The translations under genes and the position numbers were made by a program. Below are positions 1-64,000 of a stretch of DNA of 64,000 bases, in pieces. Positions within the stretch are counted from its first letter, which is position 1. The number at the start of each line of letters is the position of its first letter. The notes below the pieces were generated by a model. The model had not been told where the DNA came from, searched no databases, and saw nothing but the letters and a program-made list of their open reading frames with translations. Location of the stretch: the sequence record SRR31156797_5453; one strand, given 5' to 3'.

Positions 1-1
1 C

Positions 2-91
2 TTCGGTGCATCAGCACCTGGCGACAAAGTATTAGCAGAATTCGGCTTTAGTGTTGAAAATGTTGTGAATACTTTTAAATCAATCGATTAA
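2..91 (+). CDS. tkt: Transketolase, C-terminal fragment (gene starts before the window)
   Basis: Frame from nt 2 reads FGASAPGDKVLAEFGFSVENVVNTFKSID*, matching the transketolase C-terminal FGxSAP...FGF motif. Confidence 0.9.
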   Translation, partial: FGASAPGDKVLAEFGFSVENVVNTFKSID

Positions 92-114
92 TTGATCGAC
101 AATCAATCAAAGCT

Positions 115-157
115 AGCACGTTCGAGAATCTTTTCGATTTTCGAGCGTGTTTTTTTC
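115..157 (+). terminator. Intrinsic terminator after tkt
   Basis: gcacgttcgagaatc / gattttcgagcgtgt imperfect inverted repeat followed by a T run. Confidence 0.75.
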
Positions 158-463
158 GAGTACTGCTCACTCTGAAAGTGCCAGAGTGACTTATTTAAGG
201 TAGTAGTGGCTAAGATTTCTGAAAAATGGTTTCACCACAAGATATAGACTTTTTTAAATAGTAAGAGAGAAGCAATACAATTCCATTCTAATAGTTTTTT
301 TAAAAACTTCTCAGTAATTAACAAACTGAGAGGGATGTCCAAAAAGTTTTTTAAAAGTCTTTTGTCGGGTCGGAAGTGAACATTGTTTGCACTGCTAGGC
401 ATTTTTCCGTATAATAGCTGTATTGATTTATTTGAAAAAACGTACAGTTACTGGAGGAAAAAG

Positions 464-1333
464 ATGGGAAGTTATCAAACAAGAAGTGAAAGACATCATC
501 AACCAAAGAAGACGATGAAAAGACCTAGTAAAAAGGCGGTGGTCTCTTTGATGGGTGCAGGAATGATGTTAGCGCCAATGACGGTCACTTTCGTTCCTCA
601 ACAGGTACAAGCTGCTGAGAATCAATATGCGACGCAGGACATCTCAGGGTTCATCGAACAAATTGGCTGGTCAGCACAAGATGTTGCTGTCAACAATGAT
701 CTATATGCTTCTGTGATGATCGCTCAAGCGATTTTGGAAAGCGGCTATGGTTCTTCCGCATTATCCAATGCCCCCTATTACAATTTATTTGGGGTCAAAG
801 GCAGTTACAACGGACAAAGTGTGTATATGCCTACCCAAGAGTATTTGAATGGTCAGTGGGTAGAGATGAATGAACCGTTTCGTCAATATAACTCTTATTG
901 GGAATCGTTTCAGGATCATGCGAACGTCTTGCGAAGTACAAGTTTCGCGACAGGGACTGCTCATTACAGTGGTGTCTGGAAAAGCCAAACAACCTCATTT
1001 TATGATGCAACGAATTACTTGACGGGACGTTATGCTACCGATCCAGGTTACGCACAAAAACTGAACTGGTTGATCGAAACCTATCAGCTTACACGGTTCG
1101 ATACAGGAACGACACAAAATACAGCCTGGACAAACACAACTAGCACAACGACCAGCGAAACAACGACGACCACGTATTCAGGTAGTACATCTTCAGCACA
1201 GAGCTATCAAGTTGCTTCTGGGGATACGCTTTGGGATATCGCCAACCGATTTGGCACAACCGTTGATGCGTTGATGGCATCGAATGGATTATCCAGTGAG
1301 ATCATCGTTATCGGACAAGAGTTGATCGTATAA
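464..1333 (+). CDS. Autolysin: GH73 glucosaminidase/muramidase domain, Thr-rich linker and C-terminal LysM
   Basis: GGAGG RBS before ATG 464; signal-like hydrophobic stretch; AQAILESG, NLFGVKG and YATDP GH73 motifs; YQVASGDTLWDIA LysM motif. Confidence 0.9.
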   Translation: MGSYQTRSERHHQPKKTMKRPSKKAVVSLMGAGMMLAPMTVTFVPQQVQAAENQYATQDISGFIEQIGWSAQDVAVNNDLYASVMIAQAILESGYGSSALSNAPYYNLFGVKGSYNGQSVYMPTQEYLNGQWVEMNEPFRQYNSYWESFQDHANVLRSTSFATGTAHYSGVWKSQTTSFYDATNYLTGRYATDPGYAQKLNWLIETYQLTRFDTGTTQNTAWTNTTSTTTSETTTTTYSGSTSSAQSYQVASGDTLWDIANRFGTTVDALMASNGLSSEIIVIGQELIV

Positions 1334-1340
1334 GTAAGTT

Positions 1341-1391
1341 AAAAACCTTAAGATGGATTGCTACAATTGCAGCCAATCTTAAGGTTTTTTT
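1341..1391 (+). terminator. Intrinsic terminator
   Basis: aaaaaccttaagat ... atcttaaggttttttt inverted repeat. Confidence 0.8.
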
Positions 1392-1533
1392 GACGTGGCA
1401 ATCAAACTCTGGTCAGTGGAAATAGAACAAAGTATAAAACTATATGAAAAAAAATTTGAAATTGCTTACTTTTTATTCGCAACTCCGAGGTATTTTAGGT
1501 AGAATGGAAGAATAAGAACGGGAGGGATTTTCA

Positions 1534-2463
1534 ATGACAAAAATCTATCAATCGGTCAATGAATTAGTTGGTCATACGCCAATCGTCAAATTAAATCATA
1601 TCGTAGAAGAAGGTTCTGCTGATGTGTATGTGAAATTAGAGTTTTTCAATCCTGGGGGTAGCGTAAAGGACAGAATTGCTTTAGCCATGATTGAAAAAGC
1701 CGAAAAAAGCGGCTTATTGAAAGCCGGCGATACGATTATCGAGCCAACCTCAGGAAATACGGGGATCGGTTTAGCCATGATCGGTACGGCAAAAGGCTAT
1801 CGGGTTGTGTTGGTTATGCCAGAAACGATGAGTATCGAAAGACGGAAAATCGTACAAGCTTATGGTGCAGAGTTGATTTTGACGCCTGGGTCTGAAGGGA
1901 TCACAGGATCCATTAACAAAGCAAAAGAATTAGCGGAGCAAGACGGCTACTATATGCCATTACAATTTGAAAATCCAGCTAACCCAGAAATTCATGAAAA
2001 AACGACAGGAAAAGAAATTGAGGATGCATTTGAATCAAAAGGTTTAGATGCTTTTGTCGCTGGAATCGGCACTGGTGGAACGATCACTGGAGCGGGCAAA
2101 GAACTGAAGCGCGTCTATCCTAATTTGAAAATAGTTGGTGTTGAGCCTGCTGAATCTGCGATTTTAGAAGGTGGTAAGCCAGGGCCGCATAAGATTCAAG
2201 GGATCGGTACTGGATTTGTCCCTAAAGTATTAGATACCGAAATTTATGATCAAGTCATTGCAATTGCCAGTGACGATGCGATGAAAACTGCACGGCAAGT
2301 TGGGATGAAAGAAGGGATTTTAGTTGGAATCTCTTCAGGGGCTGCGATCCAAGCTGCTTTACAGGTAGCAAAAGAACTAGGCAAAGGCAAAAAAGTTTTA
2401 GCAATCGTGCCTGACAATGGCGAACGTTATTTGTCCACAGCACTGTATCAGTTTGAAGACTAA
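1534..2463 (+). CDS. cysK: Cysteine synthase A
   Basis: [14 protein letters not shown] lysine motif, [22 protein letters not shown]. Confidence 0.97.
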
Positions 2464-2470
2464 CAATCGA

Positions 2471-2508
2471 GAGAAAGCAGGCATTGAAATGTCTGCTTTT
2501 CTTTCTCG
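2471..2508 (+). terminator. Intrinsic terminator after cysK
   Basis: gaaagcaggcatt / aatgtctgcttttt hairpin with T tail. Confidence 0.75.
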
Positions 2509-2630
2509 AAAAAAGGGGACGGAAGCGGGCTGAAAAAAGCGTTTTGCCTTTGAAAAAATAAGGAAAGCTGTTTGAATTTTTAGGTTTTACATAGTATGAT
2601 AGGTGAGATAAGAGAAATGGAGGAACTCCT

Positions 2631-3071
2631 GTGAGTACGATCTACGATGAAGCGATCAAACGATTAAAACATGAAAATATTCGTATTACACCGCAGCGAG
2701 TAGCGATATTAGAGTTTTTAGCCAGTCACGATGCCCATCCGACCGCTGAAGAGATTTATCGAGCGATTGAAGTTCATTTTCCTGGTATTAGTGTCGCAAC
2801 GGTATACAATAACTTACGTTTGTTCACAGAAATTGGCTTTGTAAAAGAAATGAATTATGGAGATGCCTCCAGTCGTTTTGATTTTACAACGGAGCCTCAT
2901 TATCATGCTATCTGCCAAAAGTGTGGAAAGATCGCTGATTTTTACTATCCAGGATTGGAAGATGTCGAAATGGCGGCTTCGAAATTAACTGGGTATCAAA
3001 TAAATAACCATCGACTAGAAGTTTATGGTCTATGTCCCGAATGCCAAGTGAAAGAGGAGGAAACAAAATGA
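2631..3071 (+). CDS. perR: Fur-family peroxide regulator PerR
   Basis: RITPQR, HPTAEEIY, SVATVYNNL, GDASSRFD, HYHAICQKCG and C-terminal CPEC; GGAGG RBS with GTG start. Confidence 0.9.
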   Translation: MSTIYDEAIKRLKHENIRITPQRVAILEFLASHDAHPTAEEIYRAIEVHFPGISVATVYNNLRLFTEIGFVKEMNYGDASSRFDFTTEPHYHAICQKCGKIADFYYPGLEDVEMAASKLTGYQINNHRLEVYGLCPECQVKEEETK

Positions 3072-3454
3072 AGATAATTTCTACAGATCAAGCACCACAA
3101 GCAATCGGTCCTTATGTTCAAGCAAAAATCGCAAACGGCTTTTTGTTTGCTTCTGGTCAAGTTCCATTAGATCCTGTTTCGGGGGAAGTTGTCGGTACGA
3201 CGATTGAAGTACAGACTCAGCAAGTATTGAAAAATATCAACGCGATTCTTGAAGCGGCGGAACTTACGCCAGATGACATCGTTAAGACGACATGTTTTTT
3301 AAAAAATATGAATGATTTCGTTCCTTTCAATAATACCTATAGCACATTGTTCAATGAAGAGTTACCTGCACGTTCTGCTGTAGAAGTTGCCCGCTTGCCA
3401 AAAGATGTTTTGGTTGAAGTTGAGATCATCGCAGCAGTCAAAGAAAAAGCGTAA
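3068..3454 (+). CDS. ridA: RidA/YjgF family enamine/imine deaminase
   Basis: APQAIGPYVQA, SGQVPLDP, PARSAVEVARLP; ATGA overlap with the perR stop; GAGGAGG RBS. Confidence 0.92.
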   Translation: MKIISTDQAPQAIGPYVQAKIANGFLFASGQVPLDPVSGEVVGTTIEVQTQQVLKNINAILEAAELTPDDIVKTTCFLKNMNDFVPFNNTYSTLFNEELPARSAVEVARLPKDVLVEVEIIAAVKEKA

Positions 3455-3565
3455 CCAAGAATGAATCGTGGGACGTCCGCCTTTGCGTCGTCCCCTTTTT
3501 ATTGGATCGATCCTGGACCAAAGGATCATAGAGTTTCAGGTGAATCAAGGAGAAGAGGATACAGT

Positions 3566-4267
3566 ATGGTTTCGTTAAAGGACTATTTAGCAAAAGGGCA
3601 AACAACGATATCAAATTTGCTTTTAGAAAATTACCATCATCTTGGATTGACAAATGACGAATTTTTGTTATGGCTGCAGTTGTATCGCAGTCATGAGCAA
3701 GGAAATGATTTCCCTGATTTACGTGAGATTGCCTCTGTGATGGGGAGTGATCAAAAAGAAATTTATCATTGGTTAAATCAATTACTTAAAAAAGATGTAC
3801 TGCGAATGGAATCAAAAAAAGATGCTGCCGGAAAAATGGTTGATTATTATGATTTCACAGGAATCTATGACCGTTTAGAATTTCTCTTGACACAGCAATC
3901 GAAAAATGAGGCAGTAGAATCAAATGAAGAAAAAATCCGTGGGTTATATCGCTTGTTTGAAGGCGAGTTTGGTCGGCCATTGTCAGCAATCGAATACCAG
4001 CGGATCGGGCAGTGGTTGGATGAGGACCATTACGATCCGGAACTGATTCAGTTTGCTTTGCGAGAAGCGGTTTTGAATCAGGCTTATAGCTTAAATTACA
4101 TCGATCGTATCTTACTTTCTTGGGAACGTAAGAATATCACGTCGAAAGCGCAAGTTGAGGAAGAACAAAAAAGAAGAAAAAAACAATTTCTTCAAAATGA
4201 GAATATTTCACAGGAAGAAGGGCCAATGCCCAAAATCCCTATGCATAATTGGTTAGAAGGAGAGTAA
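3566..4267 (+). CDS. dnaD: Primosomal protein DnaD
   Basis: FEGEFGRPLS, ALREAVLN, LNYIDRILLSW motifs; sits directly before nth; RBS before ATG 3566. Confidence 0.92.
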   Translation: MVSLKDYLAKGQTTISNLLLENYHHLGLTNDEFLLWLQLYRSHEQGNDFPDLREIASVMGSDQKEIYHWLNQLLKKDVLRMESKKDAAGKMVDYYDFTGIYDRLEFLLTQQSKNEAVESNEEKIRGLYRLFEGEFGRPLSAIEYQRIGQWLDEDHYDPELIQFALREAVLNQAYSLNYIDRILLSWERKNITSKAQVEEEQKRRKKQFLQNENISQEEGPMPKIPMHNWLEGE

Positions 4268-4291
4268 CAGACAAGGAGTTCAAATAGTCCT

Positions 4292-4948
4292 ATGATCAGC
4301 AAAGAAAAAACAATGATCGCCATCGAAACAATGTACGAGATGTTTCCCGAAGCGCATGGTGAATTGGTATCCAAAAATGCATTTGAATTATTGATCGCAG
4401 TCATTTTAAGTGCGCAAGCAACAGATGTCTCGGTAAATAAAGTCACCCCGGCACTTTTTGAGGCTTATCCTACACCGCAAGCTTTGAGCGAAGCACCTTT
4501 AGAAGATGTGATTGCAAAAATCAAGTCGATCGGTCTGTATCGAAACAAGGCAAAAAATATCAAAGCTTGTGCTTCGGAACTATTGCTACGTTTTGGTGGT
4601 GAAGTGCCGAAAACAAGAGAAGATTTGGTTTCTTTGCCAGGTGTCGGCAGAAAAACTGCGAATGTGGTACTTGGTGATGCCTATGGGATACCGGCAATCG
4701 CTGTCGATACCCACGTCGAACGGGTGTCAAAAAGATTGCGCATTTGTAAATTAGATGCCAATGTACTAGAAGTTGAACAAACGTTGATGAAAAAGATTCC
4801 CGAACCATTATGGGTCAAAACCCACCATACGATGATTTTCTTTGGCCGTTATCATTGTACCGCGAGGGCGCCAAAGTGTGAGATTTGCCCGTTGTTGGCG
4901 ATGTGCCAAGAAGGAAAACTTCGCATGAAGGGGAAGAAAACCATCTAA
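4292..4948 (+). CDS. nth: Endonuclease III
   Basis: LSAQATD, LPGVGRKTA helix-hairpin-helix, VDTHV, CTARAPKCEICPLLAMC Fe-S motif. Confidence 0.97.
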   Translation: MISKEKTMIAIETMYEMFPEAHGELVSKNAFELLIAVILSAQATDVSVNKVTPALFEAYPTPQALSEAPLEDVIAKIKSIGLYRNKAKNIKACASELLLRFGGEVPKTREDLVSLPGVGRKTANVVLGDAYGIPAIAVDTHVERVSKRLRICKLDANVLEVEQTLMKKIPEPLWVKTHHTMIFFGRYHCTARAPKCEICPLLAMCQEGKLRMKGKKTI

Positions 4949-4982
4949 TGGTGAACATAAACCAAAAGTAACTAGGATCAAG

Positions 4983-5018
4983 ACGCTAAGCGAAATCGCT
5001 TAGCGTTTTTTTTTTTTT
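4983..5018 (+). terminator. Intrinsic terminator after nth
   Basis: acgctaagcga-aa-tcgcttagcgt followed by a long T run. Confidence 0.85.
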
Positions 5019-5547
5019 GCACAAATTGATAAAAAAACAGGTAATTAACGTAATACCCTTTATTAAAGCCCTTTCAAGTAACTGGAAAAACATAAGCTTA
5101 CTGAATTTTTTTGATTACACCACTCAAAATCAGGTGTTTTTTCACAAATAGATCGTGTGAGGGGTGATGCTCGATGCGAAATGAACCTTCCAATACGCCT
5201 TTTTTTTGAAACTATTTGTAAGCTTAGTATGATGGGCTTCTTTCGCAAAATTTTTACCCTTTCTTTTTATAAAAATGCTTATTATTGGTCAATAAAACGT
5301 AAAATTAATAATAAAATTCACCCATTGGTGAAAAATAATATTTCAAATCTGTGAAAATCATCAGTATAGTGATCTTTGTCAAAGGTTATAAGTCTTTCTC
5401 TGCTATTTTACGAATGACAGAAAAAGCGTTGCACAGTTCAAATGATTCTGAAGCGATCTCAAAATCATTTTTGTTAACGGGTCTTAGGCAAACGCTGTTT
5501 TGAAAAGATCACTTATAAGACGTGGCAAGTATAGAGGAGGAGGGAGA

Positions 5548-5922
5548 ATGAAAGGAGAAAAGGTATGGAAATTAGTTCGTATGGTTCTGTTTTGCACTCT
5601 TTTTTATGGGATAACTATTTCTACGGTAGCGGTGAATGCTCAGGAAGTGCAGTCGGTTGAAACAGAAAGCTCTGTGCTCTTTACCGGTGTTTATGAGCCT
5701 ATTGGGCAACCCGAACCAGCACCGCCAGCAGGCCCTACAAAGAATATCTCGCCACCAAACAAGGTAGCAAAACCAGGTGGTATTTTACCAAAGACCAACG
5801 AGACAAGAACTTACGGCGTAATCTTTCTTGGATTACTGCTTGTACTGGTTGTATTGTTTGTGCAATATACCAAACATCGATCAAAATTTGTGATGGTTAA
5901 AAAGAAAAGACAAATAATTTGA
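5548..5922 (+). CDS. Small LPxTG-type sortase-anchored protein of the WxL cluster (CscD-like)
   Basis: GGAGG RBS; signal peptide ending VNA-Q; Pro-rich body; LPKTN motif followed by a hydrophobic helix and basic tail. Confidence 0.8.
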   Translation: MKGEKVWKLVRMVLFCTLFYGITISTVAVNAQEVQSVETESSVLFTGVYEPIGQPEPAPPAGPTKNISPPNKVAKPGGILPKTNETRTYGVIFLGLLLVLVVLFVQYTKHRSKFVMVKKKRQII

Positions 5923-5930
5923 AAGCAGGG

Positions 5931-6740
5931 ATGAATTTGAAATTCGTACGATTTGCATCGGCAGCTGTTTTAGCTGCAACTTTATTTACTATTAGCGCGG
6001 AAGCCTTCGCTACTGAAAGTGTAACAAACCATGATACAGAAGGGAAAGTTCTCTTTGTACCAAACGATAGCGAAGCGACAGTAGTTCAACCACCAAATCC
6101 TGGTCCTAATGGTCCAGATGTAGAGATCAATCCAGTCGGCCCGGAAGGACAAACGGGACCATTGACCATTGCTTACGCACCTACGCTTAATTTCGGTGAG
6201 CAAGTGATTTCTAATACCGATCAAGAATATAAGCTAGTGGCTGAATTACACAAGCTAAAAGACGCGGAAGATAGTGAAGAAAGAGTTCCTTATGTTTCAT
6301 TTGCCCAAGTCCAAGATACGCGTGGGACAAATGCTGGTTGGGATTTAAAAGTTTCCTTAAGTGCTTTTGAATCAGGAACACAGAATAATGAACTGACTGG
6401 AGCAAGAATTCGTTTTAATTCGCCAAAATTGGAATATAACGGAAGCAACCAAGAAAATGAGCCACAAATTCATGCGGATGGATTGATTTTAGATGCTACA
6501 AATAGTGAACGTTCGGTTCTGACCGCTGCTCAAACAAAAGGTGCTGGCGTATCGTCAGTCGTTTGGGGCGATCAGGAAGAAATCAATCGACAAGTAGAAG
6601 CAGGTGCAGAGGTTGTTGAAAATGCTGGAATCGAGTTACTTGTTCCTGGATCAACAGCAAAAGACGCTGCTCTTTATGAAGCAACTCTTACTTGGACTTT
6701 GGCTGCAACAGCTGGACCGGACGGAGAAACGGTTCAGTAA
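5931..6740 (+). CDS. Small WxL-domain surface protein 1
   Basis: Signal peptide (AFA); LNFG, QVQDTRGTNAGWDLKVS and YEATLTWTL WxL motifs. Exact start uncertain. Confidence 0.9.
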   Translation: MNLKFVRFASAAVLAATLFTISAEAFATESVTNHDTEGKVLFVPNDSEATVVQPPNPGPNGPDVEINPVGPEGQTGPLTIAYAPTLNFGEQVISNTDQEYKLVAELHKLKDAEDSEERVPYVSFAQVQDTRGTNAGWDLKVSLSAFESGTQNNELTGARIRFNSPKLEYNGSNQENEPQIHADGLILDATNSERSVLTAAQTKGAGVSSVVWGDQEEINRQVEAGAEVVENAGIELLVPGSTAKDAALYEATLTWTLAATAGPDGETVQ

Positions 6741-6782
6741 CTTGGTTTTGTACTGAATAAAAAAAGAAAGAGGGAACTAGAA

Positions 6783-7595
6783 ATGAAAAAGATTCGTTTA
6801 GCTACGGTCGCTGTATTATCCACCACTTTACTAGCAGGAGGCGTTCAAGCCTTTGCCCAATCTTCATTAGAAACGACTACCGATAACGTTGTAGGGTTTA
6901 CCTCAGACGGAAGCGATCTAACAGTGGTACAACCGCCAGTCGTGTACCCAGAAGTAGAAACAATCGAACCAACACCGCCAGGACAAACTGGGCCATTTAC
7001 CATTGCTTATGCACCACAAACTTTCGATTTTGGTCAGAATGCTATTTCTACCAGTGATCGTTGGTATTCAATCGTTGCTGATGAGCGTAATTTGGCTGAT
7101 CAATCAGGTACGACACCGTATGTATCGTTTGCCCAAGTGCAAGATACCCGAGGAACGCATGCTGGTTGGACATTAAATGTTAGTCTAACTGATTTTACTT
7201 CCGAATCAGGAGATGTCTTGACTGGGGCAAAAATCAAGTTGGCAAACCCTGAAATCGTGTTCAACAAAGGCGAGGGTAATCGAGACTTACAGCCAAGTGC
7301 CGTTATCAATAATGAAGAACAAAATGCGTTGATCCTAGATGTCAACGATCAAGACATTCCTGTCATGCGTGCTTCGGTCGGTCAAGGTGCGGGCGCTTCA
7401 TCGATTTACTGGGGAGATCAAGAAAAATTGACGGAACAAAACCTTAATAAACAAGAAGGCGAAATTATCAGAAATGATGATATTCAACTATTTGTACCAG
7501 GCTCTACCACGCAGCTAGCAACTAACTATACTGCGGAAATGACATGGACGCTAACTGCTTCTGTTGATAGTGGCGGCGAAACAGTAAATCCGTAA
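6783..7595 (+). CDS. Small WxL-domain surface protein 2
   Basis: Signal peptide; FDFG, QVQDTRGTHAGWTLNVS, YTAEMTWTL; clear paralog of the upstream gene. Confidence 0.9.
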   Translation: MKKIRLATVAVLSTTLLAGGVQAFAQSSLETTTDNVVGFTSDGSDLTVVQPPVVYPEVETIEPTPPGQTGPFTIAYAPQTFDFGQNAISTSDRWYSIVADERNLADQSGTTPYVSFAQVQDTRGTHAGWTLNVSLTDFTSESGDVLTGAKIKLANPEIVFNKGEGNRDLQPSAVINNEEQNALILDVNDQDIPVMRASVGQGAGASSIYWGDQEKLTEQNLNKQEGEIIRNDDIQLFVPGSTTQLATNYTAEMTWTLTASVDSGGETVNP

Positions 7596-7626
7596 GAAGG
7601 ATCATAGCTTGCAACAAGAAACAACT

Positions 7627-7658
7627 GGCAGGAATAGTAAATTATTCCTGCCTTTTTT
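7627..7658 (+). terminator. Internal terminator-like hairpin within the WxL operon
   Basis: GGCAGGAATA-gtaaat-TATTCCTGCC perfect 10-bp stem plus T6, immediately before the next RBS. Confidence 0.75.
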
Positions 7659-7674
7659 GGAAGGAGAACCACTT

Positions 7675-8736
7675 TTGACTGAACAACGTATGAGAATGAA
7701 ATGGATAAAAACGGTTACCTGTGCGGTCATCCTACTATCATTCTTTTTTTCACCAAGAATGAGCTATGCTCAGACAGAATCAGAATTAAACTTTTATGTG
7801 ACGCCTATCTTACCGGAAAGTCAGCTGGAAGGAGGGGCGTTGGGGTATTTCGATTTAAATCTTGGGGCAGGAGAACGTGATGAATTGGCTTTAGAGATCG
7901 AAAATGGTTCTGATCAAGCGATCGAAATAGAAATTTCTGCCCATACGGCATTTACGAATGTGAATGGTGTTGTGGAATATGGCAGGGATGCAGAATCCCC
8001 TGATCCGACTTTACCTGCATCAATTGATGAACTGGTAGAGGTGCCTGAAACCGTATCGTTCGATCCATTAGAAAAACGAATCATTTCTTTACCGATTACG
8101 ATGCCAGAAGAGGAATTTAAAGGGGTTTTGGCAGGTGGCATTCGAATCAAAGAGGTTATTTCTGAAGAGGAGCAAACACAATCTGCTGAAGAAGGATTAG
8201 GCATTCGGAATGCATTTTCCTATGTCATTGGTGTGGTAGTAAGCAACAATCGGTCCGCAACGGATCCGGGATTGGAACTGCTTGATGTTTTTGCCGATCA
8301 AGTAAACTTCCGAAACGTATTTAGCGCTGTTATCCAAAATTATACTTCAACATTTGTCAATCAATTGGAAGTAACAGCTGAAATTCGTTCTGTTGGTGGT
8401 GAGACGATCTTATATGAAACAAGTCAATCATCTATGCAAATGGCTCCTAATTCACATATGCATTTCCCAATTCCCTTGAACGGTGATCGTTTTCGTAATG
8501 GGGAGTATGTATTGAATCTTACTGCTCGGTCAGGAGAGGAAGAGTGGTCTTGGGAACAGACATTTAGCGTAGAGGCAGAAGATGCTCGCCGCTTAAATGA
8601 ACTCGATGTCACTGTAGATACGTCACTCAATTGGTGGATGATCGCCACGGCTGGTCTAATCAGCTTGCTTCTAATTATTGCGATCATTCTAATTGTTCAT
8701 AAGAAAAAAAATGCAAAGGAAGGTGGGAAAAGTTGA
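7675..8736 (+). CDS. DUF916/DUF3324 WxL-interacting membrane-anchored protein (CscA-like)
   Basis: FYVTPILPESQ, YFDL, AFTNVNGVVEY, GVLAGGI, MAPNS motifs; C-terminal TM and basic tail. Start is TTG 7675 (GGAAGGAG RBS) or ATG 7690/7696. Confidence 0.88.
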   Translation: MTEQRMRMKWIKTVTCAVILLSFFFSPRMSYAQTESELNFYVTPILPESQLEGGALGYFDLNLGAGERDELALEIENGSDQAIEIEISAHTAFTNVNGVVEYGRDAESPDPTLPASIDELVEVPETVSFDPLEKRIISLPITMPEEEFKGVLAGGIRIKEVISEEEQTQSAEEGLGIRNAFSYVIGVVVSNNRSATDPGLELLDVFADQVNFRNVFSAVIQNYTSTFVNQLEVTAEIRSVGGETILYETSQSSMQMAPNSHMHFPIPLNGDRFRNGEYVLNLTARSGEEEWSWEQTFSVEAEDARRLNELDVTVDTSLNWWMIATAGLISLLLIIAIILIVHKKKNAKEGGKS

Positions 8737-8737
8737 A

Positions 8738-11700
8738 ATGAAGAATACCCCGCACAAGGTAATAATTGCGATCATTATTGGATTATTAAGTGTGCAAACT
8801 TTTTTTCCAAGTCTGAGCAGTATCCTATTGCCGGAAATCCACGCCATCGATCACACGATTGAACCGTTGGACGAAACGCAGAATATGTCCTTGCTTGATA
8901 AAGCAACACAACCGATCCAAACAAAAGAATTTGACATCCATCAACCTTTTTTTCAGTTTCCAGTTAGTGTGATTGAAGGTGTCGTGGATCAACCGATCGA
9001 CGTTTTCGTCGTATCAAGCCAACCTTTAAATGAGATTACGCTAGTTGTAGCGAAAGAAGCAGCGATCGTGGAAGAAGAATTTGCTGCAGAAGTGAAGAAT
9101 AAGAAGCTGTCTGAAGAAGAACAGGAATGGACGCTCACCTTTGATGAAGAGCTAATGGAGTTCGAGATTCCTATCGTCTTTAATAAAATAGGCGATTATC
9201 GACTTTTTATAGGTGAAGCGGAACTAACGATCGAAGTACAGGCAGAAGATGACGGGGAAGAGGACTTGGATGATGATGCAGATAATGAAACGATCGAGAC
9301 AGAGGTCTCACCATCAGACACGCCGCAGGAAGGGGAACGAACCACGCAACCTTCTAATGACGCGAACCTAAATGAGAATCAGCAAGACACAGAAGCTGAC
9401 CAAGCAGAAGCAATTGCCCAATTGACAGAACCAGTCACACCGTTAGACGAAATCAGTCACCGGGATGTTTCCAACTGGCAAGAGTTTATGGCGGCAATCG
9501 TGAATAGAGAAGTAAATTATATCAATATCGTAAATGACTTTAAATCATCAAACAATCCTACTCAAGGAGTTTCTGGAGTCGCTGCGGGAAGTGCAACTTC
9601 CAACCCAACAAATGGATTAGCCTATATTTGGACCAATGCTTCTGGAATTTCAAGAACGCTTGTGATCGAAGGCAATGGGTATCAAATCGACTTTAGAGCT
9701 GTTGCTGTCGGATTTTATGATAGTACCGTCAATAGTGCAACGCCGTGGGACATCACGTACCAAAATATCGATATCGTTCATGGCAACTATTATGGCTTCA
9801 TGAATTTTACGAATATGAGCATTCCCCAACAGAATCTATCCAGAATGCGCTACCATAATTTGACCAATGCGGGAAATCAATTGATTCACTCGCACGCAAC
9901 ACCTGTCGTTATGTCTGGCGAGGTAACATCGCATCAATCACCGACGTATACGTCCCGATCAGGACGAGTACAAACGATCAACGCAACGAATCAGGTAAAT
10001 ATGGAAATAACCCAATTAGAAGTTCTCGATAACGCAGTAGTTGACATGTCAACGATTAATGCGGGAAATATTTATTTGTACTATGCAACGGGGCGAATGA
10101 TTATTGGCGATGATGTGAAAATGACCTTGCGAACAGCTGGTACAGGAGGAGAAGCCTTTGGGGCAAATATTTACATTCAAAATGGTCGGATCGATATCGG
10201 TAATCGATCAGAGCTTCATTTGAACGCTCGAGCCAACTCCCCCGCAATCAGTATGTATGCTAGCGGCGCCCACTTTGAAATGTCTGAGGATAGCAAAGTG
10301 GTAATCAGAGCTGACGGACGTACCACAAGCCTCAATGGATGGGGCTATAACATTATCTACATGGGTGCTGGAAGCACGATGCTTATTGGAAATAAAAGCA
10401 GTGTCGAAATTGATGCAGTGAATCAAGGGACCACCACCTCCGGAGTGATCCATGTAGCCGGTGCCGCCACATTTATTGTTGCTAAAGAAGGAGTCTTGGA
10501 TATTAAGTCGGACGGAACCAATCCCTCTCATTCCTTGATGACATTTTTGAGCTCGGCCTCAACCTTCACTTTTGCGGATGCACAACGCATCAATTTAGAG
10601 AAAACAAGGGCGGTTACCGGAAATGCAGCAAATAGCAGCCTTATTTCGATTTCCGGCAGCGGCGGGCTATTAGATGTGGATATTCAAGCAGCGAAGCAAT
10701 GGCGGCATGGAAACTTGACGGAGGAACCAGACTTCAGTTGGAGTCCAATCTTCAATTTAAAAGTGAATTTTGCCTCTACCTTGTCATCGATTTCGAATGT
10801 TTCTTCCATCTCACAAGAGATCGTTGATCATTTTCGCGCGAATTTTACCACAAGAGCACAACGTATTCTATTTGAATATATTCCAGATGTCGAGGTTCAT
10901 TTAGAACCATTAACGGAAGATCCGGCACTGGAAGGCTCAAGAATCATTAGGGGAAAAGCCACACCATATAGTGTGATTCGTTTTGACGGAGATCCAGCGA
11001 TTCCCGCACCGCAACTGCAATCACCCTCTTTTGATGATAACAGCTTGTTTCATCTTCAAGCAGATGCCAATGGTGATTTCAGCTTGACCTTAGCCGAGGG
11101 GGAGCGGTTTACAAAACATAATACGGTGACGGCTTACGCTTTCTTAAATGGAAAATTTGATACAGCTGAAACAGTTGTTCAAGAGATTGCCACAATGAAT
11201 CCACGAGATCCGATCGCGCCAGATATTGAAGTGAATCCAGAAAATAAACCGGATATACCAGAACATTTAGGGTTTATCAGTATCGATTTCATCTCCCAGT
11301 ATAGCTTTGGAGATGTATCAATAAGTGCAGATACCAAACAGTACAAGGCATTGCCACAACGTCTTAGCAGTGCTGATGGCTCAGTAACTGAGGAACGGCC
11401 AAATTACGTGCAGATTTCTGACCGGCGCGCTCAATTTACCGGCTGGGAATTAAACGCGACATTATCCGCTGCAGGATTTCGTAATGATCGAGGAGAAGAA
11501 CTTCGGGGTGCACGAATTATTTTAGAAAATGCAGTTATGCTGACGAATGCCGCCAATTCAGCAATTCCTCCCACTTATAGTGAATCAATGATCCTTGATC
11601 CTGGGGTACCCGCTTTGATCGCTGAAGCGGATGCAAATGAAGGAAGCGGTACCTGGATTCAGCGCTACGGGGATATGGGGACGATGGGGGATAGTGTCAA

Positions 11701-11791
11701 ACTTGAAGTACCCATTGGATCAAATCCGCGTAACATGACCTATCAAGCAACGATTGAATGGGAGTTAAGTTTTGTCCCATCTACCGAATGA
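8738..11791 (+). CDS. Large WxL protein with acidic linker, beta-helix/pectate-lyase-like adhesive region and C-terminal WxL domain (CscC-like)
   Basis: Signal peptide; VSNWQEFMAAI...LVIEGNGYQIDF start of a beta-helix-like region rich in Asn/Gly/Ile; C-terminal YVQISDRR..GWELNA and YQATIEWEL. Confidence 0.85.
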   Translation: MKNTPHKVIIAIIIGLLSVQTFFPSLSSILLPEIHAIDHTIEPLDETQNMSLLDKATQPIQTKEFDIHQPFFQFPVSVIEGVVDQPIDVFVVSSQPLNEITLVVAKEAAIVEEEFAAEVKNKKLSEEEQEWTLTFDEELMEFEIPIVFNKIGDYRLFIGEAELTIEVQAEDDGEEDLDDDADNETIETEVSPSDTPQEGERTTQPSNDANLNENQQDTEADQAEAIAQLTEPVTPLDEISHRDVSNWQEFMAAIVNREVNYINIVNDFKSSNNPTQGVSGVAAGSATSNPTNGLAYIWTNASGISRTLVIEGNGYQIDFRAVAVGFYDSTVNSATPWDITYQNIDIVHGNYYGFMNFTNMSIPQQNLSRMRYHNLTNAGNQLIHSHATPVVMSGEVTSHQSPTYTSRSGRVQTINATNQVNMEITQLEVLDNAVVDMSTINAGNIYLYYATGRMIIGDDVKMTLRTAGTGGEAFGANIYIQNGRIDIGNRSELHLNARANSPAISMYASGAHFEMSEDSKVVIRADGRTTSLNGWGYNIIYMGAGSTMLIGNKSSVEIDAVNQGTTTSGVIHVAGAATFIVAKEGVLDIKSDGTNPSHSLMTFLSSASTFTFADAQRINLEKTRAVTGNAANSSLISISGSGGLLDVDIQAAKQWRHGNLTEEPDFSWSPIFNLKVNFASTLSSISNVSSISQEIVDHFRANFTTRAQRILFEYIPDVEVHLEPLTEDPALEGSRIIRGKATPYSVIRFDGDPAIPAPQLQSPSFDDNSLFHLQADANGDFSLTLAEGERFTKHNTVTAYAFLNGKFDTAETVVQEIATMNPRDPIAPDIEVNPENKPDIPEHLGFISIDFISQYSFGDVSISADTKQYKALPQRLSSADGSVTEERPNYVQISDRRAQFTGWELNATLSAAGFRNDRGEELRGARIILENAVMLTNAANSAIPPTYSESMILDPGVPALIAEADANEGSGTWIQRYGDMGTMGDSVKLEVPIGSNPRNMTYQATIEWELSFVPSTE

Positions 11792-11810
11792 TCGATGCTC
11801 AATCTTATCA

Positions 11811-11845
11811 AATGGAAGCTGTTGACGCCTATGACAGCTTCCATT
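11811..11845 (+). other. Inverted repeat after the large WxL gene (12-bp stem, no strong T tail)
   Basis: AATGGAAGCTGT / ACAGCTTCCATT. Confidence 0.6.
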
Positions 11846-12090
11846 CTTGATAGGAAGACAGTGAATAAATCGGTTGAAAAGCAGTGGATTTTAACGCTTT
11901 TTTATGGTAGATCACGCTGCTGAGCAAAATCTGCTTAAGCTAGCTAAATCAATCGTTTGCTTCAAAAATAATCGCGAAGATACAGAGTTCACCTAAACTC
12001 GTGCAAAAACTATTCAAGCAACTTTGAATCAGTTCGTCAGGTTTTGATCAAAACCAATGATGCCGGCTGAAACAAGAGAAAGGAAACTGT

Positions 12091-14142
12091 ATGAAGAGTA
12101 GAAAAAAGAAGTCATATTTAACATTATTCAGTGCTGGGATTTTAGCAAGCCAACTTTTTGTTTCTCCCGTATTACTGGCGAAAGAAAGCCCTCAGCCTGA
12201 TAACTATTCAGAAAATACAAATGTCGAACAGCAACTTGATGACCAAGATTCATCGGCAGCAGAAGCCCAAGAGAGTCAAGAAGACGTCAGCAAAGAGCAA
12301 ACGGAGGGCTCGACCGAGTTATCCTCCGAATCAAATGAGCCGCTTATGGATTCAGAAACAGCAGATACCGTTGTAGAATCTCTTGATTCGTCTGAAGAAG
12401 CAGACTCAACGCAAACGACCGAGTCATCGGAAACGACCGAACTAGAGGAATCAGAGTCCGCGGAACCTTCCGAGGAAGAGGAAAAAATAGATGCTGAAAC
12501 GGACGATCTAGAAGTAGAAACAGAGAACAAGCCAAAAGAGACCGACTTGATTGATGAGTCATTGGCACCAAAAGAAAATGAAATTTCAACTGAGAGCAAC
12601 GAAAATACTGAAAATGCAAAAAAAGAGGAGCCGAAAACACCTCCGATTATTGCACCTGAGCAAGTAATAAACCCTGTCGTTCAATCACCAGATGCTACTT
12701 CTCACTTGAAAAATTCTTTTTATGATGGACGTACCATTGATATACCAGAGAGTTTTCGGGCAGCAAAGATCGCAGATTCGAATCTGTTAGATTTCACCTT
12801 GCCGATATTAGCTGATTATGATGCGCAATGGCAAGCGGCATTCGTCTACGAGATCATCGGGCAAATTGGTGAACTAGAAGAACCATTGACGATGGACGAA
12901 TGGATCAATGAACGGATCAAAGCGGTTATAAAAGGAGAAGCTAGCTGGATAGAAAAAGAACAGCAGGTTGAACAATTACAACCGGGGGATCTTTTATATG
13001 ACGCAAATAAGTTAATCGGTATCTACCTCGCAGATGGTTACCAAGCAAGTTTAGTGACAAATCAAGAAGAGCCAACGAAAACTGCCATCGAAGTTCAGCG
13101 GGTTTCTATCGAAGAGCTGCTATCGATCAGACGGCTATCAAATCCTGAATTGGCTACATATGGCGAAAAGCTAGTTACTGAATATCCAGCCCCTTACGAA
13201 TTTACAGTGAATCAAAAGACCCAGACGTTTATTGAAACATTGGCACAAGAAGCCCAAAGCTTAGGGCAAGAATACGATGTCTTTGCTTCTGTATTGATCG
13301 CGCAAGCGATCCTTGAAAGCGGCAGTGGCGACAGCGGGCTTTCCAGCAGTCCCCATTATAACCTTTTTGGGATCAAAGGCAGTTATCAAGGAAACAGCGT
13401 GACTTTACCAACAATGGAAGATAAAGGCAACGGAGAACTATTCCAAATTCAAGCCGCCTTTCGTTCCTATTCAAGTTATCGAGATTCCATGGCTGATTAT
13501 GTCAAATTGATTCGCGGAGGAATCACTGGAAATCCAACCTTTTATCAAGACGTGTGGCGCTCTGAATCAAAAAACTATCTTCGGGCAGCAGATGCTTTGA
13601 CGGGCACTTATGCGACCGATGTTAATTATAGTAAAAAAATCAATTCACTGATTGCGGTCTATGGATTGACGCAATATGACCAAGTGATCGCAACAGAAAC
13701 AGGCTTGTTTATCCAACGAAAAGAACAAATTCCAGAAGAGTATCGCTCCCTCATGACATTTCGAGAATACAACGGTCGTGACTACAATCTTTCTGGTTCG
13801 TATCCTGTTGGACAATGTACTTGGTATGTGTTCAATCGCGTGAGTCAATTAGGCGGTCAAGTAGATGACTACATGGGAAATGGTGGTCAATGGGGCAATA
13901 CCGGACGACGTTTAGGTTACAACGTCAGTCAAACACCTAAAGCAGGCAGTATGATCTCTTTTGCACCTGGAACAGCTGGATCTGATCCTCGTTATGGTCA
14001 TGTCGCTTTTGTTGAAGCCGTTGGTCCAAATGGTATTTTGGTTTCAGAAGGAAATGTCTATGGTGGAACCACAATCTCTTATCGCGTGATCAGCAATGAA
14101 TTGGCGCACTCATCAAGTGTTTCATATATTATGCCAAAATAA
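12091..14142 (+). CDS. Secreted peptidoglycan hydrolase: acidic disordered N-terminus, GH73 domain and C-terminal CHAP domain
   Basis: [15 protein letters not shown], YATD (GH73); [19 protein letters not shown], VSEGN (CHAP); signal peptide; AAAGGA RBS. Confidence 0.9.
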   Translation: [683 protein letters not shown]

Positions 14143-14160
14143 GGATGGAGGGCTGGCAAT

Positions 14161-14640
14161 ATGAGTAAAAGGCATAGACAAATAGGTCTTCCTATCAGCG
14201 GTATCTTTTTGATGGTCCTTTTGCTTATTGCGTTTCTTCAGCCGTATCGACTGGCGTTAGTCAGAGGAGCGTCCATGCTGCCGACGATCGAGGATCGACA
14301 AGTTGTGCTGATCCATAAAAAGCGCCAGCCAAATCGCTATCAGCTGATCGCTTTCGAACAGGAAGGGAAATTTTTGGTCAAGAGAGTGATTGGTGTGCCG
14401 GGAGATTCCTTCGTTCGTACACAGGAGCGTTTATTGATTGGGGCGGAGGATACTGACTTTGATTTTTCATTTATGATCACTGTGAAGGATGAAGCCTTTG
14501 AGGCGTTGCCGATTCGGGGGTACCTCAAAGAAGATGAGTACTTTGTCGTTGGCGATGCACTGCTCACTTCAAGTGATAGTAGAGAATTTGGAATCATTTC
14601 AAGTAAAACCTTTTATGGTGTGGTGATCACGTTCTTCTGA
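14161..14640 (+). CDS. Type I signal peptidase (S26 family), accessory paralog
   Basis: N-terminal TM; VRGASMLPT (Ser), LVKRVIG (Lys), GD...SSDSREFG. Confidence 0.85.
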   Translation: MSKRHRQIGLPISGIFLMVLLLIAFLQPYRLALVRGASMLPTIEDRQVVLIHKKRQPNRYQLIAFEQEGKFLVKRVIGVPGDSFVRTQERLLIGAEDTDFDFSFMITVKDEAFEALPIRGYLKEDEYFVVGDALLTSSDSREFGIISSKTFYGVVITFF

Positions 14641-14761
14641 CACATCAGCTTCTTGAAAGGAAGCTTGCGATGATTCATTTCTTGCAACATATCAACGAGA
14701 CTAAGTTTGTATCAAAAGGGATGAATAAAACGAATTTTAGTTTTGATGGAAGGAAGAGACT

Positions 14762-15613
14762 GTGATTTTTATTTATATTGGGATGATACTACTTGCCATT
14801 GGAGCAGGTAGTATCATCGGTTGGCGATTGTATCGAGAATATTTATTAAGAAAAGTTGAAAAGCAGCTGTCGTCAGATGCTTTAGCCAAAAGGAAACTGC
14901 GTTTATTTAAGCACAACCTGCGTAGTGGGCACTTGCTAATTGTATTGGGATGCAGTAGTGCCATAATCGTAAGTGTCTTGCTATTAACAGTTTTTCAACT
15001 GACAGGCGGCATTCATTTGCAAAAGCTGCAAGAAGAAACCAGTCAATTGAAAGAGGAAGTCTTCGCGCTAAGAACTGAGCAAACGGAATGGATGCGTATG
15101 CCGATTTTTGCTTATCCTGAGAACGGCTTTGCTTTTGAAGCGATTGATTGGGAGCATTTACTCGTATCCAATGATCGTGAAGCACAGTTTGCAGCTGAAT
15201 ATGAGTTGGCCTATCAGTTATCACCATATCTAGGTCGCACCGTAGCGATGATTTTTGTTGATCAGCCCTTGCAAGAAATCTCGATTGTTCTATCTAGCAA
15301 ATTACCATCAATTGATGACTTAAACGGATGGGAAGAAAATTTTTCTCGTCTACTACATGATATGCAGAACGTTCCCTTGATCACCCAAGGAACCTTCTCT
15401 GTTCAATTTTCCAAGGATTCTGATCAGTCCTTTGAGCAGACGATCATTCGTGATGAGAATGGAGTTTGGACCCTTTTAGAACGCAGCTTTCCAAACACTG
15501 ACGCTCAAGAAGTAGCTAATAACGAGGGGAGCGAAAGCATATCCTCTACTCCTCAAACGGATCAAAGTGAAACGATCAATACAAATGAACAAAAAGGCAG
15601 TGTGAAAAATTAA
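14762..15613 (+). CDS. Hypothetical membrane protein (2 TM, short coiled coil, soluble domain)
   Basis: GGAAGGA RBS with GTG start; two hydrophobic helices; LQKLQEETSQLKEEVFALR heptad pattern. Confidence 0.75.
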   Translation: MIFIYIGMILLAIGAGSIIGWRLYREYLLRKVEKQLSSDALAKRKLRLFKHNLRSGHLLIVLGCSSAIIVSVLLLTVFQLTGGIHLQKLQEETSQLKEEVFALRTEQTEWMRMPIFAYPENGFAFEAIDWEHLLVSNDREAQFAAEYELAYQLSPYLGRTVAMIFVDQPLQEISIVLSSKLPSIDDLNGWEENFSRLLHDMQNVPLITQGTFSVQFSKDSDQSFEQTIIRDENGVWTLLERSFPNTDAQEVANNEGSESISSTPQTDQSETINTNEQKGSVKN

Positions 15614-16812
15614 TGATGAAAAAGAAAAACAAAGGTTTGTTTTCTGTCCAAAAGCTAATGGATGAAGTAAATCAATTATCCATAGGAGAGCTGAATGAAT
15701 TTGAGGAGACAAATCAAGAAGAGGGAATCATTGAGGATCAAGGGTCCGCAAAGGCTACGCCTGAAAAAAAAGAGAAAGGAACCAATCGACAAGCGGACAA
15801 TGAACCCCCTAAAACCCAGAAAGAAACAGCGAAACCTGTCGCACAGACTTTAGCAAAACCGATTTCTCACCAAAGAGTGCCTGTTGATCAACAGACAGAT
15901 CAAAGTGTCAAAAAGATAGCAGTGCAGCAAAAATCCTCTGGTAACCGTGATAACCACGCCAAAGATAGTCAACTCGTTGAAGACAAAGGAGAACGTATGG
16001 AGAAAGAATTGAGTATAAACCAGACACATAAGCAAGAGTCAGAAGAACAAGAAAAGGATCATATGATTGAAAATTTATCTTTTGAAATTAAAGAATTGAT
16101 TTTAGAAAATGAGCAACTACAGGAAGAAAAAAAACAGTTAAAAAAACAGCAGAAGATAGTGGCTCAACAAGAAGCAGAGGCAAAAGAATTAAAAGCTTCG
16201 CTAGTAGAAGCGAATAAGAAAGTCAAAGACCTAGAAGAACAGCTTACAAAAGTAGATACAGAAAAACTTGAAGCAAAGATCCAGCAATTAGAAGCTAAGT
16301 TAGCTGTTCAGCAAGAAAAAGAGCAAAAAGAGAAACAAAATTACGAAAAGGAACGCGCTGAATGGACGTTGAAGCGGCAAGAAATCCAGCAGTTGCAAGA
16401 AGTAATTGCTGATTTGAAACAGCAATTGGCAGAAAAAGAAGAGCTTGCAGCAAAAGTTTCAGCTAGCGAATCAAATGAAGAAGTCGCAGAGCTTCAGGCG
16501 AAGATCGAAGCACTAAGGGAAGAAAATGCAACCCTACAAATCGAAAACGAGCAGTTCCAAACAGAAATCAGTGAGGTTTTAGTCTTTGCTAGAAGAAAAG
16601 CAAATCGCACGATTCAAGAAGCGAAGATCGAATCTGAACGAATGATCCGTACGACAGAAATGCGAATCGATGGCATTCATGATCGTGCCAAGGAGATTCT
16701 TTTTGAAGTGAACGAGACGAAAGAAAATGTGATTCATTTGTTTGACGATCTGCATAATCAAGTTTATCAGCTTTCAGATAAAAAATTGCTTTTTGAAGAG
16801 CTTGAAAAGTAA
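15613..16812 (+). CDS. Long coiled-coil protein with a DivIVA-like C-terminal segment
   Basis: Glu/Lys/Gln heptads over about 200 aa; EISEVLVFARRKANRTIQEAKIESERMI; start overlaps the upstream stop (TAATG). Confidence 0.75.
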   Translation: MMKKKNKGLFSVQKLMDEVNQLSIGELNEFEETNQEEGIIEDQGSAKATPEKKEKGTNRQADNEPPKTQKETAKPVAQTLAKPISHQRVPVDQQTDQSVKKIAVQQKSSGNRDNHAKDSQLVEDKGERMEKELSINQTHKQESEEQEKDHMIENLSFEIKELILENEQLQEEKKQLKKQQKIVAQQEAEAKELKASLVEANKKVKDLEEQLTKVDTEKLEAKIQQLEAKLAVQQEKEQKEKQNYEKERAEWTLKRQEIQQLQEVIADLKQQLAEKEELAAKVSASESNEEVAELQAKIEALREENATLQIENEQFQTEISEVLVFARRKANRTIQEAKIESERMIRTTEMRIDGIHDRAKEILFEVNETKENVIHLFDDLHNQVYQLSDKKLLFEELEK

Positions 16813-16838
16813 GCTTCTACATTTATATGGTCGTTATT

Positions 16839-16876
16839 AAAAAAACAGTAGATCAAAATCTGATCTACTGTTTTTC
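16839..16876. terminator. Bidirectional terminator between the accessory block and ponA
   Basis: aaaaaacagtagatca-aaatc-tgatctactgtttttt. Confidence 0.88.
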
Positions 16877-16887
16877 ACTATTCTCAG

Positions 16888-19209
16888 TTATTCGGAGTTA
16901 CCATCATTTGGTTCTGGTGGATCCGGCGGTGAAGAAGGATTTTCTTCACTGCTGGAAGGCGTTGTTGAGCCAGGATCCTGACTAGAAGCAGGAGGTGTAA
17001 CGACCGAAGATGAATCATCCTCATCAGGTGTTGTCACTGGGGGTGTCACTTCGCTTGATGATTCTGTTGTACTTGATGGTGTTGCTTCACTACTTTCTGT
17101 AGAAGGTGTCGTCGGTTCAACGTACGAACTACTGCTGGAAGAACTTGGTGCTGAATAGCTTGGCTGCGTGTATGTCCCTTCAAGATAAAGCTCTCTTCCG
17201 ATCCGTGTCAATCCGTCAGGCATTGTCCAGTCCGTGTTTTCTACAGAAGCAGAAACATAGCGCATCAATTCACGATAGACATCTGAAGCCACATGGGTAC
17301 TACTATCAGTGATTGGTGTCATTTTGTCGTTGTATCCGGTCCATACCGCCAATGAGTAGGAGGGAGTATAGCCGGCAAAAGTTATATCCGGATAAGCACC
17401 GTTTGATGTATCCAGTTGTGCTAGCTGGTCATCGGTGTAATTGGAAGTTCCCGTTTTCCCTGCTTGGTATAACCCATCGATTTGCGCATTGGTCCCAGTA
17501 CCGACAGAAATAACATCTTTCAAAATATCGGTCACCATATAAGCCGTCGTATCATCCATTGCTTCTTGACCATCAACTTTAAAGGATTCTTCATCTTCGG
17601 TCCCATCTTGCATGACGATTTTGTTGACGTACTGAGGTTCATAATAGGTGCCACCGTTTGAAAACGCAGCATAAGCAGCGGCCATTTTCAGGCTGGAGAT
17701 CCCATATTTTGTGCCATCTAATTTATCCGTATTGCTAGAAATCGCATTAGATTGAGTAATCGTGTGGTATTCGATACCCAACCCGCTAAGAAAGTCGGCG
17801 ATATTATCCGCTCCAACTTCATCAAACAATTTCACTGCTGGTACATTTCTGGATTCTGCTAAAGCAGTTCGAAGCGTGATATTGCCCATATATTGGCGAT
17901 CCCAGTTGTACACAGGAATATCGGTTCCTTTATAAGTATAAGGTTCATCTAAAATCATTCTACCGGTAGAGTCTTGTAGAAATTGGAAGGCAGGGCCGTA
18001 GTCTGTGATCGGTTTAACGGTCGATCCAAAGTCCCGAGCGACGTTGACAGCCAGGTTGTTTGCGAGAACGTCATCAACGTTGCGGGCACCGATTTGAGCC
18101 GTGACTTTGCCCGTATTGACATCAACTAAGGTAGCGGCAACTTGCATCTTGTCGTCTGGATAATTAACATAATCATCGCTGTTGACGATGTCATATAACC
18201 GTTTTTGCGCATCGATATCGACATTGGTGTAAATATCTAAGCCATCGGTATAAACATCTTTGCCGGTTTTTTCTTTGACTTCTGCGATCACTTCGTTGAA
18301 GTAATTATCAAAGTATTTCCACTCTTGATTTTCTCGTGGGTTTTTCTGCAAGCCTTCTTGAATATCCTCGGCAACGGCGGCATCATATTCTGCTTGCGTG
18401 ATTTTCTCGTTTTCAAGCATTGCGCCTAAAACCACATCTCGACGACTTTTCGCATTATCAGGATGAGCGAATGGATCAAACGCAGAAGGGGCATTTGGTA
18501 AACCAGCAATCAAAGCGGTTTGCGCTAGGTCTAGTTCAGCCAAAGGTTTGCCGTAAAACTTCATAGCAGCTGTTTGCATTCCATAAACCCCGTTGGACAT
18601 ATATACCTTATTAATATAGTAAGTCAAAATTTCCTGCTTTGATTTGGTTTGTTCAAGCCGAACCGCCATCCAAGCTTCTTGTGCTTTTCTTCGTAACGTT
18701 TGATCTTCGGCGCTGGTAGAAAAGAAGGACAGCTTGATCAATTGCTGAGTCAACGTACTTCCGCCTTGCATACCGCCGGTTGTGGCATTGGATAATGCAG
18801 AACCAACGATTCGGATCGGATCGACCCCGATATGCTGATAGAACCGACGATCTTCGACAGAGACGATCGCATCTTCCAGCAGTTGGGGAATCTCACTTGC
18901 GGTGATTTTTTCTCTCGTTTCACTTCCGAATTCAGTGATCAATTCACCGTTGGAGGCATAAAAGCGCGAAGAAACAGTCGAATCCAAACGTGTTTCATCA
19001 AGTGCTGGTGCATCTTTGGCGTACCACCAAAACAGCCCCATTCCTGATAAAATCCCGATACAGCCTAAGAAAAATAGGCCCATAAACACTTTTAAAATAA
19101 TACTCCCAATACTTCGTTTGCCTTTGGCTTTAGGGGGCTTTGGTGCTTTTTTAGCAGTGCCTTTCTTAGAATCATGCCGAGAGGTCCTCGATTGTGATTC
19201 ATTTGCCAT
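16888..19209 (-). CDS. ponA: Class A penicillin-binding protein PBP1a
   Basis: EDRRFYQH, GGSTLTQQLIK, RKAQE (glycosyltransferase); STVK, SRN, KTG (transpeptidase); Ser/Pro-rich tail; downstream of recU. Start could be 19215. Confidence 0.95.
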   Translation of the reverse strand: MANESQSRTSRHDSKKGTAKKAPKPPKAKGKRSIGSIILKVFMGLFFLGCIGILSGMGLFWWYAKDAPALDETRLDSTVSSRFYASNGELITEFGSETREKITASEIPQLLEDAIVSVEDRRFYQHIGVDPIRIVGSALSNATTGGMQGGSTLTQQLIKLSFFSTSAEDQTLRRKAQEAWMAVRLEQTKSKQEILTYYINKVYMSNGVYGMQTAAMKFYGKPLAELDLAQTALIAGLPNAPSAFDPFAHPDNAKSRRDVVLGAMLENEKITQAEYDAAVAEDIQEGLQKNPRENQEWKYFDNYFNEVIAEVKEKTGKDVYTDGLDIYTNVDIDAQKRLYDIVNSDDYVNYPDDKMQVAATLVDVNTGKVTAQIGARNVDDVLANNLAVNVARDFGSTVKPITDYGPAFQFLQDSTGRMILDEPYTYKGTDIPVYNWDRQYMGNITLRTALAESRNVPAVKLFDEVGADNIADFLSGLGIEYHTITQSNAISSNTDKLDGTKYGISSLKMAAAYAAFSNGGTYYEPQYVNKIVMQDGTEDEESFKVDGQEAMDDTTAYMVTDILKDVISVGTGTNAQIDGLYQAGKTGTSNYTDDQLAQLDTSNGAYPDITFAGYTPSYSLAVWTGYNDKMTPITDSSTHVASDVYRELMRYVSASVENTDWTMPDGLTRIGRELYLEGTYTQPSYSAPSSSSSSSYVEPTTPSTESSEATPSSTTESSSEVTPPVTTPDEDDSSSVVTPPASSQDPGSTTPSSSEENPSSPPDPPEPNDGNSE

Positions 19210-19837
19210 ACTCATCATTCTCCTTCATCGTTAAAAATTGATCAACTGCTTTTAAATAGGGAATACGCGGCGCAATTGAAGGGATAATTTCAATCCCATT
19301 CGTTTCAATATAGGCCAGTGTCATTGATTTTTTTCCCGTTTCCTTTTGCAGGTGCCACTGAGAAACTAAGCACTTGCTATCTAGAAAAAAGCAGCGTTGT
19401 AGACTAGAAAACCATAAAAGAACAAAACATAATCCCGCTTGTTCCAAACAGTCTTCCATATGCTTGATTTGGTGTGGATGAAAATTTTTAAAGGGAAATG
19501 ACGTTTTGTTTTGAGTCTCTTTCGCTTCAAAGTCGATATATTGCCCTTGATAAACCCCATTGTAATCGGTGGTAGAGGCCTCTCGAAAGTAGGCTTCTTT
19601 AATTACTGCGGCGCTTCTTCTCGGATAATCTACCTTGACGATTTGAACTGGTGTCGGTTTCTTATGAATGACCGCAAGTTTGCGATTTAAATAATAAAGG
19701 TTGCTTTCATTGATCGCTTCTTCAAAACGCATCCCACGATTGGCATACGTTTTTGGCTTTATTAGTTTTTCTTGCATTTTTTGTTTTTTGCCGTCATCAT
19801 AGGTAGTAGATTGTCCATTCGGGTAACGAATAACCAT
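19199..19837 (-). CDS. recU: Holliday junction resolvase RecU
   Basis: IRYPNG, NRGM, HKKPTPVQIV, STTDYNGVY, DFEAKET, HQ. Confidence 0.97.
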   Translation of the reverse strand: MVIRYPNGQSTTYDDGKKQKMQEKLIKPKTYANRGMRFEEAINESNLYYLNRKLAVIHKKPTPVQIVKVDYPRRSAAVIKEAYFREASTTDYNGVYQGQYIDFEAKETQNKTSFPFKNFHPHQIKHMEDCLEQAGLCFVLLWFSSLQRCFFLDSKCLVSQWHLQKETGKKSMTLAYIETNGIEIIPSIAPRIPYLKAVDQFLTMKENDEYGK

Positions 19838-19892
19838 GTTGTTCACACTCCTAGGCAACATTATACCAAAAAGTCGTTTGGAAAGAAAAGAG

Positions 19893-20453
19893 ATGACCAG
19901 AGAAACAATGAAAACCTTATACTTTACTGGCTATCGTAATTATGAATTAGGTGTCTTTCAAGCAAAAGATCCCAAGATTGCAGTTATTAAGAAAGTAATA
20001 ATGTCGGCATTGACCAATTATGTCGAAGAAGGGCTAGAATGGCTCTTGATCAGCGGGAATCTTGGAGCAGAGCTGTGGTGTGCCGAAGTCATTGAACAAT
20101 TAAAACAAACATACCCGGAACTGAAACTAGGAATTATTTTTCCTTTTGAAGGGTTTGGTGAAAATTGGAACGAAACAAATCAGCAGGCACTGCAAACAGC
20201 GAAGTCATTTGCCGATTATGTCAATGCCACCAGCCATAAGCCTTACCAAGACCCCAGTCAATTAAGAAATCATACAGCGTTTTTACTGGAGCATACTGAA
20301 GGCGCACTTGTGTTATATGATGACGAATTTCCAGGAAAACCTAATTATTTCTTAAGAGATGCGAAAGCCTATAGTGAGCAAAATCCCTACTTTATTCATC
20401 AAATAACAATGGATGATTTACAAAACGCAACATTTGATAGTAATTTACTTTGA
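19893..20453 (+). CDS. ypsA: YpsA/DUF1273 (SLOG) protein
   Basis: TGYR..ELG, GNLGAELW; lies directly before gpsB. Start 19893 or 19908. Confidence 0.88.
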   Translation: MTRETMKTLYFTGYRNYELGVFQAKDPKIAVIKKVIMSALTNYVEEGLEWLLISGNLGAELWCAEVIEQLKQTYPELKLGIIFPFEGFGENWNETNQQALQTAKSFADYVNATSHKPYQDPSQLRNHTAFLLEHTEGALVLYDDEFPGKPNYFLRDAKAYSEQNPYFIHQITMDDLQNATFDSNLL

Positions 20454-20524
20454 TTTTCGTATATTTTTTGATAGAATGGTCTAGAAAGTGAAAACCATTT
20501 GGAATAAACAATGAGGTGTAAATA

Positions 20525-20935
20525 ATGGCAAATTTAATTTATAGTCCAAAAGATATTCTGCAACAAGAATTCAAAACAAAAATGCGTGGATATGATCCAG
20601 TGGAAGTGGACGAGTTTTTAGATAATATCATTAAAGACTACGAAAGCTACAATAAAGAGATCTTAGCCCTGCAAGAAGAAAACGATCGTCTGACAGCGAA
20701 AATCGATCAATTGTCGAAAAACCAAGCAATCGCTTCTCGTGTTCAACAAGAAGCACCGAAAAGCCAAACAGTCACAAATTTTGATATTTTAAAACGTTTG
20801 TCTAATCTTGAAAAAGAAGTTTTTGGCAAAAAGCTTGATCGTGAATCAGAACCTGTCACTCGTTCTTCTTCATACAACAGCAACTATACAAATGCTGATT
20901 TTGAAGATGACAACGAAAAAACCCGTCAATTCTAA
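20525..20935 (+). CDS. gpsB: Cell-division regulator GpsB
   Basis: DILQQEFKTKMRGYDPVEVDEFLD and TNFDILKRLSNLEKEVFG. Confidence 0.96.
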   Translation: MANLIYSPKDILQQEFKTKMRGYDPVEVDEFLDNIIKDYESYNKEILALQEENDRLTAKIDQLSKNQAIASRVQQEAPKSQTVTNFDILKRLSNLEKEVFGKKLDRESEPVTRSSSYNSNYTNADFEDDNEKTRQF

Positions 20936-20945
20936 TGTAGAAAAG

Positions 20946-21334
20946 ATAGTTGTGGTTTTCGGGTAATTGCGGCATAACTCGATTATGCTGAGGAAAGTCC
21001 ATGCTCGCACAAGCTGAGACGCTTGTAGTGTTCGTGCCTAGCGAAACCATAAGCTAGGGTACTTGAGAAAGTAACGGCAGGAAAAATGGCTAAGGTGCAA
21101 GCTATGCCAAAGTATCCTTGAAAGTGCCACAGTGACGAAGCAAGCCGGGAAACCGTCTTGGTGGAACGCGGTAAACCCCTCGAGCGAGCAACCCAAACAA
21201 TGGTAGGGGCACTTTTTGCACGGAAATGAACGGAGCAAGAAGGCAAGTAATTGCAGATAGATAATTACCCAGTGTTTTCTTCTCCCTGAGGAAAATACGG
21301 ACAAAACATGGCTTATAGAAAATCACAACCTATC
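20946..21334 (+). ncRNA. rnpB: RNase P RNA (B type)
   Basis: GAGGAAAGTCCATGCTCGC, AGTGCCACAGTGACG, GGTAAACCCCTCGAG and ACAAAACATGGCTTA; P1 stem gttgtggttttc / gaaaatcacaac; located between gpsB and ypsC. Confidence 0.96.
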
Positions 21335-21340
21335 AGGGAA

Positions 21341-21366
21341 TCCTTCCAGCAACGGAAGGTTTTTTT
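21341..21366 (+). terminator. Terminator after rnpB
   Basis: CCTTCC-agcaac-GGAAGG followed by a T run. Confidence 0.8.
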
Positions 21367-21386
21367 ATACCAAGAAGGAGAGCGTT

Positions 21387-22550
21387 ATGACTGAAAAAAC
21401 ATTTAATTGTATTGCCACCGCTGCGAGCGGTTTAGAAGCACTAGTGGGCAAAGAATTACGGGATTTAGGGATCGAGTGTGAGGTTGAAAACGGCCGAGCG
21501 CGCTTTAAAGGGACAATGGAGACCATTGCTACCGCGAACTTGTGGCTCCGTACAGCCGACCGTATCAAAATCGTCGTTGGGGAATTTGACGTATTGACTT
21601 TCGATCAGCTGTTTGAAGAAGTTAAAGCGTTACCGTGGGAAGACTTTTTACCGTTAGACGCTGAATTTCCAGTAGCCGGAAAATCAATCAAATCAAAATT
21701 GTATAGTGTACCTGACTGCCAAGCGATTACCAAAAAAGCAATCGTCAATCGCTTAAGAGAAGTATATCATCGTCCGGCAAGTGTGCCGCTGACTGAAACT
21801 GGCGCTTTTTTCCAATTAGAAGTCGCTTTATTGAAAGACCATGCGATGATCACATTGGATACGACTGGCCCTAGTTTGTTTAAACGCGGCTATCGTTTAG
21901 AAAAAGGGGGCGCACCTCTGAAAGAAAACATGGCTGCGGCTTTAGTGATGCTGACAAATTGGTACAAAGACAAGCCTTTTGTCGATCCCGTTTGTGGATC
22001 AGGCACATTGTGTATTGAAGCAGCTTTGATCGGCCATAATATCGCCCCTGGATTTAATCGGGAATTTGTTTGCGAAACGTGGGATTGGTTCTCAGCAGAA
22101 GTATTTGAAAAAGTACGGAAAGAAGCAGATGAAGCAGCAGATTATGATGTCGAATTAGATATTACCGGTTCGGATATCAATGGTCGAATGATTGAGATCG
22201 CCCGCCGGAATGCGGAAGAAATAGGTCTTGGAGACTCGATCACCTTCAAACAACAAGCTGTTAAAGACTTTAAAACAGAAAAAGAGTATGGTGTCGTTGT
22301 GGCTAACCCTCCTTATGGCGAACGCTTAGGAGAAGAAGAGTCTGTTCAGCGACTGTATCAAGAAATGGGCCAAGTGTTTCGACCGCTTAAAACCTGGAGT
22401 AAATACTTTTTGACCAGTGACTTGACTTTTGAAACCCATTACGGCGAAAAAGCGACAAAAAAACGCAAATTATACAACGGTGCGATTCGGACCGATCTCT
22501 TCCAATACTGGGGGCAACGTCCGCCACGCAAAAAGGAGTTTGCTGAATGA
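21387..22550 (+). CDS. ypsC: THUMP-domain SAM-dependent rRNA methyltransferase (YpsC/RlmL-like)
   Basis: NLWLRTADR, LFKRGYR, APLKENMAAA, DPVCGSGT, NPPYGER. Confidence 0.92.
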   Translation: MTEKTFNCIATAASGLEALVGKELRDLGIECEVENGRARFKGTMETIATANLWLRTADRIKIVVGEFDVLTFDQLFEEVKALPWEDFLPLDAEFPVAGKSIKSKLYSVPDCQAITKKAIVNRLREVYHRPASVPLTETGAFFQLEVALLKDHAMITLDTTGPSLFKRGYRLEKGGAPLKENMAAALVMLTNWYKDKPFVDPVCGSGTLCIEAALIGHNIAPGFNREFVCETWDWFSAEVFEKVRKEADEAADYDVELDITGSDINGRMIEIARRNAEEIGLGDSITFKQQAVKDFKTEKEYGVVVANPPYGERLGEEESVQRLYQEMGQVFRPLKTWSKYFLTSDLTFETHYGEKATKKRKLYNGAIRTDLFQYWGQRPPRKKEFAE

Positions 22551-24061
22551 AAGAACAAGAATTTCTGAAAGAATTAAAAGAAATCGATCTATTACAACAA
22601 GCAATGGGGATCTTAGGCTGGGACAATCAAACGGGGATGCCAGAAAAAGCCAGTGATTACCGGGCGGAAGTTGACAGCTATTTATATGGCCTCTATTTTG
22701 ACAAAAAAATTGGAGAGCCGATCCAAGAAGCAATCAGCTATTTTGGGAAACACCCAGAAGAATTATCAGAGGTTGGGAAAGCGGCTTATCAGCTAGTCAA
22801 AGAAGAGTATGAATTGCAAAAAGATGTACCAAATGAGTTGGCGATGGCGGCTTCCGCAGCAACGTCAAAAGCACATACTGCTTGGCTCAAAGCCCGTAAA
22901 GAAAAAGATTTTTCTTTATTTAAAGACGCACTTTCTGAAAATATTCGCTTGACGAAAGAATTGATTCCTTATTGGAAGAAGAATGAGCTGACAAACTATG
23001 ATGTGTTGTTAAACCAATACGAACCAAATATGACGGTTGAGATCTTGGATAATGTTTTCTCACAAGTGAGAGACGGTATCATGGATATTCGTCGTCAATT
23101 GGCTGAAAAAGGAACAGCACCAGATACTTCGATCCTGTCACGTAAGATGACCGAAGCGCAGCAACGTAAATTTATCTCAAAAGTGATTGCCGACTTAGGC
23201 TATGACTTTTCTCGCGGCCGCTTGGATAATACGGTCCACCCATTTGCTACGGGGATCAATCACAACGATGTGCGTTTGACTACTCGTTGGAGCGAAAACG
23301 ATTTTTCAATGGGACTATTCGGTGTAATTCATGAAGCCGGACATGGAATGTACGAGCAAAATATTGACGAAAAATACGAAGGAACACCGGTTCATGAAGG
23401 AGCGTCTATGGGGATCCACGAATCTCAATCGCTTTTTAATGAAATCATTATCGGCAGTAATCGCAATTTCTGGGCCAAGCAATACCCATTTTTCCAAGAA
23501 TGTGCGGAAGGCTCGTTTGATGATGTGTCTTTTGACACCTTCTATGATTCTTTGAAGCATTCTAAAGCCAGCTTGATCCGTATTGAAGCTGACAGTTTGA
23601 CCTACGTAATCCATATCATTATTCGTTACGAGATCGAAAAAATGATCTTTAACGAAACAGTATCGATCGATGAACTGCCGAAAATCTGGAATGACAAATA
23701 CGAGGAATATTTAGGGATTCGTCCAGAGAATGACCTTGAAGGAATCTTACAAGATGTTCATTGGTCAGGTTCCAGCTTTGGTTACTTCCCATCCTATGCG
23801 TTAGGGTATATGTATGCCGCGCAATTACTGCATGCGATGGAAAAAGAAATCAATGTCGATGAAGTGTTGGCTTCAGATGATTATTCACCGATTCGTAAAT
23901 GGCTGACTGAAAATATCCATCAATATGGGGCATCAAAGAAACCAAATGAATTGATTTTAGATGCAACGGATGAATTATTGAATCCTCAATATCTATTAGA
24001 CTATTTACGTAAGATCTATTTTAGTGTCTATAAAATCAGCGAGACGCAAGATTTCGCTTAA
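22547..24061 (+). CDS. M32 family (Taq-type) carboxypeptidase
   Basis: HPF, DVRLTT, HEAGHGMYEQ, HESQS, IRIEAD, LQDVHW, GYFPSY. Confidence 0.95.
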   Translation: MKEQEFLKELKEIDLLQQAMGILGWDNQTGMPEKASDYRAEVDSYLYGLYFDKKIGEPIQEAISYFGKHPEELSEVGKAAYQLVKEEYELQKDVPNELAMAASAATSKAHTAWLKARKEKDFSLFKDALSENIRLTKELIPYWKKNELTNYDVLLNQYEPNMTVEILDNVFSQVRDGIMDIRRQLAEKGTAPDTSILSRKMTEAQQRKFISKVIADLGYDFSRGRLDNTVHPFATGINHNDVRLTTRWSENDFSMGLFGVIHEAGHGMYEQNIDEKYEGTPVHEGASMGIHESQSLFNEIIIGSNRNFWAKQYPFFQECAEGSFDDVSFDTFYDSLKHSKASLIRIEADSLTYVIHIIIRYEIEKMIFNETVSIDELPKIWNDKYEEYLGIRPENDLEGILQDVHWSGSSFGYFPSYALGYMYAAQLLHAMEKEINVDEVLASDDYSPIRKWLTENIHQYGASKKPNELILDATDELLNPQYLLDYLRKIYFSVYKISETQDFA

Positions 24062-24208
24062 AAGAAACGAGTGAAAAGAAGCTTCGCAAGACGTTGCCGC
24101 CCTAACTGTTTCGTGGGGTGCTCGTTTTGTTAAACTTCTTTTCCTTTTGTATCGATAACCACTGAAAAAAGGAAGGCTTGCTGCTTTCGTATCGAAAGAA
24201 GGAGAAAG

Positions 24209-24868
24209 ATGAAGGAAGAAAACAATGTTACCGATCTTAGCAAAGTAATTGCCTATGCCGAAAGTATTTTGGGGAATGATTACACAGGACATGGGTTTGA
24301 TCATGTCAAACGGGTGGCGGGCTTAAGTCAAGCTATCATCGATGCCGACGAATTGGCGGTTGATCGTTTTGTCGTACAGGCAGCAGCTTACTTGCATGAT
24401 ACGGTGGATGACAAAATTGTGGCGGATGTCACAGCGGCTTATGCCGAAGTGCGAGTTTGTTTGACTGCAGCAGGGGCAAGTGAAGCACAAACGAAAGAAA
24501 TTTTTTCTATTATCGAAAATCTGTCTTTTTCAAAAGAACTTTTGCAAGGCGCACAAGTTGTCTCAGTAGAAGGCCGCGTCGTTCGTGATGCAGATCGTCT
24601 CGATGCTTTAGGTGCGATCGGTATTTTACGGACGAGCTATTTTGGTGGCAGTCATCAACACCCGATCCATGTCAGTGACTTAGCCCCAAAGACGTTTCAA
24701 AATCATGAGGATTACCGAAAAGGGACGACGGTGATCAATCATTTTTATGAGAAACTATTTTTGCTCCCTGAAAAGATGACCACGGATTATGGCAAAAAAG
24801 AAGCTCAGCGACGCGTGGCTTTCATGAAGGATTTTTTAGAAGAATTCTATGCAGAATGGGATGTCTAA
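24209..24868 (+). CDS. HD-domain metal-dependent phosphohydrolase
   Basis: GHGFDHVKRV, LHDTVDDK, DADRLDALGAIG, HFYEKL. Confidence 0.9.
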   Translation: MKEENNVTDLSKVIAYAESILGNDYTGHGFDHVKRVAGLSQAIIDADELAVDRFVVQAAAYLHDTVDDKIVADVTAAYAEVRVCLTAAGASEAQTKEIFSIIENLSFSKELLQGAQVVSVEGRVVRDADRLDALGAIGILRTSYFGGSHQHPIHVSDLAPKTFQNHEDYRKGTTVINHFYEKLFLLPEKMTTDYGKKEAQRRVAFMKDFLEEFYAEWDV

Positions 24869-24951
24869 CTTTGTTTAGAGTTTTTTAAACTGCAATTCGA
24901 TTATTTCCTTTTTCCTTTATTGTTCTTTATAATAGTAAGTACAAAGGAGGG

Positions 24952-25332
24952 ATGGAAATGTACTACCAACAGGCATTACAACCGAGTGAACTATTGCCAG
25001 CGATTTCCAATTCAGGGGAATGCTTTTTTGTCATTCGGGCTGAGCTACCCATCCGGCAATATCAAATCGCAGTCTATCTTTACGACGATCAATTCTTTTT
25101 GTTGCAAGATGATCGCTTGTTTGATCAAATCGAACAAATCTCTAGTGAGACATTAGGGGACGAGGAAGAGATTTTACCATTTATCGAAGAAGCGTTGGAA
25201 GAAAACCATTATTTATTAGTGGAAAAAGCGTTTATTCGTTTAGATCTATCTACTTTACAAAAGATGACCGATCTTACTAGTTTCGATATCTTGTTTTATG
25301 AATTTTTTGATTCATGGGGGGAAGAAGAATGA
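24952..25332 (+). CDS. Acidic hypothetical protein
   Basis: AAGGAGG RBS; 126-aa ORF; stop overlaps the next start (ATGA). Confidence 0.7.
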   Translation: MEMYYQQALQPSELLPAISNSGECFFVIRAELPIRQYQIAVYLYDDQFFLLQDDRLFDQIEQISSETLGDEEEILPFIEEALEENHYLLVEKAFIRLDLSTLQKMTDLTSFDILFYEFFDSWGEEE

Positions 25333-25562
25333 AACGGACTGAATACGTAACACTCCAAGACAAAACATTGATTGACCTATTCCAGCAGTTAGGAGAGGAT
25401 GTTTCGAATCTCGAGCTGATCGATGAAGAAAAGAATATCGATGTGGTGGTTGTGTCGAATAGTGACTGGCAATATTTATTGGAACAAGTCAATGATGATG
25501 TAAAAGAATCTTTTGCTGATACGTCAGAGACAGACCTGGATGAAGAACTAGCCGACGAATAA
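25329..25562 (+). CDS. Small acidic protein, possibly Phd/YefM-like fold
   Basis: Translationally coupled to the upstream gene; DVVVVSNSDWQYLLEQ resembles the YefM hydrophobic strand-S-x-x-(D/E)-W motif. Confidence 0.6.
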   Translation: MKRTEYVTLQDKTLIDLFQQLGEDVSNLELIDEEKNIDVVVVSNSDWQYLLEQVNDDVKESFADTSETDLDEELADE

Positions 25563-25720
25563 ACGCTTTTTATGGTTGATAAACTGTTTTACTACGGGAG
25601 TGGTGGTTGGATCTTTTGAAGGGGTTTAGCAATCTAGGCAGCTTACCAAAAAAAATACGAAGCGATCTCATTTCCCATTAAGAGGAACAGGATCATTTCG
25701 TATTTCTAGGTAGGTTGCTT

Positions 25721-26047
25721 TTATTTTGTCCGCAGACGAACGTTTTTGACTTTTAGATAGCCGCGAATCAAGTTGAGAATAAGTAAAAGAATGCCCACAA
25801 TCAATGGAATCGCTAATAAGTAGGGCGAGTAAAGGTGGGTTTCTTGCACGTGTTCAAGAGAAGTTTTCTCCACTTCATTGATGGCTTGTTGAATGACTTG
25901 TAAACTAAATCCAGTCAGAAAACCAGCAATGATGAATAGGGCAAATCCTAAGTAGGGTATATCGGAAGACCGGCGAAAAAGAGCAAAAGGTACATATAAA
26001 ACCAAAAGGAATGCCGGTACGCCAAAGGCAAAATAGGGATTTAACAT
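25721..26047 (-). CDS. Small membrane protein (3 TM)
   Basis: AAGGAGG RBS on the minus strand; three hydrophobic segments. Confidence 0.75.
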   Translation of the reverse strand: MLNPYFAFGVPAFLLVLYVPFALFRRSSDIPYLGFALFIIAGFLTGFSLQVIQQAINEVEKTSLEHVQETHLYSPYLLAIPLIVGILLLILNLIRGYLKVKNVRLRTK

Positions 26048-26140
26048 GGTTTTTTAACCTCCTTTTCTTTTATGATACTCCAAAATTTACGTTTTGGGAA
26101 ATAGCGTGTAAGATAAAAAGAAAACGTGAAGGAGTTCTTT

Positions 26141-27304
26141 ATGTCCGCTTATATTACCCCAATAAAGGTTGCTCTGCTGGTTTTTCCATTTCTAGCATTG
26201 GCGATATCAATGATTTTTTTTGTTATCCAATATCGAAAATACGGTCGTTTTATCTTTTCTCGTGCACTGGTTCTTTATTCGTTTGTCTTCTATTTATTAT
26301 GCGCCTATTTTTTAGTTATTCTGCCATTGCCCTCGATTGAAGAGGTAGCTCATATGACTGGTCCTAAGATGGAATTGCAGCTAGGAGCATCCTGGCACCA
26401 TTTTGTCCAACAGACGGTCTTAAATATCCACGACCCGCAAACCTATCTTCCTGCCATGAAGCAGGGGGTCTTTCTCGAACCACTCTTTAATTTATTGTTG
26501 ACCTTGCCTTTCGGCGTTTACTTACGTTATTACTTCAAGTGTTCTTTTCTGAAAACGCTGGCGATTACGTTTTGTCTGACGTTGTTTTTTGAATTGACTC
26601 AGCTGACAGGACTTTATTTTATTTATCCCCGTCCTTATCGCTTATTTGATGTTAATGATCTCTTTGTCAATACACTAGGAGGATTGTTGGGGTGGAGCAT
26701 TGCCCCGCTATTTACGTTCTTATTGCCATCAAGAGAAGAGATGGATGCCGATTCATACGCCAAAGGTACTCGGGTAACCGTAACCCGAAGGATATTTGCT
26801 TGGTTGATCGATTGGGGAATACTGAATGTGGTCAGTTTCATTGTGGTGATCGCTGTTCGTTTGCTTACTCAACAGACGGTACGAGACTTTAGTGGGGACT
26901 ATTGGTACTTTGCTCTTGAAGTATTACTGTACTTTGTGTTGTTTGCTTATCTTGCCAAAGGACAAACGATTGGAAAAAAACTCGTACGAATCAAAATCAT
27001 GCAAGAAGCCCGTCAGAGGGTCAGCTTGGCTGCGTTATTGAAACGTTATGGTTTGTTTTATCTGATTTATGCCAGCATCAGTCGGGTCAACATCTTTTTT
27101 GCACCGTTTCTTGATTCGGATAATACGCTGCTTCTGGTCGTCAGTTTATTGATGGTGGTCATTTTTGGCTTGATCCAGTTTGGCTTTTACATGAATCTCT
27201 TTTGGGCTGCAATAAAAAAAGAAAGCCGCTTTTTCTATGAACGCCGCAGTGCAACGTATACAATTAGCACGATTGATCCAAAACCCGTGACAAAAGAAAG
27301 TTAG
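26141..27304 (+). CDS. VanZ-like plus RDD-domain membrane protein
   Basis: NLLLTLPFG, FFELTQL, FDVNDLFVNTLG (VanZ); RRIFAWLID, GQTIGKKLVRIKI (RDD). Confidence 0.88.
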   Translation: MSAYITPIKVALLVFPFLALAISMIFFVIQYRKYGRFIFSRALVLYSFVFYLLCAYFLVILPLPSIEEVAHMTGPKMELQLGASWHHFVQQTVLNIHDPQTYLPAMKQGVFLEPLFNLLLTLPFGVYLRYYFKCSFLKTLAITFCLTLFFELTQLTGLYFIYPRPYRLFDVNDLFVNTLGGLLGWSIAPLFTFLLPSREEMDADSYAKGTRVTVTRRIFAWLIDWGILNVVSFIVVIAVRLLTQQTVRDFSGDYWYFALEVLLYFVLFAYLAKGQTIGKKLVRIKIMQEARQRVSLAALLKRYGLFYLIYASISRVNIFFAPFLDSDNTLLLVVSLLMVVIFGLIQFGFYMNLFWAAIKKESRFFYERRSATYTISTIDPKPVTKES

Positions 27305-27362
27305 GAAATCAAGGCAACATATGCTATAATCCAAAGGATGCTAAAAGAAAGAAGGTGTTTGA

Positions 27363-28709
27363 ATGTCTTTTGAGTCATTTAAATTTCAACCATTTATTTA
27401 TGAAGCACTTGCTGATAAAAAGTTCTCTAATCCAACAGAAGTGCAAGAAAAATTGATACCTGTTATCCAAAAAGGCCGTAGTGTTGTTGGACAATCTCAG
27501 ACTGGGAGTGGTAAGACCCATACATTTTTACTGCCATTGATGGATAAAATTGATGCCGAAAAAGATGAAGTGCAAGTCGTGATTACTGCACCGAGTCGTG
27601 AATTAGCCACACAAATTTATCAAGCCGCAAAACAGATCGGCGGGTTTCATGATCCGGAGATTCGTGTGTCAAATTTTGTTGGAGGAACGGATAAACAGCG
27701 CCAATTGAGCCGTCTGCAAAATCAACAGCCCCATGTCGTGATTGGGACACCTGGTCGTATCTTGGATATGATCAACGAACAAGCCTTAGGGGTTCACACT
27801 GCCAATGTATTTGTCGTGGATGAAGCAGACATGACCTTGGATATGGGCTTTTTGGAAGAAGTCGATCAAATTGCGGGGCGTTTGCCTGAGAAACTACAAA
27901 TGCTGGTTTTCTCCGCAACGATTCCAGAGAAATTGCGCCCATTCTTGAAAAAATACATGGCCAATCCATTGATCGAAGAAATCAAATCGAAAGCAGTCAT
28001 CTCTGATACGATCGAGAATTGGTTGATTTCTACCAAAGGGAAAAATACCAATAAATTGATCTATCAATTATTGACTACAGGCCATCCCTATCTTGCCATC
28101 GTTTTTGCCAACACGAAGAGCCGTGTGGATGAAATTACGGATTACTTAAAGGAACAAGGCTTAAAAGTAGCGAAGATCCACGGCGACATCAGTCCTCGTG
28201 AAAGAAAACGGATCATGCGCCAAGTGCAAAATTTGGACTACCAATATGTTGTCGCAACAGATTTAGCTGCGCGAGGAATTGATATTGAAGGGGTTTCTCA
28301 TGTCATCAATGCCGAGATTCCAGCTGATTTGGATTTCTTTATCCACCGTGTTGGTCGGACCGGTCGAAATCAAATGGATGGGACCGCGATCACTTTATAT
28401 GATCCAAGCGATGAAGGGGCAATCCAAGCCATCGAAGATCTAGGGGTTGTTTTCCAACCGAAGGAAATCAAAAATGGCGAGATCGTTGCGACTTACGATC
28501 GGAATCGTCGGCAAAAGCGGGAAAAATCTCGTGACGAATTAGACCCAACCTTGATTGGCTTAGTCAAGAAAAAGAAGAAAAAAATCAAGCCTGGCTACAA
28601 GAAAAAAATTCAATGGGCCGTTGATAAGAAGAACAAAGAAAAACGGAAGATCGAACGTCGTCAAACGACTCGAACCGCCCGCAAAAACAAGAAAAATTCG
28701 AATAGCTAA
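27363..28709 (+). CDS. cshB: DEAD-box RNA helicase CshB
   Basis: SQTGSGKT, PSRELA, DEAD, SAT, ARGID, HRVGRTGR; basic tail containing KPGYKKK. Confidence 0.93.
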   Translation: MSFESFKFQPFIYEALADKKFSNPTEVQEKLIPVIQKGRSVVGQSQTGSGKTHTFLLPLMDKIDAEKDEVQVVITAPSRELATQIYQAAKQIGGFHDPEIRVSNFVGGTDKQRQLSRLQNQQPHVVIGTPGRILDMINEQALGVHTANVFVVDEADMTLDMGFLEEVDQIAGRLPEKLQMLVFSATIPEKLRPFLKKYMANPLIEEIKSKAVISDTIENWLISTKGKNTNKLIYQLLTTGHPYLAIVFANTKSRVDEITDYLKEQGLKVAKIHGDISPRERKRIMRQVQNLDYQYVVATDLAARGIDIEGVSHVINAEIPADLDFFIHRVGRTGRNQMDGTAITLYDPSDEGAIQAIEDLGVVFQPKEIKNGEIVATYDRNRRQKREKSRDELDPTLIGLVKKKKKKIKPGYKKKIQWAVDKKNKEKRKIERRQTTRTARKNKKNSNS

Positions 28710-28717
28710 TGCTTACC

Positions 28718-28765
28718 AAAACAGCAGTCAAGGAAGAGAACTACTCTTCCTTGACTGCTGTTTTT
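28718..28765. terminator. Perfect 21-bp inverted repeat between convergent cshB and GNAT genes
   Basis: AAAACAGCAGTCAAGGAAGAG-aacta-CTCTTCCTTGACTGCTGTTTT. Confidence 0.85.
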
Positions 28766-29184
28766 AATTGTTTGGTCATTTCTACACACAATACGCCATC
28801 TTCAGCATAGGGTTCAGATGTTTTTTGATACCCACAGGATTCATAAAACGCACAAGCGTCGATCTCTGCGGATAACACTGATTGGAGGGCACCCTCTTGG
28901 ACACCACGCATTTCGAGATAATGCAATAATTTGGTGCCGTATCCTTGGTGCCGAAAGGCCTTAGCTACGCAAAAGCGATCAGGTTGCAGAGTGTTCGGTG
29001 TAGAGAATTGATAGCGAATGGTAGCGATCGGTGTGTTTCCATCAAGCCAAAGAAAGTATGGACAGGTTTGGTCTTTTTCATCAAATTCCCATTCTGCCGG
29101 AATGTGCTGTTCTTCTACAAAAACGGCTTGCCGCAAGGCGAAAACCGCTTGTAGCATCCACGGACTGCGTCCAAAATAAAGCAT
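28741..29184 (-). CDS. GNAT acetyltransferase (ElaA/YjcF-like)
   Basis: LRQAVFVEEQ, RHQGYG acetyl-CoA motif, FYESCGY; AGGAGG RBS. Confidence 0.88.
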   Translation of the reverse strand: MLYFGRSPWMLQAVFALRQAVFVEEQHIPAEWEFDEKDQTCPYFLWLDGNTPIATIRYQFSTPNTLQPDRFCVAKAFRHQGYGTKLLHYLEMRGVQEGALQSVLSAEIDACAFYESCGYQKTSEPYAEDGVLCVEMTKQLKTAVKEE

Positions 29185-29254
29185 CAGCCGTTTTCCTCCT
29201 TTTTCGTGGTATACTCGTTATATAGTAATTGTAGCAGATGAGAGGAGAAATGAC

Positions 29255-30307
29255 GTGGATTTTTTTGAGGCGTTACAATGGTCAAATTGGAAGACACTGT
29301 CCTTTGAAATCAAAGAACAGCTGATCCAGCAAATTTTAATGTATTTTGTCAGTCCTTTAAAGGAGATCACCGATGTCCATTTTAGTCAGTTGACGTATGC
29401 AGGATTGAAATGTGCTACCTTTGAATTAACGATCGATGGCGAAGACTTTGTCTTTATACCAGGGAATTCTGAGGCGATCTTAGGTTGGGATCTCGGTGTG
29501 CAAGGGTTACCGGCTACTTGCTGGAGTAAAAATTGGCAGTCACCACCCAATGAGATCATTCGCCAACTGGAAACAATCTATGAGTTAGAAACCAGCCAGG
29601 ATTGGGGGATTTTTGTCAATGAGTCGACGAGCCCTTTGCGTAAAGCTGTGATTGATCCCATGCTAGTCCAAAAAAGTTCTCTGCCTGCTGGCGCAAGGTA
29701 TATCGGGCAGTTAAATACGATCACTGGGGAGTTTCACGGGTTAGTCGATCAATTCAGTGTTTTCGAAAAAGAGCTAAAGGCACAATTCACAGCACCAGCG
29801 TCCTTTGAGGAAAGCTTGCGTTGGGAATTACCCGCTTTTTATCACGAAGAGAATCGCTATTTTGCTGCACTAGAGCCGTTATCGGAAACCTATCAGTTAT
29901 TTACCCACGAATCCGTCAATCAAACAGAATTGAAACAGCAGTTAGATAAACAAGGCTTTCAGCTGCTTTCAGAGGATCAATGGGAATATGTCTGCGGTGC
30001 TGCTACTCGGCGACTTTTTCGCTGGGGCAATGAAAAGTCTTGCGACGATGGGGTTTCTTTGCCAACCGCTGAATTGCTTGAACCGAATTTATTTGGCTGC
30101 ACCTATGGGCTTGCGGATGCGTGGGAGCTGACAGATGGCTTGTCTTTAAAAATGGAGAACTGGCAAATTTGTGGGCATCCCTTATTCGATGCCTTGCCTT
30201 ATGCCAGTTATTACCGTTCACGGAAAATGCTACAGCCAGATCAAAAGCTTTCTCCGCAGAGCTATCGTTACCGCAAAGCGATTCTGATCAATAAAGACCG
30301 GATTTGA
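29255..30307 (+). CDS. Hypothetical protein with a divergent FGE/SUMF1-like C-terminal motif
   Basis: GAGGAG RBS with GTG start; LLSEDQWEYVCGA...FRWG and PNLFG resemble the FGE-sulfatase RLPTEAEWEYA...YPWG and PNxFG motifs. Confidence 0.7.
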   Translation: MDFFEALQWSNWKTLSFEIKEQLIQQILMYFVSPLKEITDVHFSQLTYAGLKCATFELTIDGEDFVFIPGNSEAILGWDLGVQGLPATCWSKNWQSPPNEIIRQLETIYELETSQDWGIFVNESTSPLRKAVIDPMLVQKSSLPAGARYIGQLNTITGEFHGLVDQFSVFEKELKAQFTAPASFEESLRWELPAFYHEENRYFAALEPLSETYQLFTHESVNQTELKQQLDKQGFQLLSEDQWEYVCGAATRRLFRWGNEKSCDDGVSLPTAELLEPNLFGCTYGLADAWELTDGLSLKMENWQICGHPLFDALPYASYYRSRKMLQPDQKLSPQSYRYRKAILINKDRI

Positions 30308-30310
30308 GGA

Positions 30311-30339
30311 TTGACTTTTTCGACACATTTCCTTATACT
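30311..30339 (+). promoter_or_regulatory. sigmaA promoter for alaS
   Basis: TTGACT-17 nt-TATACT. Confidence 0.85.
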
Positions 30340-30344
30340 TTGAA

Positions 30345-30562
30345 TGACGAAGGATATGGTCGGTTTGATGATTCATTACAGAAAGTTTTTCACTGCTGAG
30401 AGAAAAACATGAATTCAGACGGATTGCTCCCTTTGGTGCTCAACTGCAGCAGAAATGTTGCCGTCCACTCCGCGTTAACGAGTCTAAGAGGTAATGAGTC
30501 ACATCATTGCAAGCAAGGTGGTACCGCGTATCGACGTCCTTGCTCTGCAATGGTGTTTTTTT
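30345..30562 (+). promoter_or_regulatory. T-box riboswitch (Ala) upstream of alaS
   Basis: GCTGAGA stem I motif; likely specifier GCT at 30426-30428; T-box AAGGTGGTACCGCG at 30515-30528; terminator ending gcaatggtgttttttt. Confidence 0.92.
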
Positions 30563-30658
30563 ATCGTCAAAATGACTCTACAGGCATAAGAGCGCCTTAC
30601 CAGCAATTTTGTCAGCCCCTGTATCTTAAGCGAACACAGAAGAAAGTAGGAGAATAAC

Positions 30659-33301
30659 GTGAAACAATTATCCAGTGCAGAAGTACGCCAAATGTTTTTG
30701 GACTTCTTTCAATCAAAAGGTCATTCAATTGAACCAAGTGCGTCCCTTGTCCCAGTCAACGATCCAACCCTATTATGGATCAATTCAGGGGTGGCAACGC
30801 TAAAAAAATATTTTGACGGCAGTGTTGTTCCTGAAAACCCAAGAATGACCAATGCGCAAAAATCAATTCGGACCAACGACATCGAAAACGTTGGGAAAAC
30901 AGCAAGACACCATACGATGTTTGAAATGCTAGGAAACTTTTCGATCGGCGATTATTTCAAAAATGAAGCGATTCATTGGGCATGGGAGTTTTTGACTTCC
31001 CCAGAATGGATGGCTTTTGATCCAGAAAAGTTATATGTCACGGTTTATCCAAAAGACACAGAAGCAAAACGGATCTGGGCAGAAGAAGTCGGCTTGACAC
31101 CAGAGCATATCGTTGAGATTGAAGACAACTTTTGGGACATCGGTGCAGGACCATGTGGACCGGATTCGGAGATTTTCTATGACCGTGGTCCTGAGTTTAA
31201 TGACGTAGCGGAAGATGATCCCGAAAACTATCCTGGTGGCGAAAATGAACGCTATTTGGAAATCTGGAATCTGGTCTTTTCAGAATTCAATCATCAACCA
31301 GATGGCTCCTATGAACCACTACCACATAAAAACATTGATACGGGGATGGGGCTGGAACGAATGGTTTCCATCGTTCAAAATGCACCAACCAATTTTGAAA
31401 CAGACTTGTTTCTGCCGATCATCAATGCAGTGGCAGATTTAAGCGGTCGTGTGAACTACGGCGACAGCAAAACGACAGATATCTCCTTTAAAGTGATTGC
31501 AGACCATATCCGCGCGCTTTCTTTTGCGATCGGCGATGGGGCACTTCCTTCAAATGAAGGCCGTGGCTATGTTTTACGTCGTTTATTACGTCGTGCAGTC
31601 ATGCATGGGAAAAAATTAGGGATCGATGCTGCCTTCTTATACAAATTAGTACCGATCGTTGGCGAGATCATGGAAAGCTACTATCCTGAAGTACTAGAGC
31701 AGCAAGAATTTATTGAAAAAGTGATCCGCAACGAGGAAGAACGTTTCCATGAAACCATCAATGAAGGGTTAGATATTTTAAATCAAGTGATCGCCCAAGT
31801 AAAAGCAGACAACCAAGATACGTTAGCTGGTCAAGATATTTTCAAATTGTATGATACTTACGGCTTCCCAGTTGAATTGACAGAAGAAGTGGCGGAAGAC
31901 GAAGGGTTGAAAGTGGACCATCAAGGGTTTGAACAAGAAATGGATGCACAACGTGCCCGCGCTCGTGCGGCTCGACAAACGGAGCTTTCAATGGGCGTAC
32001 AATCCGCTTTATTGACGGATATCAAAGTAGACAGCCGTTTCGTTGGCTATGATTCACTTGAAGCTAACAGTGAATTATTAGTGATCATCCAAGACGAAGC
32101 GTTACACGATTCTGTTTCGACAGGTGAAGCAAAACTGATTTTTGCTGAAACACCATTTTACGCAGAAATGGGTGGACAAGTTGCGGATACAGGCACGATC
32201 GTAGCAGAAGATGGTACGATCGTAGCGGAAGTGACGGATGTCAAAAAAGCACCGAACGGTCAGTTCTTGCATACTGCTACAGTCAAAGCGCCACTACAAG
32301 AAGGCGTGAACTATTTCTTACAAGTGGATCAGCATCGTCGCAATAAGATTATCAAAAATCATACGGCGACTCACTTATTGCATAAAGCGTTAAAAGAAGT
32401 ATTAGGTAGCCATGCGAACCAAGCAGGTTCATTAGTTGCTCCAGGACATTTGCGCTTTGACTTTAGTCATTTCGGGCAAGTGACCAGCGAAGAACTGAGC
32501 CAAATGGAACAAATCGTCAACCAAAAAATTTGGGAAGCCCTCCCTGTTGTGACGATCGAAACGGATATCGATACCGCAAAAGGCATGGGAGCGATGGCAC
32601 TCTTTGGTGAAAAATATGGGCATGACGTTCGCGTCGTCAATGTTGCCGATTGGTCGATCGAATTATGTGGGGGAACCCATGTGGCAAATACGGAGGATAT
32701 CGGTATTTTCAAAATCGTTTCTGAATCAGGGATCGGTGCTGGTGTTCGTCGGATCGAAGCCGTGACTAGTCAAGAGGCCTATACGTTATTGCATGAAGAA
32801 GAAACGCAATTAAAAGCAATCGCAGGAATTGTTAAATCTGCCCAATTAAAAGAAGTCGTTGCCAAAACAGAACAACTGCAAGCGCAGCTACGTGAATTGC
32901 AAAAAGAAAACGAAGCTCTTGCCAGCAAGTTAGCAAATCAGCAAGCAGGGGATGTTTTCAAAGATGTCAAAGAAGTAAATGGTCTGCGTCTAATCACAGC
33001 GAAAGTGACTGTTAAGGACATGAACCAATTACGTCAACTAGCCGATCAATGGAAACAAAAAGACCATTCTGATATTTTAGTGTTAGCTACCGCGAATGAT
33101 GGCAAAGTGAATCTTTTAGCTGCTATGAACAAAGTAGCCAATGAAAAAGGATTGAAAGCGGGCGATTTGATCAAAGAGATCGCACCTAAAGTTGGTGGCG
33201 GCGGTGGCGGCCGTCCTGATATGGCACAAGCCGGCGGGAAGAATCCTGAAGGAATCACAGCAGCACTTGAGACCGCAGCAGCGTGGTTAGCTGCCAAGTA
33301 A
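30659..33301 (+). CDS. alaS: Alanine--tRNA ligase
   Basis: [56 protein letters not shown]. Confidence 0.98.
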
Positions 33302-33398
33302 GCACACTATGGTTGAATCTGTACCCGCGAGTTCCTTTCCTTCTAAGAAGATAGGTGAAAGAGGAGCGTAGGTCTTTAACACATTCCTTTTTTGAACG

Positions 33399-33436
33399 AA
33401 GATGACGGAGGGGGAGACCCTTCCGTTATCTTTTTC
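33399..33436 (+). terminator. Terminator after alaS
   Basis: aagatgacggaggg / cccttccgttatctt followed by T residues. Confidence 0.8.
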
Positions 33437-33578
33437 CTTTTTTCCTACGTGTTATCTGAAAATGCGTTTGATAATTGAAGGGAATTCGCTTTTTTTTCGA
33501 AAAAACGATACGAATAGTTGTTTAATTGAATTCCTTCGGGGTAAAATAAGAAAGATGGTTTTTTGAGAGGGTGATGAT

Positions 33579-34721
33579 TTGCTAAACTTTTTTTTAAATC
33601 GTAGCAAAAAAAATGGTGTCTACGAACGCACAGCCATTGGGAAGTTAGCGGGTAGCCTCGGGTTGCTTTCCAACCTCCTATTATTTGCCGGAAAATTTAT
33701 CATTGGCTTATCTGCACAATCTGTTTCGATTATGGCCGATGCCATCAACAGTCTTTCAGATACAGCCTCGTCTATTTTAACATTGATCGGTTTTCGGATC
33801 TCGGCGAAACCAGCCGACAGTGAACATCCATATGGACATGAGCGATTTGAAGCCATCAGTGGGTTTGTGGTATCTTTGATCATCACGTTTGTTGGCGGTC
33901 AATTTCTCATCAGCTCTGTGCAACGCATCATGGAACCGACGAGTATCCGTCTTTCACCACTATTGTTTATCGTTTTGGTTTTATCGATTTTGATCAAAAT
34001 CTGGCAGGGAGCGATGTACCGCAAACTGGCGAACCTGATTGGCTCTCAAACACTTAAAGCCAGTGGGCAAGACAGTCTCAACGATGTGTATACAACGGGT
34101 GCGGTTTTGTTTTCAGCGACGATCGAGTGGTTGACTGGCCTACGTATCGATGGCTTTGTCGGCTGTCTGATTGCCTTGTATATTTTGATTAGCGGAATCA
34201 AAATGATTCGTTCCTTTATCAACGAATTATTAGGGGCACGCCCAACGCAAGAAGAAGTAGCTGCCATGGAGCAGCGCTTGGATCACTATCCGACGATTCT
34301 CGGTTACCATGATTTACTGGTTCATAATTATGGACCGAAAAATCGCTTTGCCAGTGTGCATATCGAAGTGGATGAAACGTGGTCTTTACGAGAAGCGCAT
34401 GAGGTGATTGATGCTATTGAACAAGATTTTCGCCAATCTTTAAAGGTCGACCTTGTCTGTCACCTTGATCCAGTACCAATTCAAGATCAGCAGTATCGGT
34501 ATTTAAAAAAAGAAGTGTCAAAGATCATTCGCTTCGTTGATCCGCAGTTACGGATGCATGATTTTCAGGTCAAAGGAGATCTGTTGGCGTTTGATTTAGT
34601 GATTCCCGCAAAATCGGCGTATAGTGATCAAGAAATCGAAGAAATGCTGAAACAAAAAATCAAAGAAACACTAGGGGACTATGAATTGAAGCTTGCTTTC
34701 GATCATAGTTACCTATTATAG
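33579..34721 (+). CDS. Cation diffusion facilitator (CDF) family transporter
   Basis: ADAINSLSD, KPADSEHPYGHERFE, DSLND, HDLLVHNYG, VCHLDP. Confidence 0.92.
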   Translation: MLNFFLNRSKKNGVYERTAIGKLAGSLGLLSNLLLFAGKFIIGLSAQSVSIMADAINSLSDTASSILTLIGFRISAKPADSEHPYGHERFEAISGFVVSLIITFVGGQFLISSVQRIMEPTSIRLSPLLFIVLVLSILIKIWQGAMYRKLANLIGSQTLKASGQDSLNDVYTTGAVLFSATIEWLTGLRIDGFVGCLIALYILISGIKMIRSFINELLGARPTQEEVAAMEQRLDHYPTILGYHDLLVHNYGPKNRFASVHIEVDETWSLREAHEVIDAIEQDFRQSLKVDLVCHLDPVPIQDQQYRYLKKEVSKIIRFVDPQLRMHDFQVKGDLLAFDLVIPAKSAYSDQEIEEMLKQKIKETLGDYELKLAFDHSYLL

Positions 34722-34745
34722 GGTTACAGGATATAGGAGGAAACT

Positions 34746-36212
34746 ATGATAAAAATGGATATGAGCATGATTTCCACGGTATTATTGGCACTTTTGTTTA
34801 TTAATACGATTGCTGCCTTTATTACTGTTTTTCGGAAACCACGCTCGATTGCAAGTGTCTTTGCTTGGATGATGACGTTGGTATTCATCCCCGGCATCGG
34901 GTTTTTGTTGTACTTGTTTTGTGGTCGGGGGATCGACGGAGAAATTATTTATAAATTTAGTGAGCACCACCAAAGTAGGATCAATGAGTTGAATCAAATC
35001 ATCAAAGTGCACAATTATTCTTTTCCTGAACATCCTTACTCAGATGACAATCATCTATTAGAGCGCTATTTTAAGAACCTTGATGAATCGCCCTTGACTA
35101 AAGGAAACAAAGTAGAATTTTATACAGATGGAAAAGAAAAATTTGCAGCATTGTTTGAAGACATGAAGCAAGCAGAAGATAATCTGCATGTGGAATATTA
35201 TTCGTTTTTTAATGATGAGATCGGTGGCCAATTTCTGTCTATCTTGATCGATAAAGCCCGTGAAGGTGTTGAAGTGCGTTTGGTCTATGATCCATGGGGG
35301 TCACCGAAAGCCAATCGGAAATTCTTTCAACCGTTGATTGATGCCGGTGGAAAAGTCGTGCCTTTCATCACTTCGAAGAACCTGATCCGTAACACACGAT
35401 TGAACTATCATCTACATCGAAAAATCGTTGTGATCGATGGTCAAATTGGGTGGACTGGCGGCTTTAATGTCGGCGATCAATATTTAGGGAAAAAGGCCAA
35501 ATTTGGCTATTGGCGAGACACCCATGCGAGAATCGTAGGTACTGCCAGTTTTACACTACAAGAGATTTTTATTCGTGACTGGAACGCATCTGTAAAAAAA
35601 GAGGAGGATCAACTGGAATACGAGGATCGCTACTTTATTCTACCGCCGAAAGAGCTCTCTGGAAATGTTGATTTGCAGATTGTCGCTGATGGTCCTGAAA
35701 GTGAGACCCAAATTCTCAAAGGCGGTTTTGTAAAAATGATCTTAGCTGCCAAAGAATCGATTTGGATCCAAACGCCTTATTTGATTCCTGATGACAGTAT
35801 GATGAACGCATTGGAAATTGCCATCCACTCAGGTGTAGACGTCCGAATCATGATCCCATGTATGCCTGACCACCCATTCATTTACCGGGCAACACAGCAT
35901 TATGCCAATTATTTGCATCGTCGTGGTGCAAAAATCTACATCTATAACAATGGTTTCCTCCATGCGAAGACGGTCATGATGGATGATACCATTAGTTCCT
36001 TTGGGACGACAAATCAAGACATTCGGAGTTATGCCTTGAATTTTGAAGTCAATGCTTTTGCCTACGATCACGATGTCACGCAAACGTTGAAAGGCTTCTT
36101 TGAAGAGGATATGGCGCAATCCACATTACTGACGGATGAAATTTTAGCTAAGCAGTCTTACTGGTTGCGCTTCAAACAAAACTTCTCTCGGTTATTGTCT
36201 CCGATCCTTTAA
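34746..36212 (+). CDS. cls: Cardiolipin synthase
   Basis: Two N-terminal TMs; two HKD motifs (HRKIVVID, HAKTVMMD); WRDTH. Confidence 0.95.
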   Translation: MIKMDMSMISTVLLALLFINTIAAFITVFRKPRSIASVFAWMMTLVFIPGIGFLLYLFCGRGIDGEIIYKFSEHHQSRINELNQIIKVHNYSFPEHPYSDDNHLLERYFKNLDESPLTKGNKVEFYTDGKEKFAALFEDMKQAEDNLHVEYYSFFNDEIGGQFLSILIDKAREGVEVRLVYDPWGSPKANRKFFQPLIDAGGKVVPFITSKNLIRNTRLNYHLHRKIVVIDGQIGWTGGFNVGDQYLGKKAKFGYWRDTHARIVGTASFTLQEIFIRDWNASVKKEEDQLEYEDRYFILPPKELSGNVDLQIVADGPESETQILKGGFVKMILAAKESIWIQTPYLIPDDSMMNALEIAIHSGVDVRIMIPCMPDHPFIYRATQHYANYLHRRGAKIYIYNNGFLHAKTVMMDDTISSFGTTNQDIRSYALNFEVNAFAYDHDVTQTLKGFFEEDMAQSTLLTDEILAKQSYWLRFKQNFSRLLSPIL

Positions 36213-36608
36213 TTTCAACGCCTTTGCTAATCCTTGGCGTGCCAAATGGTCGGCACCTTTGTTTTGGCTCTCAGGGATCCATTGGATGATCGCTAAAGGG
36301 AACTGTTTCAACAAGCATTGAATTTCCGTTAAATAATCAGAAAAAGCAGGGTTTTTGGTATAATTCTTGTCGATAGTCTGCGCAACGACTTTGCTGTCGG
36401 TATAGAGCATAATCGTCTGTTCCTGTAACCCTTTGTCAATCAGCAGCTGCAACGCGTTTACCATCACAGCGAACTCTGCTTGGTGGTTGGTTGAATCAGG
36501 TAGCGGAAACGCAATTTGCTCATGCAGATCAGTACCGACAATGACGATTCCACCGCCACTAGGGCCGGGGTTGCCTTTCGTGGAAGCATCAAGATAAACT
36601 TTTAACAT
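36192..36608 (-). CDS. rnhA: Ribonuclease HI family protein
   Basis: DASTKGNPGPSGGG, NHQAEF, TDSK, WIPESQNKGADHLA. Confidence 0.9.
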   Translation of the reverse strand: MLKVYLDASTKGNPGPSGGGIVIVGTDLHEQIAFPLPDSTNHQAEFAVMVNALQLLIDKGLQEQTIMLYTDSKVVAQTIDKNYTKNPAFSDYLTEIQCLLKQFPLAIIQWIPESQNKGADHLARQGLAKALKLKDRRQ

Positions 36609-36673
36609 TGTCTCACCCTTTTTTGATATGATAAAGATAGTATACTAGAAATTTTATGTTGTGAGGAACTTTT

Positions 36674-37084
36674 ATGAAGCGTAAATTGTATTGGCAACCG
36701 GAAGCTGCTACAGCGATCATTTATTGGTCGTTTACTATGATGATATTATTTATCAGTTTGATTCTTTCGTTAGAAAATACCAGACCTTATTGGAAAAGCA
36801 ACCTCGTTTTAGCCGTCTTTTTCTTTTTTGTATGGTTAGGTATTCATCGAAGCATACTCATCAGGAATGATTTGCTCCTTATTCGCTATGCCCGCTTATG
36901 GAAGAAAAGTCTTGTTTCTTTACCTGAGATAGAAAAATGGCAAATTGTAAACTATTTAATAAGCATTACCGATCATCAAAAAACGTATACCTTCACGTTG
37001 CGTAAAAAAGATGTGGTATGGTTAGAAACTTTTTTTCAAGAAAAAATCCCTGAAAAAAGGGTGCAGGTCGAAACCAACGAGTAA
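36674..37084 (+). CDS. ebsA: EbsA family membrane protein
   Basis: YWQPE...IIYWS N-terminal signature; two TMs; divergent from the RNase H gene. Confidence 0.8.
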   Translation: MKRKLYWQPEAATAIIYWSFTMMILFISLILSLENTRPYWKSNLVLAVFFFFVWLGIHRSILIRNDLLLIRYARLWKKSLVSLPEIEKWQIVNYLISITDHQKTYTFTLRKKDVVWLETFFQEKIPEKRVQVETNE

Positions 37085-37293
37085 TTCATAGAAATCTAGA
37101 AAACAGCGATCACTCCTTTTGGCGGTACAGCCTTAGGAAGGACGTTGTTTTTTGTTTACATAGAGAATTCGGCAAACTTCTTGTAAAAGTGTGGAAAATC
37201 TCTCTTTCTTTCTGAATAAAATCAAGTATAATAAGAGCATAGCAAACAAAATACATTTTAAAGTGCTAAATAGTTCGTGAATTGAGGGTAAAA

Positions 37294-38964
37294 ATGAAAT
37301 CAGATATCGAAATTGCACAAGAATCAATGCCTAAACCGATTATTGAAATTGCTGAACCACTTGGTTTAACAGGGGATGACCTGGAACTTTATGGCAAATA
37401 TAAAGCAAAAATCGAATGGTCGGCAATCAAAGAAAAAGCAAACAAGCCGTTAGGTAAGCTTATTTTAGTCACAGCCATCAGCCCGACACCAGCAGGGGAA
37501 GGTAAATCAACGGTGACCATCGGACTTGCGGATGCCCTGAATCAAATCGGGAAACAAACCGTCATTGCTTTGCGGGAGCCATCATTGGGCCCAGTAATGG
37601 GCATCAAAGGCGGCGCCACCGGCGGCGGCAAAGCACAAGTTCTACCGATGGAAGACATCAACTTACATTTCACAGGTGATATGCATGCGATCACGGCTGC
37701 CAATAACGCCTTGTCTGCGTTGATCGACAATCATATCCAACAAGGTAACGAATTAGGGATCGACGGACGTCGGGTCACATGGAAACGCGTTGTCGATTTG
37801 AATGATCGAGCGTTACGACAAGTGATCGTCGGTCTAGGGGGACCGTTACAAGGCGTTCCCCGAGAAGACGGTTTTGACATTACCGTTGCTAGTGAGATCA
37901 TGGCGATTTTGTGCTTGGCAACAAGCATTGATAATTTAAAAGAGCGATTAGGAAAGATTTTAATTGGTTATTCTTTTGGGAAACAACCGATTTACGTAAA
38001 AGATCTGGCGGTCCAAGGTGCTTTAGCCTTACTTTTAAAAGATGCCCTCAAACCGAATCTCGTTCAAACGATTGAAGGAACCCCTGCGCTGATCCATGGC
38101 GGTCCTTTTGCGAATATCGCCCATGGGTGTAATAGTGTCATCGCAACCGAGACGGCTTTGCACGTAGGCGAATACACGGTGACCGAAGCTGGGTTTGGTG
38201 CTGACTTAGGCGCAGAGAAATTTCTTGATATCAAAACACCGAACTTATCAAAGGCACCAGATGCGATCGTAGTGGTAGCGACGATCAGAGCACTGAAGAT
38301 GCATGGTGGGGTCGCTGTCGCTGAATTAGGGACAGAAAACATAGAAGCATTAGAGCGGGGCTTCAGTAATTTAAAGCGACATGTTGGAAACATGCGTAAA
38401 TACGGTATTCCAGTTGTCGTTGCGCTTAATGAGTTCTCACAAGACACCGAAGCAGAGCGGAAATTAGTTGAAACCATGTGTCAGCAAATCGACGTCACCA
38501 TCGCACGGACAGCCGTTTGGGCAGAAGGTGGCGCCGGTGGAACGGATCTAGCAAAAGCGCTGGTACAAGTAATTGAGGAAAAACCCGCCAACTATCATCG
38601 CTTGTATACCGACGATTTGCCTTTAGCGGATAAAGCTTCTTTGATTGTGCGTGAGATCTACGGCGGGGCAGAGGTTGAGTTTGCGCCTAAAGCCAAGGCA
38701 CAGTTGCAAAGCTTCAAAGAGCAAGGCTGGGATCAGCTGCCGATTTGTATGGCAAAAACCCAGTATTCATTCAGTGATGATCCAAAGCGATTGGGCGCAC
38801 CAGATGACTTCACAGTAACGATTCGCGAATTCGTGCCAAAATTAGGTGCTGGTTTTATCGTTGCCTTGACTGGTGCCGTGATGACAATGCCTGGATTACC
38901 GAAGAAACCTGCGGCTATCAATATGGACGTGACTTCTGATGGCCAAGCGATCGGTCTTTTCTAA
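37294..38964 (+). CDS. fhs: Formate--tetrahydrofolate ligase
   Basis: [46 protein letters not shown]. Confidence 0.98.
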
Positions 38965-39186
38965 AAGAGTGATCACAAGCAAAGAAGACATTCGCTGCAT
39001 TTGAAACGAAAAAACGGAAAGAGATGATTTGAAAGGACGGATGCAAGCGGCATTCGTCTTTTTCTCGTTCATTAGACGTGATGGAAGATAAAAGTAGGGA
39101 TTCTTGTTATAATAATCAAGGAAGCAAGCAAAAGTCTATTTTCTTTCTTTTGATAATCAAGTATACTTAACCAATTGAGGTGATCT

Positions 39187-39600
39187 TTGTCAATGGAGCT
39201 ACAACTAACTAGGAGGACTGGTTTTTATGGAATGGGCAGTCCCTTAGAGGTCATGCAAGGGAAAAAAAGAATCGCTGCCATCAATCATCAGCAAACGATT
39301 TTTTTAGAGTTAGCTGAGCAGACACCGATTCGTGTGCGCATGTTTTTTTTAGAAAGTCAGCCTTTTCAGCTACCACAAGGCCAATCAGCGCTCAAGCTGG
39401 AGATCGTGATGAATCTTACGCTTAAAAGATTATATATCGGCTTTTATTTAAGCCTTTTTCTCATGATGGGGGTATTGGGCTTATTCTCTATCTCCCTTTA
39501 CTCGTTGCTTTTTGTCGGGGTGTATTTGGTGGCATATTTTGTCTTTGTTTTGATTTATTTGAAAAAAGCGTATCTTATCAAGGAGGTTCCTCATGGCTAG
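39187..39600 (+). CDS. Hypothetical membrane protein
   Basis: GAGGTG RBS; two C-terminal TMs; overlaps the next gene. Confidence 0.7.
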   Translation: MSMELQLTRRTGFYGMGSPLEVMQGKKRIAAINHQQTIFLELAEQTPIRVRMFFLESQPFQLPQGQSALKLEIVMNLTLKRLYIGFYLSLFLMMGVLGLFSISLYSLLFVGVYLVAYFVFVLIYLKKAYLIKEVPHG

Positions 39601-40300
39601 TGGTGCAGATCAATTTTTGAGTAGTTTTAATCGAATCGAAAAGCGGCTTCGTGACGAATTGGATAATCCACGGAATATGGGTTTTTCTGAAATGGTTCGT
39701 CGCTTGTCAAAAAGCAAAAATATCAATGTCAGAAGAGCAGAAGATGATCTATTACAAATGGCTCAGCTGCGCAATGCCATCGTACATGAAAAAATCGGAG
39801 AAAACTTTGTCATTGCTGAACCGAATGAATGGGTCGTCAATCGCATTCAAGAAATTGAACGCTCTTTACTGGCACCTGAAAAAGTCATGCCGCGTTTTGC
39901 GAAACGAGTGACTGGTTTTGAAAAGCACCTGCCATTACCAGAGTTATTGAAAATCGTTGCCCAAAAGCGCTATTCACAATTTCCGATCTATGATAATGGT
40001 CGATTTTTGGGCTTGATCACTTTGCGGATGCTGGGATACTGGTTAGCGAAAGAAAGCCTCCATGGTGAAATCAAGTTGACAGGCAGAACGGCAGATGAAT
40101 TATTAGCAGGAGATGGGAAACGATCAAATTATTGTTTCGTGTCGGCTGAAACGACCATCGTAGAAGTGGAAGAATTGTTTCAAAAAAATGCCCTGCTTGA
40201 GGCGGTTTTGATCACCAAGGATAAAAATCCGAATGGAAATCTCTTGGGCATCATCCGTCCGCGAGATATTTTTAAAGAAGAAAGAGTGGAAAATTTATGA
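39593..40300 (+). CDS. CBS-domain protein
   Basis: LRNAIVH N-terminal motif; YSQFPIYD..FLGLIT and LLGIIRPRDI CBS pair. Confidence 0.85.
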   Translation: MASGADQFLSSFNRIEKRLRDELDNPRNMGFSEMVRRLSKSKNINVRRAEDDLLQMAQLRNAIVHEKIGENFVIAEPNEWVVNRIQEIERSLLAPEKVMPRFAKRVTGFEKHLPLPELLKIVAQKRYSQFPIYDNGRFLGLITLRMLGYWLAKESLHGEIKLTGRTADELLAGDGKRSNYCFVSAETTIVEVEELFQKNALLEAVLITKDKNPNGNLLGIIRPRDIFKEERVENL

Positions 40301-40782
40301 TCGCGTTGTTTTTTTTGTTAAGTGCTGTTGTCATTGGCTTGGATCAATGGCTGAAAATTTGGATCGTTGCCAATTATCAACTAGGTGAAACACATTCTCT
40401 GATCGACAATGTGTTGTCCCTGACCTATCTTCAGAATACCGGTGCAGCTTGGAGTATTCTAGAAGGAAAAATCACTTTTTTTGCGATCATCACCGTTATC
40501 GCGGTTGCCGTCGTTGTTTACCTATTGTTTCGTTACCAAAAAAGCAGTTTGTGGTTTCGCTTTGGATTGGCATTTGTTCTAGGTGGCGCTATCGGAAACT
40601 TCATCGATCGCTTGCAGCATGGCTTTGTGGTGGACATGTTCCAGCTTGATTTTATCAATTTCCCAATATTCAATATCGCTGATATGTCATTAGTGTTTGG
40701 GGTAATCTTGATTTTTATTTATGCACTGGTAGATGATGTAGCAAAAGGGAAACAAGGAGAATCAAATGGAAAAGCAAATTGA
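40297..40782 (+). CDS. lspA: Lipoprotein signal peptidase II
   Basis: DQWLK, NTGAAWS, GGAIGNFIDR, VVDMF, FNIAD. Confidence 0.96.
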   Translation: MIALFFLLSAVVIGLDQWLKIWIVANYQLGETHSLIDNVLSLTYLQNTGAAWSILEGKITFFAIITVIAVAVVVYLLFRYQKSSLWFRFGLAFVLGGAIGNFIDRLQHGFVVDMFQLDFINFPIFNIADMSLVFGVILIFIYALVDDVAKGKQGESNGKAN

Positions 40783-41674
40783 AGTAATCATTAAAGAAGA
40801 AAAAGGGCGGGTCGACAAAGTGTTGGCTGAACGCTTGCCTGACCATAGCCGTTCACAAGTCCAACAATGGCTGAAAGAAGATGCCGTTACTTTAGAAGGT
40901 GAGACGGTTCGGGCTAATTATAAAGTAAAAGCAGGCGATCACTTGGTCATCCAAGTGCCAGAGCCGGAAGTAGTAGATTTAGAGCCAGAAAATATTCCTT
41001 TGACGATCGTCTATCAAGATGCTGATGTGGCAGTCATCAACAAGCCGCAAGGGATGGTGGTTCATCCATCCGCTGGTCATCCGAGTGGCACTTTAGTCAA
41101 CGCATTGTTGTACCATATGGAGGACCTATCGACGATCAACGATGTTGTTCGGCCGGGCATCGTTCATCGAATCGACAAAGATACGTCGGGTCTGTTAATG
41201 ATTGCCAAAAATGATCAGGCGCATGAGTCGTTAGCGAAACAATTGAAAGACAAAGCCTCGTTACGCAAGTATGTGGCATTGGTCCATGGCAATATCAGCC
41301 ACGAAAAAGGCACGATCAATGCACCGATCGGCCGCTCGAAAGTCAATCGTAAAATGCAGGCGGTGATTGAGAACGGCAAACCCGCAGTGACGCATTTCAC
41401 CGTGTTGGAACGCTTTGATCAATTTACCTTGGTGGAATTGCAATTGGAAACTGGACGAACCCACCAAATTAGAGTGCATATGCAATATATCGGGTTTCCG
41501 TTAGCCGGTGACCCAATCTACGGACCAAAGCGCACCTTAAAAGGCAACGGCCAGTTTTTACATGCCAAACTTTTAGGTTTCACACATCCCACAACGGGTG
41601 AGTCAATGGTCTTTGAAGCCCCATTACCAGAACTATTTGAGGACACCCTAAAAAAATTGCGAAAAAATGATTGA
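40766..41674 (+). CDS. rluD: RluA/RluD family pseudouridine synthase
   Basis: S4-like N-terminus, NKPQGMVVHP, HRIDKDTSG, TGRTHQIRVH. Confidence 0.93.
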   Translation: MEKQIEVIIKEEKGRVDKVLAERLPDHSRSQVQQWLKEDAVTLEGETVRANYKVKAGDHLVIQVPEPEVVDLEPENIPLTIVYQDADVAVINKPQGMVVHPSAGHPSGTLVNALLYHMEDLSTINDVVRPGIVHRIDKDTSGLLMIAKNDQAHESLAKQLKDKASLRKYVALVHGNISHEKGTINAPIGRSKVNRKMQAVIENGKPAVTHFTVLERFDQFTLVELQLETGRTHQIRVHMQYIGFPLAGDPIYGPKRTLKGNGQFLHAKLLGFTHPTTGESMVFEAPLPELFEDTLKKLRKND

Positions 41675-41699
41675 TTTTTTTGTGTGAGAACTGTATAGT
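41671..41699 (+). promoter_or_regulatory. Candidate sigmaA promoter of the pyr operon
   Basis: TTGATT-17 nt-TATAGT. Confidence 0.65.
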
Positions 41700-41717
41700 A
41701 ATTGTAACAACTAAATA

Positions 41718-41890
41718 GCTCCTTTAAATGTAGTCCCGTGAGGCTAAGAAGGAATGAGTAAGCAGACGACTCCCGCGTTGGAGATTCGAACCCTTACTAG
41801 ATGATAACGTGTACCCAAAATCCACAGAATGGGATTTTAGGCAACGATCGGAAAACATGACTCCTACCTCAAGCAGGTAGGAGTTTTTTT
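41718..41890 (+). promoter_or_regulatory. PyrR-binding attenuator leader
   Basis: CCTTTAA...AGTCCCGTGAGGCT binding loop at 41721-41745; terminator ACTCCTACCT-caagc-AGGTAGGAGT with T run at 41860-41890. Confidence 0.9.
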
Positions 41891-41914
41891 ATGTTCAAAA
41901 TTAGGAGGGAATAA

Positions 41915-42454
<540 letters not shown>

Positions 42455-42473
42455 GAAGAAGAGTGACAGCAAC

Positions 42474-43754
42474 ATGCAGAAGCAAGAATTTCGTAATCCA
42501 GACGCAGTTTTAGACATCAAAGATCGGCCCAAAGCACTGCCGTGGTTAGGCCTAAGCTTACAACATCTTTTCACGATGTTTGGGGCAACCGTTTTAGTTC
42601 CGATCCTCGTTGGGATCAACCCCAGCATCGCTTTAGTTAGTTCAGGTATTGGAACATTGGTTTACTTGGTTACGACGAAAGGGAAGATTCCAGCGTATCT
42701 AGGCAGTAGCTTTGCGTTTATCGCGGCGATGCAGATGCTGATGAAATCTGACGGCTACCCAGCTATCGCACAAGGCGCCATCACGACTGGGTTGGTCTAC
42801 GTGATCGTTTCGATGATCATTAAACGTGCAGGTGCTGCTTGGTTGGATAAGATCTTACCACCGATCATTGTCGGTCCTGTGATTATGGTGATTGGATTAG
42901 GGTTAGCTGCTAACGCAGCTCAGAATGCGATGTACAATGACTCAGTCTACGATTTCAAGTACATTCTGGTAGCGTTGGCTACCTTAGGATTAACGATTTT
43001 CTTCAATATGTTTCTGCGAGGGTTCTTAGGACTGATTCCGATCCTTCTGGGGATCGTGGGCGGATACTTGATCGCCTTAGCAGCGGGAATCGTCGATGTA
43101 CAGCCCATCATTGACGCCAACTGGTTTGGCATGCCGAGCTTCGAGATTCCCTTCATTAACTATGAACCAAAACTGTATCTGAATGCGATCACGACGATGG
43201 CGCCGATCGCTTTTGTTACCATGACCGAACACATCGGTCATCTGATGGTCTTGAACAAATTAACCAAGCGAAACTTTTTTGAAGAGCCAGGCTTGAACCG
43301 AACACTTTTGGGCGATGGTTTTGCTCAAATCGCAGCCGGTCTCGTTGGGGGCCCCCCAGTGACAAGTTACGGAGAAAACATCGGGGTTTTAGCAATTACA
43401 CGGGTCCACAGTGTGTTCGTCATCGGTGGTGCGGCAATTCTAGCCATCGTACTAGGCTTCGTTGGAAAACTAAGCGCATTGATCTTAAGTATTCCTGGTC
43501 CAGTCATCTCAGGGATCAGCTTTCTGCTCTTTGGCGTCATCGCTGCCAGCGGGTTGAAAATTTTGATCGACAATAAAATCGATTTTGATCGTAAGAAGAA
43601 TTTGATCATTGCGTCAGTGATCCTTGTGGTAGGAATCGGCGGGCTTGTCTTCACGGTCGGGACCTTCACCTTATCCGCAATGGCGTTAGCAACTGTCCTA
43701 GGAATCTTCTTGAATCTTATTTTACCTGACAGCTCCCGCAGCGAAGAAAAATAA
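42474..43754 (+). CDS. pyrP: Uracil permease (NCS2 family)
   Basis: [31 protein letters not shown]. Confidence 0.95.
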
Positions 43755-43801
43755 CTTGTGCCAACTCATCGTTTAAACAGAATCAAAGGAGGAATTCATT
43801 C

Positions 43802-44728
43802 ATGATTATTCAATCCGAAAGAATCAGCTTAAAGCATCTTTTGACGGTCGAAGCATTGACGGACCGTGAAGTGATGGGACTCATCCGCAGAGGACAAGAA
43901 TTCAAAAGAGGGGCGAAATGGATGCCCCAAAAAGAACAATATTTCGCAACAAATCTCTTTTTTGAGAACAGTACCAGAACCCACAAAAGCTTCGATGTTG
44001 CTGAGAAAAAACTAGGGATCGAAGTCATCGAATTTGAAGCCTCCACCAGTTCTGTTCAAAAAGGCGAGACCTTGTATGACACGGTCTTGACGATGTCGGC
44101 TTTAGGTGTAGACGTTGCGGTCATTCGCCACGGCGATGAAAACTACTACGACTCTTTGATCCAAAGCAAAACGATCCAGTGCAGTATCATCAATGGCGGG
44201 GACGGCAGCGGCCAACACCCGACGCAATGTTTGCTAGATCTGATGACGATCTATGAAGAGTTCGGGCACTTTGACGACTTGAAAGTCGCAATCGTAGGCG
44301 ACATCACCCACTCACGGGTCGCAAAATCAAACATGCAAATGTTGAAGCGTCTCGGAGCGAAAGTCTTCTTCTCAGGTCCAATGGAATGGTATGACGAAGA
44401 ATTTGAAGTATACGGTCACTGGATGCCACTCGACGAATTGGTCGCAGAAGTCGATGTCATGATGATGCTTCGTGTCCAGCACGAGCGCCATGATGGAACG
44501 GAAAGCTTTTCAAAAGAAGAATACTTAAAAAATCACGGGTTGACCGTCGAACGCGCCGCAAGAATGAAAGAGCATGCGATCATTATGCACCCAGCACCAG
44601 TCAATCGCGATGTGGAGTTAGCTGATGCCTTAGTTGAAAGCTTACGCTCGCGCATCATCACCCAGATGTCCAATGGCGTCTTTGTTCGAATGGCAATTCT
44701 TGAAGCGGTGTTGAACGGTAAGGCCTAA
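43802..44728 (+). CDS. pyrB: Aspartate carbamoyltransferase
   Basis: [32 protein letters not shown]. Confidence 0.97.
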
Positions 44729-44764
44729 CAGGCAAAAAGGAATGAATTAGAGGAGGAAGTTTAC

Positions 44765-46048
44765 ATGAAAACACTCATTAAAAACGGTAAAATCATCAAA
44801 AAAGATAATCACTGTGTTCCTGCAGCAATTTGGATCGAAGACGGAATCATTCGCGGGATCGGTACAGAATTTCCCGAAACAGATTTTGACGAAGTCATCG
44901 ATGCCAAAGAGCAATTGATCACACCAGGTTTAGTGGATGTTCATGTACACTTCAGAGAACCGGGCTTTGAATACAAAGAAACAATCGAAACGGGCAGCAT
45001 GGCAGCCGCTCGTGGCGGGTTTACGACAGTTTGCGCAATGCCAAACCTTGACCCAGTTCCTGATACACCAGAAAAATTAGCAGCTGTTTACGAAAAAATC
45101 AACGCAGATGCATCAATCAATGTCTTACAATACGCCCCGATCACCGAAAACTTGCGCAGCGAAACGTTGACAGATGCAGCTGGAATGAAAGCCGCGGGGG
45201 CATTTGCCTTAACAAATGACGGTGTCGGGGTTCAGACTGCTGGCACAATGTATTTGGCAATGAAGCAAGCCGCCGAAAATGACTTGGCATTGGTTGCCCA
45301 TACAGAAGATGATTCCTTACTCTTTGGCGGCGTGATGCATGCTGGTAAAAAAGCGGAAGAACTTGGATTGCCAGGGATCTTGAGTGTAACAGAAGCTTCT
45401 CAAATCGCTCGGGATGTGCTTTTGGCGGAAGCAACAGGAGCCCATTACCATGTCTGCCATGTCTCTACGAAAGAAAGTGTTCGAGTGATTCGAGATGCCA
45501 AAAAAGCTGGGATCCATGTGACAGCCGAAGTTTCTCCCCACCATTTGCTTCTCATCGATGAAGATATTCCTGCCGATGAAGGCTTTTGGAAAATGAACCC
45601 ACCGTTACGTGGGCAACAAGACCGTGAAGCGTTGATCGAAGGTCTGCTGGATGGCACGATCGATTGTATCGCGACGGATCATGCCCCACATGGCTATGAA
45701 GAAAAAATGCAAAGCTTTTTAAAAGCACCATTTGGCATCGTCGGATCAGAATATGCCTTCCAATTGTTGTACACTCATTTTGTCAAAACAGGACGCTTTA
45801 CCTTGCAGCAACTAGTGGATTGGATGACCGTGAAACCAGCATCGCTCTTTGGTCTAAGCGCCGGAACGATGATGGTCGGAGACAAAGCCGATCTCGCGAT
45901 TTTTGACTTAGAATCAGCTTATAACGTGGATCCTAAGCAATTTCTATCAAAAGGAGTCAATACGCCTTTCGGTGGATGGACGTTATATGGGGATACAAGT
46001 TATACATTTGTAAATGGAAAATTAGTATGGCAAAAAGGTGGGCAATAA
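44765..46048 (+). CDS. pyrC: Dihydroorotase
   Basis: [24 protein letters not shown]. Confidence 0.97.
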
Positions 46049-46049
46049 T

Positions 46050-47129
46050 ATGAAACGTTGGCTTATTTTAGAAGATGGAACATACTTTGAAGGCGAAGGG
46101 TTTGGTGCCAGTATCAATGTTTTTGGTGAGATTGTTTTTACCACCAGCATGACGGGCTATCAAGAAGCCATTACGGATCAAAGCTTTAACGGACAAATCA
46201 TTACGTTTACGTATCCGATGGTTGGCAATTACGGCGTCAACCGAGACGACTACGAATCAATTTCACCGACTTGTAAAGGGGTCGTTGTGAAAGAACACGC
46301 GCGTCTAGCGAGCAATTGGCGGAAACAGCTGACGTTAGATGAATTTTTAAAACGCAAAAATATTCCAGGGATCGCAGGAATCGATACACGCGCGCTGACA
46401 AGAAAGATCCGTCAACATGGGACCATGAAAGCGAGTATCGTTGATGCAGGAGATGTCTTTGACCATGCCTTTGATCAATTAAAAGCGGCGGTTTTACCAA
46501 CCAATCAAGTGGCACAAGTTTCTACCTCAAAACCTTATCCAAGTCCTGGAACGGGTCGCAATATCGTGGTCATCGACTTCGGCTTGAAGCACAGTATTTT
46601 ACGGGAGTTGTCACGCCGCAACTGCAATTTAACGATTTTGCCATACAATACGACAGCGCAAGAAATTTTAGACCTCGCACCAGATGGTGTAATGCTGACA
46701 AATGGACCGGGTGATCCTAAAAGCTTGCCAGAAGCAATTAAAATGATACAAGGGATTCAAGGCAAGGTACCGATCTTCGGGATTTGTTTAGGCCATCAGC
46801 TCTTCTCATTAGCGAATGGAGCAAATACCTATAAAATGAAGTTCGGTCACCGCGGACTAAATCATCCGGTAAGAGAGATCGCCACTGGTCGGATCGATTT
46901 TACCTCACAAAACCATGGCTTTGCTGTGGATGAAGCATCCATCGATCCAGAAAAACTAATGGTGACCCACGTCGAAGTAAACGATGGCACGATCGAAGGG
47001 GTTCGTCATCGCCGTTACCCAGCATTCAGTGTCCAGTACCACCCAGATGCGGCACCAGGCCCGCACGATGCAGTCCACTTATTTGACGAATTTTTAGAGA
47101 TGATCGATGCATGGAAGGAGCAGAACTAA
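46050..47129 (+). CDS. carA: Carbamoyl-phosphate synthase small subunit
   Basis: [32 protein letters not shown]. Confidence 0.97.
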
Positions 47130-47130
47130 T

Positions 47131-50100
47131 ATGCCAAAACGTACAGATATCAAGAAAATCATGGTTATCGGTTCTGGACCGATTATTATAGGACAAGCGG
47201 CAGAGTTTGATTATGCCGGTACACAAGCTTGTTTAGCTTTACGAGAAGAAGGCTACGAAGTGGTGTTAGTCAATTCGAATCCCGCAACGATCATGACGGA
47301 CAAAGAAATTGCTGACAAAGTCTACATTGAACCAATCACATTTGAGTTCGTCTCACGGATTTTACGTAAAGAACAGCCTGATGCAATTTTACCGACATTA
47401 GGCGGACAAACGGGCTTGAATATGGCGATGGAATTAGCCAACTCAGGTATTTTGGATGAATTAGGAATTGAGTTGCTAGGAACCAAATTAGCAGCAATCG
47501 ACCAGGCAGAAGACAGAGATTTATTCAAACAATTAATGGAAGAATTGGATCAACCGATCCCAGAATCAGAAATCGTGTCAACGGTGGAAGCAGCAGTTGA
47601 ATTTGCGAAAAAAATCGGCTTTCCAATCATTGTTCGTCCAGCATTTACGCTAGGGGGAACGGGCGGCGGCATGTGTAACAATGAAGAAGAACTTCGCCAA
47701 ATCGCTGAAAACGGCTTGAAGCTCTCGCCAGTGACCCAATGCTTGATTGAACGGAGTATTGCTGGATATAAAGAGATTGAATATGAAGTGATGCGAGATT
47801 CTGCTGACAACGCGATCGTCGTTTGTAATATGGAAAACTTCGATCCAGTCGGTATCCACACCGGCGATTCCATCGTCTTTGCGCCGAGCCAAACTTTGTC
47901 AGACCATGAATACCAAATGTTACGGGATGCCTCATTAAAAATCATCCGCGCGTTAAAAATCGAAGGTGGCTGTAACGTTCAATTGGCGCTTGATCCTCAT
48001 AGCTTCAACTACTATGTCATTGAAGTAAATCCACGGGTCTCACGTTCCTCTGCGTTAGCAAGTAAAGCTACAGGGTACCCGATTGCCAAACTGGCAGCGA
48101 AAATTGCCGTCGGTTTAACATTGGATGAAATGAAAAATCCAGTCACAGAAACGACGTATGCAGAATTTGAACCCGCCCTTGACTATGTCGTCGCAAAAAT
48201 TCCTCGCTGGCCGTTTGACAAGTTTGAAACTGGGGAACGTCGATTAGGAACACAAATGAAAGCGACTGGTGAAGTGATGGCGATCGGTCGTAATATTGAA
48301 GAGTCATTATTAAAAGCCGTTCGCTCATTGGAGATCGGCACACACCATATCGAAATGAAAGAATTAGAAGCTCTTTCTGACAATGATCTGATGGAGAAGG
48401 TCATCAAGGCCCAAGATGATCGCCTGTTCTACGTCATGGAAGCCATCCGAAGAGGGTATACTATCGAAGATTTGAATGAAATGACGAAAATCGATTTATT
48501 CTTCTTAGATAAAATGCTTCACATCTTTGAGATCGAACAAGCATTAGCAAACGATCCACATTCCCTTGATGTGTTGAAAAAAGCCAAGCAAAACGGCTTT
48601 ACGGATAAAAAGATCGCTGAGCTGTGGGAAACCACGGAAGCTGAGATCCGCACGCTGCGTCATGAGCAAAAGATTTTGCCCGTCTACAAAATGGTAGATA
48701 CATGTGCCGCAGAATTTGAATCAGCAACACCTTATTTCTACAGCACCTATGAGTTTGAGAATGAAAGCAAGCGCAGTGAAAAAGAATCTGTTCTTGTCCT
48801 AGGTTCTGGACCGATCCGAATCGGACAAGGGGTGGAGTTCGACTATGCAACAGTGCACTCGGTGAAAGCGATCCAAGCTGCTGGCTATGAAGCGATCATC
48901 ATGAACAGTAATCCTGAAACGGTTTCGACTGATTTTTCTATCTCCGACAAGCTGTATTTTGAACCGTTGACCTTAGAAGATGTCTTGCATGTGATTGATT
49001 TGGAACAGCCAATTGGGGTCATCGTCCAATTTGGCGGGCAAACGGCGATCAATTTAGCCGAACCTTTGGTGAAAGCCGGAGTCAAAATCCTAGGCACCAG
49101 CATTGAAGATCTTGATCGTGCCGAAAACCGCGATCTCTTTGAGCAAGCATTACAAGCATTAGATATTCCGCAACCACCAGGCGACACGGCGACGAACGAA
49201 CAAGAAGCGATCGCCATCGCACAAAAAATCGGCTATCCTGTTTTAGTCCGCCCAAGTTATGTCTTAGGGGGACGTGCGATGGAAATCGTGGAAAACCAAG
49301 CCGATTTAGAAGATTATATGCGTCATGCAGTGAAAGCATCACCAGAACATCCTGTCTTGGTCGATCGTTACTTGGTTGGTAAAGAATGTGAAGTCGATGC
49401 TATCTGTGACGGCAAAACTGTTTTGATTCCTGGAATCATGGAACATATCGAGCGTGCAGGGGTCCATTCAGGAGATTCAATGGCGGTCTATCCACCGCAA
49501 AATCTTTCGGATGAACTAATTGCTACGATCGAAGAATATACCAAACGCTTGGCATTAGGTTTAAATTGTATCGGTATGATGAATATCCAATTTGTCATCC
49601 ATGAGAACAAAGTGTATGTCATTGAAGTAAATCCTCGTGCTAGCCGAACCGTGCCATTTTTAAGCAAGGTAACAGAGATCCCAATGGCACAAATTGCCAC
49701 GAAGGCGATTCTCGGGGAAGAGATCACAGCGTTAGGTTATCAAGACGGACTTGCTCCAACACCAAATGAAGTACACATCAAAGCACCTGTCTTCTCCTTT
49801 ACAAAACTTTTAAAAGTCGATACTTACTTAGGCCCTGAAATGAAATCAACGGGTGAAGTAATGGGATCAGATAAAGATTTGGCAAAAGCACTTTATAAAG
49901 CTTTTGAGGCATCAGGCCTGCATATTCCTGAATTTGGAAAAGCACTTTTCACCGTTGCAGACGAAAGCAAAGAAGAGGTAGCAGCACTGGCGGCGCGTTT
50001 CGTAGAGGTCGGGTTCACCTTAATGGCTACCAATGGAACCGCTGATTACTTTGAAGAAAAAGGCCTGCAAGTGACACGAGTTGCTAAAATCTCTGATCAA

Positions 50101-50316
50101 CAAGCAGAAGAAACGGTTGTTGATTTGATCCGTAAAGGAACGACCCAAGTAGTAGTCAATACCATGGACAAAGATCGCCAAAATGCAACGGAAGACGGAT
50201 TTATCATTCGCCGAGAAGCGGTGGAACATGGTGTACCGACCTTTACTTCTCTTGATACAGCGGATGCGATTCTAAAAGTGATGGAATCCCGCAGTTTTTC
50301 AACGAAAGCAATTTAA
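47131..50316 (+). CDS. carB: Carbamoyl-phosphate synthase large subunit
   Basis: [25 protein letters not shown], duplicated ATP-grasp halves, [10 protein letters not shown]. Confidence 0.98.
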
Positions 50317-50337
50317 CGCAGATAAAGGAGTTTTTTG

Positions 50338-52036
<1,699 letters not shown>

Positions 52037-52037
<1 letters not shown>

Positions 52038-52756
52038 TGAGTGAACGGCCAATTATTGCCTTAGATTTTCCTAACAAACAGGCTATTGAAACTTTTTTAG
52101 CGCAATTTCCTAAAGAGGAAAAGTTGTTTGTGAAAGTGGGAATGGAGATTTTCTACCAAGAAGGACCAGCGATCGTTACTTGGTTAAAAGACTGTGGTCA
52201 TGATATTTTTTTAGATTTAAAACTACATGATATTCCCAATACAGTAGGACGAGCAATGGAACGCTTAGCTTCTTTAGGTGTGGCTTTGACGAATGTTCAT
52301 GCAGCCGGTGGGATCGAAATGATGACTGCTGCTAAAAAAGGCCTGCAGCAAGGAACCCCCGCAGGGCACAAAGTTCCTGATTTGATTGCAGTTACCCAAT
52401 TGACCTCCACTAGTGAGGCACAAATGCATCATGATCAGCAGATCATGACGTCACTGCAAGAAAGTGTCATGCATTACGCCACTTGTGCCCAAAAAGCTGG
52501 GTTAGACGGTGTTGTTTGCTCCGCTCACGAAGCAAAGCAGATCAAACAAAGGACAACGGATGCCTTCATACGTTTGACGCCTGGTATCCGACCAGCTGGC
52601 AGTGAAGTTGGTGATCAAAAACGGATCATGACACCTGCACAAGCTCGTAAAGCAGGGGCTACCATGATCGTTGTGGGACGTCCAATCACCCAATCTAAGG
52701 CACCGTATGAAAGTTATCTGCAAATAAAACAAGAATGGAAGGAAGCTAGCCAATGA
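52037..52756 (+). CDS. pyrF: Orotidine-5'-phosphate decarboxylase
   Basis: [29 protein letters not shown]. Confidence 0.97.
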
Positions 52757-53388
52757 AAGAACAATCCAATCAAATCGCCAAAGATCTTTTAGACATCGAG
52801 GCGATTTTCTTACGACCGAATGAACCATTTACTTGGGCAAGCGGCATCAAAAGCCCTATTTACTGCGACAATCGAATTACTATGAGTTATCCACATGTAC
52901 GTCGCGCCATTGCGAAAGGCTTAGCTGCAGTCATCAAAACGACTTACCCAGAAGCAGAAGTGATTGCAGGGACCGCAACAGCTGGGATTCCCCATGCTGC
53001 ATGGGTCGCTGAATTGTTAGATTTGCCAATGGTTTATATTCGCAGCAAAGCAAAAGAACACGGTAAAGGCAATCAAATTGAAGGGCGTATTCAACCAAAT
53101 CAAAAAATGGTCGTCATTGAAGATTTATTGTCAACAGGTGGCAGTGTCTTAGAAGCTTGTGAAGCAGCCAAAAGAGAAGGAGCCGATGTATTAGGCGTCG
53201 CTGCGATCTTTACTTACGAGCTGCCTCAAGTCCAAGAAAATTTTGATCAAGCAGGTTTATCCTATGTGACTTTGACAAACTATACAGCGTTGATCGAGTC
53301 GGCTTTAGAAACGGGTGCTATTCAAGAATCTGATGTTGCCCTGTTACAAGAGTGGCGTAAAGATCCTGCTGCTTGGTTGAGTGAATAA
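52753..53388 (+). CDS. pyrE: Orotate phosphoribosyltransferase
   Basis: [29 protein letters not shown]. Confidence 0.97.
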
Positions 53389-53533
53389 GGAATTGAAATA
53401 AGAAACGGATATGTGAGGGAATGACCAAGCATATTCGTTTTATTTTTACCTATTTTCTGATAGCATTGGGAGAAAGTTTTTTGATAGGAAGGGCTATACC
53501 TTGCTGTCAACTTGAATTAGGAGGCTGTTTTTT

Positions 53534-54223
53534 TTGAAAAGAAATATGGACGTTCCCTGGAGTTATTCCGGAGACAATGGACCTGAACATTGGCATACTT
53601 TGTGCGACTGGTATGCACAAGGTGCCGAATTTCCTTACCAATCCCCAATCGCTTTAGTCCACGATGAGACCGAAGAACCCATCGATCAGGACTTGGCTTT
53701 TCACTATAAACGAGAGCGGTTCACGGAAAAAGAATTCAAAAATACGATTCACTTCGTTCCATATAACAAAGAAAGTTATGTCACATTTAAAGGGATCAAT
53801 TACTATTTGACGGATATTCATTTCCACATGCCATCTGAACATATTATCGATGATGAACAGCAAGAATTAGAGTTTCATCTCGTCCATATGAATGAGGACG
53901 GAGAAAACTTGGTTGTGGGCATCTTATTCAAATTGACGGATAAGCTCAACTGGATCTGCAATCAGCAAGACGACAGCATCTGGGACTTTGAAAACCATAC
54001 GCAATGGTTTGATCCGACTATGTTCTTACCAGAACGCACCCACCATTTCCATTATGTGGGTTCGTTGACGACACCGCCAACCAAAGGGCCAATCAATTGG
54101 TTCGTCTTTGACTGGATCGGGGAGATGAGCCGCCGCTTCATTTTGGAATTCCGGGAAGAAGTGTTAGAAAACAATAATCGCCCATTACAAGACCGCAAAG
54201 ATCGGCCTATTTATTTCTATTAA
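53534..54223 (+). CDS. Alpha-class carbonic anhydrase without a signal peptide
   Basis: WSYSG..GPEHW, QSPI, HFH..SEH, EFHLVH, YVGSLTTPP, NNRPLQ; AGGAGG RBS with TTG start. Confidence 0.92.
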   Translation: MKRNMDVPWSYSGDNGPEHWHTLCDWYAQGAEFPYQSPIALVHDETEEPIDQDLAFHYKRERFTEKEFKNTIHFVPYNKESYVTFKGINYYLTDIHFHMPSEHIIDDEQQELEFHLVHMNEDGENLVVGILFKLTDKLNWICNQQDDSIWDFENHTQWFDPTMFLPERTHHFHYVGSLTTPPTKGPINWFVFDWIGEMSRRFILEFREEVLENNNRPLQDRKDRPIYFY

Positions 54224-54348
54224 TTTATAAAAATAGATCCTTTTACGTAGTGTTTATCACTGACTTCATTTGATGGTCAGTATAGAAACCACTTCGTAAG
54301 GGTAATCTTTAAAAATGATGTTAGAATTTTTAGAATGTCATTGACTAG

Positions 54349-54377
54349 AAAAAGACGAAAACTCTTCGTCTTTTTTT
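54349..54377 (+). terminator. Terminator-like hairpin downstream of the carbonic anhydrase gene
   Basis: aaaagacgaa-aactc-ttcgtcttttttt. Confidence 0.7.
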
Positions 54378-54546
54378 ATTTTTATATTCTATGACCATGA
54401 AGGCTATGCTAAAATTTTAAATAAGCTGATTCTCGGCAGTTAATGCATTGTGAAAATAAATACAAATAAAGTTTTTTTGGGAAAAAGAGCAGACACGGTA
54501 AAGCTTTTTTGGCTGAGTATTTTATAGTGAAAGAAAGGAAATCCAT

Positions 54547-55464
54547 ATGCATGCATGGGAAGCAATCCAAAAATCCATCGATTTTATCGAAGACAATCTT
54601 GATGAGTCGCTAGAGATCGAAACGTTAGCACAAGTCGCATCACTTTCTGTATTTTATTATCAACGCTTATTTACTCGCTTAGTTAAAATTTCTGTTAGGG
54701 AATATATAAAACTGCGTCGTCTGGCCAGAGCCGCTGTTTTATTAAAAGACAGAAAAAGTCGAGTCATTGAGGTCGCATTTGAGGTTGGTTTTAACAGCCA
54801 TGCAGCATTTTCAAGAACCTTTAAGACCGTTTATGGACTTTCACCTTCTCTTTACCAAAAAGCGCCGATCGGTTTGCAAAATTTTGATAAGCCGGATCTA
54901 TCTTTAGGGTATATTGTCACAGAAGAAGGCAATCCATTGATCAGCGAAGGAGTCGTTTTGGAGATTCAGAAGAAGCGAAATCAGCAACCGCTGGTTTTTT
55001 GTGGCGTTGTTGGTTACTATCCATTTAAGTATGGAAAAATGCTGGGCCAACGAACAGGGATTGATCCGATTGACGATATTTGGCATGATTTTTATCAAAA
55101 GACTGCCAATCAGCCTCGCACCGATCATTGCCTGATCGGTGTTTCATTTCCGGGAGATGCGCCTGAAGGCTATTCAAGTTATTTTGTTGGTCAAATATCT
55201 GATGGTTCGCAATTTCTCAACTGCACTGAATGGACTTTACCAGAACGTGAGTATATTGTTTGCAGTTTTGATACGGTCTCAGAGCAACTGATCATCAATA
55301 TGGGAAAGGCGATGCGTTATACCCGTTTTTGGCTCAAGAAAAATGGCTGGATTGCTGAGAATTTTTTTCCTGAGCTTTATCAAAAAGGGGAAAATCATGT
55401 GGTTCATGTCGAATTATGGATTCCTTTTAAAAAAAGAATTAAGATGCAAGGAGGAACAGAATAA
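54547..55464 (+). CDS. AraC-family regulator with N-terminal HTH and C-terminal GyrI-like effector domain
   Basis: IDFIEDNL, YIKLRRLARA, VGFNSHAAFSRTFK..YGLSP; C-terminal ELY...VELWIPF. Confidence 0.88.
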   Translation: MHAWEAIQKSIDFIEDNLDESLEIETLAQVASLSVFYYQRLFTRLVKISVREYIKLRRLARAAVLLKDRKSRVIEVAFEVGFNSHAAFSRTFKTVYGLSPSLYQKAPIGLQNFDKPDLSLGYIVTEEGNPLISEGVVLEIQKKRNQQPLVFCGVVGYYPFKYGKMLGQRTGIDPIDDIWHDFYQKTANQPRTDHCLIGVSFPGDAPEGYSSYFVGQISDGSQFLNCTEWTLPEREYIVCSFDTVSEQLIINMGKAMRYTRFWLKKNGWIAENFFPELYQKGENHVVHVELWIPFKKRIKMQGGTE

Positions 55465-55955
55465 TGACCCACCAGTATGAAGAAGGAATAAAGCTGCTTG
55501 AAGAAAAATTCGGACATTTTAAAGACAATGTGATTGCCCTTGCGACGACAGCTTGTGACAAAACTGTAGAGGGACACATACAACCAGTCGTTCGAGAAGT
55601 TGATGCTTTTTATGAAGAGGGCGTTTTTTACGTGTCGACACACGAGCAATCCAATAAAATCAAGCAAATCAAAAAGAATCCAGCAGTTTCCATTGCCGTT
55701 AGCGGTGAATGGTTTACTGCGGTCGGTCAAGGGGAGAATTTAGGTTGGGTGCTAGACCCTAAAAATGCAGAATTAAGAAGCAAAATTCGCAAAGCCTTTG
55801 TCTGGTACGACGAAGTCAACAATGAGAATGATAAAGGCTGTTGCTTTCTAGCAATCCATTTGACCAAAGGAACGTTGAATATCAATCATTGGGAAAAGCT
55901 GTATCATTTTGATTTCGAGAAGAAAGTCACTATGGAGGATGGTGGAATTTATTAG
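55464..55955 (+). CDS. Pyridoxamine 5'-phosphate oxidase-like FMN-binding protein
   Basis: ALAT, PVVREV, FYVST...KIKQIKKNPAVSI; coupled to the AraC gene (TAATG). Confidence 0.82.
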   Translation: MTHQYEEGIKLLEEKFGHFKDNVIALATTACDKTVEGHIQPVVREVDAFYEEGVFYVSTHEQSNKIKQIKKNPAVSIAVSGEWFTAVGQGENLGWVLDPKNAELRSKIRKAFVWYDEVNNENDKGCCFLAIHLTKGTLNINHWEKLYHFDFEKKVTMEDGGIY

Positions 55956-56111
55956 CCAACAGAACCTACTGGCTGCAGGTGAGTTTCAATTGCCATTCTA
56001 TCGGATCTAGCAGATACTTCGATGGCTAAATTCTGAGAAGGTTTGCCTTTTGTGGTTTAAGCTAAGGAAAATTGTCGCTGAAAGAGCAGTAGATAGAAGG
56101 AAAAAGCATAA

Positions 56112-56165
56112 AAACCGATCACAAGCGCGTGCCTCTTCGCAGCGCTTTTGTGGTCGGTTCTTTTA
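56112..56165. terminator. Terminator-like hairpin between convergent genes
   Basis: aaccgatcacaagcgc ... gcgcttttgtggtcggtt flanked by A and T runs. Confidence 0.6.
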
Positions 56166-56208
56166 TTGATTACACTATGATTTTTTGATCCGAATAGACT
56201 GAGAGCAG

Positions 56209-57909
56209 CTAGGACTGTTTTAATCTCAAAATTCCCTCATCAGGTGTCACAAAAAGCGTTTTTTGATTCTCATAAATGACGAATCCAGGCTTGGCACCAT
56301 TCGGTTTCCGAATATGTTTGACTTGCACGTAGTCCACCGGTACTTGGGCAGATTGACGATATTTTGAGAAATATGCGGCAAGCTCTGCAGCTTCCATTAA
56401 GGTTGTCTCACTAGGATCATCCGAACGAATGATGACATGCGAACCAGGAATGTTTTTAGTGTGCAGCCAGATATCACTCTTACGAGCTGTTTTTAAGGTC
56501 AGTTGGTCATTTTGTAAATTGTTTTTTCCGACGAAAATTTCAGTTCCGTCTGAAGAAAGAAATCGTTCTGGTTGCGAAGGAGCGGCTTTTTTACGCTGTT
56601 TCGTCCGATTTTTGACATAGCCTTGTGCAATCAGTTCTTCCCGAATAACCGCCAGATCCATTGGAGAGGCGATTTCTAATTGGGCTAACACGGATTCGAG
56701 ATACGCGATTTCTTCTTTCGTTTCGGCAATCTGCTGATGGACCAGTTTGACAGCATTTTTTAATTTCTGATAACGTTGAAAATATTTCTGAGCATTTTGA
56801 TTGGGAGAAAGAGCGGGATCTAATTTGATCGTCAAAAGCCGATTCTCATCATAGTAATTTTCCAAATCAACTGAAGCAGCACCACGGGGGACTTGATTCA
56901 TAAAGGTCGTCAAAAGCTCACCTTTTTGACGAAATTCTTCGGCGTTTTCTGAATCGATTAACGTTTGTTGGCGTTTCTTTAACTTCAATTGGTTCCGTTT
57001 CAGTTCATTCTCAATCTTCTTTAGTAATTCGCCACCTTGTTGTTTGACCCGATCTCTTTCCGCCTTGTCGTGATAAAACGCATCTAAAAGCTCGCTCAGA
57101 CTCTGATAAGAGGTGACAGTGGTGGTCGCATCGATCAATGATGGATAGGGAATTGGTGTAAAATATTCCTTTTTCTCTGACTGGAGATAACTTGGTGCTA
57201 GCTCCTGGGTAAGCTCTGTAAAGAAAGCTTCCCACTGACGCAGTTTTTCATTGGGATTGGCATTGATTCGAGCGATTAATTCTTCTGCTGTATCGCGGCC
57301 TAAGCCTTGGAATCGTTGTTGAAGTTCTTTTGCCGTCAAGGGATCGATGGTCGATAATTCTTCAAAAATTTTGGTGCGAGAGGCTGTAAAAGGATTAAGT
57401 GTTGTTTGCTTTGGTGGTGCAATATAAGTAGCACCCGGTAATAAAGTACGATACGTATTTTGTGAATGACCAATGTGTTTGATTGTATCGACAATTTTTC
57501 CGCTCGTCTTATTCATTAATAAAATCGTGCTGTGACGGCCCATCAATTCGACAATCAAGACGAGGGATTGTAAATCACCTAGTTCATCTCGTCGAGTAAA
57601 ATGAAAATGGATCACACGGTCATTGTCGATTTGTTCGATTGATTCTAAGATCGCCCCTTCTAAATATTTCCGCAGCATCATCAAGAAATTCGGTGGGGTT
57701 TCTGGATTGCTATAGGCGATCGTTGTGCATTGCACACGAGCATAGGTGGGATGTGCGGATAGCAAAAGTTTATGATTTTTCCCTTGGGCACGGAGCACAA
57801 ATACGACCTCATTTTCATAAGGTTGATGAATTTTGTTCACACGTCCACTGGTTAATTGATTTTGTAATTCTTTGACCATTAAATGGGTAAAAACACCATC
57901 AAAAGACAT
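56209..57909 (-). CDS. rqcH: Ribosome quality-control NFACT protein RqcH (FbpA/PavA family)
   Basis: MSFDG start, IEQIDNDR, VELMGRHS, VGKNNLQND, WLHTKNIPGSHV, AAYFSK, KPGFVIY. Confidence 0.95.
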   Translation of the reverse strand: MSFDGVFTHLMVKELQNQLTSGRVNKIHQPYENEVVFVLRAQGKNHKLLLSAHPTYARVQCTTIAYSNPETPPNFLMMLRKYLEGAILESIEQIDNDRVIHFHFTRRDELGDLQSLVLIVELMGRHSTILLMNKTSGKIVDTIKHIGHSQNTYRTLLPGATYIAPPKQTTLNPFTASRTKIFEELSTIDPLTAKELQQRFQGLGRDTAEELIARINANPNEKLRQWEAFFTELTQELAPSYLQSEKKEYFTPIPYPSLIDATTTVTSYQSLSELLDAFYHDKAERDRVKQQGGELLKKIENELKRNQLKLKKRQQTLIDSENAEEFRQKGELLTTFMNQVPRGAASVDLENYYDENRLLTIKLDPALSPNQNAQKYFQRYQKLKNAVKLVHQQIAETKEEIAYLESVLAQLEIASPMDLAVIREELIAQGYVKNRTKQRKKAAPSQPERFLSSDGTEIFVGKNNLQNDQLTLKTARKSDIWLHTKNIPGSHVIIRSDDPSETTLMEAAELAAYFSKYRQSAQVPVDYVQVKHIRKPNGAKPGFVIYENQKTLFVTPDEGILRLKQS

Positions 57910-58017
57910 ATTGTTTCCCTCTTTTCTTATAAGGATAGTTTGACTGAGGGATTGATCCTTCCAATGTCAAATATTCCTATCTATTATACCGAAGAATCCA
58001 AAGAAAAGCCATGGCAG

Positions 58018-58416
58018 CTAGCTTTCCTTTTTCTTGTTAGGTTGGTGATCGGTGGTTTGCAGTGCACGCTCAATTTCTTTGTTCAAGAAATAAGAGATGA
58101 CTGTTCGAATAATAACGACTGCAGCTAGACGTACGATGTCTTCGAAAGTAGGGTGGATGATCGTCTCAATAATATCTGCTGCAATCAAGATCTCAAGACC
58201 TAATAAGACATAACTCCCTAAATAATTGCGGATAAAATTATTCTCTCTGGCTGCCACCAAACGGTCCTTTTCTGTTAATTCGTAGCGCACGAAATCAATG
58301 CCTGCGATCAATACACCCCAAACGATGACGAAAATGGAGAGAAAGTTTAAACAGACAACAATGAAATCGAAGATTGGGTTGGCTCCAGTCATCAAAGAAC
58401 TAGCTAGATTATGCAT
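58018..58416 (-). CDS. DUF1622 membrane protein
   Basis: LGSYVLLGLEILIAADIIETI and IRTVISYFL motifs; AGGAG RBS. Confidence 0.85.
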   Translation of the reverse strand: MHNLASSLMTGANPIFDFIVVCLNFLSIFVIVWGVLIAGIDFVRYELTEKDRLVAARENNFIRNYLGSYVLLGLEILIAADIIETIIHPTFEDIVRLAAVVIIRTVISYFLNKEIERALQTTDHQPNKKKES

Positions 58417-58542
58417 AATGACTCCTTTACCGTTTTCTTTTATCTTACCGAATTATCGAAGAAATGTGAAGTTTCTTGACGTTCTAGAAGGGAATTGATA
58501 GTATGAATTAATAGTAGGATTTTTAAAAAAGGTGGGCAAATT

Positions 58543-59118
58543 ATGGAACAAGTTAGGAACTTTGTTCATTACACGAAAGAAAAAACAGTGGAAAGCTGGC
58601 AGGCTTTGTTAGATGATCTATACCGAGATCAGAAAAAAACGATTTTCACGCTGATCGGAGGCATTCTTTTCGCGCTGGTTTTTGCAGGCTTGATCGTTTT
58701 TTCTCAAAATCGCATCAACGCCTCTTTAGTGGATCGAATCGCTTTCGACAAGTTACCTTCGGAAAAAGTACAGCCATTACCATATTTGACAGCTGATAAG
58801 ACGATTCGAGAAACAAGAGCGATTTCTGTGATGTACAGTAAACCAAATGGCCCACAGCTGGATCAAGTGTTTGATCTGATCCAAGCACAGGAAGACGAAA
58901 TGAATCGAACATTTTTTTATTATCCGATCGTCTATGACGTGGCATTTTTCTCCAATGAATATGACATTGATCCTGATAAAGTGACCTTTGTCTTCTATGA
59001 AGAAGGAGTCGAGAAAAATCGCTTTACTTTTGATTCATTTGAGCAGCCAACGACGGAATTCATCCCAGAATTGAATCGTTTACCCATGTGGACGATTCGT
59101 TCTTCTGCCAATGATTGA
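58543..59118 (+). CDS. Membrane-anchored thioredoxin-like protein with no CxxC
   Basis: One TM; ISVMYSKPNG...FFYYPI...YDI..VTFVFYEEGVEKNR follows a thioredoxin-fold pattern; no Cys in the protein. Confidence 0.6.
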   Translation: MEQVRNFVHYTKEKTVESWQALLDDLYRDQKKTIFTLIGGILFALVFAGLIVFSQNRINASLVDRIAFDKLPSEKVQPLPYLTADKTIRETRAISVMYSKPNGPQLDQVFDLIQAQEDEMNRTFFYYPIVYDVAFFSNEYDIDPDKVTFVFYEEGVEKNRFTFDSFEQPTTEFIPELNRLPMWTIRSSAND

Positions 59119-59149
59119 TAAAAAAATCTGACAATTTGACAGAAAATTG

Positions 59150-59178
59150 TTGACGTTTTTTTATCAATAGGCTAAACT
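59150..59178 (+). promoter_or_regulatory. sigmaA promoter for the Trp leader and ABC transporter
   Basis: TTGACG-17 nt-TAAACT. Confidence 0.75.
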
Positions 59179-59222
59179 GAATTCAATCAAGAAAGAAAAC
59201 AAGTTGAGAAGGAGGAACAATC

Positions 59223-59276
59223 ATGAAACTATTTATTCCATTGCAAGTGAAATCATGGCAAAACTGGCGTAGATAG
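59223..59276 (+). CDS. Putative Trp-sensing leader peptide MKLFIPLQVKSWQNWRR (17 aa)
   Basis: AAGGAGG RBS upstream; two TGG codons at 59256 and 59265; stop overlaps an attenuator helix; lies upstream of a TrpX-type transporter. Confidence 0.85.
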   Translation: MKLFIPLQVKSWQNWRR

Positions 59277-59434
59277 TTGTATTGATGGGACCTCATTCCA
59301 TAGATACAACTTTTTAGAGAACCTTCTAAAGTGCTGTATCTATGCTGGTAGTTGAATTTATCGCCGCATAGGACAACCTTCTATGCGGCTTTTGCTTACT
59401 TGCAATTGCCGTCACATAGGCAGTTGCTTTTTTT
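59275..59434 (+). promoter_or_regulatory. Attenuator with alternative helices and two terminators
   Basis: Helix 59275-59290/59296-59311; competing 59299-59308/59335-59344; antiterminator 59339-59349/59363-59372; terminators at 59363-59393 and 59402-59434. Confidence 0.8.
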
Positions 59435-59495
59435 GTTCTCAAAAACCGTAAAAACGAAAACATGAAAAACTTAAGCAGAAAAAGGAGAATGAAAA

Positions 59496-60548
59496 ATGAA
59501 AAACAAGGGATTAATTGCATCGGTTGCCGTTATTTTATTATTTTTAGGAGCGACCTTTGTCTATCAGTTAGGAATGAGAAGTGGGACCAATCAAGCCAGT
59601 GAGACTTCGGAACCAGTAGAAAAAGCTGAAAAAACAGTTGGGATCCTGCAGTTTGTCAGTCATGAAGCGTTAGATGCGATCACCGAGGGGATCAAAGAAG
59701 GCCTTAAAGAATCAGGCTATACCGAAGGGGACAACTTGACGATCGAATTCCAAAACGGCCAAGCGGATCAAAGTAAATTGGCAACGATGAGTCAGCAGCT
59801 GCTAAATAAAGATGCCGACGTTTTGGTTGGGGTAGCAACACCCGCAGCACAAGCGTTGGCGAATGTCACTCAGGATGTACCAATCGTTTTAGGAGCGGTC
59901 ACTGATCCAGTTGGGGCAAATCTCGTGGCAGATATGGATCAACCCGGCGGAAATATCACTGGTGTTTCAGATAAAGCACCCGTCGCTGCGCAAATCAAAC
60001 TAGCAAAAGATTTGCTACCGGAGGCAAAAACAGTCGGCATTTTGTATTCTTCGACCGAAGACAATTCGAAATACCAAGTGGCAGAAGCAGAAGCTGCTGC
60101 CGAAGAAAATGGCTTGACCAGCAAATCGTATGCCGTTCCTTCAAGTAACGAAATTGCTCAAATGGTGCAAGTGATGGCACGAGAAGTCGACTTTATCTAT
60201 ATTCCGTTAGATAATACGATTGCAAACGCAATGCAGACGGTAGTACAAGAAGCCAATAAATCAAAAACGCCCATCATCACGTCTGTTGATACGATGGTGG
60301 AACAAGGCGGCTTAGCAACGGTTGGGCAAGATCAATTTACGATTGGGGTCGAAACCGGGAAGATGGTGGCAGCAATTCTTGACGGGACGGCCGAACCTGC
60401 GACAACGCCGATCTATACATTCAGCGATGGCGAAACGATCATTAATGAAACACAAGCGCAGTTATTGGGAATCACTATCCCAGAAAACCTCAAAGACGAG
60501 GCAAAATTGATTACAACGACACCGGAAAGTGAAGCAAGTGATGAGTAA
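59496..60548 (+). CDS. trpX: ABC transporter substrate-binding protein, TrpX-like (aromatic amino acid)
   Basis: VGILQFVSHEALD, NGQADQS, ATPAAQA, AVTDPV, GGNITGVSD, SSTEDNS, DNTIA; the Trp leader supports Trp specificity. Confidence 0.85.
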   Translation: MKNKGLIASVAVILLFLGATFVYQLGMRSGTNQASETSEPVEKAEKTVGILQFVSHEALDAITEGIKEGLKESGYTEGDNLTIEFQNGQADQSKLATMSQQLLNKDADVLVGVATPAAQALANVTQDVPIVLGAVTDPVGANLVADMDQPGGNITGVSDKAPVAAQIKLAKDLLPEAKTVGILYSSTEDNSKYQVAEAEAAAEENGLTSKSYAVPSSNEIAQMVQVMAREVDFIYIPLDNTIANAMQTVVQEANKSKTPIITSVDTMVEQGGLATVGQDQFTIGVETGKMVAAILDGTAEPATTPIYTFSDGETIINETQAQLLGITIPENLKDEAKLITTTPESEASDE

Positions 60549-60623
60549 CAATTAGGAACAGCAATCACCTGCGATCACCGAGAGAGTCTTGAAAGAGAAA
60601 ACTTGTAAGAATATGGAGGAAGA

Positions 60624-61511
60624 ATGATGATTGTTTCAGCAATAGGGCAAGGGCTACTTTGGGGAATCCTGGGATTAGGGATTTTTATGACCTATCGTAT
60701 TTTGAATTTCCCGGATATGACGACGGAAGGGTCCTTTCCGTTAGGCGGTGCTGTCTGTGTGACAGCGATCACCCATGGGGTGTCGCCCGTCTTAGCGACT
60801 TTGTTAGGAGTATTGGCTGGGATGTGTGCGGGCTGTGTGACAGGACTTCTTTATACAAAAGGCAAAATTCCCGTGATTTTAGCAGGTATTTTGGTGATGT
60901 CTTCATTGAACTCGGTCATGCTGTTTGTGATGCGCTCACCAAACCTCTCTTTATTAAACCAACCGAAAATTCAAGATTTTTTTACTAGAATGAATTTACC
61001 GAATTATTATGATACGGTGATTATCGGATTGATCATGGTCTTGTTGATTGGGGGCGTCTTGGTTTACTTTTTCCATACCAACTTGGGTCAAGCTTATATT
61101 GCTACCGGGGATAATGAACACATGGCCAAGTCAATGGGAATCAATACGGATCGAATGAAAATCATTGGACTGATCGTCTCCAATGGCGTGATCGCACTCT
61201 CAGGCGCATTGATCGCTCAAAACGACGGCTACGCCGACATAAGCAAGGGAATCGGTGTGATCGTTATCGGACTGGCGTCAATCATCATTGGTGAGGTATT
61301 ATATGGTGAATTGACCTTGCTGGAACGTCTGATCGCTATCGTGATCGGCAGCATTATCTACCAATTATTGATACTATTTGTGATCAAAGCTGGATTTGAT
61401 ACGACTTACTTGAAGATCTTCTCTGCAATCGTCTTGACGATCTGCCTGTTGATCCCTCAATTTAAACAAGCCTTGCATCTACGCACTGGTTTTGAAACGG
61501 AGGATGAATAA
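60624..61511 (+). CDS. ABC transporter permease (TrpY-like)
   Basis: RILNFPDMTTEGSFPLG, ATGDN, GVIVIGLASIIIGE. Confidence 0.9.
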   Translation: MMIVSAIGQGLLWGILGLGIFMTYRILNFPDMTTEGSFPLGGAVCVTAITHGVSPVLATLLGVLAGMCAGCVTGLLYTKGKIPVILAGILVMSSLNSVMLFVMRSPNLSLLNQPKIQDFFTRMNLPNYYDTVIIGLIMVLLIGGVLVYFFHTNLGQAYIATGDNEHMAKSMGINTDRMKIIGLIVSNGVIALSGALIAQNDGYADISKGIGVIVIGLASIIIGEVLYGELTLLERLIAIVIGSIIYQLLILFVIKAGFDTTYLKIFSAIVLTICLLIPQFKQALHLRTGFETEDE

Positions 61512-62269
61512 TGTTAGCCTTAAAAAAAGCCTTTAAAGTTGTCGGCAACGGACCGAATGAGAAAAAAGTGCTCTTGAATAAAATCGATCTTTCTTTAAAA
61601 CCAGGAGAATTTGTCACGGTCGTCGGAGGAAATGGCGCCGGCAAAAGTACGCTATTCAACTGCATCTCAGGCACCATGCCCTTGACGAGTGGGCAAGTGA
61701 TGATCGATGATCAAAACGTGACCGCACTTTCGGAAGAAAAACGTGCCCGCTTTTTGGCACGTGTCTTCCAAGACCCGAAAATGGGCACTGCTCCCCGTAT
61801 GACAGTGGCAGAAAATCTGCTGTTAGCACAAAAAAGAGGGCAAAAACGGTCACTTGGTCTTCGACAACTCCAAGGACAAAGGGAAATGTTCTTTGCGCTT
61901 TGTAAAGAAATCGGCAATGGGTTGGAAAATCATTTGGATACGCCAACGGGCAGTTTATCTGGTGGTCAACGACAGGCACTAAGTTTATTGATGGCAACGA
62001 TTCAAACACCAAAACTGTTGTTGCTAGATGAACATACGGCTGCGTTAGACCCAAAGACCTCCAAACAGCTGATGCAAATCACTGCAAGACGCGTGGAAGA
62101 ACAAAACCTAACTTGTCTCATGATCACCCATCGGATGGAAGATGCATTAAAATACGGAGACCGCCTGATCCTGCTCAGAAAAGGGGAAATCGTCAAGGAT
62201 CTTTCAGCAGATGAAAAAGCTCGCTTAAGTTTACCAGAACTGTTACTGTTCTTTGAAGACGACTTATAA
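61511..62269 (+). CDS. ABC transporter ATP-binding protein (TrpZ-like)
   Basis: GGNGAGKST, RVFQDP, LSGGQRQ, LLLDEHTAALDP, ITH. Confidence 0.93.
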   Translation: MLALKKAFKVVGNGPNEKKVLLNKIDLSLKPGEFVTVVGGNGAGKSTLFNCISGTMPLTSGQVMIDDQNVTALSEEKRARFLARVFQDPKMGTAPRMTVAENLLLAQKRGQKRSLGLRQLQGQREMFFALCKEIGNGLENHLDTPTGSLSGGQRQALSLLMATIQTPKLLLLDEHTAALDPKTSKQLMQITARRVEEQNLTCLMITHRMEDALKYGDRLILLRKGEIVKDLSADEKARLSLPELLLFFEDDL

Positions 62270-62334
62270 GCCCTTGATAGAACAGTGTTTTCAAAAAAAA
62301 TAATCAAATAAATGAAAAAAATAAGAAAAAATCA

Positions 62335-62363
62335 TTGACATCTTTCAAAGTTAAACCTATACT
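62335..62363 (+). promoter_or_regulatory. sigmaA promoter of the aro operon
   Basis: TTGACA-17 nt-TATACT. Confidence 0.9.
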
Positions 62364-62398
62364 TAGGTCAATCTTACATCAGTTTGGAGCGAAGGACT

Positions 62399-62464
62399 AT
62401 GCAAAAATTATTGCTAACGAACCCCACACAACTGAATAAATATTACTTTAGCTATTTTAGATAG
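62399..62464 (+). CDS. Putative Tyr/Phe-sensing leader peptide MQKLLLTNPTQLNKYYFSYFR (21 aa)
   Basis: Starts about 30 nt after the inferred transcription start; GGAG and AAGGA upstream; TAT TAC TTT AGC TAT TTT cluster just before AGA TAG; precedes aroE-aroF. Confidence 0.85.
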   Translation: MQKLLLTNPTQLNKYYFSYFR

Positions 62465-62663
62465 GTTTGTATTCATGAAGGCATGGGTACAAACGCTAAG
62501 TTTGTATCTATGATGGCTAGAGCATTTCGTAATGAATTCGCAGCCACGTAGATCGTAAAATCTATAGTGGCTATTTTTTATATTCACATATCGGCGCTGT
62601 CGCTATGTAATGTTTGAAGGTGTTCACTGTAGATTCTTAAATTTACGGTGGACATCTTTTTTT
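62465..62663 (+). promoter_or_regulatory. Attenuator with alternative helices and two terminators
   Basis: Helix 62465-62477/62482-62494; competing 62482-62494/62500-62512; antiterminator 62506-62518/62542-62553; terminators at 62542-62579 and 62617-62663. Confidence 0.85.
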
Positions 62664-62682
62664 GTTGAAAGGAATGAACCAG

Positions 62683-63552
62683 ATGAAACAAATGATAACC
62701 GGTCACACACGGTTGGCGGCACTATTTGCCAAACCAGCCAAACACAGCATCTCTCCAGCGATGCACAATCTTTCTTTTGAAGAACAAGGGATCGACGCCG
62801 TGTATCTGGCCTTTGATGTTGAGCCGGATGATTTAGCCGCTAGTATCCAAAGCATCCGTCAGTTGGATCTCTTAGGTGTCAATCTATCAATGCCCCATAA
62901 AATGGCAGCAGTACCGTTGATGGATGAATGCTCACCAGCAGCCGAGCTGATCGGCGCAATCAATACAATCGTCAATCAAGAGGGGCGATTGATTGGGCAC
63001 AATACAGATGGTATCGGCTTTATGCGCGCACTTGAAGACATTCAAGTGTCGATCATTGGAAAAACGATGACTGTGATCGGTGCAGGTGGAGCAGCGACAG
63101 CAATCATTAGTCAAGCTGCACTAGATGGTGTCAAAACAATCCGTGTCTTTAACCGCAAGGATGAGTTTTATCCAATCATCCAGGAAAAATTGACACAGAT
63201 CGCAGAAAAGACCGCCTCTGAAATCACATTAACGGATTTAGAAGATCAGACGGCTCTAAAAACAGCCATCGATCAAAGCAGTCTTTTAGTTAATGCTACT
63301 GGCGTGGGGATGAAGTCGAATGATACGGTAAGTCCTCTAAAAGACAAAACACTCTTGCGGGAATCATTAGCTGTCTATGATGTCATCTATAATCCAAGAG
63401 AAACGCAGCTTTTGAAAGATGCGAAAGAAGTCGGTGCCAAAACTGCAAACGGCTTAAGCATGTTGCTGTATCAAGGTGCAGCTGCATTTAAACTTTGGAC
63501 AGGCCAAGAAATGCCTGTTGAAAAAGTAAAAGCACTTATTGAGTCCATGTAA
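62683..63552 (+). CDS. aroE: Shikimate dehydrogenase
   Basis: HSISPAMHN, NLSMPHK, GAINTI, NTDGIGF, GAGGAA, NATGVGM, MLLYQG; AAAGGA RBS before ATG 62683. Confidence 0.95.
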   Translation: MKQMITGHTRLAALFAKPAKHSISPAMHNLSFEEQGIDAVYLAFDVEPDDLAASIQSIRQLDLLGVNLSMPHKMAAVPLMDECSPAAELIGAINTIVNQEGRLIGHNTDGIGFMRALEDIQVSIIGKTMTVIGAGGAATAIISQAALDGVKTIRVFNRKDEFYPIIQEKLTQIAEKTASEITLTDLEDQTALKTAIDQSSLLVNATGVGMKSNDTVSPLKDKTLLRESLAVYDVIYNPRETQLLKDAKEVGAKTANGLSMLLYQGAAAFKLWTGQEMPVEKVKALIESM

Positions 63553-63592
63553 AAAATAAAAAAATTAGAAAAAACGAAAGTAGGAAGAAAAA

Positions 63593-64000
63593 ATGATCGT
63601 AATTATGAAACCAGGCGCTACGCCAGAACAAGTTGAAGTTGTTGTAACTAGAATCAAAAAAGAAGGCTTAGATGTTCAAGTCAACCAAGGAAAAGAACAG
63701 GTCGTTATCGGGTTAAAAGGGGATACACGCCGCATCCAAGATGTTGCTTTTCGCAGCTACGAAGGTGTCGAAGATGCCATTCGGATCTCAAATACTTACA
63801 AATTGACCTCTCGTGAGTTCCATCCGCAAGATACGGTTGTGGATGTAGATGGTGTGAAAATCGGTGACGGCAACTTTGTTACGATGGCTGGTCCATGTTC
63901 GATTGAAGGCTTAGACCAAATTCGTGAATGTGCCCGAATCGCCAAAGCTGGTGGTGCACAAATCTTACGTGGTGGTGCCTTCAAACCCCGCACGTCGCCT
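63593..64000 (+). CDS. aroF: DAHP synthase (3-deoxy-7-phosphoheptulonate synthase, type I-beta with N-terminal regulatory domain), runs off the window end; absent from the ORF track
   Basis: Translates as MIVIMKPGATPEQV...YKLTSREFHP...AGPCSIE...LRGGAFKPRTSP. Confidence 0.95.
   Translation, partial: MIVIMKPGATPEQVEVVVTRIKKEGLDVQVNQGKEQVVIGLKGDTRRIQDVAFRSYEGVEDAIRISNTYKLTSREFHPQDTVVDVDGVKIGDGNFVTMAGPCSIEGLDQIRECARIAKAGGAQILRGGAFKPRTSP

Follow-up and report, generated by a model that had tools for sequence, protein, structure and literature searches.

Two related uORF leaders upstream of trpXYZ and aroE-aroF and their probable function as ribosome-mediated attenuators in Lactobacillales

The stretch of DNA analyzed here, referred to as the window, comprises 64,000 nucleotides of sequence record SRR31156797_5453. 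Two leaders were analyzed. The first gene downstream of the first leader was assigned to the TrpX equivalog NF041285 (464 bits, cut-off 390) and is followed by a permease and an ATPase gene. The second leader precedes genes for shikimate dehydrogenase and DAHP synthase. Ribosome binding sites (RBS) and uORFs were read directly from the sequence. The trpX leader contains the following features:

59150-59178 (+): promoter-like site, TTGACG-17 nt-TAAACT (9/12 matches)
59211-59215 (+): Shine-Dalgarno (SD) sequence GGAGG of the Trp uORF, 7 nt 5′ of the ATG
59223-59276 (+): Trp leader uORF, 17 codons and TAG
59264-59275 (+): segment 0 (last Trp codon, Arg-Arg and stop), partner of segment 3
59275-59288 (+): segment 1, partner of segment 2
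59298-59311 (+): segment 2, partner of segment 1 or segment 3
59312-59331 (+): apical hairpin between segments 2 and 3, equivalent to the tip of P1 in the Rfam trpB motif (78% paired)
59336-59348 (+): segment 3 (antiterminator strand), partner of segment 0, 2 or 4
59363-59396 (+): terminator 1 (segments 4 and 5) with a run of U; terminator-like site at 59363-59389
59402-59434 (+): terminator 2 with a run of U, the top of which can pair with segment 5; terminator-like site at 59402-59427
59496-62269 (+): trpX (59496-60548), trpY permease (60624-61511) and trpZ ATPase (61511-62269)

The corresponding features of the aroE leader are:

62335-62363 (+): promoter-like site, TTGACA-17 nt-TATACT (11/12 matches)
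62386-62389 (+): RBS GGAG of the Tyr/Phe uORF
62399-62464 (+): Tyr/Phe leader uORF, 21 codons and TAG
62448-62463 (+): segment 0, partner of 62505-62520; outer stem of the Rfam RF02863 model
62465-62494 (+): segments 1 (62465-62477) and 2 (62482-62494), 96.7% paired
62500-62520 (+): segment 3
62542-62579 (+): terminator 1, formed by segments 4 and 5 with a bulge in the stem and followed by a run of U; hairpin at 62542-62572
62616-62663 (+): terminator 2 (segments 6 and 7); terminator-like site at 62616-62659
62683-64000 (+): aroE (62683-63552), followed from 63593 by the first part of the DAHP synthase gene

The Trp uORF encodes the peptide MKLFIPLQVKSWQNWRR-stop, and both of its Trp codons (59256-59258 and 59265-59267) are located within the last six codons. 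The Tyr/Phe uORF encodes MQKLLLTNPTQLNKYYFSYFR-stop with the sensor block Y-Y-F-S-Y-F (62441-62458), whose three Tyr and two Phe codons all belong to the last seven codons. Both uORFs end with AGA-TAG, the stop codon adjoins segment 1, and the sensor codons are placed in or just before segment 0. The single design proposed in a preliminary description of the window (promoter, RBS, a uORF of 17 or 21 codons, hairpin arms and tandem terminators) was thus found in both leaders. The arm TTGTATT-N-ATG, said to follow the stop codon directly, does so in the trpX leader but begins 2 nt later in the aroE leader. The motif TGTATCTATG occurs three times in the window, compared to 0.02 occurrences expected by chance: at 59335 (+), at 62503 (+) and at 59299-59308 (-), the last being segment 2 read from the opposite strand. 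The hairpin of terminator 1 in the aroE leader was missed by a simple terminator scan because of the bulge in its stem; a T run follows the hairpin.

A search of positions 58900-62900 against Rfam at E<=10 returned only RF02863, RF04312 and four chance-level hits. The aroE leader is a member of RF02863 ("Enterococcus sRNA_2410"; 85.8 bits, cut-off 61) over positions 62448-62638. The trpX leader aligns to all 107 positions (1-107) of RF04312 ("trpB motif"), with 50.8 bits and an E-value of 2.2e-5, which is below the 59-bit cut-off. Orthologous leaders exceed this cut-off in 52 of the 134 family genomes, so it is on orthology and not on score that the trpX leader of the window counts as a divergent member. 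It shares the traits of that motif, a P1 hairpin followed by an intrinsic terminator, and the same gene context, an ABC transporter or occasionally trpB. The RF04312 model begins at segment 2 and consequently leaves out the uORF, segment 0 and segment 1. In the RF02863 model, the outer stem corresponds to the 0:3 helix and the first inner hairpin to 1:2. The family had been put forward as a candidate for an undescribed one. With both leaders matching Rfam entries, this does not apply to the RNAs themselves, whereas the uORF mechanism appears to be new for them; a literature search found no earlier description of these uORFs.

The conservation of the uORFs was analyzed at RF04312 loci, where related genomes are not independent samples in the counts given. 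An in-frame uORF with SD and ATG was identified in 85 of the 88 loci read. In 83 of the 88 it carries one or two in-frame Trp codons near its end (a single one in 16/83), and in two it is a Tyr/Phe uORF; the remaining three loci (37.8-48.3 bits) resemble plain terminators. The uORF was present at all 54 loci above the 59-bit cut-off and, in frame with SD and ATG, at all 66 top loci. The N-terminal parts vary in sequence and length (14-25 codons), and the frame is always kept. In an independent sample of 80 loci chosen by a 20-mer only, the in-frame SD+ATG uORF was found at 78/78 Firmicute loci, which span Enterococcus, Vagococcus, Streptococcus agalactiae, Gemella and Facklamia; the two misses were Halovibrio and Streptomyces. 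All 51 aro-type leaders possess a uORF of 17-27 codons with 3-5 Tyr/Phe codons and no Trp in the last eight codons. Both the uORFs and their cognate codons are therefore conserved across a whole order.

The sensor codons match the downstream genes. For the 64 Trp leaders with a called first ORF, this was TrpX-like in 56 cases, TrpB in four and a TrpY permease, called first, in four. Tyr/Phe leaders precede aroE-aroF-aroB, aroC-tyrA or TrpX paralogues, the latter scoring 306-340 bits and thus below the TrpX equivalog cut-off of 390. Further sensor variants are Phe-only (FFFSFF) and Tyr-only (YYVSYY). Copies of the family, numbering 1-6 per genome, are always located directly 5′ of aromatic amino acid genes. 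Anatomy, conservation and codon-gene match were in this way observed directly.

The helices 1:2, 2:3 and 3:4 of the preliminary description and the terminator are each 90-93% paired over 64 trp-type leaders, compared to 25-57% in slid controls. The core helix of 2:3 is 99.8% paired. For 1:2 (90.5% paired), changes on both sides were found in 40 cells compared to 9.3 in shuffles, and for terminator 1 (4:5; 92.5% paired) in 57 cells compared to 18.9. Covariation in the trp class is clear for 1:2, 2:3 and 4:5 but weak for 3:4, where the observed score was reached by 32 of 500 shuffles. In the aro class, 2:3 is 92.6% and 3:4 is 91.5% paired; the alternative helices are 90-97% paired across both classes. 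The scheme was found to be incomplete, as the sensor-codon stretch (segment 0) pairs with segment 3. This 0:3 helix is paired in 93.2% of cells in the 64 trp-type leaders, compared to 27-48% in slid controls, and in 96.1% over 48 aro-class leaders, where it is invariant. No both-side changes were found in helices 0:3, 2:3 and 3:4 of the aro class. Between the classes, 0:3 co-varies: own-class duplexes amount to -15.4 and -17.5 kcal/mol, cross-class duplexes to -10.7 and -7.6 kcal/mol.

The helices 1:2 and 2:3 are nearly equal in energy, with -12.9 and -11.8 plus the apical hairpin (trp) and -15.6 and -16.7 (aro). By energies, the conformation termed "state A" is the most stable, and P1 together with the terminator forms the equilibrium fold. 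The helices of the 'on' state are weaker than those of the 'off' state (3:4 with -7.4 compared to -17.8 for terminator 1; 5:6 with -9.3 compared to -20.1 for terminator 2), so the 'on' state would have to be kinetic. Equilibrium folding with ribosome masks never yielded the 'on' fold.

Besides the 0:3 helix, a relay from the 3′ arm of terminator 1 to the 5′ arm of terminator 2 is added here to the earlier scheme. In the aroE leader, the 5′ arm of terminator 2 (62624-62634) is complementary to segment 5 (62560-62570), with a duplex energy of -12.9 kcal/mol (z -3.08). Throughout the aro class, the 5′ arm of the last terminator is the best partner of segment 5 (51/51; mean z -2.58, 41/51 below -2). 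The corresponding duplex in the trpX leader of the window reaches -10.1 kcal/mol (z -2.4), and in the trp class the relay is weak (mean z -0.87, 7/64 below -2). In leaders of the transporter subtype, hairpin 4:5 is not followed by a run of U and there is a single terminator, which the sensor can reach through the relay only. The second terminator noted for both leaders is present in each, but is not a separate add-on, being relay-coupled to the first at least in the aro class.

On comparative evidence, ribosome-mediated attenuation is very likely the best explanation for both leaders, which would belong to one family across Lactobacillales. The proposal that the two leaders are homologous leader-peptide attenuators, with the sensor codons determining their specificity, is supported by the conserved uORFs, the conserved helices and the codon-gene match. 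Points against it are the 'on' fold missing from equilibrium folding, the weak covariation of 3:4 and the weak relay in the trp class, the invariance of 0:3, 2:3 and 3:4 on both sides in the aro class, the single Trp codon of 16/83 trp-type uORFs, and a nucleotide-level conservation at the uORF 3′ end, due to which WQ and RR may be by-products of RNA pairing. We infer the ribosome positions, the kinetic folding order and the regulation itself as follows. The sensor would consist of Trp codons for trpXYZ and of Tyr/Phe codons for aroE-aroF, with segment 0 containing the stop codon and the final sensor codons. The helices 1:2, 2:3, 3:4, 4:5 (terminator 1), 5:6 and 6:7 (terminator 2) would form a mutually exclusive chain. 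Without a ribosome, 0:3 would enclose 1:2, both terminators would fold and the operon would be off; due to the pairing of segment 0 with segment 3, an untranslated leader is thus predicted to terminate and not to be read through, making 'off' the default. A ribosome at the stop codon would cover segment 1, so that 2:3 and the terminators form and the operon is again off. A ribosome stalled on a hungry sensor codon would cover segment 0 and leave segment 1 free, and 1:2 would hold segment 2. The free segment 3 could then capture segment 4 and the freed segment 5 segment 6; neither terminator would form, and the operon would be on.

A more far-reaching reading is a re-programmable 'domino' attenuator, which as a whole we consider unlikely. 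Here, a block of 4-6 codons alone would set the specificity (Trp, Tyr+Phe, Phe or Tyr), and three successive strand exchanges (3:4, then 5:6) would reach the distal terminator; these two parts are fairly well supported. In addition, near-invariant residues outside the sensor (QLN 5′ of the codon block, W-Q, R-R-stop) may tune or gate stalling via the nascent chain, and the released RNA of ~195 nt may also act in trans on the aromatic regulon.

The same residues could be taken to indicate arrest by the nascent peptide as in TnaC, with the ribosome pausing at or near the stop on free amino acid, segment 1 remaining covered and termination being enforced. This is very improbable, even though the sign of regulation would be correct, QLN was identified in 50/51 aro-type peptides, where its Leu codon varies synonymously between CTG and TTG, as well as in many trp-type peptides, and W-Q is almost invariant. 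The Trp peptide of the window has no QLN, and the Tyr-only variant ends with YY-stop without Arg, while its RNA motif is kept via a one-base frame change. Furthermore, the conserved residues overlap the RNA pairing constraints.

Narunsky et al. (2024; PMC11109978) list the trpB motif, with no ligand assigned, among the strong riboswitch candidates and describe covariation in two hairpins. On that view, a small metabolite would stabilize the 2:3 hairpin (P1) and thereby allow the terminator to form, the uORF being incidental. Such a switch would agree with the equilibrium fold of P1 plus terminator. Arguments against it are a uORF at every locus above the RF04312 cut-off, one RNA core serving Trp, Tyr/Phe, Phe-only and Tyr-only operons that differ in codons alone, and conserved bases that lie in stems with alternative partners and not in an unpaired pocket. 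The authors of that study do not exclude a classic attenuator (PMC11109978). A riboswitch is rated marginally below peptide arrest.

Still less probable is the selection between terminator and antiterminator by a TRAP-like RNA-binding protein or by uncharged tRNA on a degenerate T-box. TRAP and T-boxes commonly control trp genes in Firmicutes; TRAP-binding leaders are characterized by nine to eleven (G/U)AG triplets at a spacing of 2-3 nt, together with an mtrB gene. In Streptococcus suis, trpX is under T-box control (PMC9382623). In agreement with the preliminary description, no match to the T-box model RF00230 was obtained at E<=10 within 58900-62900. The positive control in the same window, the T-box of alaS (30659-33298, TIGR00344), was recovered over its full length (30335-30544, E 2e-15); with 71.4 bits it remains below the Rfam cut-off of 93. 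The leaders are also ~100 nt shorter than a T-box and without Stem I, and this mechanism would not account for uORFs that are in frame and carry cognate codons. The S. suis system resembles the present one in its transporter family and in induction at low Trp via transcription antitermination, but its sensor is uncharged tRNA on a T-box and not a translating ribosome (PMC9382623). A uORF leader replaces the T-box in enterococci and S. agalactiae, among others.

Equally remote is a main role of the terminated leader as a small RNA acting in trans, with its place before aroE secondary. The catalogue lists sRNA_2410 as a small RNA gene and not as a cis-regulator, and in E. faecium it was detected as a stable RNA of 195 nt (Sinel et al., 2017; PMC5593968). 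Attenuator-derived sRNAs such as rnTrpL of Sinorhizobium exist (PMC6614838). The constant position before aromatic amino acid genes argues against such a main role, no target is known, and a function in trans would add to attenuation, not replace it. The available text on sRNA_2410 mentions neither a uORF nor aromatic codons, and the two bands on its Northern blots are the pattern that tandem terminators would give (PMC5593968).

The enteric attenuators of E. coli and Salmonella (trpL, pheL, hisL) consist of a short uORF with cognate codons and an intrinsic terminator before the operon; the ribosome position chooses between alternative helices, and the operon stays off whether the uORF is untranslated or fully translated. 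The proposed leaders would share all of these properties. The additional helix compared to E. coli trpL, pointed out in the preliminary description, is not new in principle, since the enteric his leader is a six-segment chain. No relationship to the enteric leaders was found in sequence or in Rfam, where neither the Proteobacterial Trp_leader nor another leader-peptide family matched at E<=10 (58900-62900). In contrast to the enteric systems, the strand holding the sensor codons here (segment 0) reaches over an enclosed hairpin to pair with the antiterminator strand. A relay would pass the signal on to a second terminator, a single scaffold serves for Trp, Tyr/Phe, Phe and Tyr, and the hosts are Lactobacillales. 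Within the Firmicutes, His leader peptides were predicted as attenuators from the same kind of comparative evidence (Naville and Gautheret, 2010, PMC2965389; PMC9413887). They concern a different amino acid, are taxonomically narrow and involve an unrelated RNA, and no paralogous set with swapped sensor codons was described for them (PMC2965389; PMC9413887).

Attenuation would explain two RNAs whose only catalogue labels so far are those of an orphan riboswitch candidate and of a small RNA. If this is true, the Trp importer and the aromatic amino acid pathway would most likely be switched on by a shortage of the matching amino acid.

The leaders upstream of trpXYZ (trp-type) and aroE-aroF (aro-type) were inspected at the sequence level, and all elements named for them in the preliminary description were found in place. 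The main features are as follows (window coordinates, + strand).

59150-59178, +: promoter-like site of the trpX leader (site scan)
7 nt upstream of the ATG, +: RBS of the trpX leader, GGAGG (sequence)
59223-59276, +: short leader ORF (uORF) of the trpX leader, 17 codons, Trp at codons 12 and 15, end Arg-Arg-TAG
59363-59389 and 59402-59427, +: two terminator-like hairpins of the trpX leader (site scan)
62335-62363, +: promoter-like site of the aroE leader, 11/12 matches
62399-62464, +: uORF of the aroE leader, 21 codons, end Y-Y-F-S-Y-F-R-TAG
62542-62572, +: terminator 1 of the aroE leader, bulged, with a run of U
62616-62659, +: terminator 2 of the aroE leader (site scan)

The pairing strands are numbered 0 to 7, where segment 0 comprises the last sensor codons and the stop codon, 4:5 is terminator 1 and 6:7 is terminator 2. 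A 10-mer common to both copies of segment 3 occurs three times in the window, compared to 0.02 expected occurrences. No match was obtained with the fixed-spacing pattern AGATAGNTTGTAT, since the spacer measures 0 nt in the trpX leader and 2 nt in the aroE leader. The gene 3′ of the trpX leader was identified as a TrpX equivalog (464 bits, cut-off 390), followed by a permease and an ATPase gene, and the aroE leader precedes genes for shikimate dehydrogenase and DAHP synthase. A 191-aa ORF (58543-59118), for which neither Pfam nor NCBIfam gave a match at E ≤ 1e-5, lies directly upstream of the trpX promoter, with a terminator-like hairpin (59072-59099) within its 3′ end. Contigs from 4 of 4 metatranscriptome runs break at 62441-62477, where short high-depth fragments are found, as expected if this leader stretch is repeated elsewhere in the genome. 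In G001, the genome nearest to the window, a second aro-type leader is located on a different contig.

The RNAs had been put forward as a candidate undescribed family, but the Rfam search places both RNAs in catalogued families carrying other labels. At the gathering threshold, 62448-62638 of the aroE leader was assigned to RF02863 ("Enterococcus sRNA_2410"; 85.8 bits, cut-off 61). Using a permissive search, the trpX leader (59297-59400) was found to be a full-length match to RF04312 ("trpB motif"; 50.8 bits, E 2.2e-5), below the cut-off of 59, and the aroE leader also matched RF04312 weakly (26.4 bits). The T-box reported for alaS is present as a full-length match (30335-30544, E 2e-15), although its 71.4 bits lie under the 93-bit cut-off of Rfam and it escapes a gathering-threshold scan. 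A bacterial RNase P class B RNA is located at 20955-21320 (340 bits).

For the analysis of the uORFs, 88 RF04312 loci from relatives were inspected (L001-L068 and the deliberately lower-scoring L119-L138). The expected conservation of uORF and cognate codons in orthologs was borne out: 83 of the 88 carry a trp-type uORF of 14–26 codons with a Shine-Dalgarno sequence, an ATG and in-frame Trp codons near its end (two in 67, one in 16), and two further loci are aro-type with a Tyr/Phe uORF. In four loci (L047, L048, L057, L062) the Trp uORF ranked second, after a different ORF or a version with a longer start. The uORF is absent in three loci (L009, L130, L137; 37.8–48.3 bits), which look like ordinary gene-end terminators, and every one of the 54 loci scoring above the cut-off has it. 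From one genus to another the N-terminal halves show no sequence relationship, and they occur in at least 11 different lengths, always in frame with the Trp codons. A 20-mer covering both Trp codons occurs in 97 stretches from named genomes; among the first 80 of these, all 78 Firmicute loci, picked by the 20-mer alone, have an in-frame uORF.

The aro-type set consisted of 51 leaders (that of the window, that of L010 and 49 distinct ones from L069-L118), all of which have a uORF of 17–27 codons; that of L111 was missed by the pattern match and identified by eye. Their last eight codons include three to five Tyr/Phe codons (four or five except in L076, where the stop codon sits further downstream) and Trp in 0 of 51. 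Gln-Leu-Asn was identified two to four codons upstream of the sensor block in 50 of 51 peptides, with synonymous CTG/TTG codons for Leu. It is also common among the trp-type peptides, and the Trp peptide of the window lacks it.

The sensor codons follow the function of the downstream genes. Among the 66 loci with Trp leaders, an ORF was called in 64, and the first one encodes a TrpX-like protein (56; 39–100% identity to the TrpX of the window), TrpB (4; TIGR00263 above the cut-off in 3 of 3 tested) or the TrpY permease (4, the ORF filter having missed trpX). The Tyr/Phe leaders precede aroE-aroF-aroB, aroC-tyrA or, in 43 of 50 cases, TrpX paralogues (39–49% identity), of which four tested scored 306–340 bits, under the 390-bit TrpX cut-off. 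Some enterococci have Phe-only (FFFSFFR; L101, L106, L110, L113, L116) or Tyr-only leaders (YYVSYY; L102, L118), and the extra paralogous binding-protein genes behind these frequently lack a permease or ATPase gene of their own. Which substrate each TrpX paralogue binds may be predictable from the leader codons.

Several other readings were considered. The terminated leader RNA could act in trans, possibly alongside attenuation; Sinel et al. (2017, PMC5593968) describe sRNA_2410 as a 195-nt E. faecium RNA detected as two transcripts by Northern blotting. Nascent-peptide arrest, with a role for the conserved residues QLN, W-Q and R-R, is judged very unlikely; it is weakened by the Tyr-only variant, in which a one-base frame change removes the terminal Arg while the RNA motif is retained. 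For the trpB motif, over 900 representatives are described from Firmicutes and Fusobacteria, the majority upstream of an uncharacterised amino-acid-type ABC transporter; Narunsky et al. (2024, PMC11109978) rate it a strong riboswitch candidate and also name a protein factor or a classic attenuator as possible. A metabolite riboswitch is judged slightly less probable still, as it leaves the constant in-frame uORF and the four amino-acid specificities of a single RNA core unexplained. Least probable, together with a chiefly trans-acting role of the leader RNA, is a T-box or protein sensor, which also leaves the uORF unexplained and finds no support in Rfam: as the preliminary description had stated, neither leader has a T-box match, and none to proteobacterial leader families was found either (both E ≤ 10).

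For leader-peptide attenuation, the pairing of the alternative helices was analyzed in 64 distinct trp-type leaders (the window and 63 loci; the duplicates L004 and L034 as well as L002 were left out). The proportion of paired cells was 90.5% for helix 1:2, 99.8% for the 2:3 core, 93.2% for 0:3, 92.9% for 3:4 and 92.5% for 4:5, compared to 25–57% in slid controls. Covariation, which the proposed helices should show, was found for 1:2, 2:3 and 4:5 of the trp class, whereas it is weak for 3:4 and missing for 2:3 and 3:4 of the aro class. Two-sided changes are clearly enriched in 1:2 (40 cells, 9.3 in shuffles), 4:5 (57, 18.9 in shuffles) and likewise 2:3, modest in 0:3 (7 cells in 5 pairs) and weak in 3:4, where 32 of 500 shuffles reached the observed score. 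The aro-type helices are 91.5–99.6% paired (48 leaders), with no two-sided changes in 0:3, 2:3 and 3:4 because the strands are nearly invariant. For segment 3 this is expected, since it has to pair with three partners. Where the aro-type segment 2 varies, the changes are between A and G and keep the pairing with U in both partners. Between the classes 0:3 co-varies, with average energies of −15.4 and −17.5 kcal/mol for own-class duplexes vs. −10.7 and −7.6 kcal/mol for cross-class duplexes. A change of sensor codons is thus accompanied by a change in the 3′ part of segment 3. The outer stem of the RF02863 model corresponds to the 0:3 helix.

When segment 5, the 3′ arm of hairpin 4:5, was tested for duplex formation with the 130 nt that follow it, its best partner in each of the 51 aro-type leaders was the 5′ arm of the final terminator (5:6 relay). 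The mean z-score against dinucleotide shuffles was −2.58, with values below −2 in 41 of 51 leaders (window: −3.08), and the pair shows matched variation between subtypes. In the ABC-transporter subtype (L069-L098), to which the E. faecium-like copies with the best match to sRNA_2410 belong, hairpin 4:5 lacks a run of U and lies inside an extra long-range stem. The distal hairpin is therefore the sole terminator in this subtype, reachable only via the relay. The same test does not support the relay as a general trait of the trp class (mean z −0.87; below −2 in 7 of 64; window −2.40), and some trpB-linked leaders have no second terminator.

Folding energies of the alternative states (kcal/mol; trpX values span 59249-59396, up to terminator 1, excluding 5:6 and 6:7)
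State A (0:3, 1:2 and terminator(s)): trpX −46.3; aroE −61.9
State B (2:3 and terminator(s)): trpX −33.4; aroE −50.9
State C (1:2 and 3:4; in aroE also 5:6): trpX −24.1; aroE −34.0

Helices 1:2 and 2:3 are almost isoenergetic. The "on" helices are weaker than the competing terminators, as in classic attenuators, so that the "on" state has to arise kinetically, during transcription. This is consistent with equilibrium folding with masked ribosome footprints, which always gave 2:3 and terminator 1 and never the "on" fold. The ribosome footprint extends about 12 nt past the A-site codon. Since the distance from the stop codon to segment 1 is 0–3 nt, a ribosome terminating there would cover segment 1. 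Stalled at the last sensor codon, 9–10 nt from segment 1, it would cover segment 0 and halt at the foot of helix 1:2. The operon would thus be "off" both when translation is absent and when it runs to completion, and "on" solely while the ribosome is stalled at hungry cognate codons. This geometry, as deduced from the sequence, supports the attenuation model.

The distribution was analyzed in a sample built around G001 and its relatives. RF04312 was identified in all 8 genomes from the nearest genus, in 133 of 134 genomes of the Enterococcaceae at E ≤ 0.01 (52 above the cut-off) and in 90 of 151 sampled Lactobacillales genomes at E ≤ 0.001, covering 7 of 9 families. In a phylum-wide sample of 151, the reference genome alone matched, with 0 of 150 other genomes outside the Lactobacillales at E ≤ 1e-4. 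RF02863 is present in 130 of the 134 genomes from this family (E ≤ 0.001; 121 above the cut-off), with 1–6 copies per genome. The genome scan of G001 proposed for finding further leaders returned only the three known ones, namely those of trpX and aroE and an F-Y-F-S-Y-F leader belonging to a second ABC transporter (RF02863: 2 matches at E ≤ 1; 10-mer: 13, reversed control 7). Hosts among the first 80 of the 97 20-mer stretches comprise many Enterococcus species, Vagococcus, Gemella, Ruoffia, Facklamia, Lapidilactobacillus, Streptococcus agalactiae and three further streptococci. Single occurrences in Halovibrio and Streptomyces contigs (L178, L183) have neither uORF nor hairpins and were dismissed as chance matches. 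The Trp peptides of S. agalactiae ATCC 13813 (L186), S. hyovaginalis (L141) and S. pluranimalium (L169) end in W-Q-N/S-W-R-R. For S. suis, trpX is described as T-box-controlled (PMC9382623), so the sensor type switches within one genus.

In the mostly open-access literature searched, Narunsky et al. was the sole source for the phrase "trpB motif" and Sinel et al. the sole source for sRNA_2410, and the characteristic peptide endings were not found in print. No paper on a leader peptide for aromatic genes of Enterococcus or S. agalactiae was found within this scope. The Firmicute leader peptides found there concern histidine (PMC2965389; PMC9413887). The leaders most probably follow textbook attenuation logic in a distinct, widespread, multi-specificity family, to which a default-off helix and the relay are added, and this family has so far been masked by two other labels, riboswitch candidate and sRNA.

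If this is true, the trpB motif, a widespread orphan "strong riboswitch candidate", would leave the ligand hunt, and a validated Enterococcus "sRNA" would be re-labelled as an attenuator product. Synthetic biology could reuse the relay to the second terminator as a compact design principle. Paralogues with swapped sensor codons represent a natural specificity-swap experiment, and the codons predict at no extra cost whether Trp, Tyr or Phe is the substrate of ABC binding proteins that cannot otherwise be told apart. Leader-peptide attenuation would then be common rather than exceptional in the Lactobacillales.

Follow-up and report, generated by a model that had tools for sequence, protein, structure and literature searches.

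How is the tryptophan transporter operon controlled that begins at position 59,496 of the 64,000-nucleotide stretch of sequence record SRR31156797_5453 (the window)? The region upstream of its first gene, trpX, carries a short open reading frame with Trp codons, followed by a chain of overlapping hairpins and terminators, for which the first-pass annotation had proposed Trp-codon-dependent transcription attenuation. That proposal is supported by the conservation of the leader, by codon swaps in aro and his homologues and by covariation of the helices. We conclude that the element is probably a ribosome-mediated transcription attenuator with a Trp leader peptide, through which charged tRNA-Trp would be sensed and the trpX-type operon controlled, with a probability of about 0.85; all support is comparative or computed. 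Coordinates are given in Table 1.

Table 1. Features of the Trp element, the transporter operon and the aro-linked copy, in window coordinates
Feature	Position	Strand	Remarks
Promoter-like TTGACG-17 nt-TAAACT	59150..59178	+	consensus match only
Shine-Dalgarno AAGGAGG	59209..59215	+	7 nt 5' of ATG
Leader ORF MKLFIPLQVKSWQNWRR, 17 codons, stop TAG 59274-59276	59223..59276	+	read directly
Segment 0 (second Trp codon, two Arg codons, stop)	59263..59275	+	pairs with segment 3, 59337-59349
Segment 1	59275..59290	+	partner: segment 2 (helix 1:2)
Segment 2, the 5' arm of P1	59296..59311	+	partner: segment 1 or segment 3
Inner hairpin, tip of P1	59312..59331	+	-3.8 kcal/mol; 70% of alignment cells paired
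Segment 3, the 3' arm of P1 plus GCTGG	59335..59349	+	partner: segment 2, 4 or 0
Terminator T1: segment 4 (59363-59373), loop, segment 5 (59379-59389), then TTTT	59363..59393	+	
Second terminator-like hairpin T2: 59402-59427, then TTTTTTT	59402..59434	+	possible back-up terminator
trpX, Trp ABC transporter substrate-binding protein	59496..60548	+	PF04392, E 2e-94; NF041285
Permease, same transporter	60624..61511	+	PF02653
ATPase, same transporter	61511..62269	+	PF00005
Paralogous Tyr/Phe attenuator, leader MQKLLLTNPTQLNKYYFSYFR, ATG 62399, stop 62462-62464	62399..62579	+	from sequence and folds
Terminator of the aro copy, then T-run	62542-62572	+	before aroE
aroE	62662-63552	+	downstream of the Tyr/Phe attenuator

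The Shine-Dalgarno site, the leader ORF and its Trp codons were found exactly where the first-pass annotation had placed them. The two TGG codons, at 59256-59258 and 59265-59267, make up two of the last six sense codons, and the element thus has two features of the attenuator class: a Shine-Dalgarno site and start codon with a short ORF that abuts or overlaps the first hairpin segment, and codons for the regulated amino acid clustered near the end of that ORF. A scan for promoter-like sites returned one site versus 1.9 +/- 1.3 in shuffled sequences, which is chance level. Of the 22 runs listed, 18 are RNA rows, all of them contigs from an ant metatranscriptome; four were mapped and gave contigs that span the region, such contigs carrying no information on transcript ends, strand or level.

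The pairings described in the first pass were likewise recovered. Helix 1:2 starts inside the stop codon and joins 59275-59288 to 59298-59311 with 13 of 14 pairs formed; CATAGATACA (59299-59308) is the exact complement of TGTATCTATG (59335-59344), and GCATAG (59366-59371) is complementary to CTATGC (59340-59345). The T1 stem, 59363-59389, has 11 pairs and is followed by TTTT. Three terminator-like sites lie in 58900-59700, versus 0.7 +/- 0.8 in shuffles, and the stretch 59200-59440 folds at -84.6 kcal/mol (z = -6.6), a value equalled by 0 of 200 shuffles.

Positions 59297-59400 match the Rfam family RF04312, the 'trpB motif', along the full model (positions 1-107 of 107) with 50.8 bits and an E-value of 3.4e-5. 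As this score lies below the curated gathering cut-off of 59 bits, we call the window copy a sub-threshold homologue and not a curated member. It has a P1 hairpin with AGAUAC...GUAUCU arms, a linker and an intrinsic terminator, with pairs kept in 99 homologues, and it lies 5' of an amino-acid-type ABC transporter; relatives also lie 5' of trpB. RF04312 was described as SRC-39-1, among the 'strong riboswitch candidates' of Narunsky et al. (NAR 2024, PMC11109978). According to the available text, Firmicutes and Fusobacteria contain more than 900 representatives, whose commonest neighbour is an 'uncharacterized ABC transporter'; the motif shows covariation and a terminator, and the right shoulder of P1 holds an anti-terminator. 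The window element shares with the published motif the P1 hairpin, the linker, the intrinsic terminator and the location in the 5' region of an ABC transporter. The Rfam model and, as far as the available text goes, the published description begin at P1 and hold neither the leader ORF nor segments 0 and 1, all of which are present in the window; and whereas that report favours a riboswitch, we explain the window element by its leader peptide. A literature search, with subscription journals and supplements outside its scope, found no paper in which a Trp leader peptide is linked with Enterococcus, with trpX or with the trpB motif. The match to RF04312, helix 0:3 and the Tyr/Phe attenuator 3 kb downstream had not been seen in the first pass.

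Within the family of the nearest relative, RF04312 matches with E-values up to 1e-3 occur in 133 of 134 genomes; their scores start below 50 bits and reach 71.6, and the cut-off is exceeded in 52 of the 134. Matches were found in 90 of 151 genomes of the order sample (f1, 20/20; f2, 17/19; f3, 1/19; f4, 14/19; f5, 12/18; f6, 0/2; f7, 0/18; f8, 16/18; f9, 10/18), in 12 of 151 genomes of the class sample and in 2 of 151 of the phylum sample. The conclusions drawn below apply to Bacilli.

For the analysis of leaders, 119 related sites were collected: 30 loci from the family sample, 28 from the order sample, the locus L001, and 60 further sites picked to cover all non-f1 matches listed for the order sample as well as second copies within genomes. 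Nine sites from the class and phylum samples brought the total to 128. Leaders were called mechanically as ORFs of 8-60 codons with a Shine-Dalgarno-like site and a start codon, whose stop falls within -50 to +30 of the start of P1. Such an ORF was present at 113 of the 119 sites, with at least one Trp codon among the last 12 codons at 99 and at least two at 76. Control anchors at the same loci, shifted or on the reverse strand, yielded a Shine-Dalgarno-preceded ORF at 2-29 of 119 sites and one with Trp at 0-10, and shuffled upstream regions yielded 175 and 22 in 2380, respectively; as the loci are kin, these counts are not independent trials and overstate the independent support.

The commonest leader ending is W-Q-(N/S/T)-W-R-R-stop, behind an N-terminal part that varies in sequence and length. 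All 20 further same-family sites, from six genera, have the form SD-ATG...W-x-x-W-R-R-stop, with TAG, TAA or TGA as the stop codon at one fixed position, and within genera the leaders differ by synonymous changes (GTG/GTC, AAC/AAT) and by length changes of 3 nt. Loss of the Trp codons from orthologous leaders, named in the first pass as an observation that would speak against attenuation, was not encountered in the family: the ORF, its Trp codons, frame, Shine-Dalgarno site and stop are kept in 51 of 51 same-family leaders (31 + 20). Across the order, leaders with Trp codons are present in six families, and many of those in f2, f4 and f9 have a single Trp codon (W-Q-S-R/H/Q...), as do 22 of 95 leaders before PF04392 binding proteins, which would make for a less sensitive sensor.

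The 128 loci were then grouped by their first downstream ORF, using BLAST clusters, Pfam and NCBIfam. Trp-coded leaders, with 1-3 Trp codons each, account for 99 sites, and 90 of these precede PF04392 binding proteins. All five leaders before trpB-like genes have two Trp codons, the one before trpP has one, and the one before a family-5 binding protein has two; two further leaders (L041, L052), again with two Trp codons each, have no ORF of 90 aa within 600 nt. Tyr/Phe-coded leaders, of the type ...YYFSYFR, were found at 18 of the 128 sites. The nine leaders before aroE, aroB or aroC (eight related loci and the window's own) invariably carry 4-5 Tyr/Phe codons and zero Trp codons, another eight Tyr/Phe leaders, five from the order and three from family f100, precede PF04392 binding proteins, one stands at a contig end, and a Tyr-rich leader with four Tyr codons (...AYYCNYYRQSLY) precedes a sodium-dependent transporter. 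Before hisZ-like genes, four of four leaders contain 3-4 His codons (...NHHNHHMK, ...FHHHHRFKGL, ...YYHHHHRCKGL and ...YHYHHHSCKGL). The remaining 7 of the 128 matches have no plausible leader; they include sites between hpf-like and secA genes and at the ends of long ORFs, and look like false matches. The element always stands in the 5' region of cognate amino-acid genes and on the same strand. The codons of the leader thus track the function of the downstream gene, which is the main argument against a riboswitch.

The copy before aroE places the same comparison within the window. Its leader is followed by AGATAGGTTTGTAT..., alternative hairpins and a terminator, and folds with the ribosome footprint masked follow the same switching logic as in the Trp element. 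Downstream of it lie aroE and an ORF which, from its sequence, we take to be DAHP-synthase-like. Positions 62448-62638 match RF02863, Enterococcus sRNA_2410, with 85.8 bits. This RNA was validated by Northern blot in E. faecium as a 195-nt species with two transcripts (PMC5593968), and two short transcripts fit a prematurely terminated leader. The RF02863 element and the Trp element share one architecture, and AGC...AGA-TAG occupies the same codon positions in both. The leader of the RF02863 element codes for YYFSYFR and lies before aroE; the catalogue entry is for an sRNA, and the available text of that report does not describe an attenuator. This Enterococcus 'sRNA' may be re-read as the RNA left by termination at an attenuator of the aromatic pathway.

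The binding proteins divide along the same line as the leaders. That of the window scores 464.2 bits against the NCBIfam model NF041285 (ABC_SBP_TrpX), whose equivalog cut-off is 390, which supports Trp as the likely substrate of the transporter, as had been suggested in the first pass. All three Trp-type binding proteins tested exceed this cut-off (464, 462 and 419 bits); the five Tyr/Phe-type proteins tested all stay under it, at 269-384 bits. A quick maximum-likelihood tree was computed for 98 binding proteins, and in it a single branch (SH-aLRT 99) separates the 8 that stand behind Tyr/Phe leaders from the 90 that stand behind Trp leaders.

Covariation was assessed in an alignment of 99 distinct Trp-type leaders, the first row of which is window 59238-59404. 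The register formed by P1 (2:3) and T1 (4:5) has 87.4% of cells paired, with changes on both sides in 18 of 30 pairs, versus 29-52% paired in slid controls; T1 by itself reaches 94.6%, with both sides changed in 9 of 10 pairs. For the alternative register, 1:2 + 3:4, the corresponding values are 89.2%, 12 of 21 pairs, and 26-52% in slid controls, so that both alternative helices named in the first-pass annotation are conserved with changes on both sides. Helix 0:3 is paired in 84.6% of cells versus 30-46% in slid controls, with both sides changed in 7 of 13 pairs, which gives moderate support to a conserved pairing whose covariation is weaker than that of the two main registers. Columns 127, 184 and 220, in segments 3, 4 and 5, co-vary as C-G-C or U-A-U, as is expected if segment 4 pairs alternately with segments 3 and 5. 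The first TGG is at least 90% conserved yet lies outside every helix, and the Gln codon CAA that follows it is also at least 90% conserved and part of no proposed helix. Given this codon and the unusually strong sequence conservation of the scaffold, some other feature besides codon content may be read.

Folding energies were computed for the window sequence. P1 and T1 alone each have -17.8 kcal/mol, helix 1:2 has -12.9 (-16.7 with the inner hairpin) and helix 3:4 has -7.6, so that at equilibrium P1 + T1 at -35.6 kcal/mol beats 1:2 + inner hairpin + 3:4 at -24.3. Minimum-energy folds were calculated with the ribosome footprint masked, a check that the first pass had named, and they switch register as attenuation predicts. 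Without a mask, 0:3 and 1:2 form, then T1; with the ribosome holding a Trp codon in its A site (footprint masked to +12) and the RNA extending up to segment 4, 1:2 and 3:4 form; with the ribosome at the stop codon, P1 and then T1 form. Together with the covariation, these folds provide in silico the mutually exclusive terminator and anti-terminator structures, set by ribosome position, that characterize the attenuator class. The full-length minimum-energy fold keeps T1 under every mask; read-through must therefore be a kinetic effect, and only folds of partial transcripts are informative on anti-termination. Kinetic anti-termination is usual for attenuators.

The mechanism we propose is as follows. 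Transcription would start probably near 59185, the 17-codon leader would be translated, and the six RNA segments (0-5) would pair in two registers. When Trp is plentiful, the ribosome would reach the stop codon and cover segments 0 and 1; P1 and T1 would form, transcription would end near 59393, and T2 would act near 59434 as a back-up terminator. When Trp is scarce, the ribosome would stall with the TGG at 59256 or at 59265 in the A site, covering segment 0 and leaving segment 1 free; 1:2 would form, segment 3 would pair with segment 4, T1 would be blocked and polymerase would read into trpX. If the leader is untranslated, 0:3 and 1:2 would form and leave segment 4 free for T1, termination being the default. 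Segment 1 begins 12 nt after the first base of the second TGG, a position that we infer to correspond approximately to the leading edge of the stalled ribosome; the footprint geometry, the kinetics and the regulation itself are likewise inferred.

In the E. coli trpL and his-operon type of attenuator, with segments A-F, a stalled ribosome leads to B:C + D:E and a ribosome that has finished the leader to C:D + E:F. The window element matches this logic with 1:2 + 3:4 versus 2:3 + 4:5, and shares with the enterobacterial attenuators the codons for the regulated amino acid, the overlapping hairpins and the intrinsic terminator. It differs from them in lacking sequence kinship, in targeting a transporter, in the nested 0:3 pairing that would form when the leader is untranslated, and in its second terminator. 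The model of the proteobacterial trpL leader, RF00513 (Trp_leader), found no match at E-values up to 1 in 58000-64000.

The explanation favoured by those who described the trpB motif is a riboswitch, in which Trp or a related metabolite would bind directly to P1 and its flanks, stabilizing P1 and so letting the terminator form. The available text bases this reading on covariation, terminator and anti-terminator, and states that neither a protein factor nor a classic attenuator can be ruled out (PMC11109978); the unusual conservation of the stem sequences would also suit a ligand-binding RNA. Against it, one scaffold serves Trp, Tyr/Phe and His genes, and what differs systematically between them is the codons of an upstream ORF with a Shine-Dalgarno site; the first TGG is conserved outside all helices; and P1 is a plain hairpin in which a multi-helix pocket is not obvious. 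We consider a riboswitch very unlikely. Still slightly less probable is a protein-mediated attenuator, in which a TRAP-like or new RNA-binding protein would read the repeated CAUAGAUAC-like elements and pick the fold. Sequences resembling CAUAGAUA and their complements are indeed repeated and highly conserved across families, a repetition that is accounted for by the need of each segment for two pairing partners. TRAP (PF02081), the mark of the TRAP-controlled trp leaders of Bacillus, was found in 0 of 4 related genomes by a search that matched the B. subtilis control, and a protein would leave unexplained why the leader codons change with the pathway.

Conservation of the peptide C-terminus beyond the Trp codons, including a Gln codon that has no part in RNA pairing, recalls TnaC: the nascent peptide would sense free Trp, and at high free Trp W-Q-x-W-R-R would arrest the ribosome at the stop codon, holding it on segments 0 and 1 and enforcing termination, which has the right sign. 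Most of the conserved codons, though, fall in segment 0, which has a pairing role, and the Tyr/Phe and His leaders differ at the C-terminus within the same architecture. As a replacement for tRNA sensing we give such arrest as little credence as a protein factor; it could act in addition to the sensing of tRNA charging. Hardly credible is the notion that the element regulates nothing and is a small independent RNA or peptide gene, ended by tandem terminators and placed before trpX by chance. The aro-type element is listed as an sRNA, and a short transcript of it accumulates (PMC5593968, available text), as expected of such a gene; however, the elements always lie 5' of cognate amino-acid genes on the same strand, the anti-terminator pairing covaries, and the promoter-like site scan found none between 59434 and 59496.

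A T-box is a sensor of tRNA charging that binds uncharged tRNA directly. The T-box model RF00230 had no match at E-values up to 1 in 58000-64000. By the same search method, a T-box was found upstream of trpX in 15 of the 19 f3 genomes, 14 of them over the cut-off; all 19 have a trpX homologue, and the single RF04312 match among them (1/19 genomes) lies on another contig than the trpX of that genome. This pattern agrees with a T-box before trpXYZ in Streptococcus suis (PMC9382623, available text), which serves the same transporter family and reads tRNA-Trp charging, whereas in the window a translated leader would do the sensing. With the T-box in f3 and the leader elsewhere, two different tRNA-charging sensors serve the same gene. 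In most families of the order, Trp uptake appears to be controlled as a rule by leader-peptide attenuation, and in one family a T-box takes its place.

Leader-peptide attenuators with His codons have been described in the B. cereus group, Peptostreptococcaceae and Erysipelotrichales (PMC9413887) and in bacilli (PMC2965389). They are likewise Gram-positive leader-peptide attenuators, to which the f96 loci of this study may belong; the available texts of both reports concern His only and connect the elements neither with the trpB motif nor with leaders coding for Trp or Tyr/Phe. The RF04312 model by itself finds hisZ-linked elements with HHHH leaders, three in another family of the class (L148, L151, L154) and one in the order (L104).

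Firmicutes are regarded as having few classic leader-peptide attenuators. We lean, with some reserve, towards a wider reading in which the whole trpB motif class is not a riboswitch but the 3' half of one re-codable superfamily of leader-peptide attenuators in Bacilli, which it would form jointly with sRNA_2410 and the hisZ-linked His attenuators, and whose members would be retargeted to Trp, Tyr/Phe or His by swapping leader codons. If so, leader codons would predict substrate specificity and serve as functional annotation for transporters: they would separate the Trp clade of PF04392 proteins from an as yet unnamed Tyr/Phe clade of TrpX-like ABC binding proteins, and would assign Tyr to the sodium-dependent transporter. 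The trpB motif, an orphan riboswitch candidate since its publication in 2024, would have a concrete and testable mechanism, and a ligand hunt that is likely to fail would be spared; the leader-peptide attenuator probably resolves this candidate.

The chain of alternative pairings may also extend to the second terminator, as 5:6 versus 6:7, in which case one ribosome position would set three successive hairpins. The 5:6 pairing, which would switch T2 too, forms in the fold of the window when segment 4 is unavailable, and in 48 distinct pairs the cognate 5:6 duplexes have a slight edge, at -6.9 kcal/mol versus -5.5 for non-cognate and -4.8 for shuffled ones. Of 14 other loci that were folded, most retain T2 in their minimum-energy structure. 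These results lend weak support to a joint switching of T1 and T2 through 5:6. As T2 follows T1, polymerase would have to pass it as well, which counts against the attenuator reading. By a strict rule, a hairpin plus U-run stands at the place of T2 in 50 of the 99 related leaders.

Finally, genome contigs were scanned with a narrow pattern derived from the Rfam consensus line, which returned 17 stretches. One of them is a real element, L084, which belongs to Pediococcus argentinicus and has the leader MSKKQVQQLNNHWQSR.

Besides the Trp attenuator, a second attenuator was located in the window, upstream of aroE and an ORF which we take, from its sequence, to be DAHP-synthase-like. In Rfam, this stretch corresponds to RF02863 (Enterococcus sRNA_2410, 85.8 bits).

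Features of the window in addition to T1, the first terminator of the Trp attenuator
Feature	Position	Remarks
Attenuator with Tyr/Phe-coded leader	62399-62579	MQKLLLTNPTQLNKYYFSYFR; architecture as in the Trp attenuator
Second terminator-like hairpin	59402-59434	directly 3' of T1
Gln codon CAA	59259-59261	next after first Trp codon
191-aa ORF	58543-59118	upstream of the Trp attenuator
Terminator-like hairpin of the 191-aa ORF	59072-59099	at ORF end

In other genomes, TrpX-like binding proteins (PF04392) with Tyr/Phe leaders form a separate clade (loci L095, L116, L118, L124, L126, L150, L152 and L153), and all five of those tested scored below the cut-off of the TrpX equivalog; the members of the clade are candidate Tyr/Phe ABC transporters. 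Locus L069 (match 1501-1658 of the locus), from a distant family of the phylum, has a leader rich in Tyr (...NNAYYCNYYRQSLY) and a longer linker ahead of a sodium-dependent transporter (NF037979).

At four loci (L104, L148, L151 and L154), hisZ-like genes are preceded by elements that match RF04312, the Rfam trpB motif, with 3-4 His codons in the leader. His attenuators of Erysipelotrichales are reported in PMC9413887, and the four elements may be the ones described there. The RF04312 matches at L132 (46.5 bits) and L135 were rejected as false, both consisting of a hairpin and terminator between the end of an hpf-like ORF and secA, with no leader ORF at either site.

Under a strict rule, 50 of the 99 related leaders have a second terminator-like hairpin in the corresponding position. 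In the window, segment 5, the 3' arm of T1, is able to pair with the 5' arm and loop of this second hairpin (GCCG...CATAG); in the read-through register (helices 1:2 and 3:4), this pairing would abolish the hairpin, although it is weakly supported across loci. The Gln codon (first-row positions 22-25 in A1, the alignment of 99 distinct Trp-type leaders) is at least 90% conserved therein, despite lying in none of the proposed helices.

For the 191-aa ORF, which ends in a terminator-like hairpin of its own, no family was found in Pfam or NCBIfam. In several genomes (G141, G156, G170, G078 and G079), a single leader is followed by two tandem genes for trpX-like binding proteins; in G141 (C3:57295-59199), a 674-aa open frame takes in both matches, pointing to a gene fusion.

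What the first reader, a model, noticed from the sequence alone, without database searches (positions are those of the whole stretch)
62335..62663. Unannotated Tyr/Phe leader peptide (MQKLLLTNPTQLNKYYFSYFR) controlling the shikimate operon
Seen: near-consensus promoter TTGACA-17-TATACT and a 21-codon ORF whose five aromatic codons (Y,Y,F,Y,F) all lie in the last seven. Segments 1 (GTTTGTATTCATG, 62465) and 3 (GTTTGTATCTATG, 62500) are near-identical direct repeats competing for segment 2 (CATGGGTACAAAC), each giving 13 bp including GU pairs. ATCTATGATGGCT (62506-62518) pairs with AGCCACGTAGAT (62542-62553), the 5' arm of the terminator. Inference: a dual Tyr+Phe sensor on the common aromatic pathway. 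It has no Trp codon, which fits Trp being imported and sensed separately by the adjacent transporter operon.
Basis: partly seen in the sequence, partly recalled or inferred. Interest (0 to 1): 0.85.

Follow-up and report, generated by a model that had tools for sequence, protein, structure and literature searches.

The report
Tyr/Phe leader-peptide attenuator before aroE
A tiny upstream gene rich in tyrosine and phenylalanine codons, followed by switchable RNA hairpins and two terminators, most likely turns the aromatic amino-acid operon on when these amino acids run short; it is real and widely conserved, but of a classical and probably already catalogued kind.

Summary
The RNA matches Rfam RF02863 (Enterococcus sRNA_2410; 85.8 bits, cut-off 61). 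It occurs in 130 of 134 Enterococcaceae genomes and 85 of 151 sampled genomes of the order.

All 120 copies I read carry an SD+ATG uORF of 17-27 codons with 4-5 aromatic codons among the last seven. They sit before aroE, DAHP synthase or chorismate synthase genes, or PF04392 ABC-transporter binding proteins. Phe-only, Tyr-only and (trpB motif) Trp-only versions exist on the same scaffold. In constrained folding the antiterminator competes only when a ribosome sits on the aromatic codons.

Most likely this is a classical ribosome-mediated attenuator sensing Tyr/Phe-tRNA (confidence 0.85). No expression data were usable.

It is probably not new. A putative attenuator before the E. faecalis aro operon was listed in 2005. 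Stav et al. 2019 list Firmicutes "aromatic amino acid attenuator" uORFs whose description fits this family. The nearest genome does have trpEGDCFBA, behind tandem T-boxes.

The parts
62335..62363 (+). Promoter: -35 TTGACA, 17-nt spacer, -10 TATACT
   Evidence: 11 of 12 consensus matches. A -35/-10 pair at the same relative place is found in 109 of 120 homologous leaders.
62386..62389 (+). Shine-Dalgarno GGAG, 9 nt before the uORF ATG
   Evidence: An SD-like purine motif lies 3-16 nt before the ATG in 120 of 120 leaders (script criterion).
62399..62464 (+). Leader uORF, 21 codons plus TAG: MQKLLLTNPTQLNKYYFSYFR
   Evidence: A uORF is present in all 120 sequences read. Length is 17-22 codons, with one of 27. 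The stop is TAG in 110, TAA in 9 and TGA in 1, at the same place.
62441..62458 (+). Regulatory codon cluster TAT TAC TTT AGC TAT TTT (Y Y F S Y F)
   Evidence: There are 5 aromatic codons among the last 7 sense codons in 90 of 120 leaders and 4 in the other 30.
62446..62461 (+). Segment 0: the uORF end, which pairs with 62507-62522 and so sequesters the antiterminator strand when no ribosome is present
   Evidence: MFE structure. 97.9% of cells are paired over 110 distinct leaders.
62465..62477 (+). Segment 1, 5' arm of hairpin 1:2
   Evidence: Helix 1:2 is paired in 97.0% of cells, and 7 of 13 pairs show changes on both sides.
62482..62494 (+). Segment 2, which pairs with segment 1 or with segment 3
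62500..62522 (+). Segment 3. 62500-62512 pairs with segment 2, 62506-62518 with segment 4 (the antiterminator), and 62507-62522 with segment 0.
   Evidence: Helix 2:3 is paired in 94.8% of cells and 3:4 in 93.3%. Controls slid by 1-3 columns, scored over the whole tested structure (this helix plus a second one), give 29-49%.
62542..62579 (+). Terminator T1: segment 4 (62542-62553), a 6-nt loop, segment 5 (62560-62572), then A and T6
   Evidence: -14.1 kcal/mol. A T-rich tail follows this hairpin in 26 of 38 aroE-type leaders, 3 of 3 aroC-type, 2 of 2 DAHP-synthase-type, and 3 of 6 whose downstream gene the script left unclassed. It follows 0 of 61 transporter-type leaders.
62616..62666 (+). 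Terminator T2: 20-bp hairpin 62616-62659 (segments 6 and 7) followed by a T run. Segment 6 can pair with segment 5 instead.
   Evidence: hairpin -24.1 kcal/mol; 5:6 duplex -15.0. The 5:6 complementarity scores z <= -2 against shuffles in 79 of the 83 leaders where my script found T2, out of 110 distinct leaders.
62683..63552 (+). aroE (shikimate dehydrogenase), first gene of the controlled operon. The start is probably ATG 62683; ATG 62674 is also possible.
   Evidence: The identical gene in the nearest genome matches Shikimate_dh_N and SDH_C.
63593..64000 (+). DAHP synthase gene, second gene of the operon, cut by the window end
   Evidence: The nearest genome shows aroE, DAHP synthase, aroB, aroC, tyrA, aroA, aroK and pheA on one strand.

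Best explanation
This is a classical ribosome-mediated (leader-peptide) transcription attenuator that reads the supply of charged tRNA-Tyr and tRNA-Phe.

Transcription starts a few bases after 62363 and the 21-codon uORF is translated while RNA polymerase moves on. Three states follow.

(a) Tyr or Phe scarce. The ribosome stalls on the Y-Y-F-S-Y-F codons (62441-62458). It covers segment 0 but leaves segment 1 free. Hairpin 1:2 forms, so segment 3 has no upstream partner and pairs with segment 4 as soon as that is made. Segment 5 is then free to pair with segment 6. Neither T1 (4:5) nor T2 (6:7) forms in time, and aroE-aroF-aroB-aroC-tyrA-aroA-aroK-pheA is transcribed.

(b) Tyr and Phe plentiful. 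The ribosome reaches the stop codon, which abuts segment 1, and masks it. Helix 2:3 forms, then 4:5 and 6:7, and transcription ends.

(c) No translation. Helices 0:3 and 1:2 form, then 4:5 and 6:7, and transcription ends.

Shown here: the sequence parts, their conservation, the conserved alternative pairings, and the gene associations. Inferred: translation of the uORF, stalling, the kinetic order of folding, and the response to Tyr and Phe.
For: (1) Family membership and spread. The leader matches Rfam RF02863 at 85.8 bits against a cut-off of 61. The family was found in 8 of 8 genomes of the genus (two copies each). It was found in 130 of 134 genomes of the family (121 over the cut-off), and in 85 of 151 sampled genomes of the order.

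(2) uORF conservation. I read 119 of about 248 family matches, plus the window. All 120 have an SD+ATG uORF. The N-terminus varies in sequence and length (17-22 codons, one of 27). The C-terminus is typically QLN-x-[YF]-Y-F-S-Y-F-R, and the stop codon is fixed but takes three forms (TAG 110, TAA 9, TGA 1). All 24 loci read from six other families of the order also have the uORF.

(3) Targets fit the amino acids. The downstream genes are aroE (42), DAHP synthase (5), chorismate synthase (3) and PF04392 ABC binding proteins (69), assigned by N-terminal motifs. I checked representatives by Pfam. The operon in the nearest genome includes tyrA and pheA.

(4) Codon identity changes while the RNA scaffold stays.
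- Phe-only leaders (FFFSFFR, 6 loci) and Tyr-only leaders (RYYVSYY, 3 loci) each precede their own transporter clade.
- Independent Tyr-only (L171) and Phe-only (L183) leaders occur in other families.
- Trp-only leaders end SWQNWRR in 31 of 31 trpB-motif loci read, one of them before trpB.

(5) The alternative helices are conserved: 0:3 at 97.9%, 1:2 at 97.0%, 2:3 at 94.8% and 3:4 at 93.3% of cells paired. The same structures slid by 1-3 columns give 29-49%. Variation in shared segments is limited to changes that keep both partners, such as A/G opposite U.

(6) Constrained folding of the window's leader. G(antiterminator) minus G(terminator) is +3.5 kcal/mol with no ribosome. It is -0.9 to +1.5 with a ribosome on any of the five aromatic codons. 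It is +7.8 to +8.0 with a ribosome at the stop codon. Over 110 distinct leaders, the stop state disfavours the antiterminator by at least 4 kcal/mol more than the stalled state in 94, and by at least 2 kcal/mol more in 106.

(7) Published observation. The E. faecium copy is a short abundant RNA seen as two transcripts on Northern blots (PMC5593968, passages read). That is what a terminated leader would look like.

(8) Control for T-box detection. No T-box was found in 58000-64000 at E <= 10. The same tool finds two T-boxes before the trp operon of the nearest genome.
Against: - No expression, 3'-end or ribosome data could be obtained. The RNA runs were held as contigs only.
- At equilibrium T2 forms whatever happens upstream: P = 0.95-0.96, with 6:7 at -25.2 against 5:6 at -15.0 kcal/mol. 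In the median leader the 4:5 hairpin stays favoured by 3.5 kcal/mol even in the stalled state. The switch therefore has to be kinetic, and this was not modelled.
- A ribosome stalled on the last two aromatic codons would already touch segment 1.
- Segments 1-3 are almost invariant across a whole order. That is more than alternative pairing strictly needs and leaves room for an extra factor.
- The conserved Q-L-N before the aromatic run is unexplained.
- Within Enterococcaceae the Phe-only and Tyr-only switches are one event each.
- In the one experimentally studied mixed leader, C. glutamicum aroR, transcription responded to Phe but not to Tyr (review PMC11802643, passages read). Dual sensing is therefore not assured.
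Confidence: 0.85

Rival explanations
1. The RNA is a riboswitch. It binds a small ligand (an aromatic amino acid or a related metabolite) or a tRNA directly, and the uORF is incidental. This is the reading offered for the related trpB motif.
For: Narunsky et al. 2024 (PMC11109978, passages read) class the trpB motif as a strong riboswitch candidate, with a hairpin whose right shoulder can act as antiterminator. The aro leader hits that model weakly, at 26.4 bits and E 1.9. Segments 1-3 are very highly conserved in sequence.
Against: An SD+ATG uORF is present in 120 of 120 leaders, with three different stop codons at one position and a variable in-frame N-terminus. The codons at the uORF end name the amino acid that fits the downstream genes (Trp, Tyr+Phe, Phe or Tyr), while the proposed 'aptamer' stays the same. 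No T-box-like element was found. The authors themselves could not rule out a classic attenuator.
Confidence: 0.04
2. The main product is a trans-acting small RNA (sRNA_2410), and its position before aroE is secondary.
For: Rfam files it as an sRNA. It was detected by RNA-seq and Northern blot in E. faecium (PMC5593968). Liberated attenuator RNAs can act in trans in Sinorhizobium (PMC6614838; title and start of the abstract seen in the listing).
Against: In all 120 leaders read it lies, in the sense orientation, in the promoter-proximal leader ahead of the next downstream ORF. That ORF is an aro gene or a PF04392 transporter gene in 119 of 120. The structure ends in terminators that alternative pairings can undo. 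No target was proposed in the passages I read. A trans role could exist alongside the cis role.
Confidence: 0.04
3. An RNA-binding protein (TRAP-like or PyrR-like), activated by aromatic amino acids, binds the repeated GTTTGTAT-type segments and sets the terminator choice. Translation of the uORF plays no sensing role.
For: Segments 1 and 3 are near-identical direct repeats. They are almost invariant over 110 distinct leaders and recur in Clostridia and Turicibacter.
Against: No candidate protein gene is linked to the element in the loci read. The repeats are explained by their need to pair with the same segment 2. This reading does not explain the uORF, its fixed stop, or the codon classes.
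Confidence: 0.04
4. The nascent peptide is an arrest peptide that senses free Tyr or Phe inside the ribosome (TnaC-like), rather than sensing tRNA charging.
For: Non-regulatory residues are conserved (Q-L-N, and R before the stop) in many leaders, including Trp-type and clostridial ones.
Against: Arrest at or near the stop codon would mask segment 1 and favour 2:3 plus the terminators. Release also gives termination. Such a mechanism therefore offers no route to read-through. S18 and R21 lie in the stretch (62446-62461) that pairs with 62507-62522, so RNA pairing can account for their conservation. Phe-only, Tyr-only, Trp-only and possibly His-only versions are more simply read as codon sensors.
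Confidence: 0.03

Closest known systems
[quoted passage not shown] 2019, BMC Microbiol 19:66, PMC6429828). I read the main-text passages, the Fig. 6 legend and one row each of the held supplementary table.
   Same: These are short uORFs with Phe and Tyr codons ahead of shikimate-pathway genes. uORF-12 is listed for Firmicutes (Bacilli, Clostridia, Erysipelotrichia) with 1258 representatives. [quoted passage not shown] My pattern scan finds the present scaffold in records of all three classes, for example Enterococcus, Clostridium/Peptostreptococcaceae and Turicibacter. Among the 27 of 80 listed loci that I read, 25 have at least 4 aromatic or His codons in the last ten of the uORF.
   Different: Identity with uORF-12 or uORF-13 is inferred from the descriptions only. 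Their alignments and figure were not available to me. The record from which they were found did not appear among the 80 rows shown. Neither motif is in Rfam under that name. No experiment was reported in what I read.
Rfam RF02863, Enterococcus sRNA_2410 (Sinel et al. 2017, PMC5593968; passages read)
   Same: It is the same RNA family by covariance model, at 85.8 bits against a cut-off of 61. It was detected as a roughly 195-nt RNA with two bands in E. faecium.
   Different: It is filed as an sRNA with no function given. The model starts inside the uORF's last codons, so the uORF, SD and promoter lie outside it.
trpB motif, Rfam RF04312 (Narunsky et al. 2024, PMC11109978; passages read)
   Same: It has the same architecture: hairpin 2:3, an antiterminator in its right shoulder, then a terminator. 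It also has the same transporter family as its main target. The neighbouring leader at 59297-59400 scores 50.8 bits and the aro leader 26.4 bits. Weaker trpB-model hits fall inside RF02863 hits (compare).
   Different: The aro leader is below that family's cut-off of 59. In the trpB-type leaders the uORF ends with two Trp codons instead of Tyr/Phe codons. The authors treat it as a riboswitch candidate.
Corynebacterium glutamicum aroR leader peptide before the aroF operon (Neshat et al. 2014, as summarised in review PMC11802643; passages read)
   Same: It is a leader peptide with mixed Phe and Tyr codons controlling the entry enzyme of the common aromatic pathway by ribosome stalling.
   Different: It belongs to a different phylum and I tested no sequence relation. 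aroR is reported to respond to Phe limitation but not to Tyr. The relay of seven or eight segments with two terminators is not described there.
E. coli pheL-pheA and trpL-trp attenuators (textbook; summarised in PMC11802643)
   Same: The logic is the same: regulatory codons near the end of a short uORF, a 1:2 / 2:3 / 3:4 competition, and an intrinsic terminator.
   Different: No Rfam leader family of Proteobacteria is among the 5 matches that one search lists at E <= 10. Here an extra upstream strand (the uORF end itself) and an extra downstream relay (5:6, 6:7) are added.
Putative attenuator before the Enterococcus faecalis aro supraoperon, listed from Merino's attenuator website by Song et al. 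2005 (PMC1173090; passages and Table 7 text read)
   Same: The place (ahead of the eight-gene aro/tyrA/pheA operon of an Enterococcus) and the idea (a terminator/antiterminator choice) are the same.
   Different: It is a structure prediction only. The term 'leader peptide' does not occur in that paper (0 occurrences).

Membership tests
Classical ribosome-mediated (leader-peptide) transcription attenuator | Short uORF with a ribosome-binding site in the leader transcript | tested here: met
   GGAG at 62386-62389 and ATG at 62399, 21 codons. An SD+ATG uORF is present in 120 of 120 homologous leaders.
Classical ribosome-mediated (leader-peptide) transcription attenuator | Cluster of codons for the end-product amino acid(s) near the uORF end | tested here: met
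   Five of the last seven sense codons are Tyr or Phe. The count is 5 in 90 leaders and 4 in 30. The operon in the nearest genome ends in tyrA and pheA.
Classical ribosome-mediated (leader-peptide) transcription attenuator | Mutually exclusive terminator and antiterminator pairings whose choice depends on where the ribosome sits | tested here: met
   Helices 0:3, 1:2, 2:3 and 3:4 are kept in 93-98% of cells. Constrained folding gives a shift of about 7-9 kcal/mol between the stalled and stop positions. The shift is at least 4 kcal/mol in 94 of 110 leaders. This evidence is computational only.
Classical ribosome-mediated (leader-peptide) transcription attenuator | Intrinsic terminator between the uORF and the first structural gene | tested here: met
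   T1 is 62542-62572 plus T6. T2 is 62616-62659 plus a T run.
Classical ribosome-mediated (leader-peptide) transcription attenuator | Read-through rises on starvation for the amino acid, and the uORF is translated | not testable with these tools
   RNA runs were held only as contigs. No ribosome profiling was available.
Rfam RF02863 (sRNA_2410) | Covariance-model score at or above the gathering score | tested here: met
   85.8 bits against 61, E 1.2e-13, with the full model length matched.
Rfam RF04312 (trpB motif) | Covariance-model score at or above the gathering score | tested here: not met
   The aro leader scores 26.4 bits against 59, E 1.9. The neighbouring leader at 59297-59400 scores 50.8 bits against 59, E 3.4e-5. 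They are related in architecture, but neither is a member by Rfam's threshold.
T-box leader (RF00230) | Covariance-model match (specifier loop, T-box sequence) | tested here: not met
   There is no T-box among the matches at E <= 10 in 58000-64000. As a positive control, two T-boxes at 108 and 104.7 bits lie before the trp operon of the nearest genome.
[quoted passage not shown] 2019) | Phe/Tyr-codon uORF before shikimate or amino-acid transporter genes in Firmicutes (Bacilli, Clostridia, Erysipelotrichia) | tested here: met
   The descriptors match.
[quoted passage not shown] 2019) | Sequence and structure match to the authors' alignment | not testable with these tools
   Only one supplementary table is held as text.

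The most novel reading that the evidence does not exclude
One old attenuator scaffold, spread over Bacilli, Clostridia and Erysipelotrichia, is re-aimed at different amino acids simply by swapping the few codons at the end of its uORF, with matching changes in the strand that pairs with them. The versions are Trp (SWQNWRR), Tyr+Phe (YYFSYFR), Phe (FFFSFFR), Tyr (YYVSYY, and poly-Tyr in C. difficile) and perhaps His (HHHH before a HisZ-like gene). On this reading Rfam's 'sRNA_2410' is not an sRNA, and the orphan 'trpB strong riboswitch candidate' (more than 900 representatives) is not a riboswitch. Both are leader-peptide attenuators of a single family whose read-out is relayed through a domino chain of up to eight alternately complementary segments.
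Probability: 0.55. Interest if true: 0.6.

Novelty: already known. Interest (0 to 1): 0.4.

Why it matters
For the window itself this is ordinary regulation. The aromatic pathway operon of an Enterococcus is switched by a textbook mechanism, where many Firmicutes use T-boxes instead.

The wider value lies in tidying the catalogue. The same element appears in public resources under three unconnected labels: an Enterococcus sRNA, a riboswitch candidate, and a uORF attenuator candidate. The comparative data here argue that the first two are leader-peptide attenuators.

That would remove a large orphan 'riboswitch' class from the list of ligand hunts. It would also give clean, testable specificity predictions for a family of PF04392 ABC transporters, as Trp, Tyr, Phe or Tyr+Phe importers, in enterococci and relatives.

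Tried and rejected
- Own genome. The window's assembly is not held, so the trp-gene and operon checks rest on the nearest genome G001 (73% of sampled words shared) and its relatives.
- Expression. All 22 runs offered were held as contigs. Laying 4 of them showed contigs that bridge the leader and aroE in 3 runs (X1, X2, X3), one of them an 80-kb contig. There were no starts, ends or depths that could be read as transcripts, so I drew no conclusion.
- Equilibrium test of the 5:6 relay. T2 forms with P = 0.95-0.96 in every state. Thermodynamics gives no support for read-through of T2, and only the conservation of 5:6 complementarity speaks for it. My T2 finder missed 27 of 110 leaders, mostly because the downstream ORF call ran upstream of the true start. 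Those 27 were not inspected.
- Promoter scan as evidence on its own: 4 sites found against 3.8 expected.
- T-box, and the Proteobacterial leader families of Rfam: no match at E <= 10.
- Earlier notes of this scan by place and by sequence: nothing.
- Proving identity with uORF-12 or uORF-13. Only a table row is held and figures are not held.
- Literature. I ran ten full-text searches. None returned a paper that names a Tyr/Phe leader peptide in enterococci. The four peptide motifs searched occur in 0 papers. The search covers open-access papers and bioRxiv only. Panina et al. 2003 and Merino and Yanofsky 2005, which I recall as relevant, were not seen.
Full report
**What is in the window.** The stretch 62335-62663 is the leader of aroE (about 62683-63552), which is followed by a DAHP synthase gene (63593 to the window end). 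Upstream lies a three-gene ABC transporter operon (59496-62269): a PF04392 binding protein, a permease and an ATPase.

- Promoter: TTGACA, 17 nt, TATACT at 62335-62363.
- SD and uORF: GGAG at 62386-62389, then a uORF from ATG 62399 to TAG 62462-62464 encoding MQKLLLTNPTQLNKYYFSYFR.
- Repeats: the near-identical segments 62465-62477 and 62500-62512 can each form 13 pairs with 62482-62494.
- Antiterminator: 62506-62518 forms 12 pairs with 62542-62553, the 5' arm of a hairpin (62542-62572, -14.1 kcal/mol) followed by T6.

Two further features belong to the element.
- The last codons of the uORF (62446-62461) pair with 62507-62522.
- A second terminator, a 20-bp hairpin at 62616-62659 followed by a T run, stands just before the aroE ribosome-binding site.

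The whole leader folds far better than shuffles: z = -5.28, with 0 of 100 shuffles as low.

**Known RNA families.** cmscan gives Rfam RF02863, 'Enterococcus sRNA_2410', at 85.8 bits (cut-off 61) over 62448-62638. There is no T-box. The trpB motif (RF04312) hits weakly at 26.4 bits, below its cut-off of 59, over 62480-62582. The same motif scores 50.8 bits at 59297-59400, ahead of the neighbouring transporter.

sRNA_2410 was defined from RNA-seq in E. faecium and seen as two transcripts on Northern blots. No function is given in the passages I read (PMC5593968). The trpB motif is described as a 'strong riboswitch candidate'. Its authors could not rule out a classic attenuator (PMC11109978).

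**Conservation.** The window's own assembly is not held, so relatives are drawn around the nearest genome, G001.
- Genus: RF02863 is found in 8 of 8 genomes, twice in each.
- Family: 130 of 134 genomes, 121 of them over the cut-off, with 1 to 6 copies each.
- Order: 85 of 151 evenly sampled genomes. By family the counts are 20/20, 18/19, 14/19, 13/18, 12/19, 6/18, 2/18, 0/18 and 0/2.

I read 119 of the roughly 248 family matches. These were all 16, the 30 loci returned, and 73 more. I chose those 73 from the listed rows to cover other genera and multi-copy genomes.

Together with the window, 120 of 120 sequences carry an ATG uORF preceded by an SD-like motif.
- Length: 17-22 codons, and 27 in one locus where a one-base insertion moves the stop.
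- Stop codon: TAG in 110, TAA in 9 and TGA in 1, at the same place.
- Aromatic codons among the last seven sense codons: 5 in 90 leaders and 4 in 30.

The N-terminal part varies in sequence and length but always stays in frame. The end is typically QLN-x-[Y/F]-Y-F-S-Y-F-R.

All 24 loci read from six other families of the order also have the uORF. Nineteen have a clear SD, and the five from one family have only a purine-rich stretch.

**Targets.** I assigned downstream genes by N-terminal motifs in my script and checked representatives by Pfam. They are:
- aroE: 42, including the window;
- DAHP synthase: 5;
- chorismate synthase: 3;
- PF04392 ABC binding proteins: 69;
- one locus with an IS200-like transposase ORF inserted after the leader.

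In the nearest genome the aroE operon runs through eight genes. They are aroE, DAHP synthase, dehydroquinate synthase, chorismate synthase, prephenate dehydrogenase, EPSP synthase, shikimate kinase and prephenate dehydratase. The operon therefore makes both Tyr and Phe, which fits a mixed Tyr/Phe sensor.

A PF04392 transporter of this kind is a proven Trp importer in Streptococcus suis (PMC9382623, passages read).

**Codon classes.** This is the strongest argument that the codons themselves are read.
- In one genus, six leaders end FFFSFFR (Phe only) and three end RYYVSYY (Tyr only). Each group precedes its own long-branched clade of binding proteins.
- The 27 binding proteins that follow Trp-type leaders form a separate clade, with support 100.
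- On the tree of 94 proteins, the four leader classes need only three changes in all. These are therefore few independent events.
- Independent Tyr-only (HNYYGYYR, L171) and Phe-only (EFAFSFFFR, L183) leaders occur in two other families.
- In the Tyr-only leaders both Phe codons are removed with little loss of the RNA pairing. One becomes GTT. The other becomes TAT through a one-base insertion that also moves the stop one codon upstream (by eye).

**The neighbouring leader.** At 59223-59276 there is an SD+ATG uORF, MKLFIPLQVKSWQNWRR, with two Trp codons. It is followed by the same chain of alternative pairings: 0:3 at -17.2, 1:2 at -11.2, 2:3 at -12.8, 3:4 at -14.2 and 4:5 at -19.4 kcal/mol. 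Two terminator-like hairpins follow.

The trpB model hits 133 of 134 genomes of the family, 52 of them over its cut-off. In the window plus the 30 best loci, 31 of 31 have a uORF with two Trp codons close to its end. It ends WQNWRR in 26 of them. One of these uORFs lies before trpB.

The suggestion that the genome may lack trp genes is not supported. TrpA and TrpC matches are present in 5 of 5 genomes tested, including the nearest one. In the nearest genome they lie in a seven-ORF cluster behind two tandem T-boxes.

**RNA logic.** On an alignment of 110 distinct leaders, the mutually exclusive helices are each preserved.
- 0:3 is paired in 97.9% of cells.
- 1:2 is paired in 97.0%, and 7 of 13 pairs show changes on both sides.
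- 2:3 is paired in 94.8%.
- 3:4 is paired in 93.3%.
- The same structures slid by 1-3 columns give 29-49%.

The 4:5 helix scores 76% on this alignment, whose loop region is poorly aligned.

For the window I folded the leader with forced pairs and with the ribosome-covered bases kept single-stranded. The free-energy difference, antiterminator minus terminator, is:
- +3.5 kcal/mol without a ribosome;
- -0.9 to +1.5 with the A site on any of the five aromatic codons;
- +7.8 to +8.0 with the A site on the stop codon.

Over all 110 leaders, the stop state is worse for the antiterminator than the stalled state by at least 4 kcal/mol in 94, and by at least 2 kcal/mol in 106. The median stalled value is still +3.5, so the choice must be kinetic.

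Downstream, segment 5 is complementary to the 5' arm of T2. In the window this duplex is -15.0 kcal/mol. It scores z <= -2 against shuffles in 79 of the 83 leaders in which my script located T2. The paired bases differ between clades.

At equilibrium, however, T2 forms regardless of the upstream state (P = 0.95-0.96).

In transporter-type leaders the 4:5 hairpin has no T tract (0 of 61), so T2 is the only terminator there. In aro-type leaders 4:5 usually has one: 26 of 38 aroE, 3 of 3 aroC and 2 of 2 DAHP synthase.

**Most likely mechanism.** The element is a classical leader-peptide attenuator, extended at both ends.
- A ribosome stalled on the Tyr/Phe codons hides segment 0 and lets 1:2 form. 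Segment 3 then captures segment 4, segment 5 captures segment 6, and both terminators are avoided.
- A ribosome at the stop codon hides segment 1, so 2:3, 4:5 and 6:7 form.
- Without translation, 0:3 and 1:2 form, and then 4:5 and 6:7.

Translation, stalling and the response to amino acids are all inferred. No usable expression data were available.

**Rivals.** A riboswitch, a trans-acting sRNA, a protein-mediated switch and an arrest peptide each fail to explain one thing. That is the fixed-frame uORF with interchangeable stop codons, together with codon classes that match the target genes. I give each 3-4%.

**What is known.** Three earlier notes of this scan pointed me to relevant sources.
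- Stav et al. 2019 give a supplementary table listing uORF-12 and uORF-13 as 'aromatic amino acid attenuator'. uORF-12 is listed for Firmicutes (Bacilli, Clostridia, Erysipelotrichia) with 1258 representatives. [quoted passage not shown] The Fig. 6 legend mentions two uORFs with Phe and Tyr before shikimate genes.
- A pattern scan of species-representative genomes finds the present scaffold in records of all three classes. Examples are Enterococcus, Carnobacterium and Vagococcus (Bacilli). Clostridia are represented by Clostridium, Clostridioides, Terrisporobacter and Romboutsia, and Erysipelotrichia by Turicibacter. Among the 27 of 80 listed loci that I read, 25 have at least 4 aromatic or His codons in the last ten of the uORF.
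- I therefore think it likely, though not proven, that this family is the one already listed in 2019.
- A 'putative attenuator' before the E. faecalis aro operon was also tabulated in 2005, without a leader peptide (PMC1173090).
- A mixed Phe/Tyr leader peptide, aroR, is experimentally known in C. glutamicum.

**Verdict.** The element is a member of a known and probably already catalogued kind.

It links three separate catalogue entries. It gives evidence that the trpB 'riboswitch candidate' carries a Trp-codon uORF. And it documents the codon-swapped classes and the relay to a second terminator.

Noticed in passing
window 59150-59435: This is the leader of the neighbouring PF04392 ABC transporter operon. 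It has a promoter-like TTGACG, 17 nt, TAAACT at 59150-59178 and a uORF at 59223-59276 (MKLFIPLQVKSWQNWRR) with two Trp codons. A trpB-motif-like RNA follows at 59297-59400 (50.8 bits, cut-off 59), then a second terminator-like hairpin at 59402-59427 plus T7. It shows the same chain of alternative pairings as the aro leader. 31 of 31 trpB-motif loci read have a uORF with two Trp codons close to its end.
   Followed up: yes
L049, L060, L064, L068, L073, L075 (Phe-only); L069, L074, L077 (Tyr-only); L171, L183 in other families: These leaders sit on the same RNA scaffold, but their uORF ends with only Phe codons (FFFSFFR) or only Tyr codons (RYYVSYY, HNYYGYYR). Each group precedes its own clade of PF04392 binding proteins, which suggests Phe- and Tyr-specific importers.
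   Followed up: partly
L188, L191, L195 (another family of the class; weak trpB-model hits of 42-54 bits): Read by eye, these uORFs carry four consecutive His codons, for example ...QYYHHHHRCKGL in L191. They are followed by a similar hairpin and a 323-aa gene of the tRNA-synt_His family (HisZ-like; Pfam checked for L191 only). This may be the His attenuator that PMC9413887 reports for Erysipelotrichales. Homology to the aromatic scaffold is not shown.
   Followed up: partly
L203, L227 (records titled Clostridioides difficile): The same segment 3 / segment 4 pattern is preceded by a uORF with a run of five or six Tyr codons (MNTLLNNKKYYYYYYSHYF). The downstream gene was not fetched.
   Followed up: no
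L121 (nearest genome G001, contig C56): A cluster of seven ORFs of 215-498 aa on one strand holds the TrpA and TrpC matches and is preceded by two tandem T-box leaders (108 and 104.7 bits). In this organism Trp synthesis thus uses T-boxes, while Trp import and Tyr/Phe synthesis use leader peptides.
   Followed up: partly
L116 (G124): An ORF resembling an IS200-type transposase (name recalled from its N-terminal sequence, not tested) lies between an intact YF leader and the place where aroE stands in sister genomes.
   Followed up: no
L024 (G041): A one-base insertion in AGATAG removes the usual stop. The uORF then runs five codons further into segment 1, giving 27 codons.
   Followed up: no
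window 62429-62437 and homologous leaders: The codons Q-L-N, two positions before the aromatic run, are conserved in Tyr/Phe-type, many Trp-type and clostridial leaders ([Q/K]-[L/V/F]-N). Neither the attenuation model nor the pairings I tested explain this.
   Followed up: no
window 58543-59118: A 191-aa ORF upstream of the transporter leader has no Pfam match at E <= 0.001.
   Followed up: no
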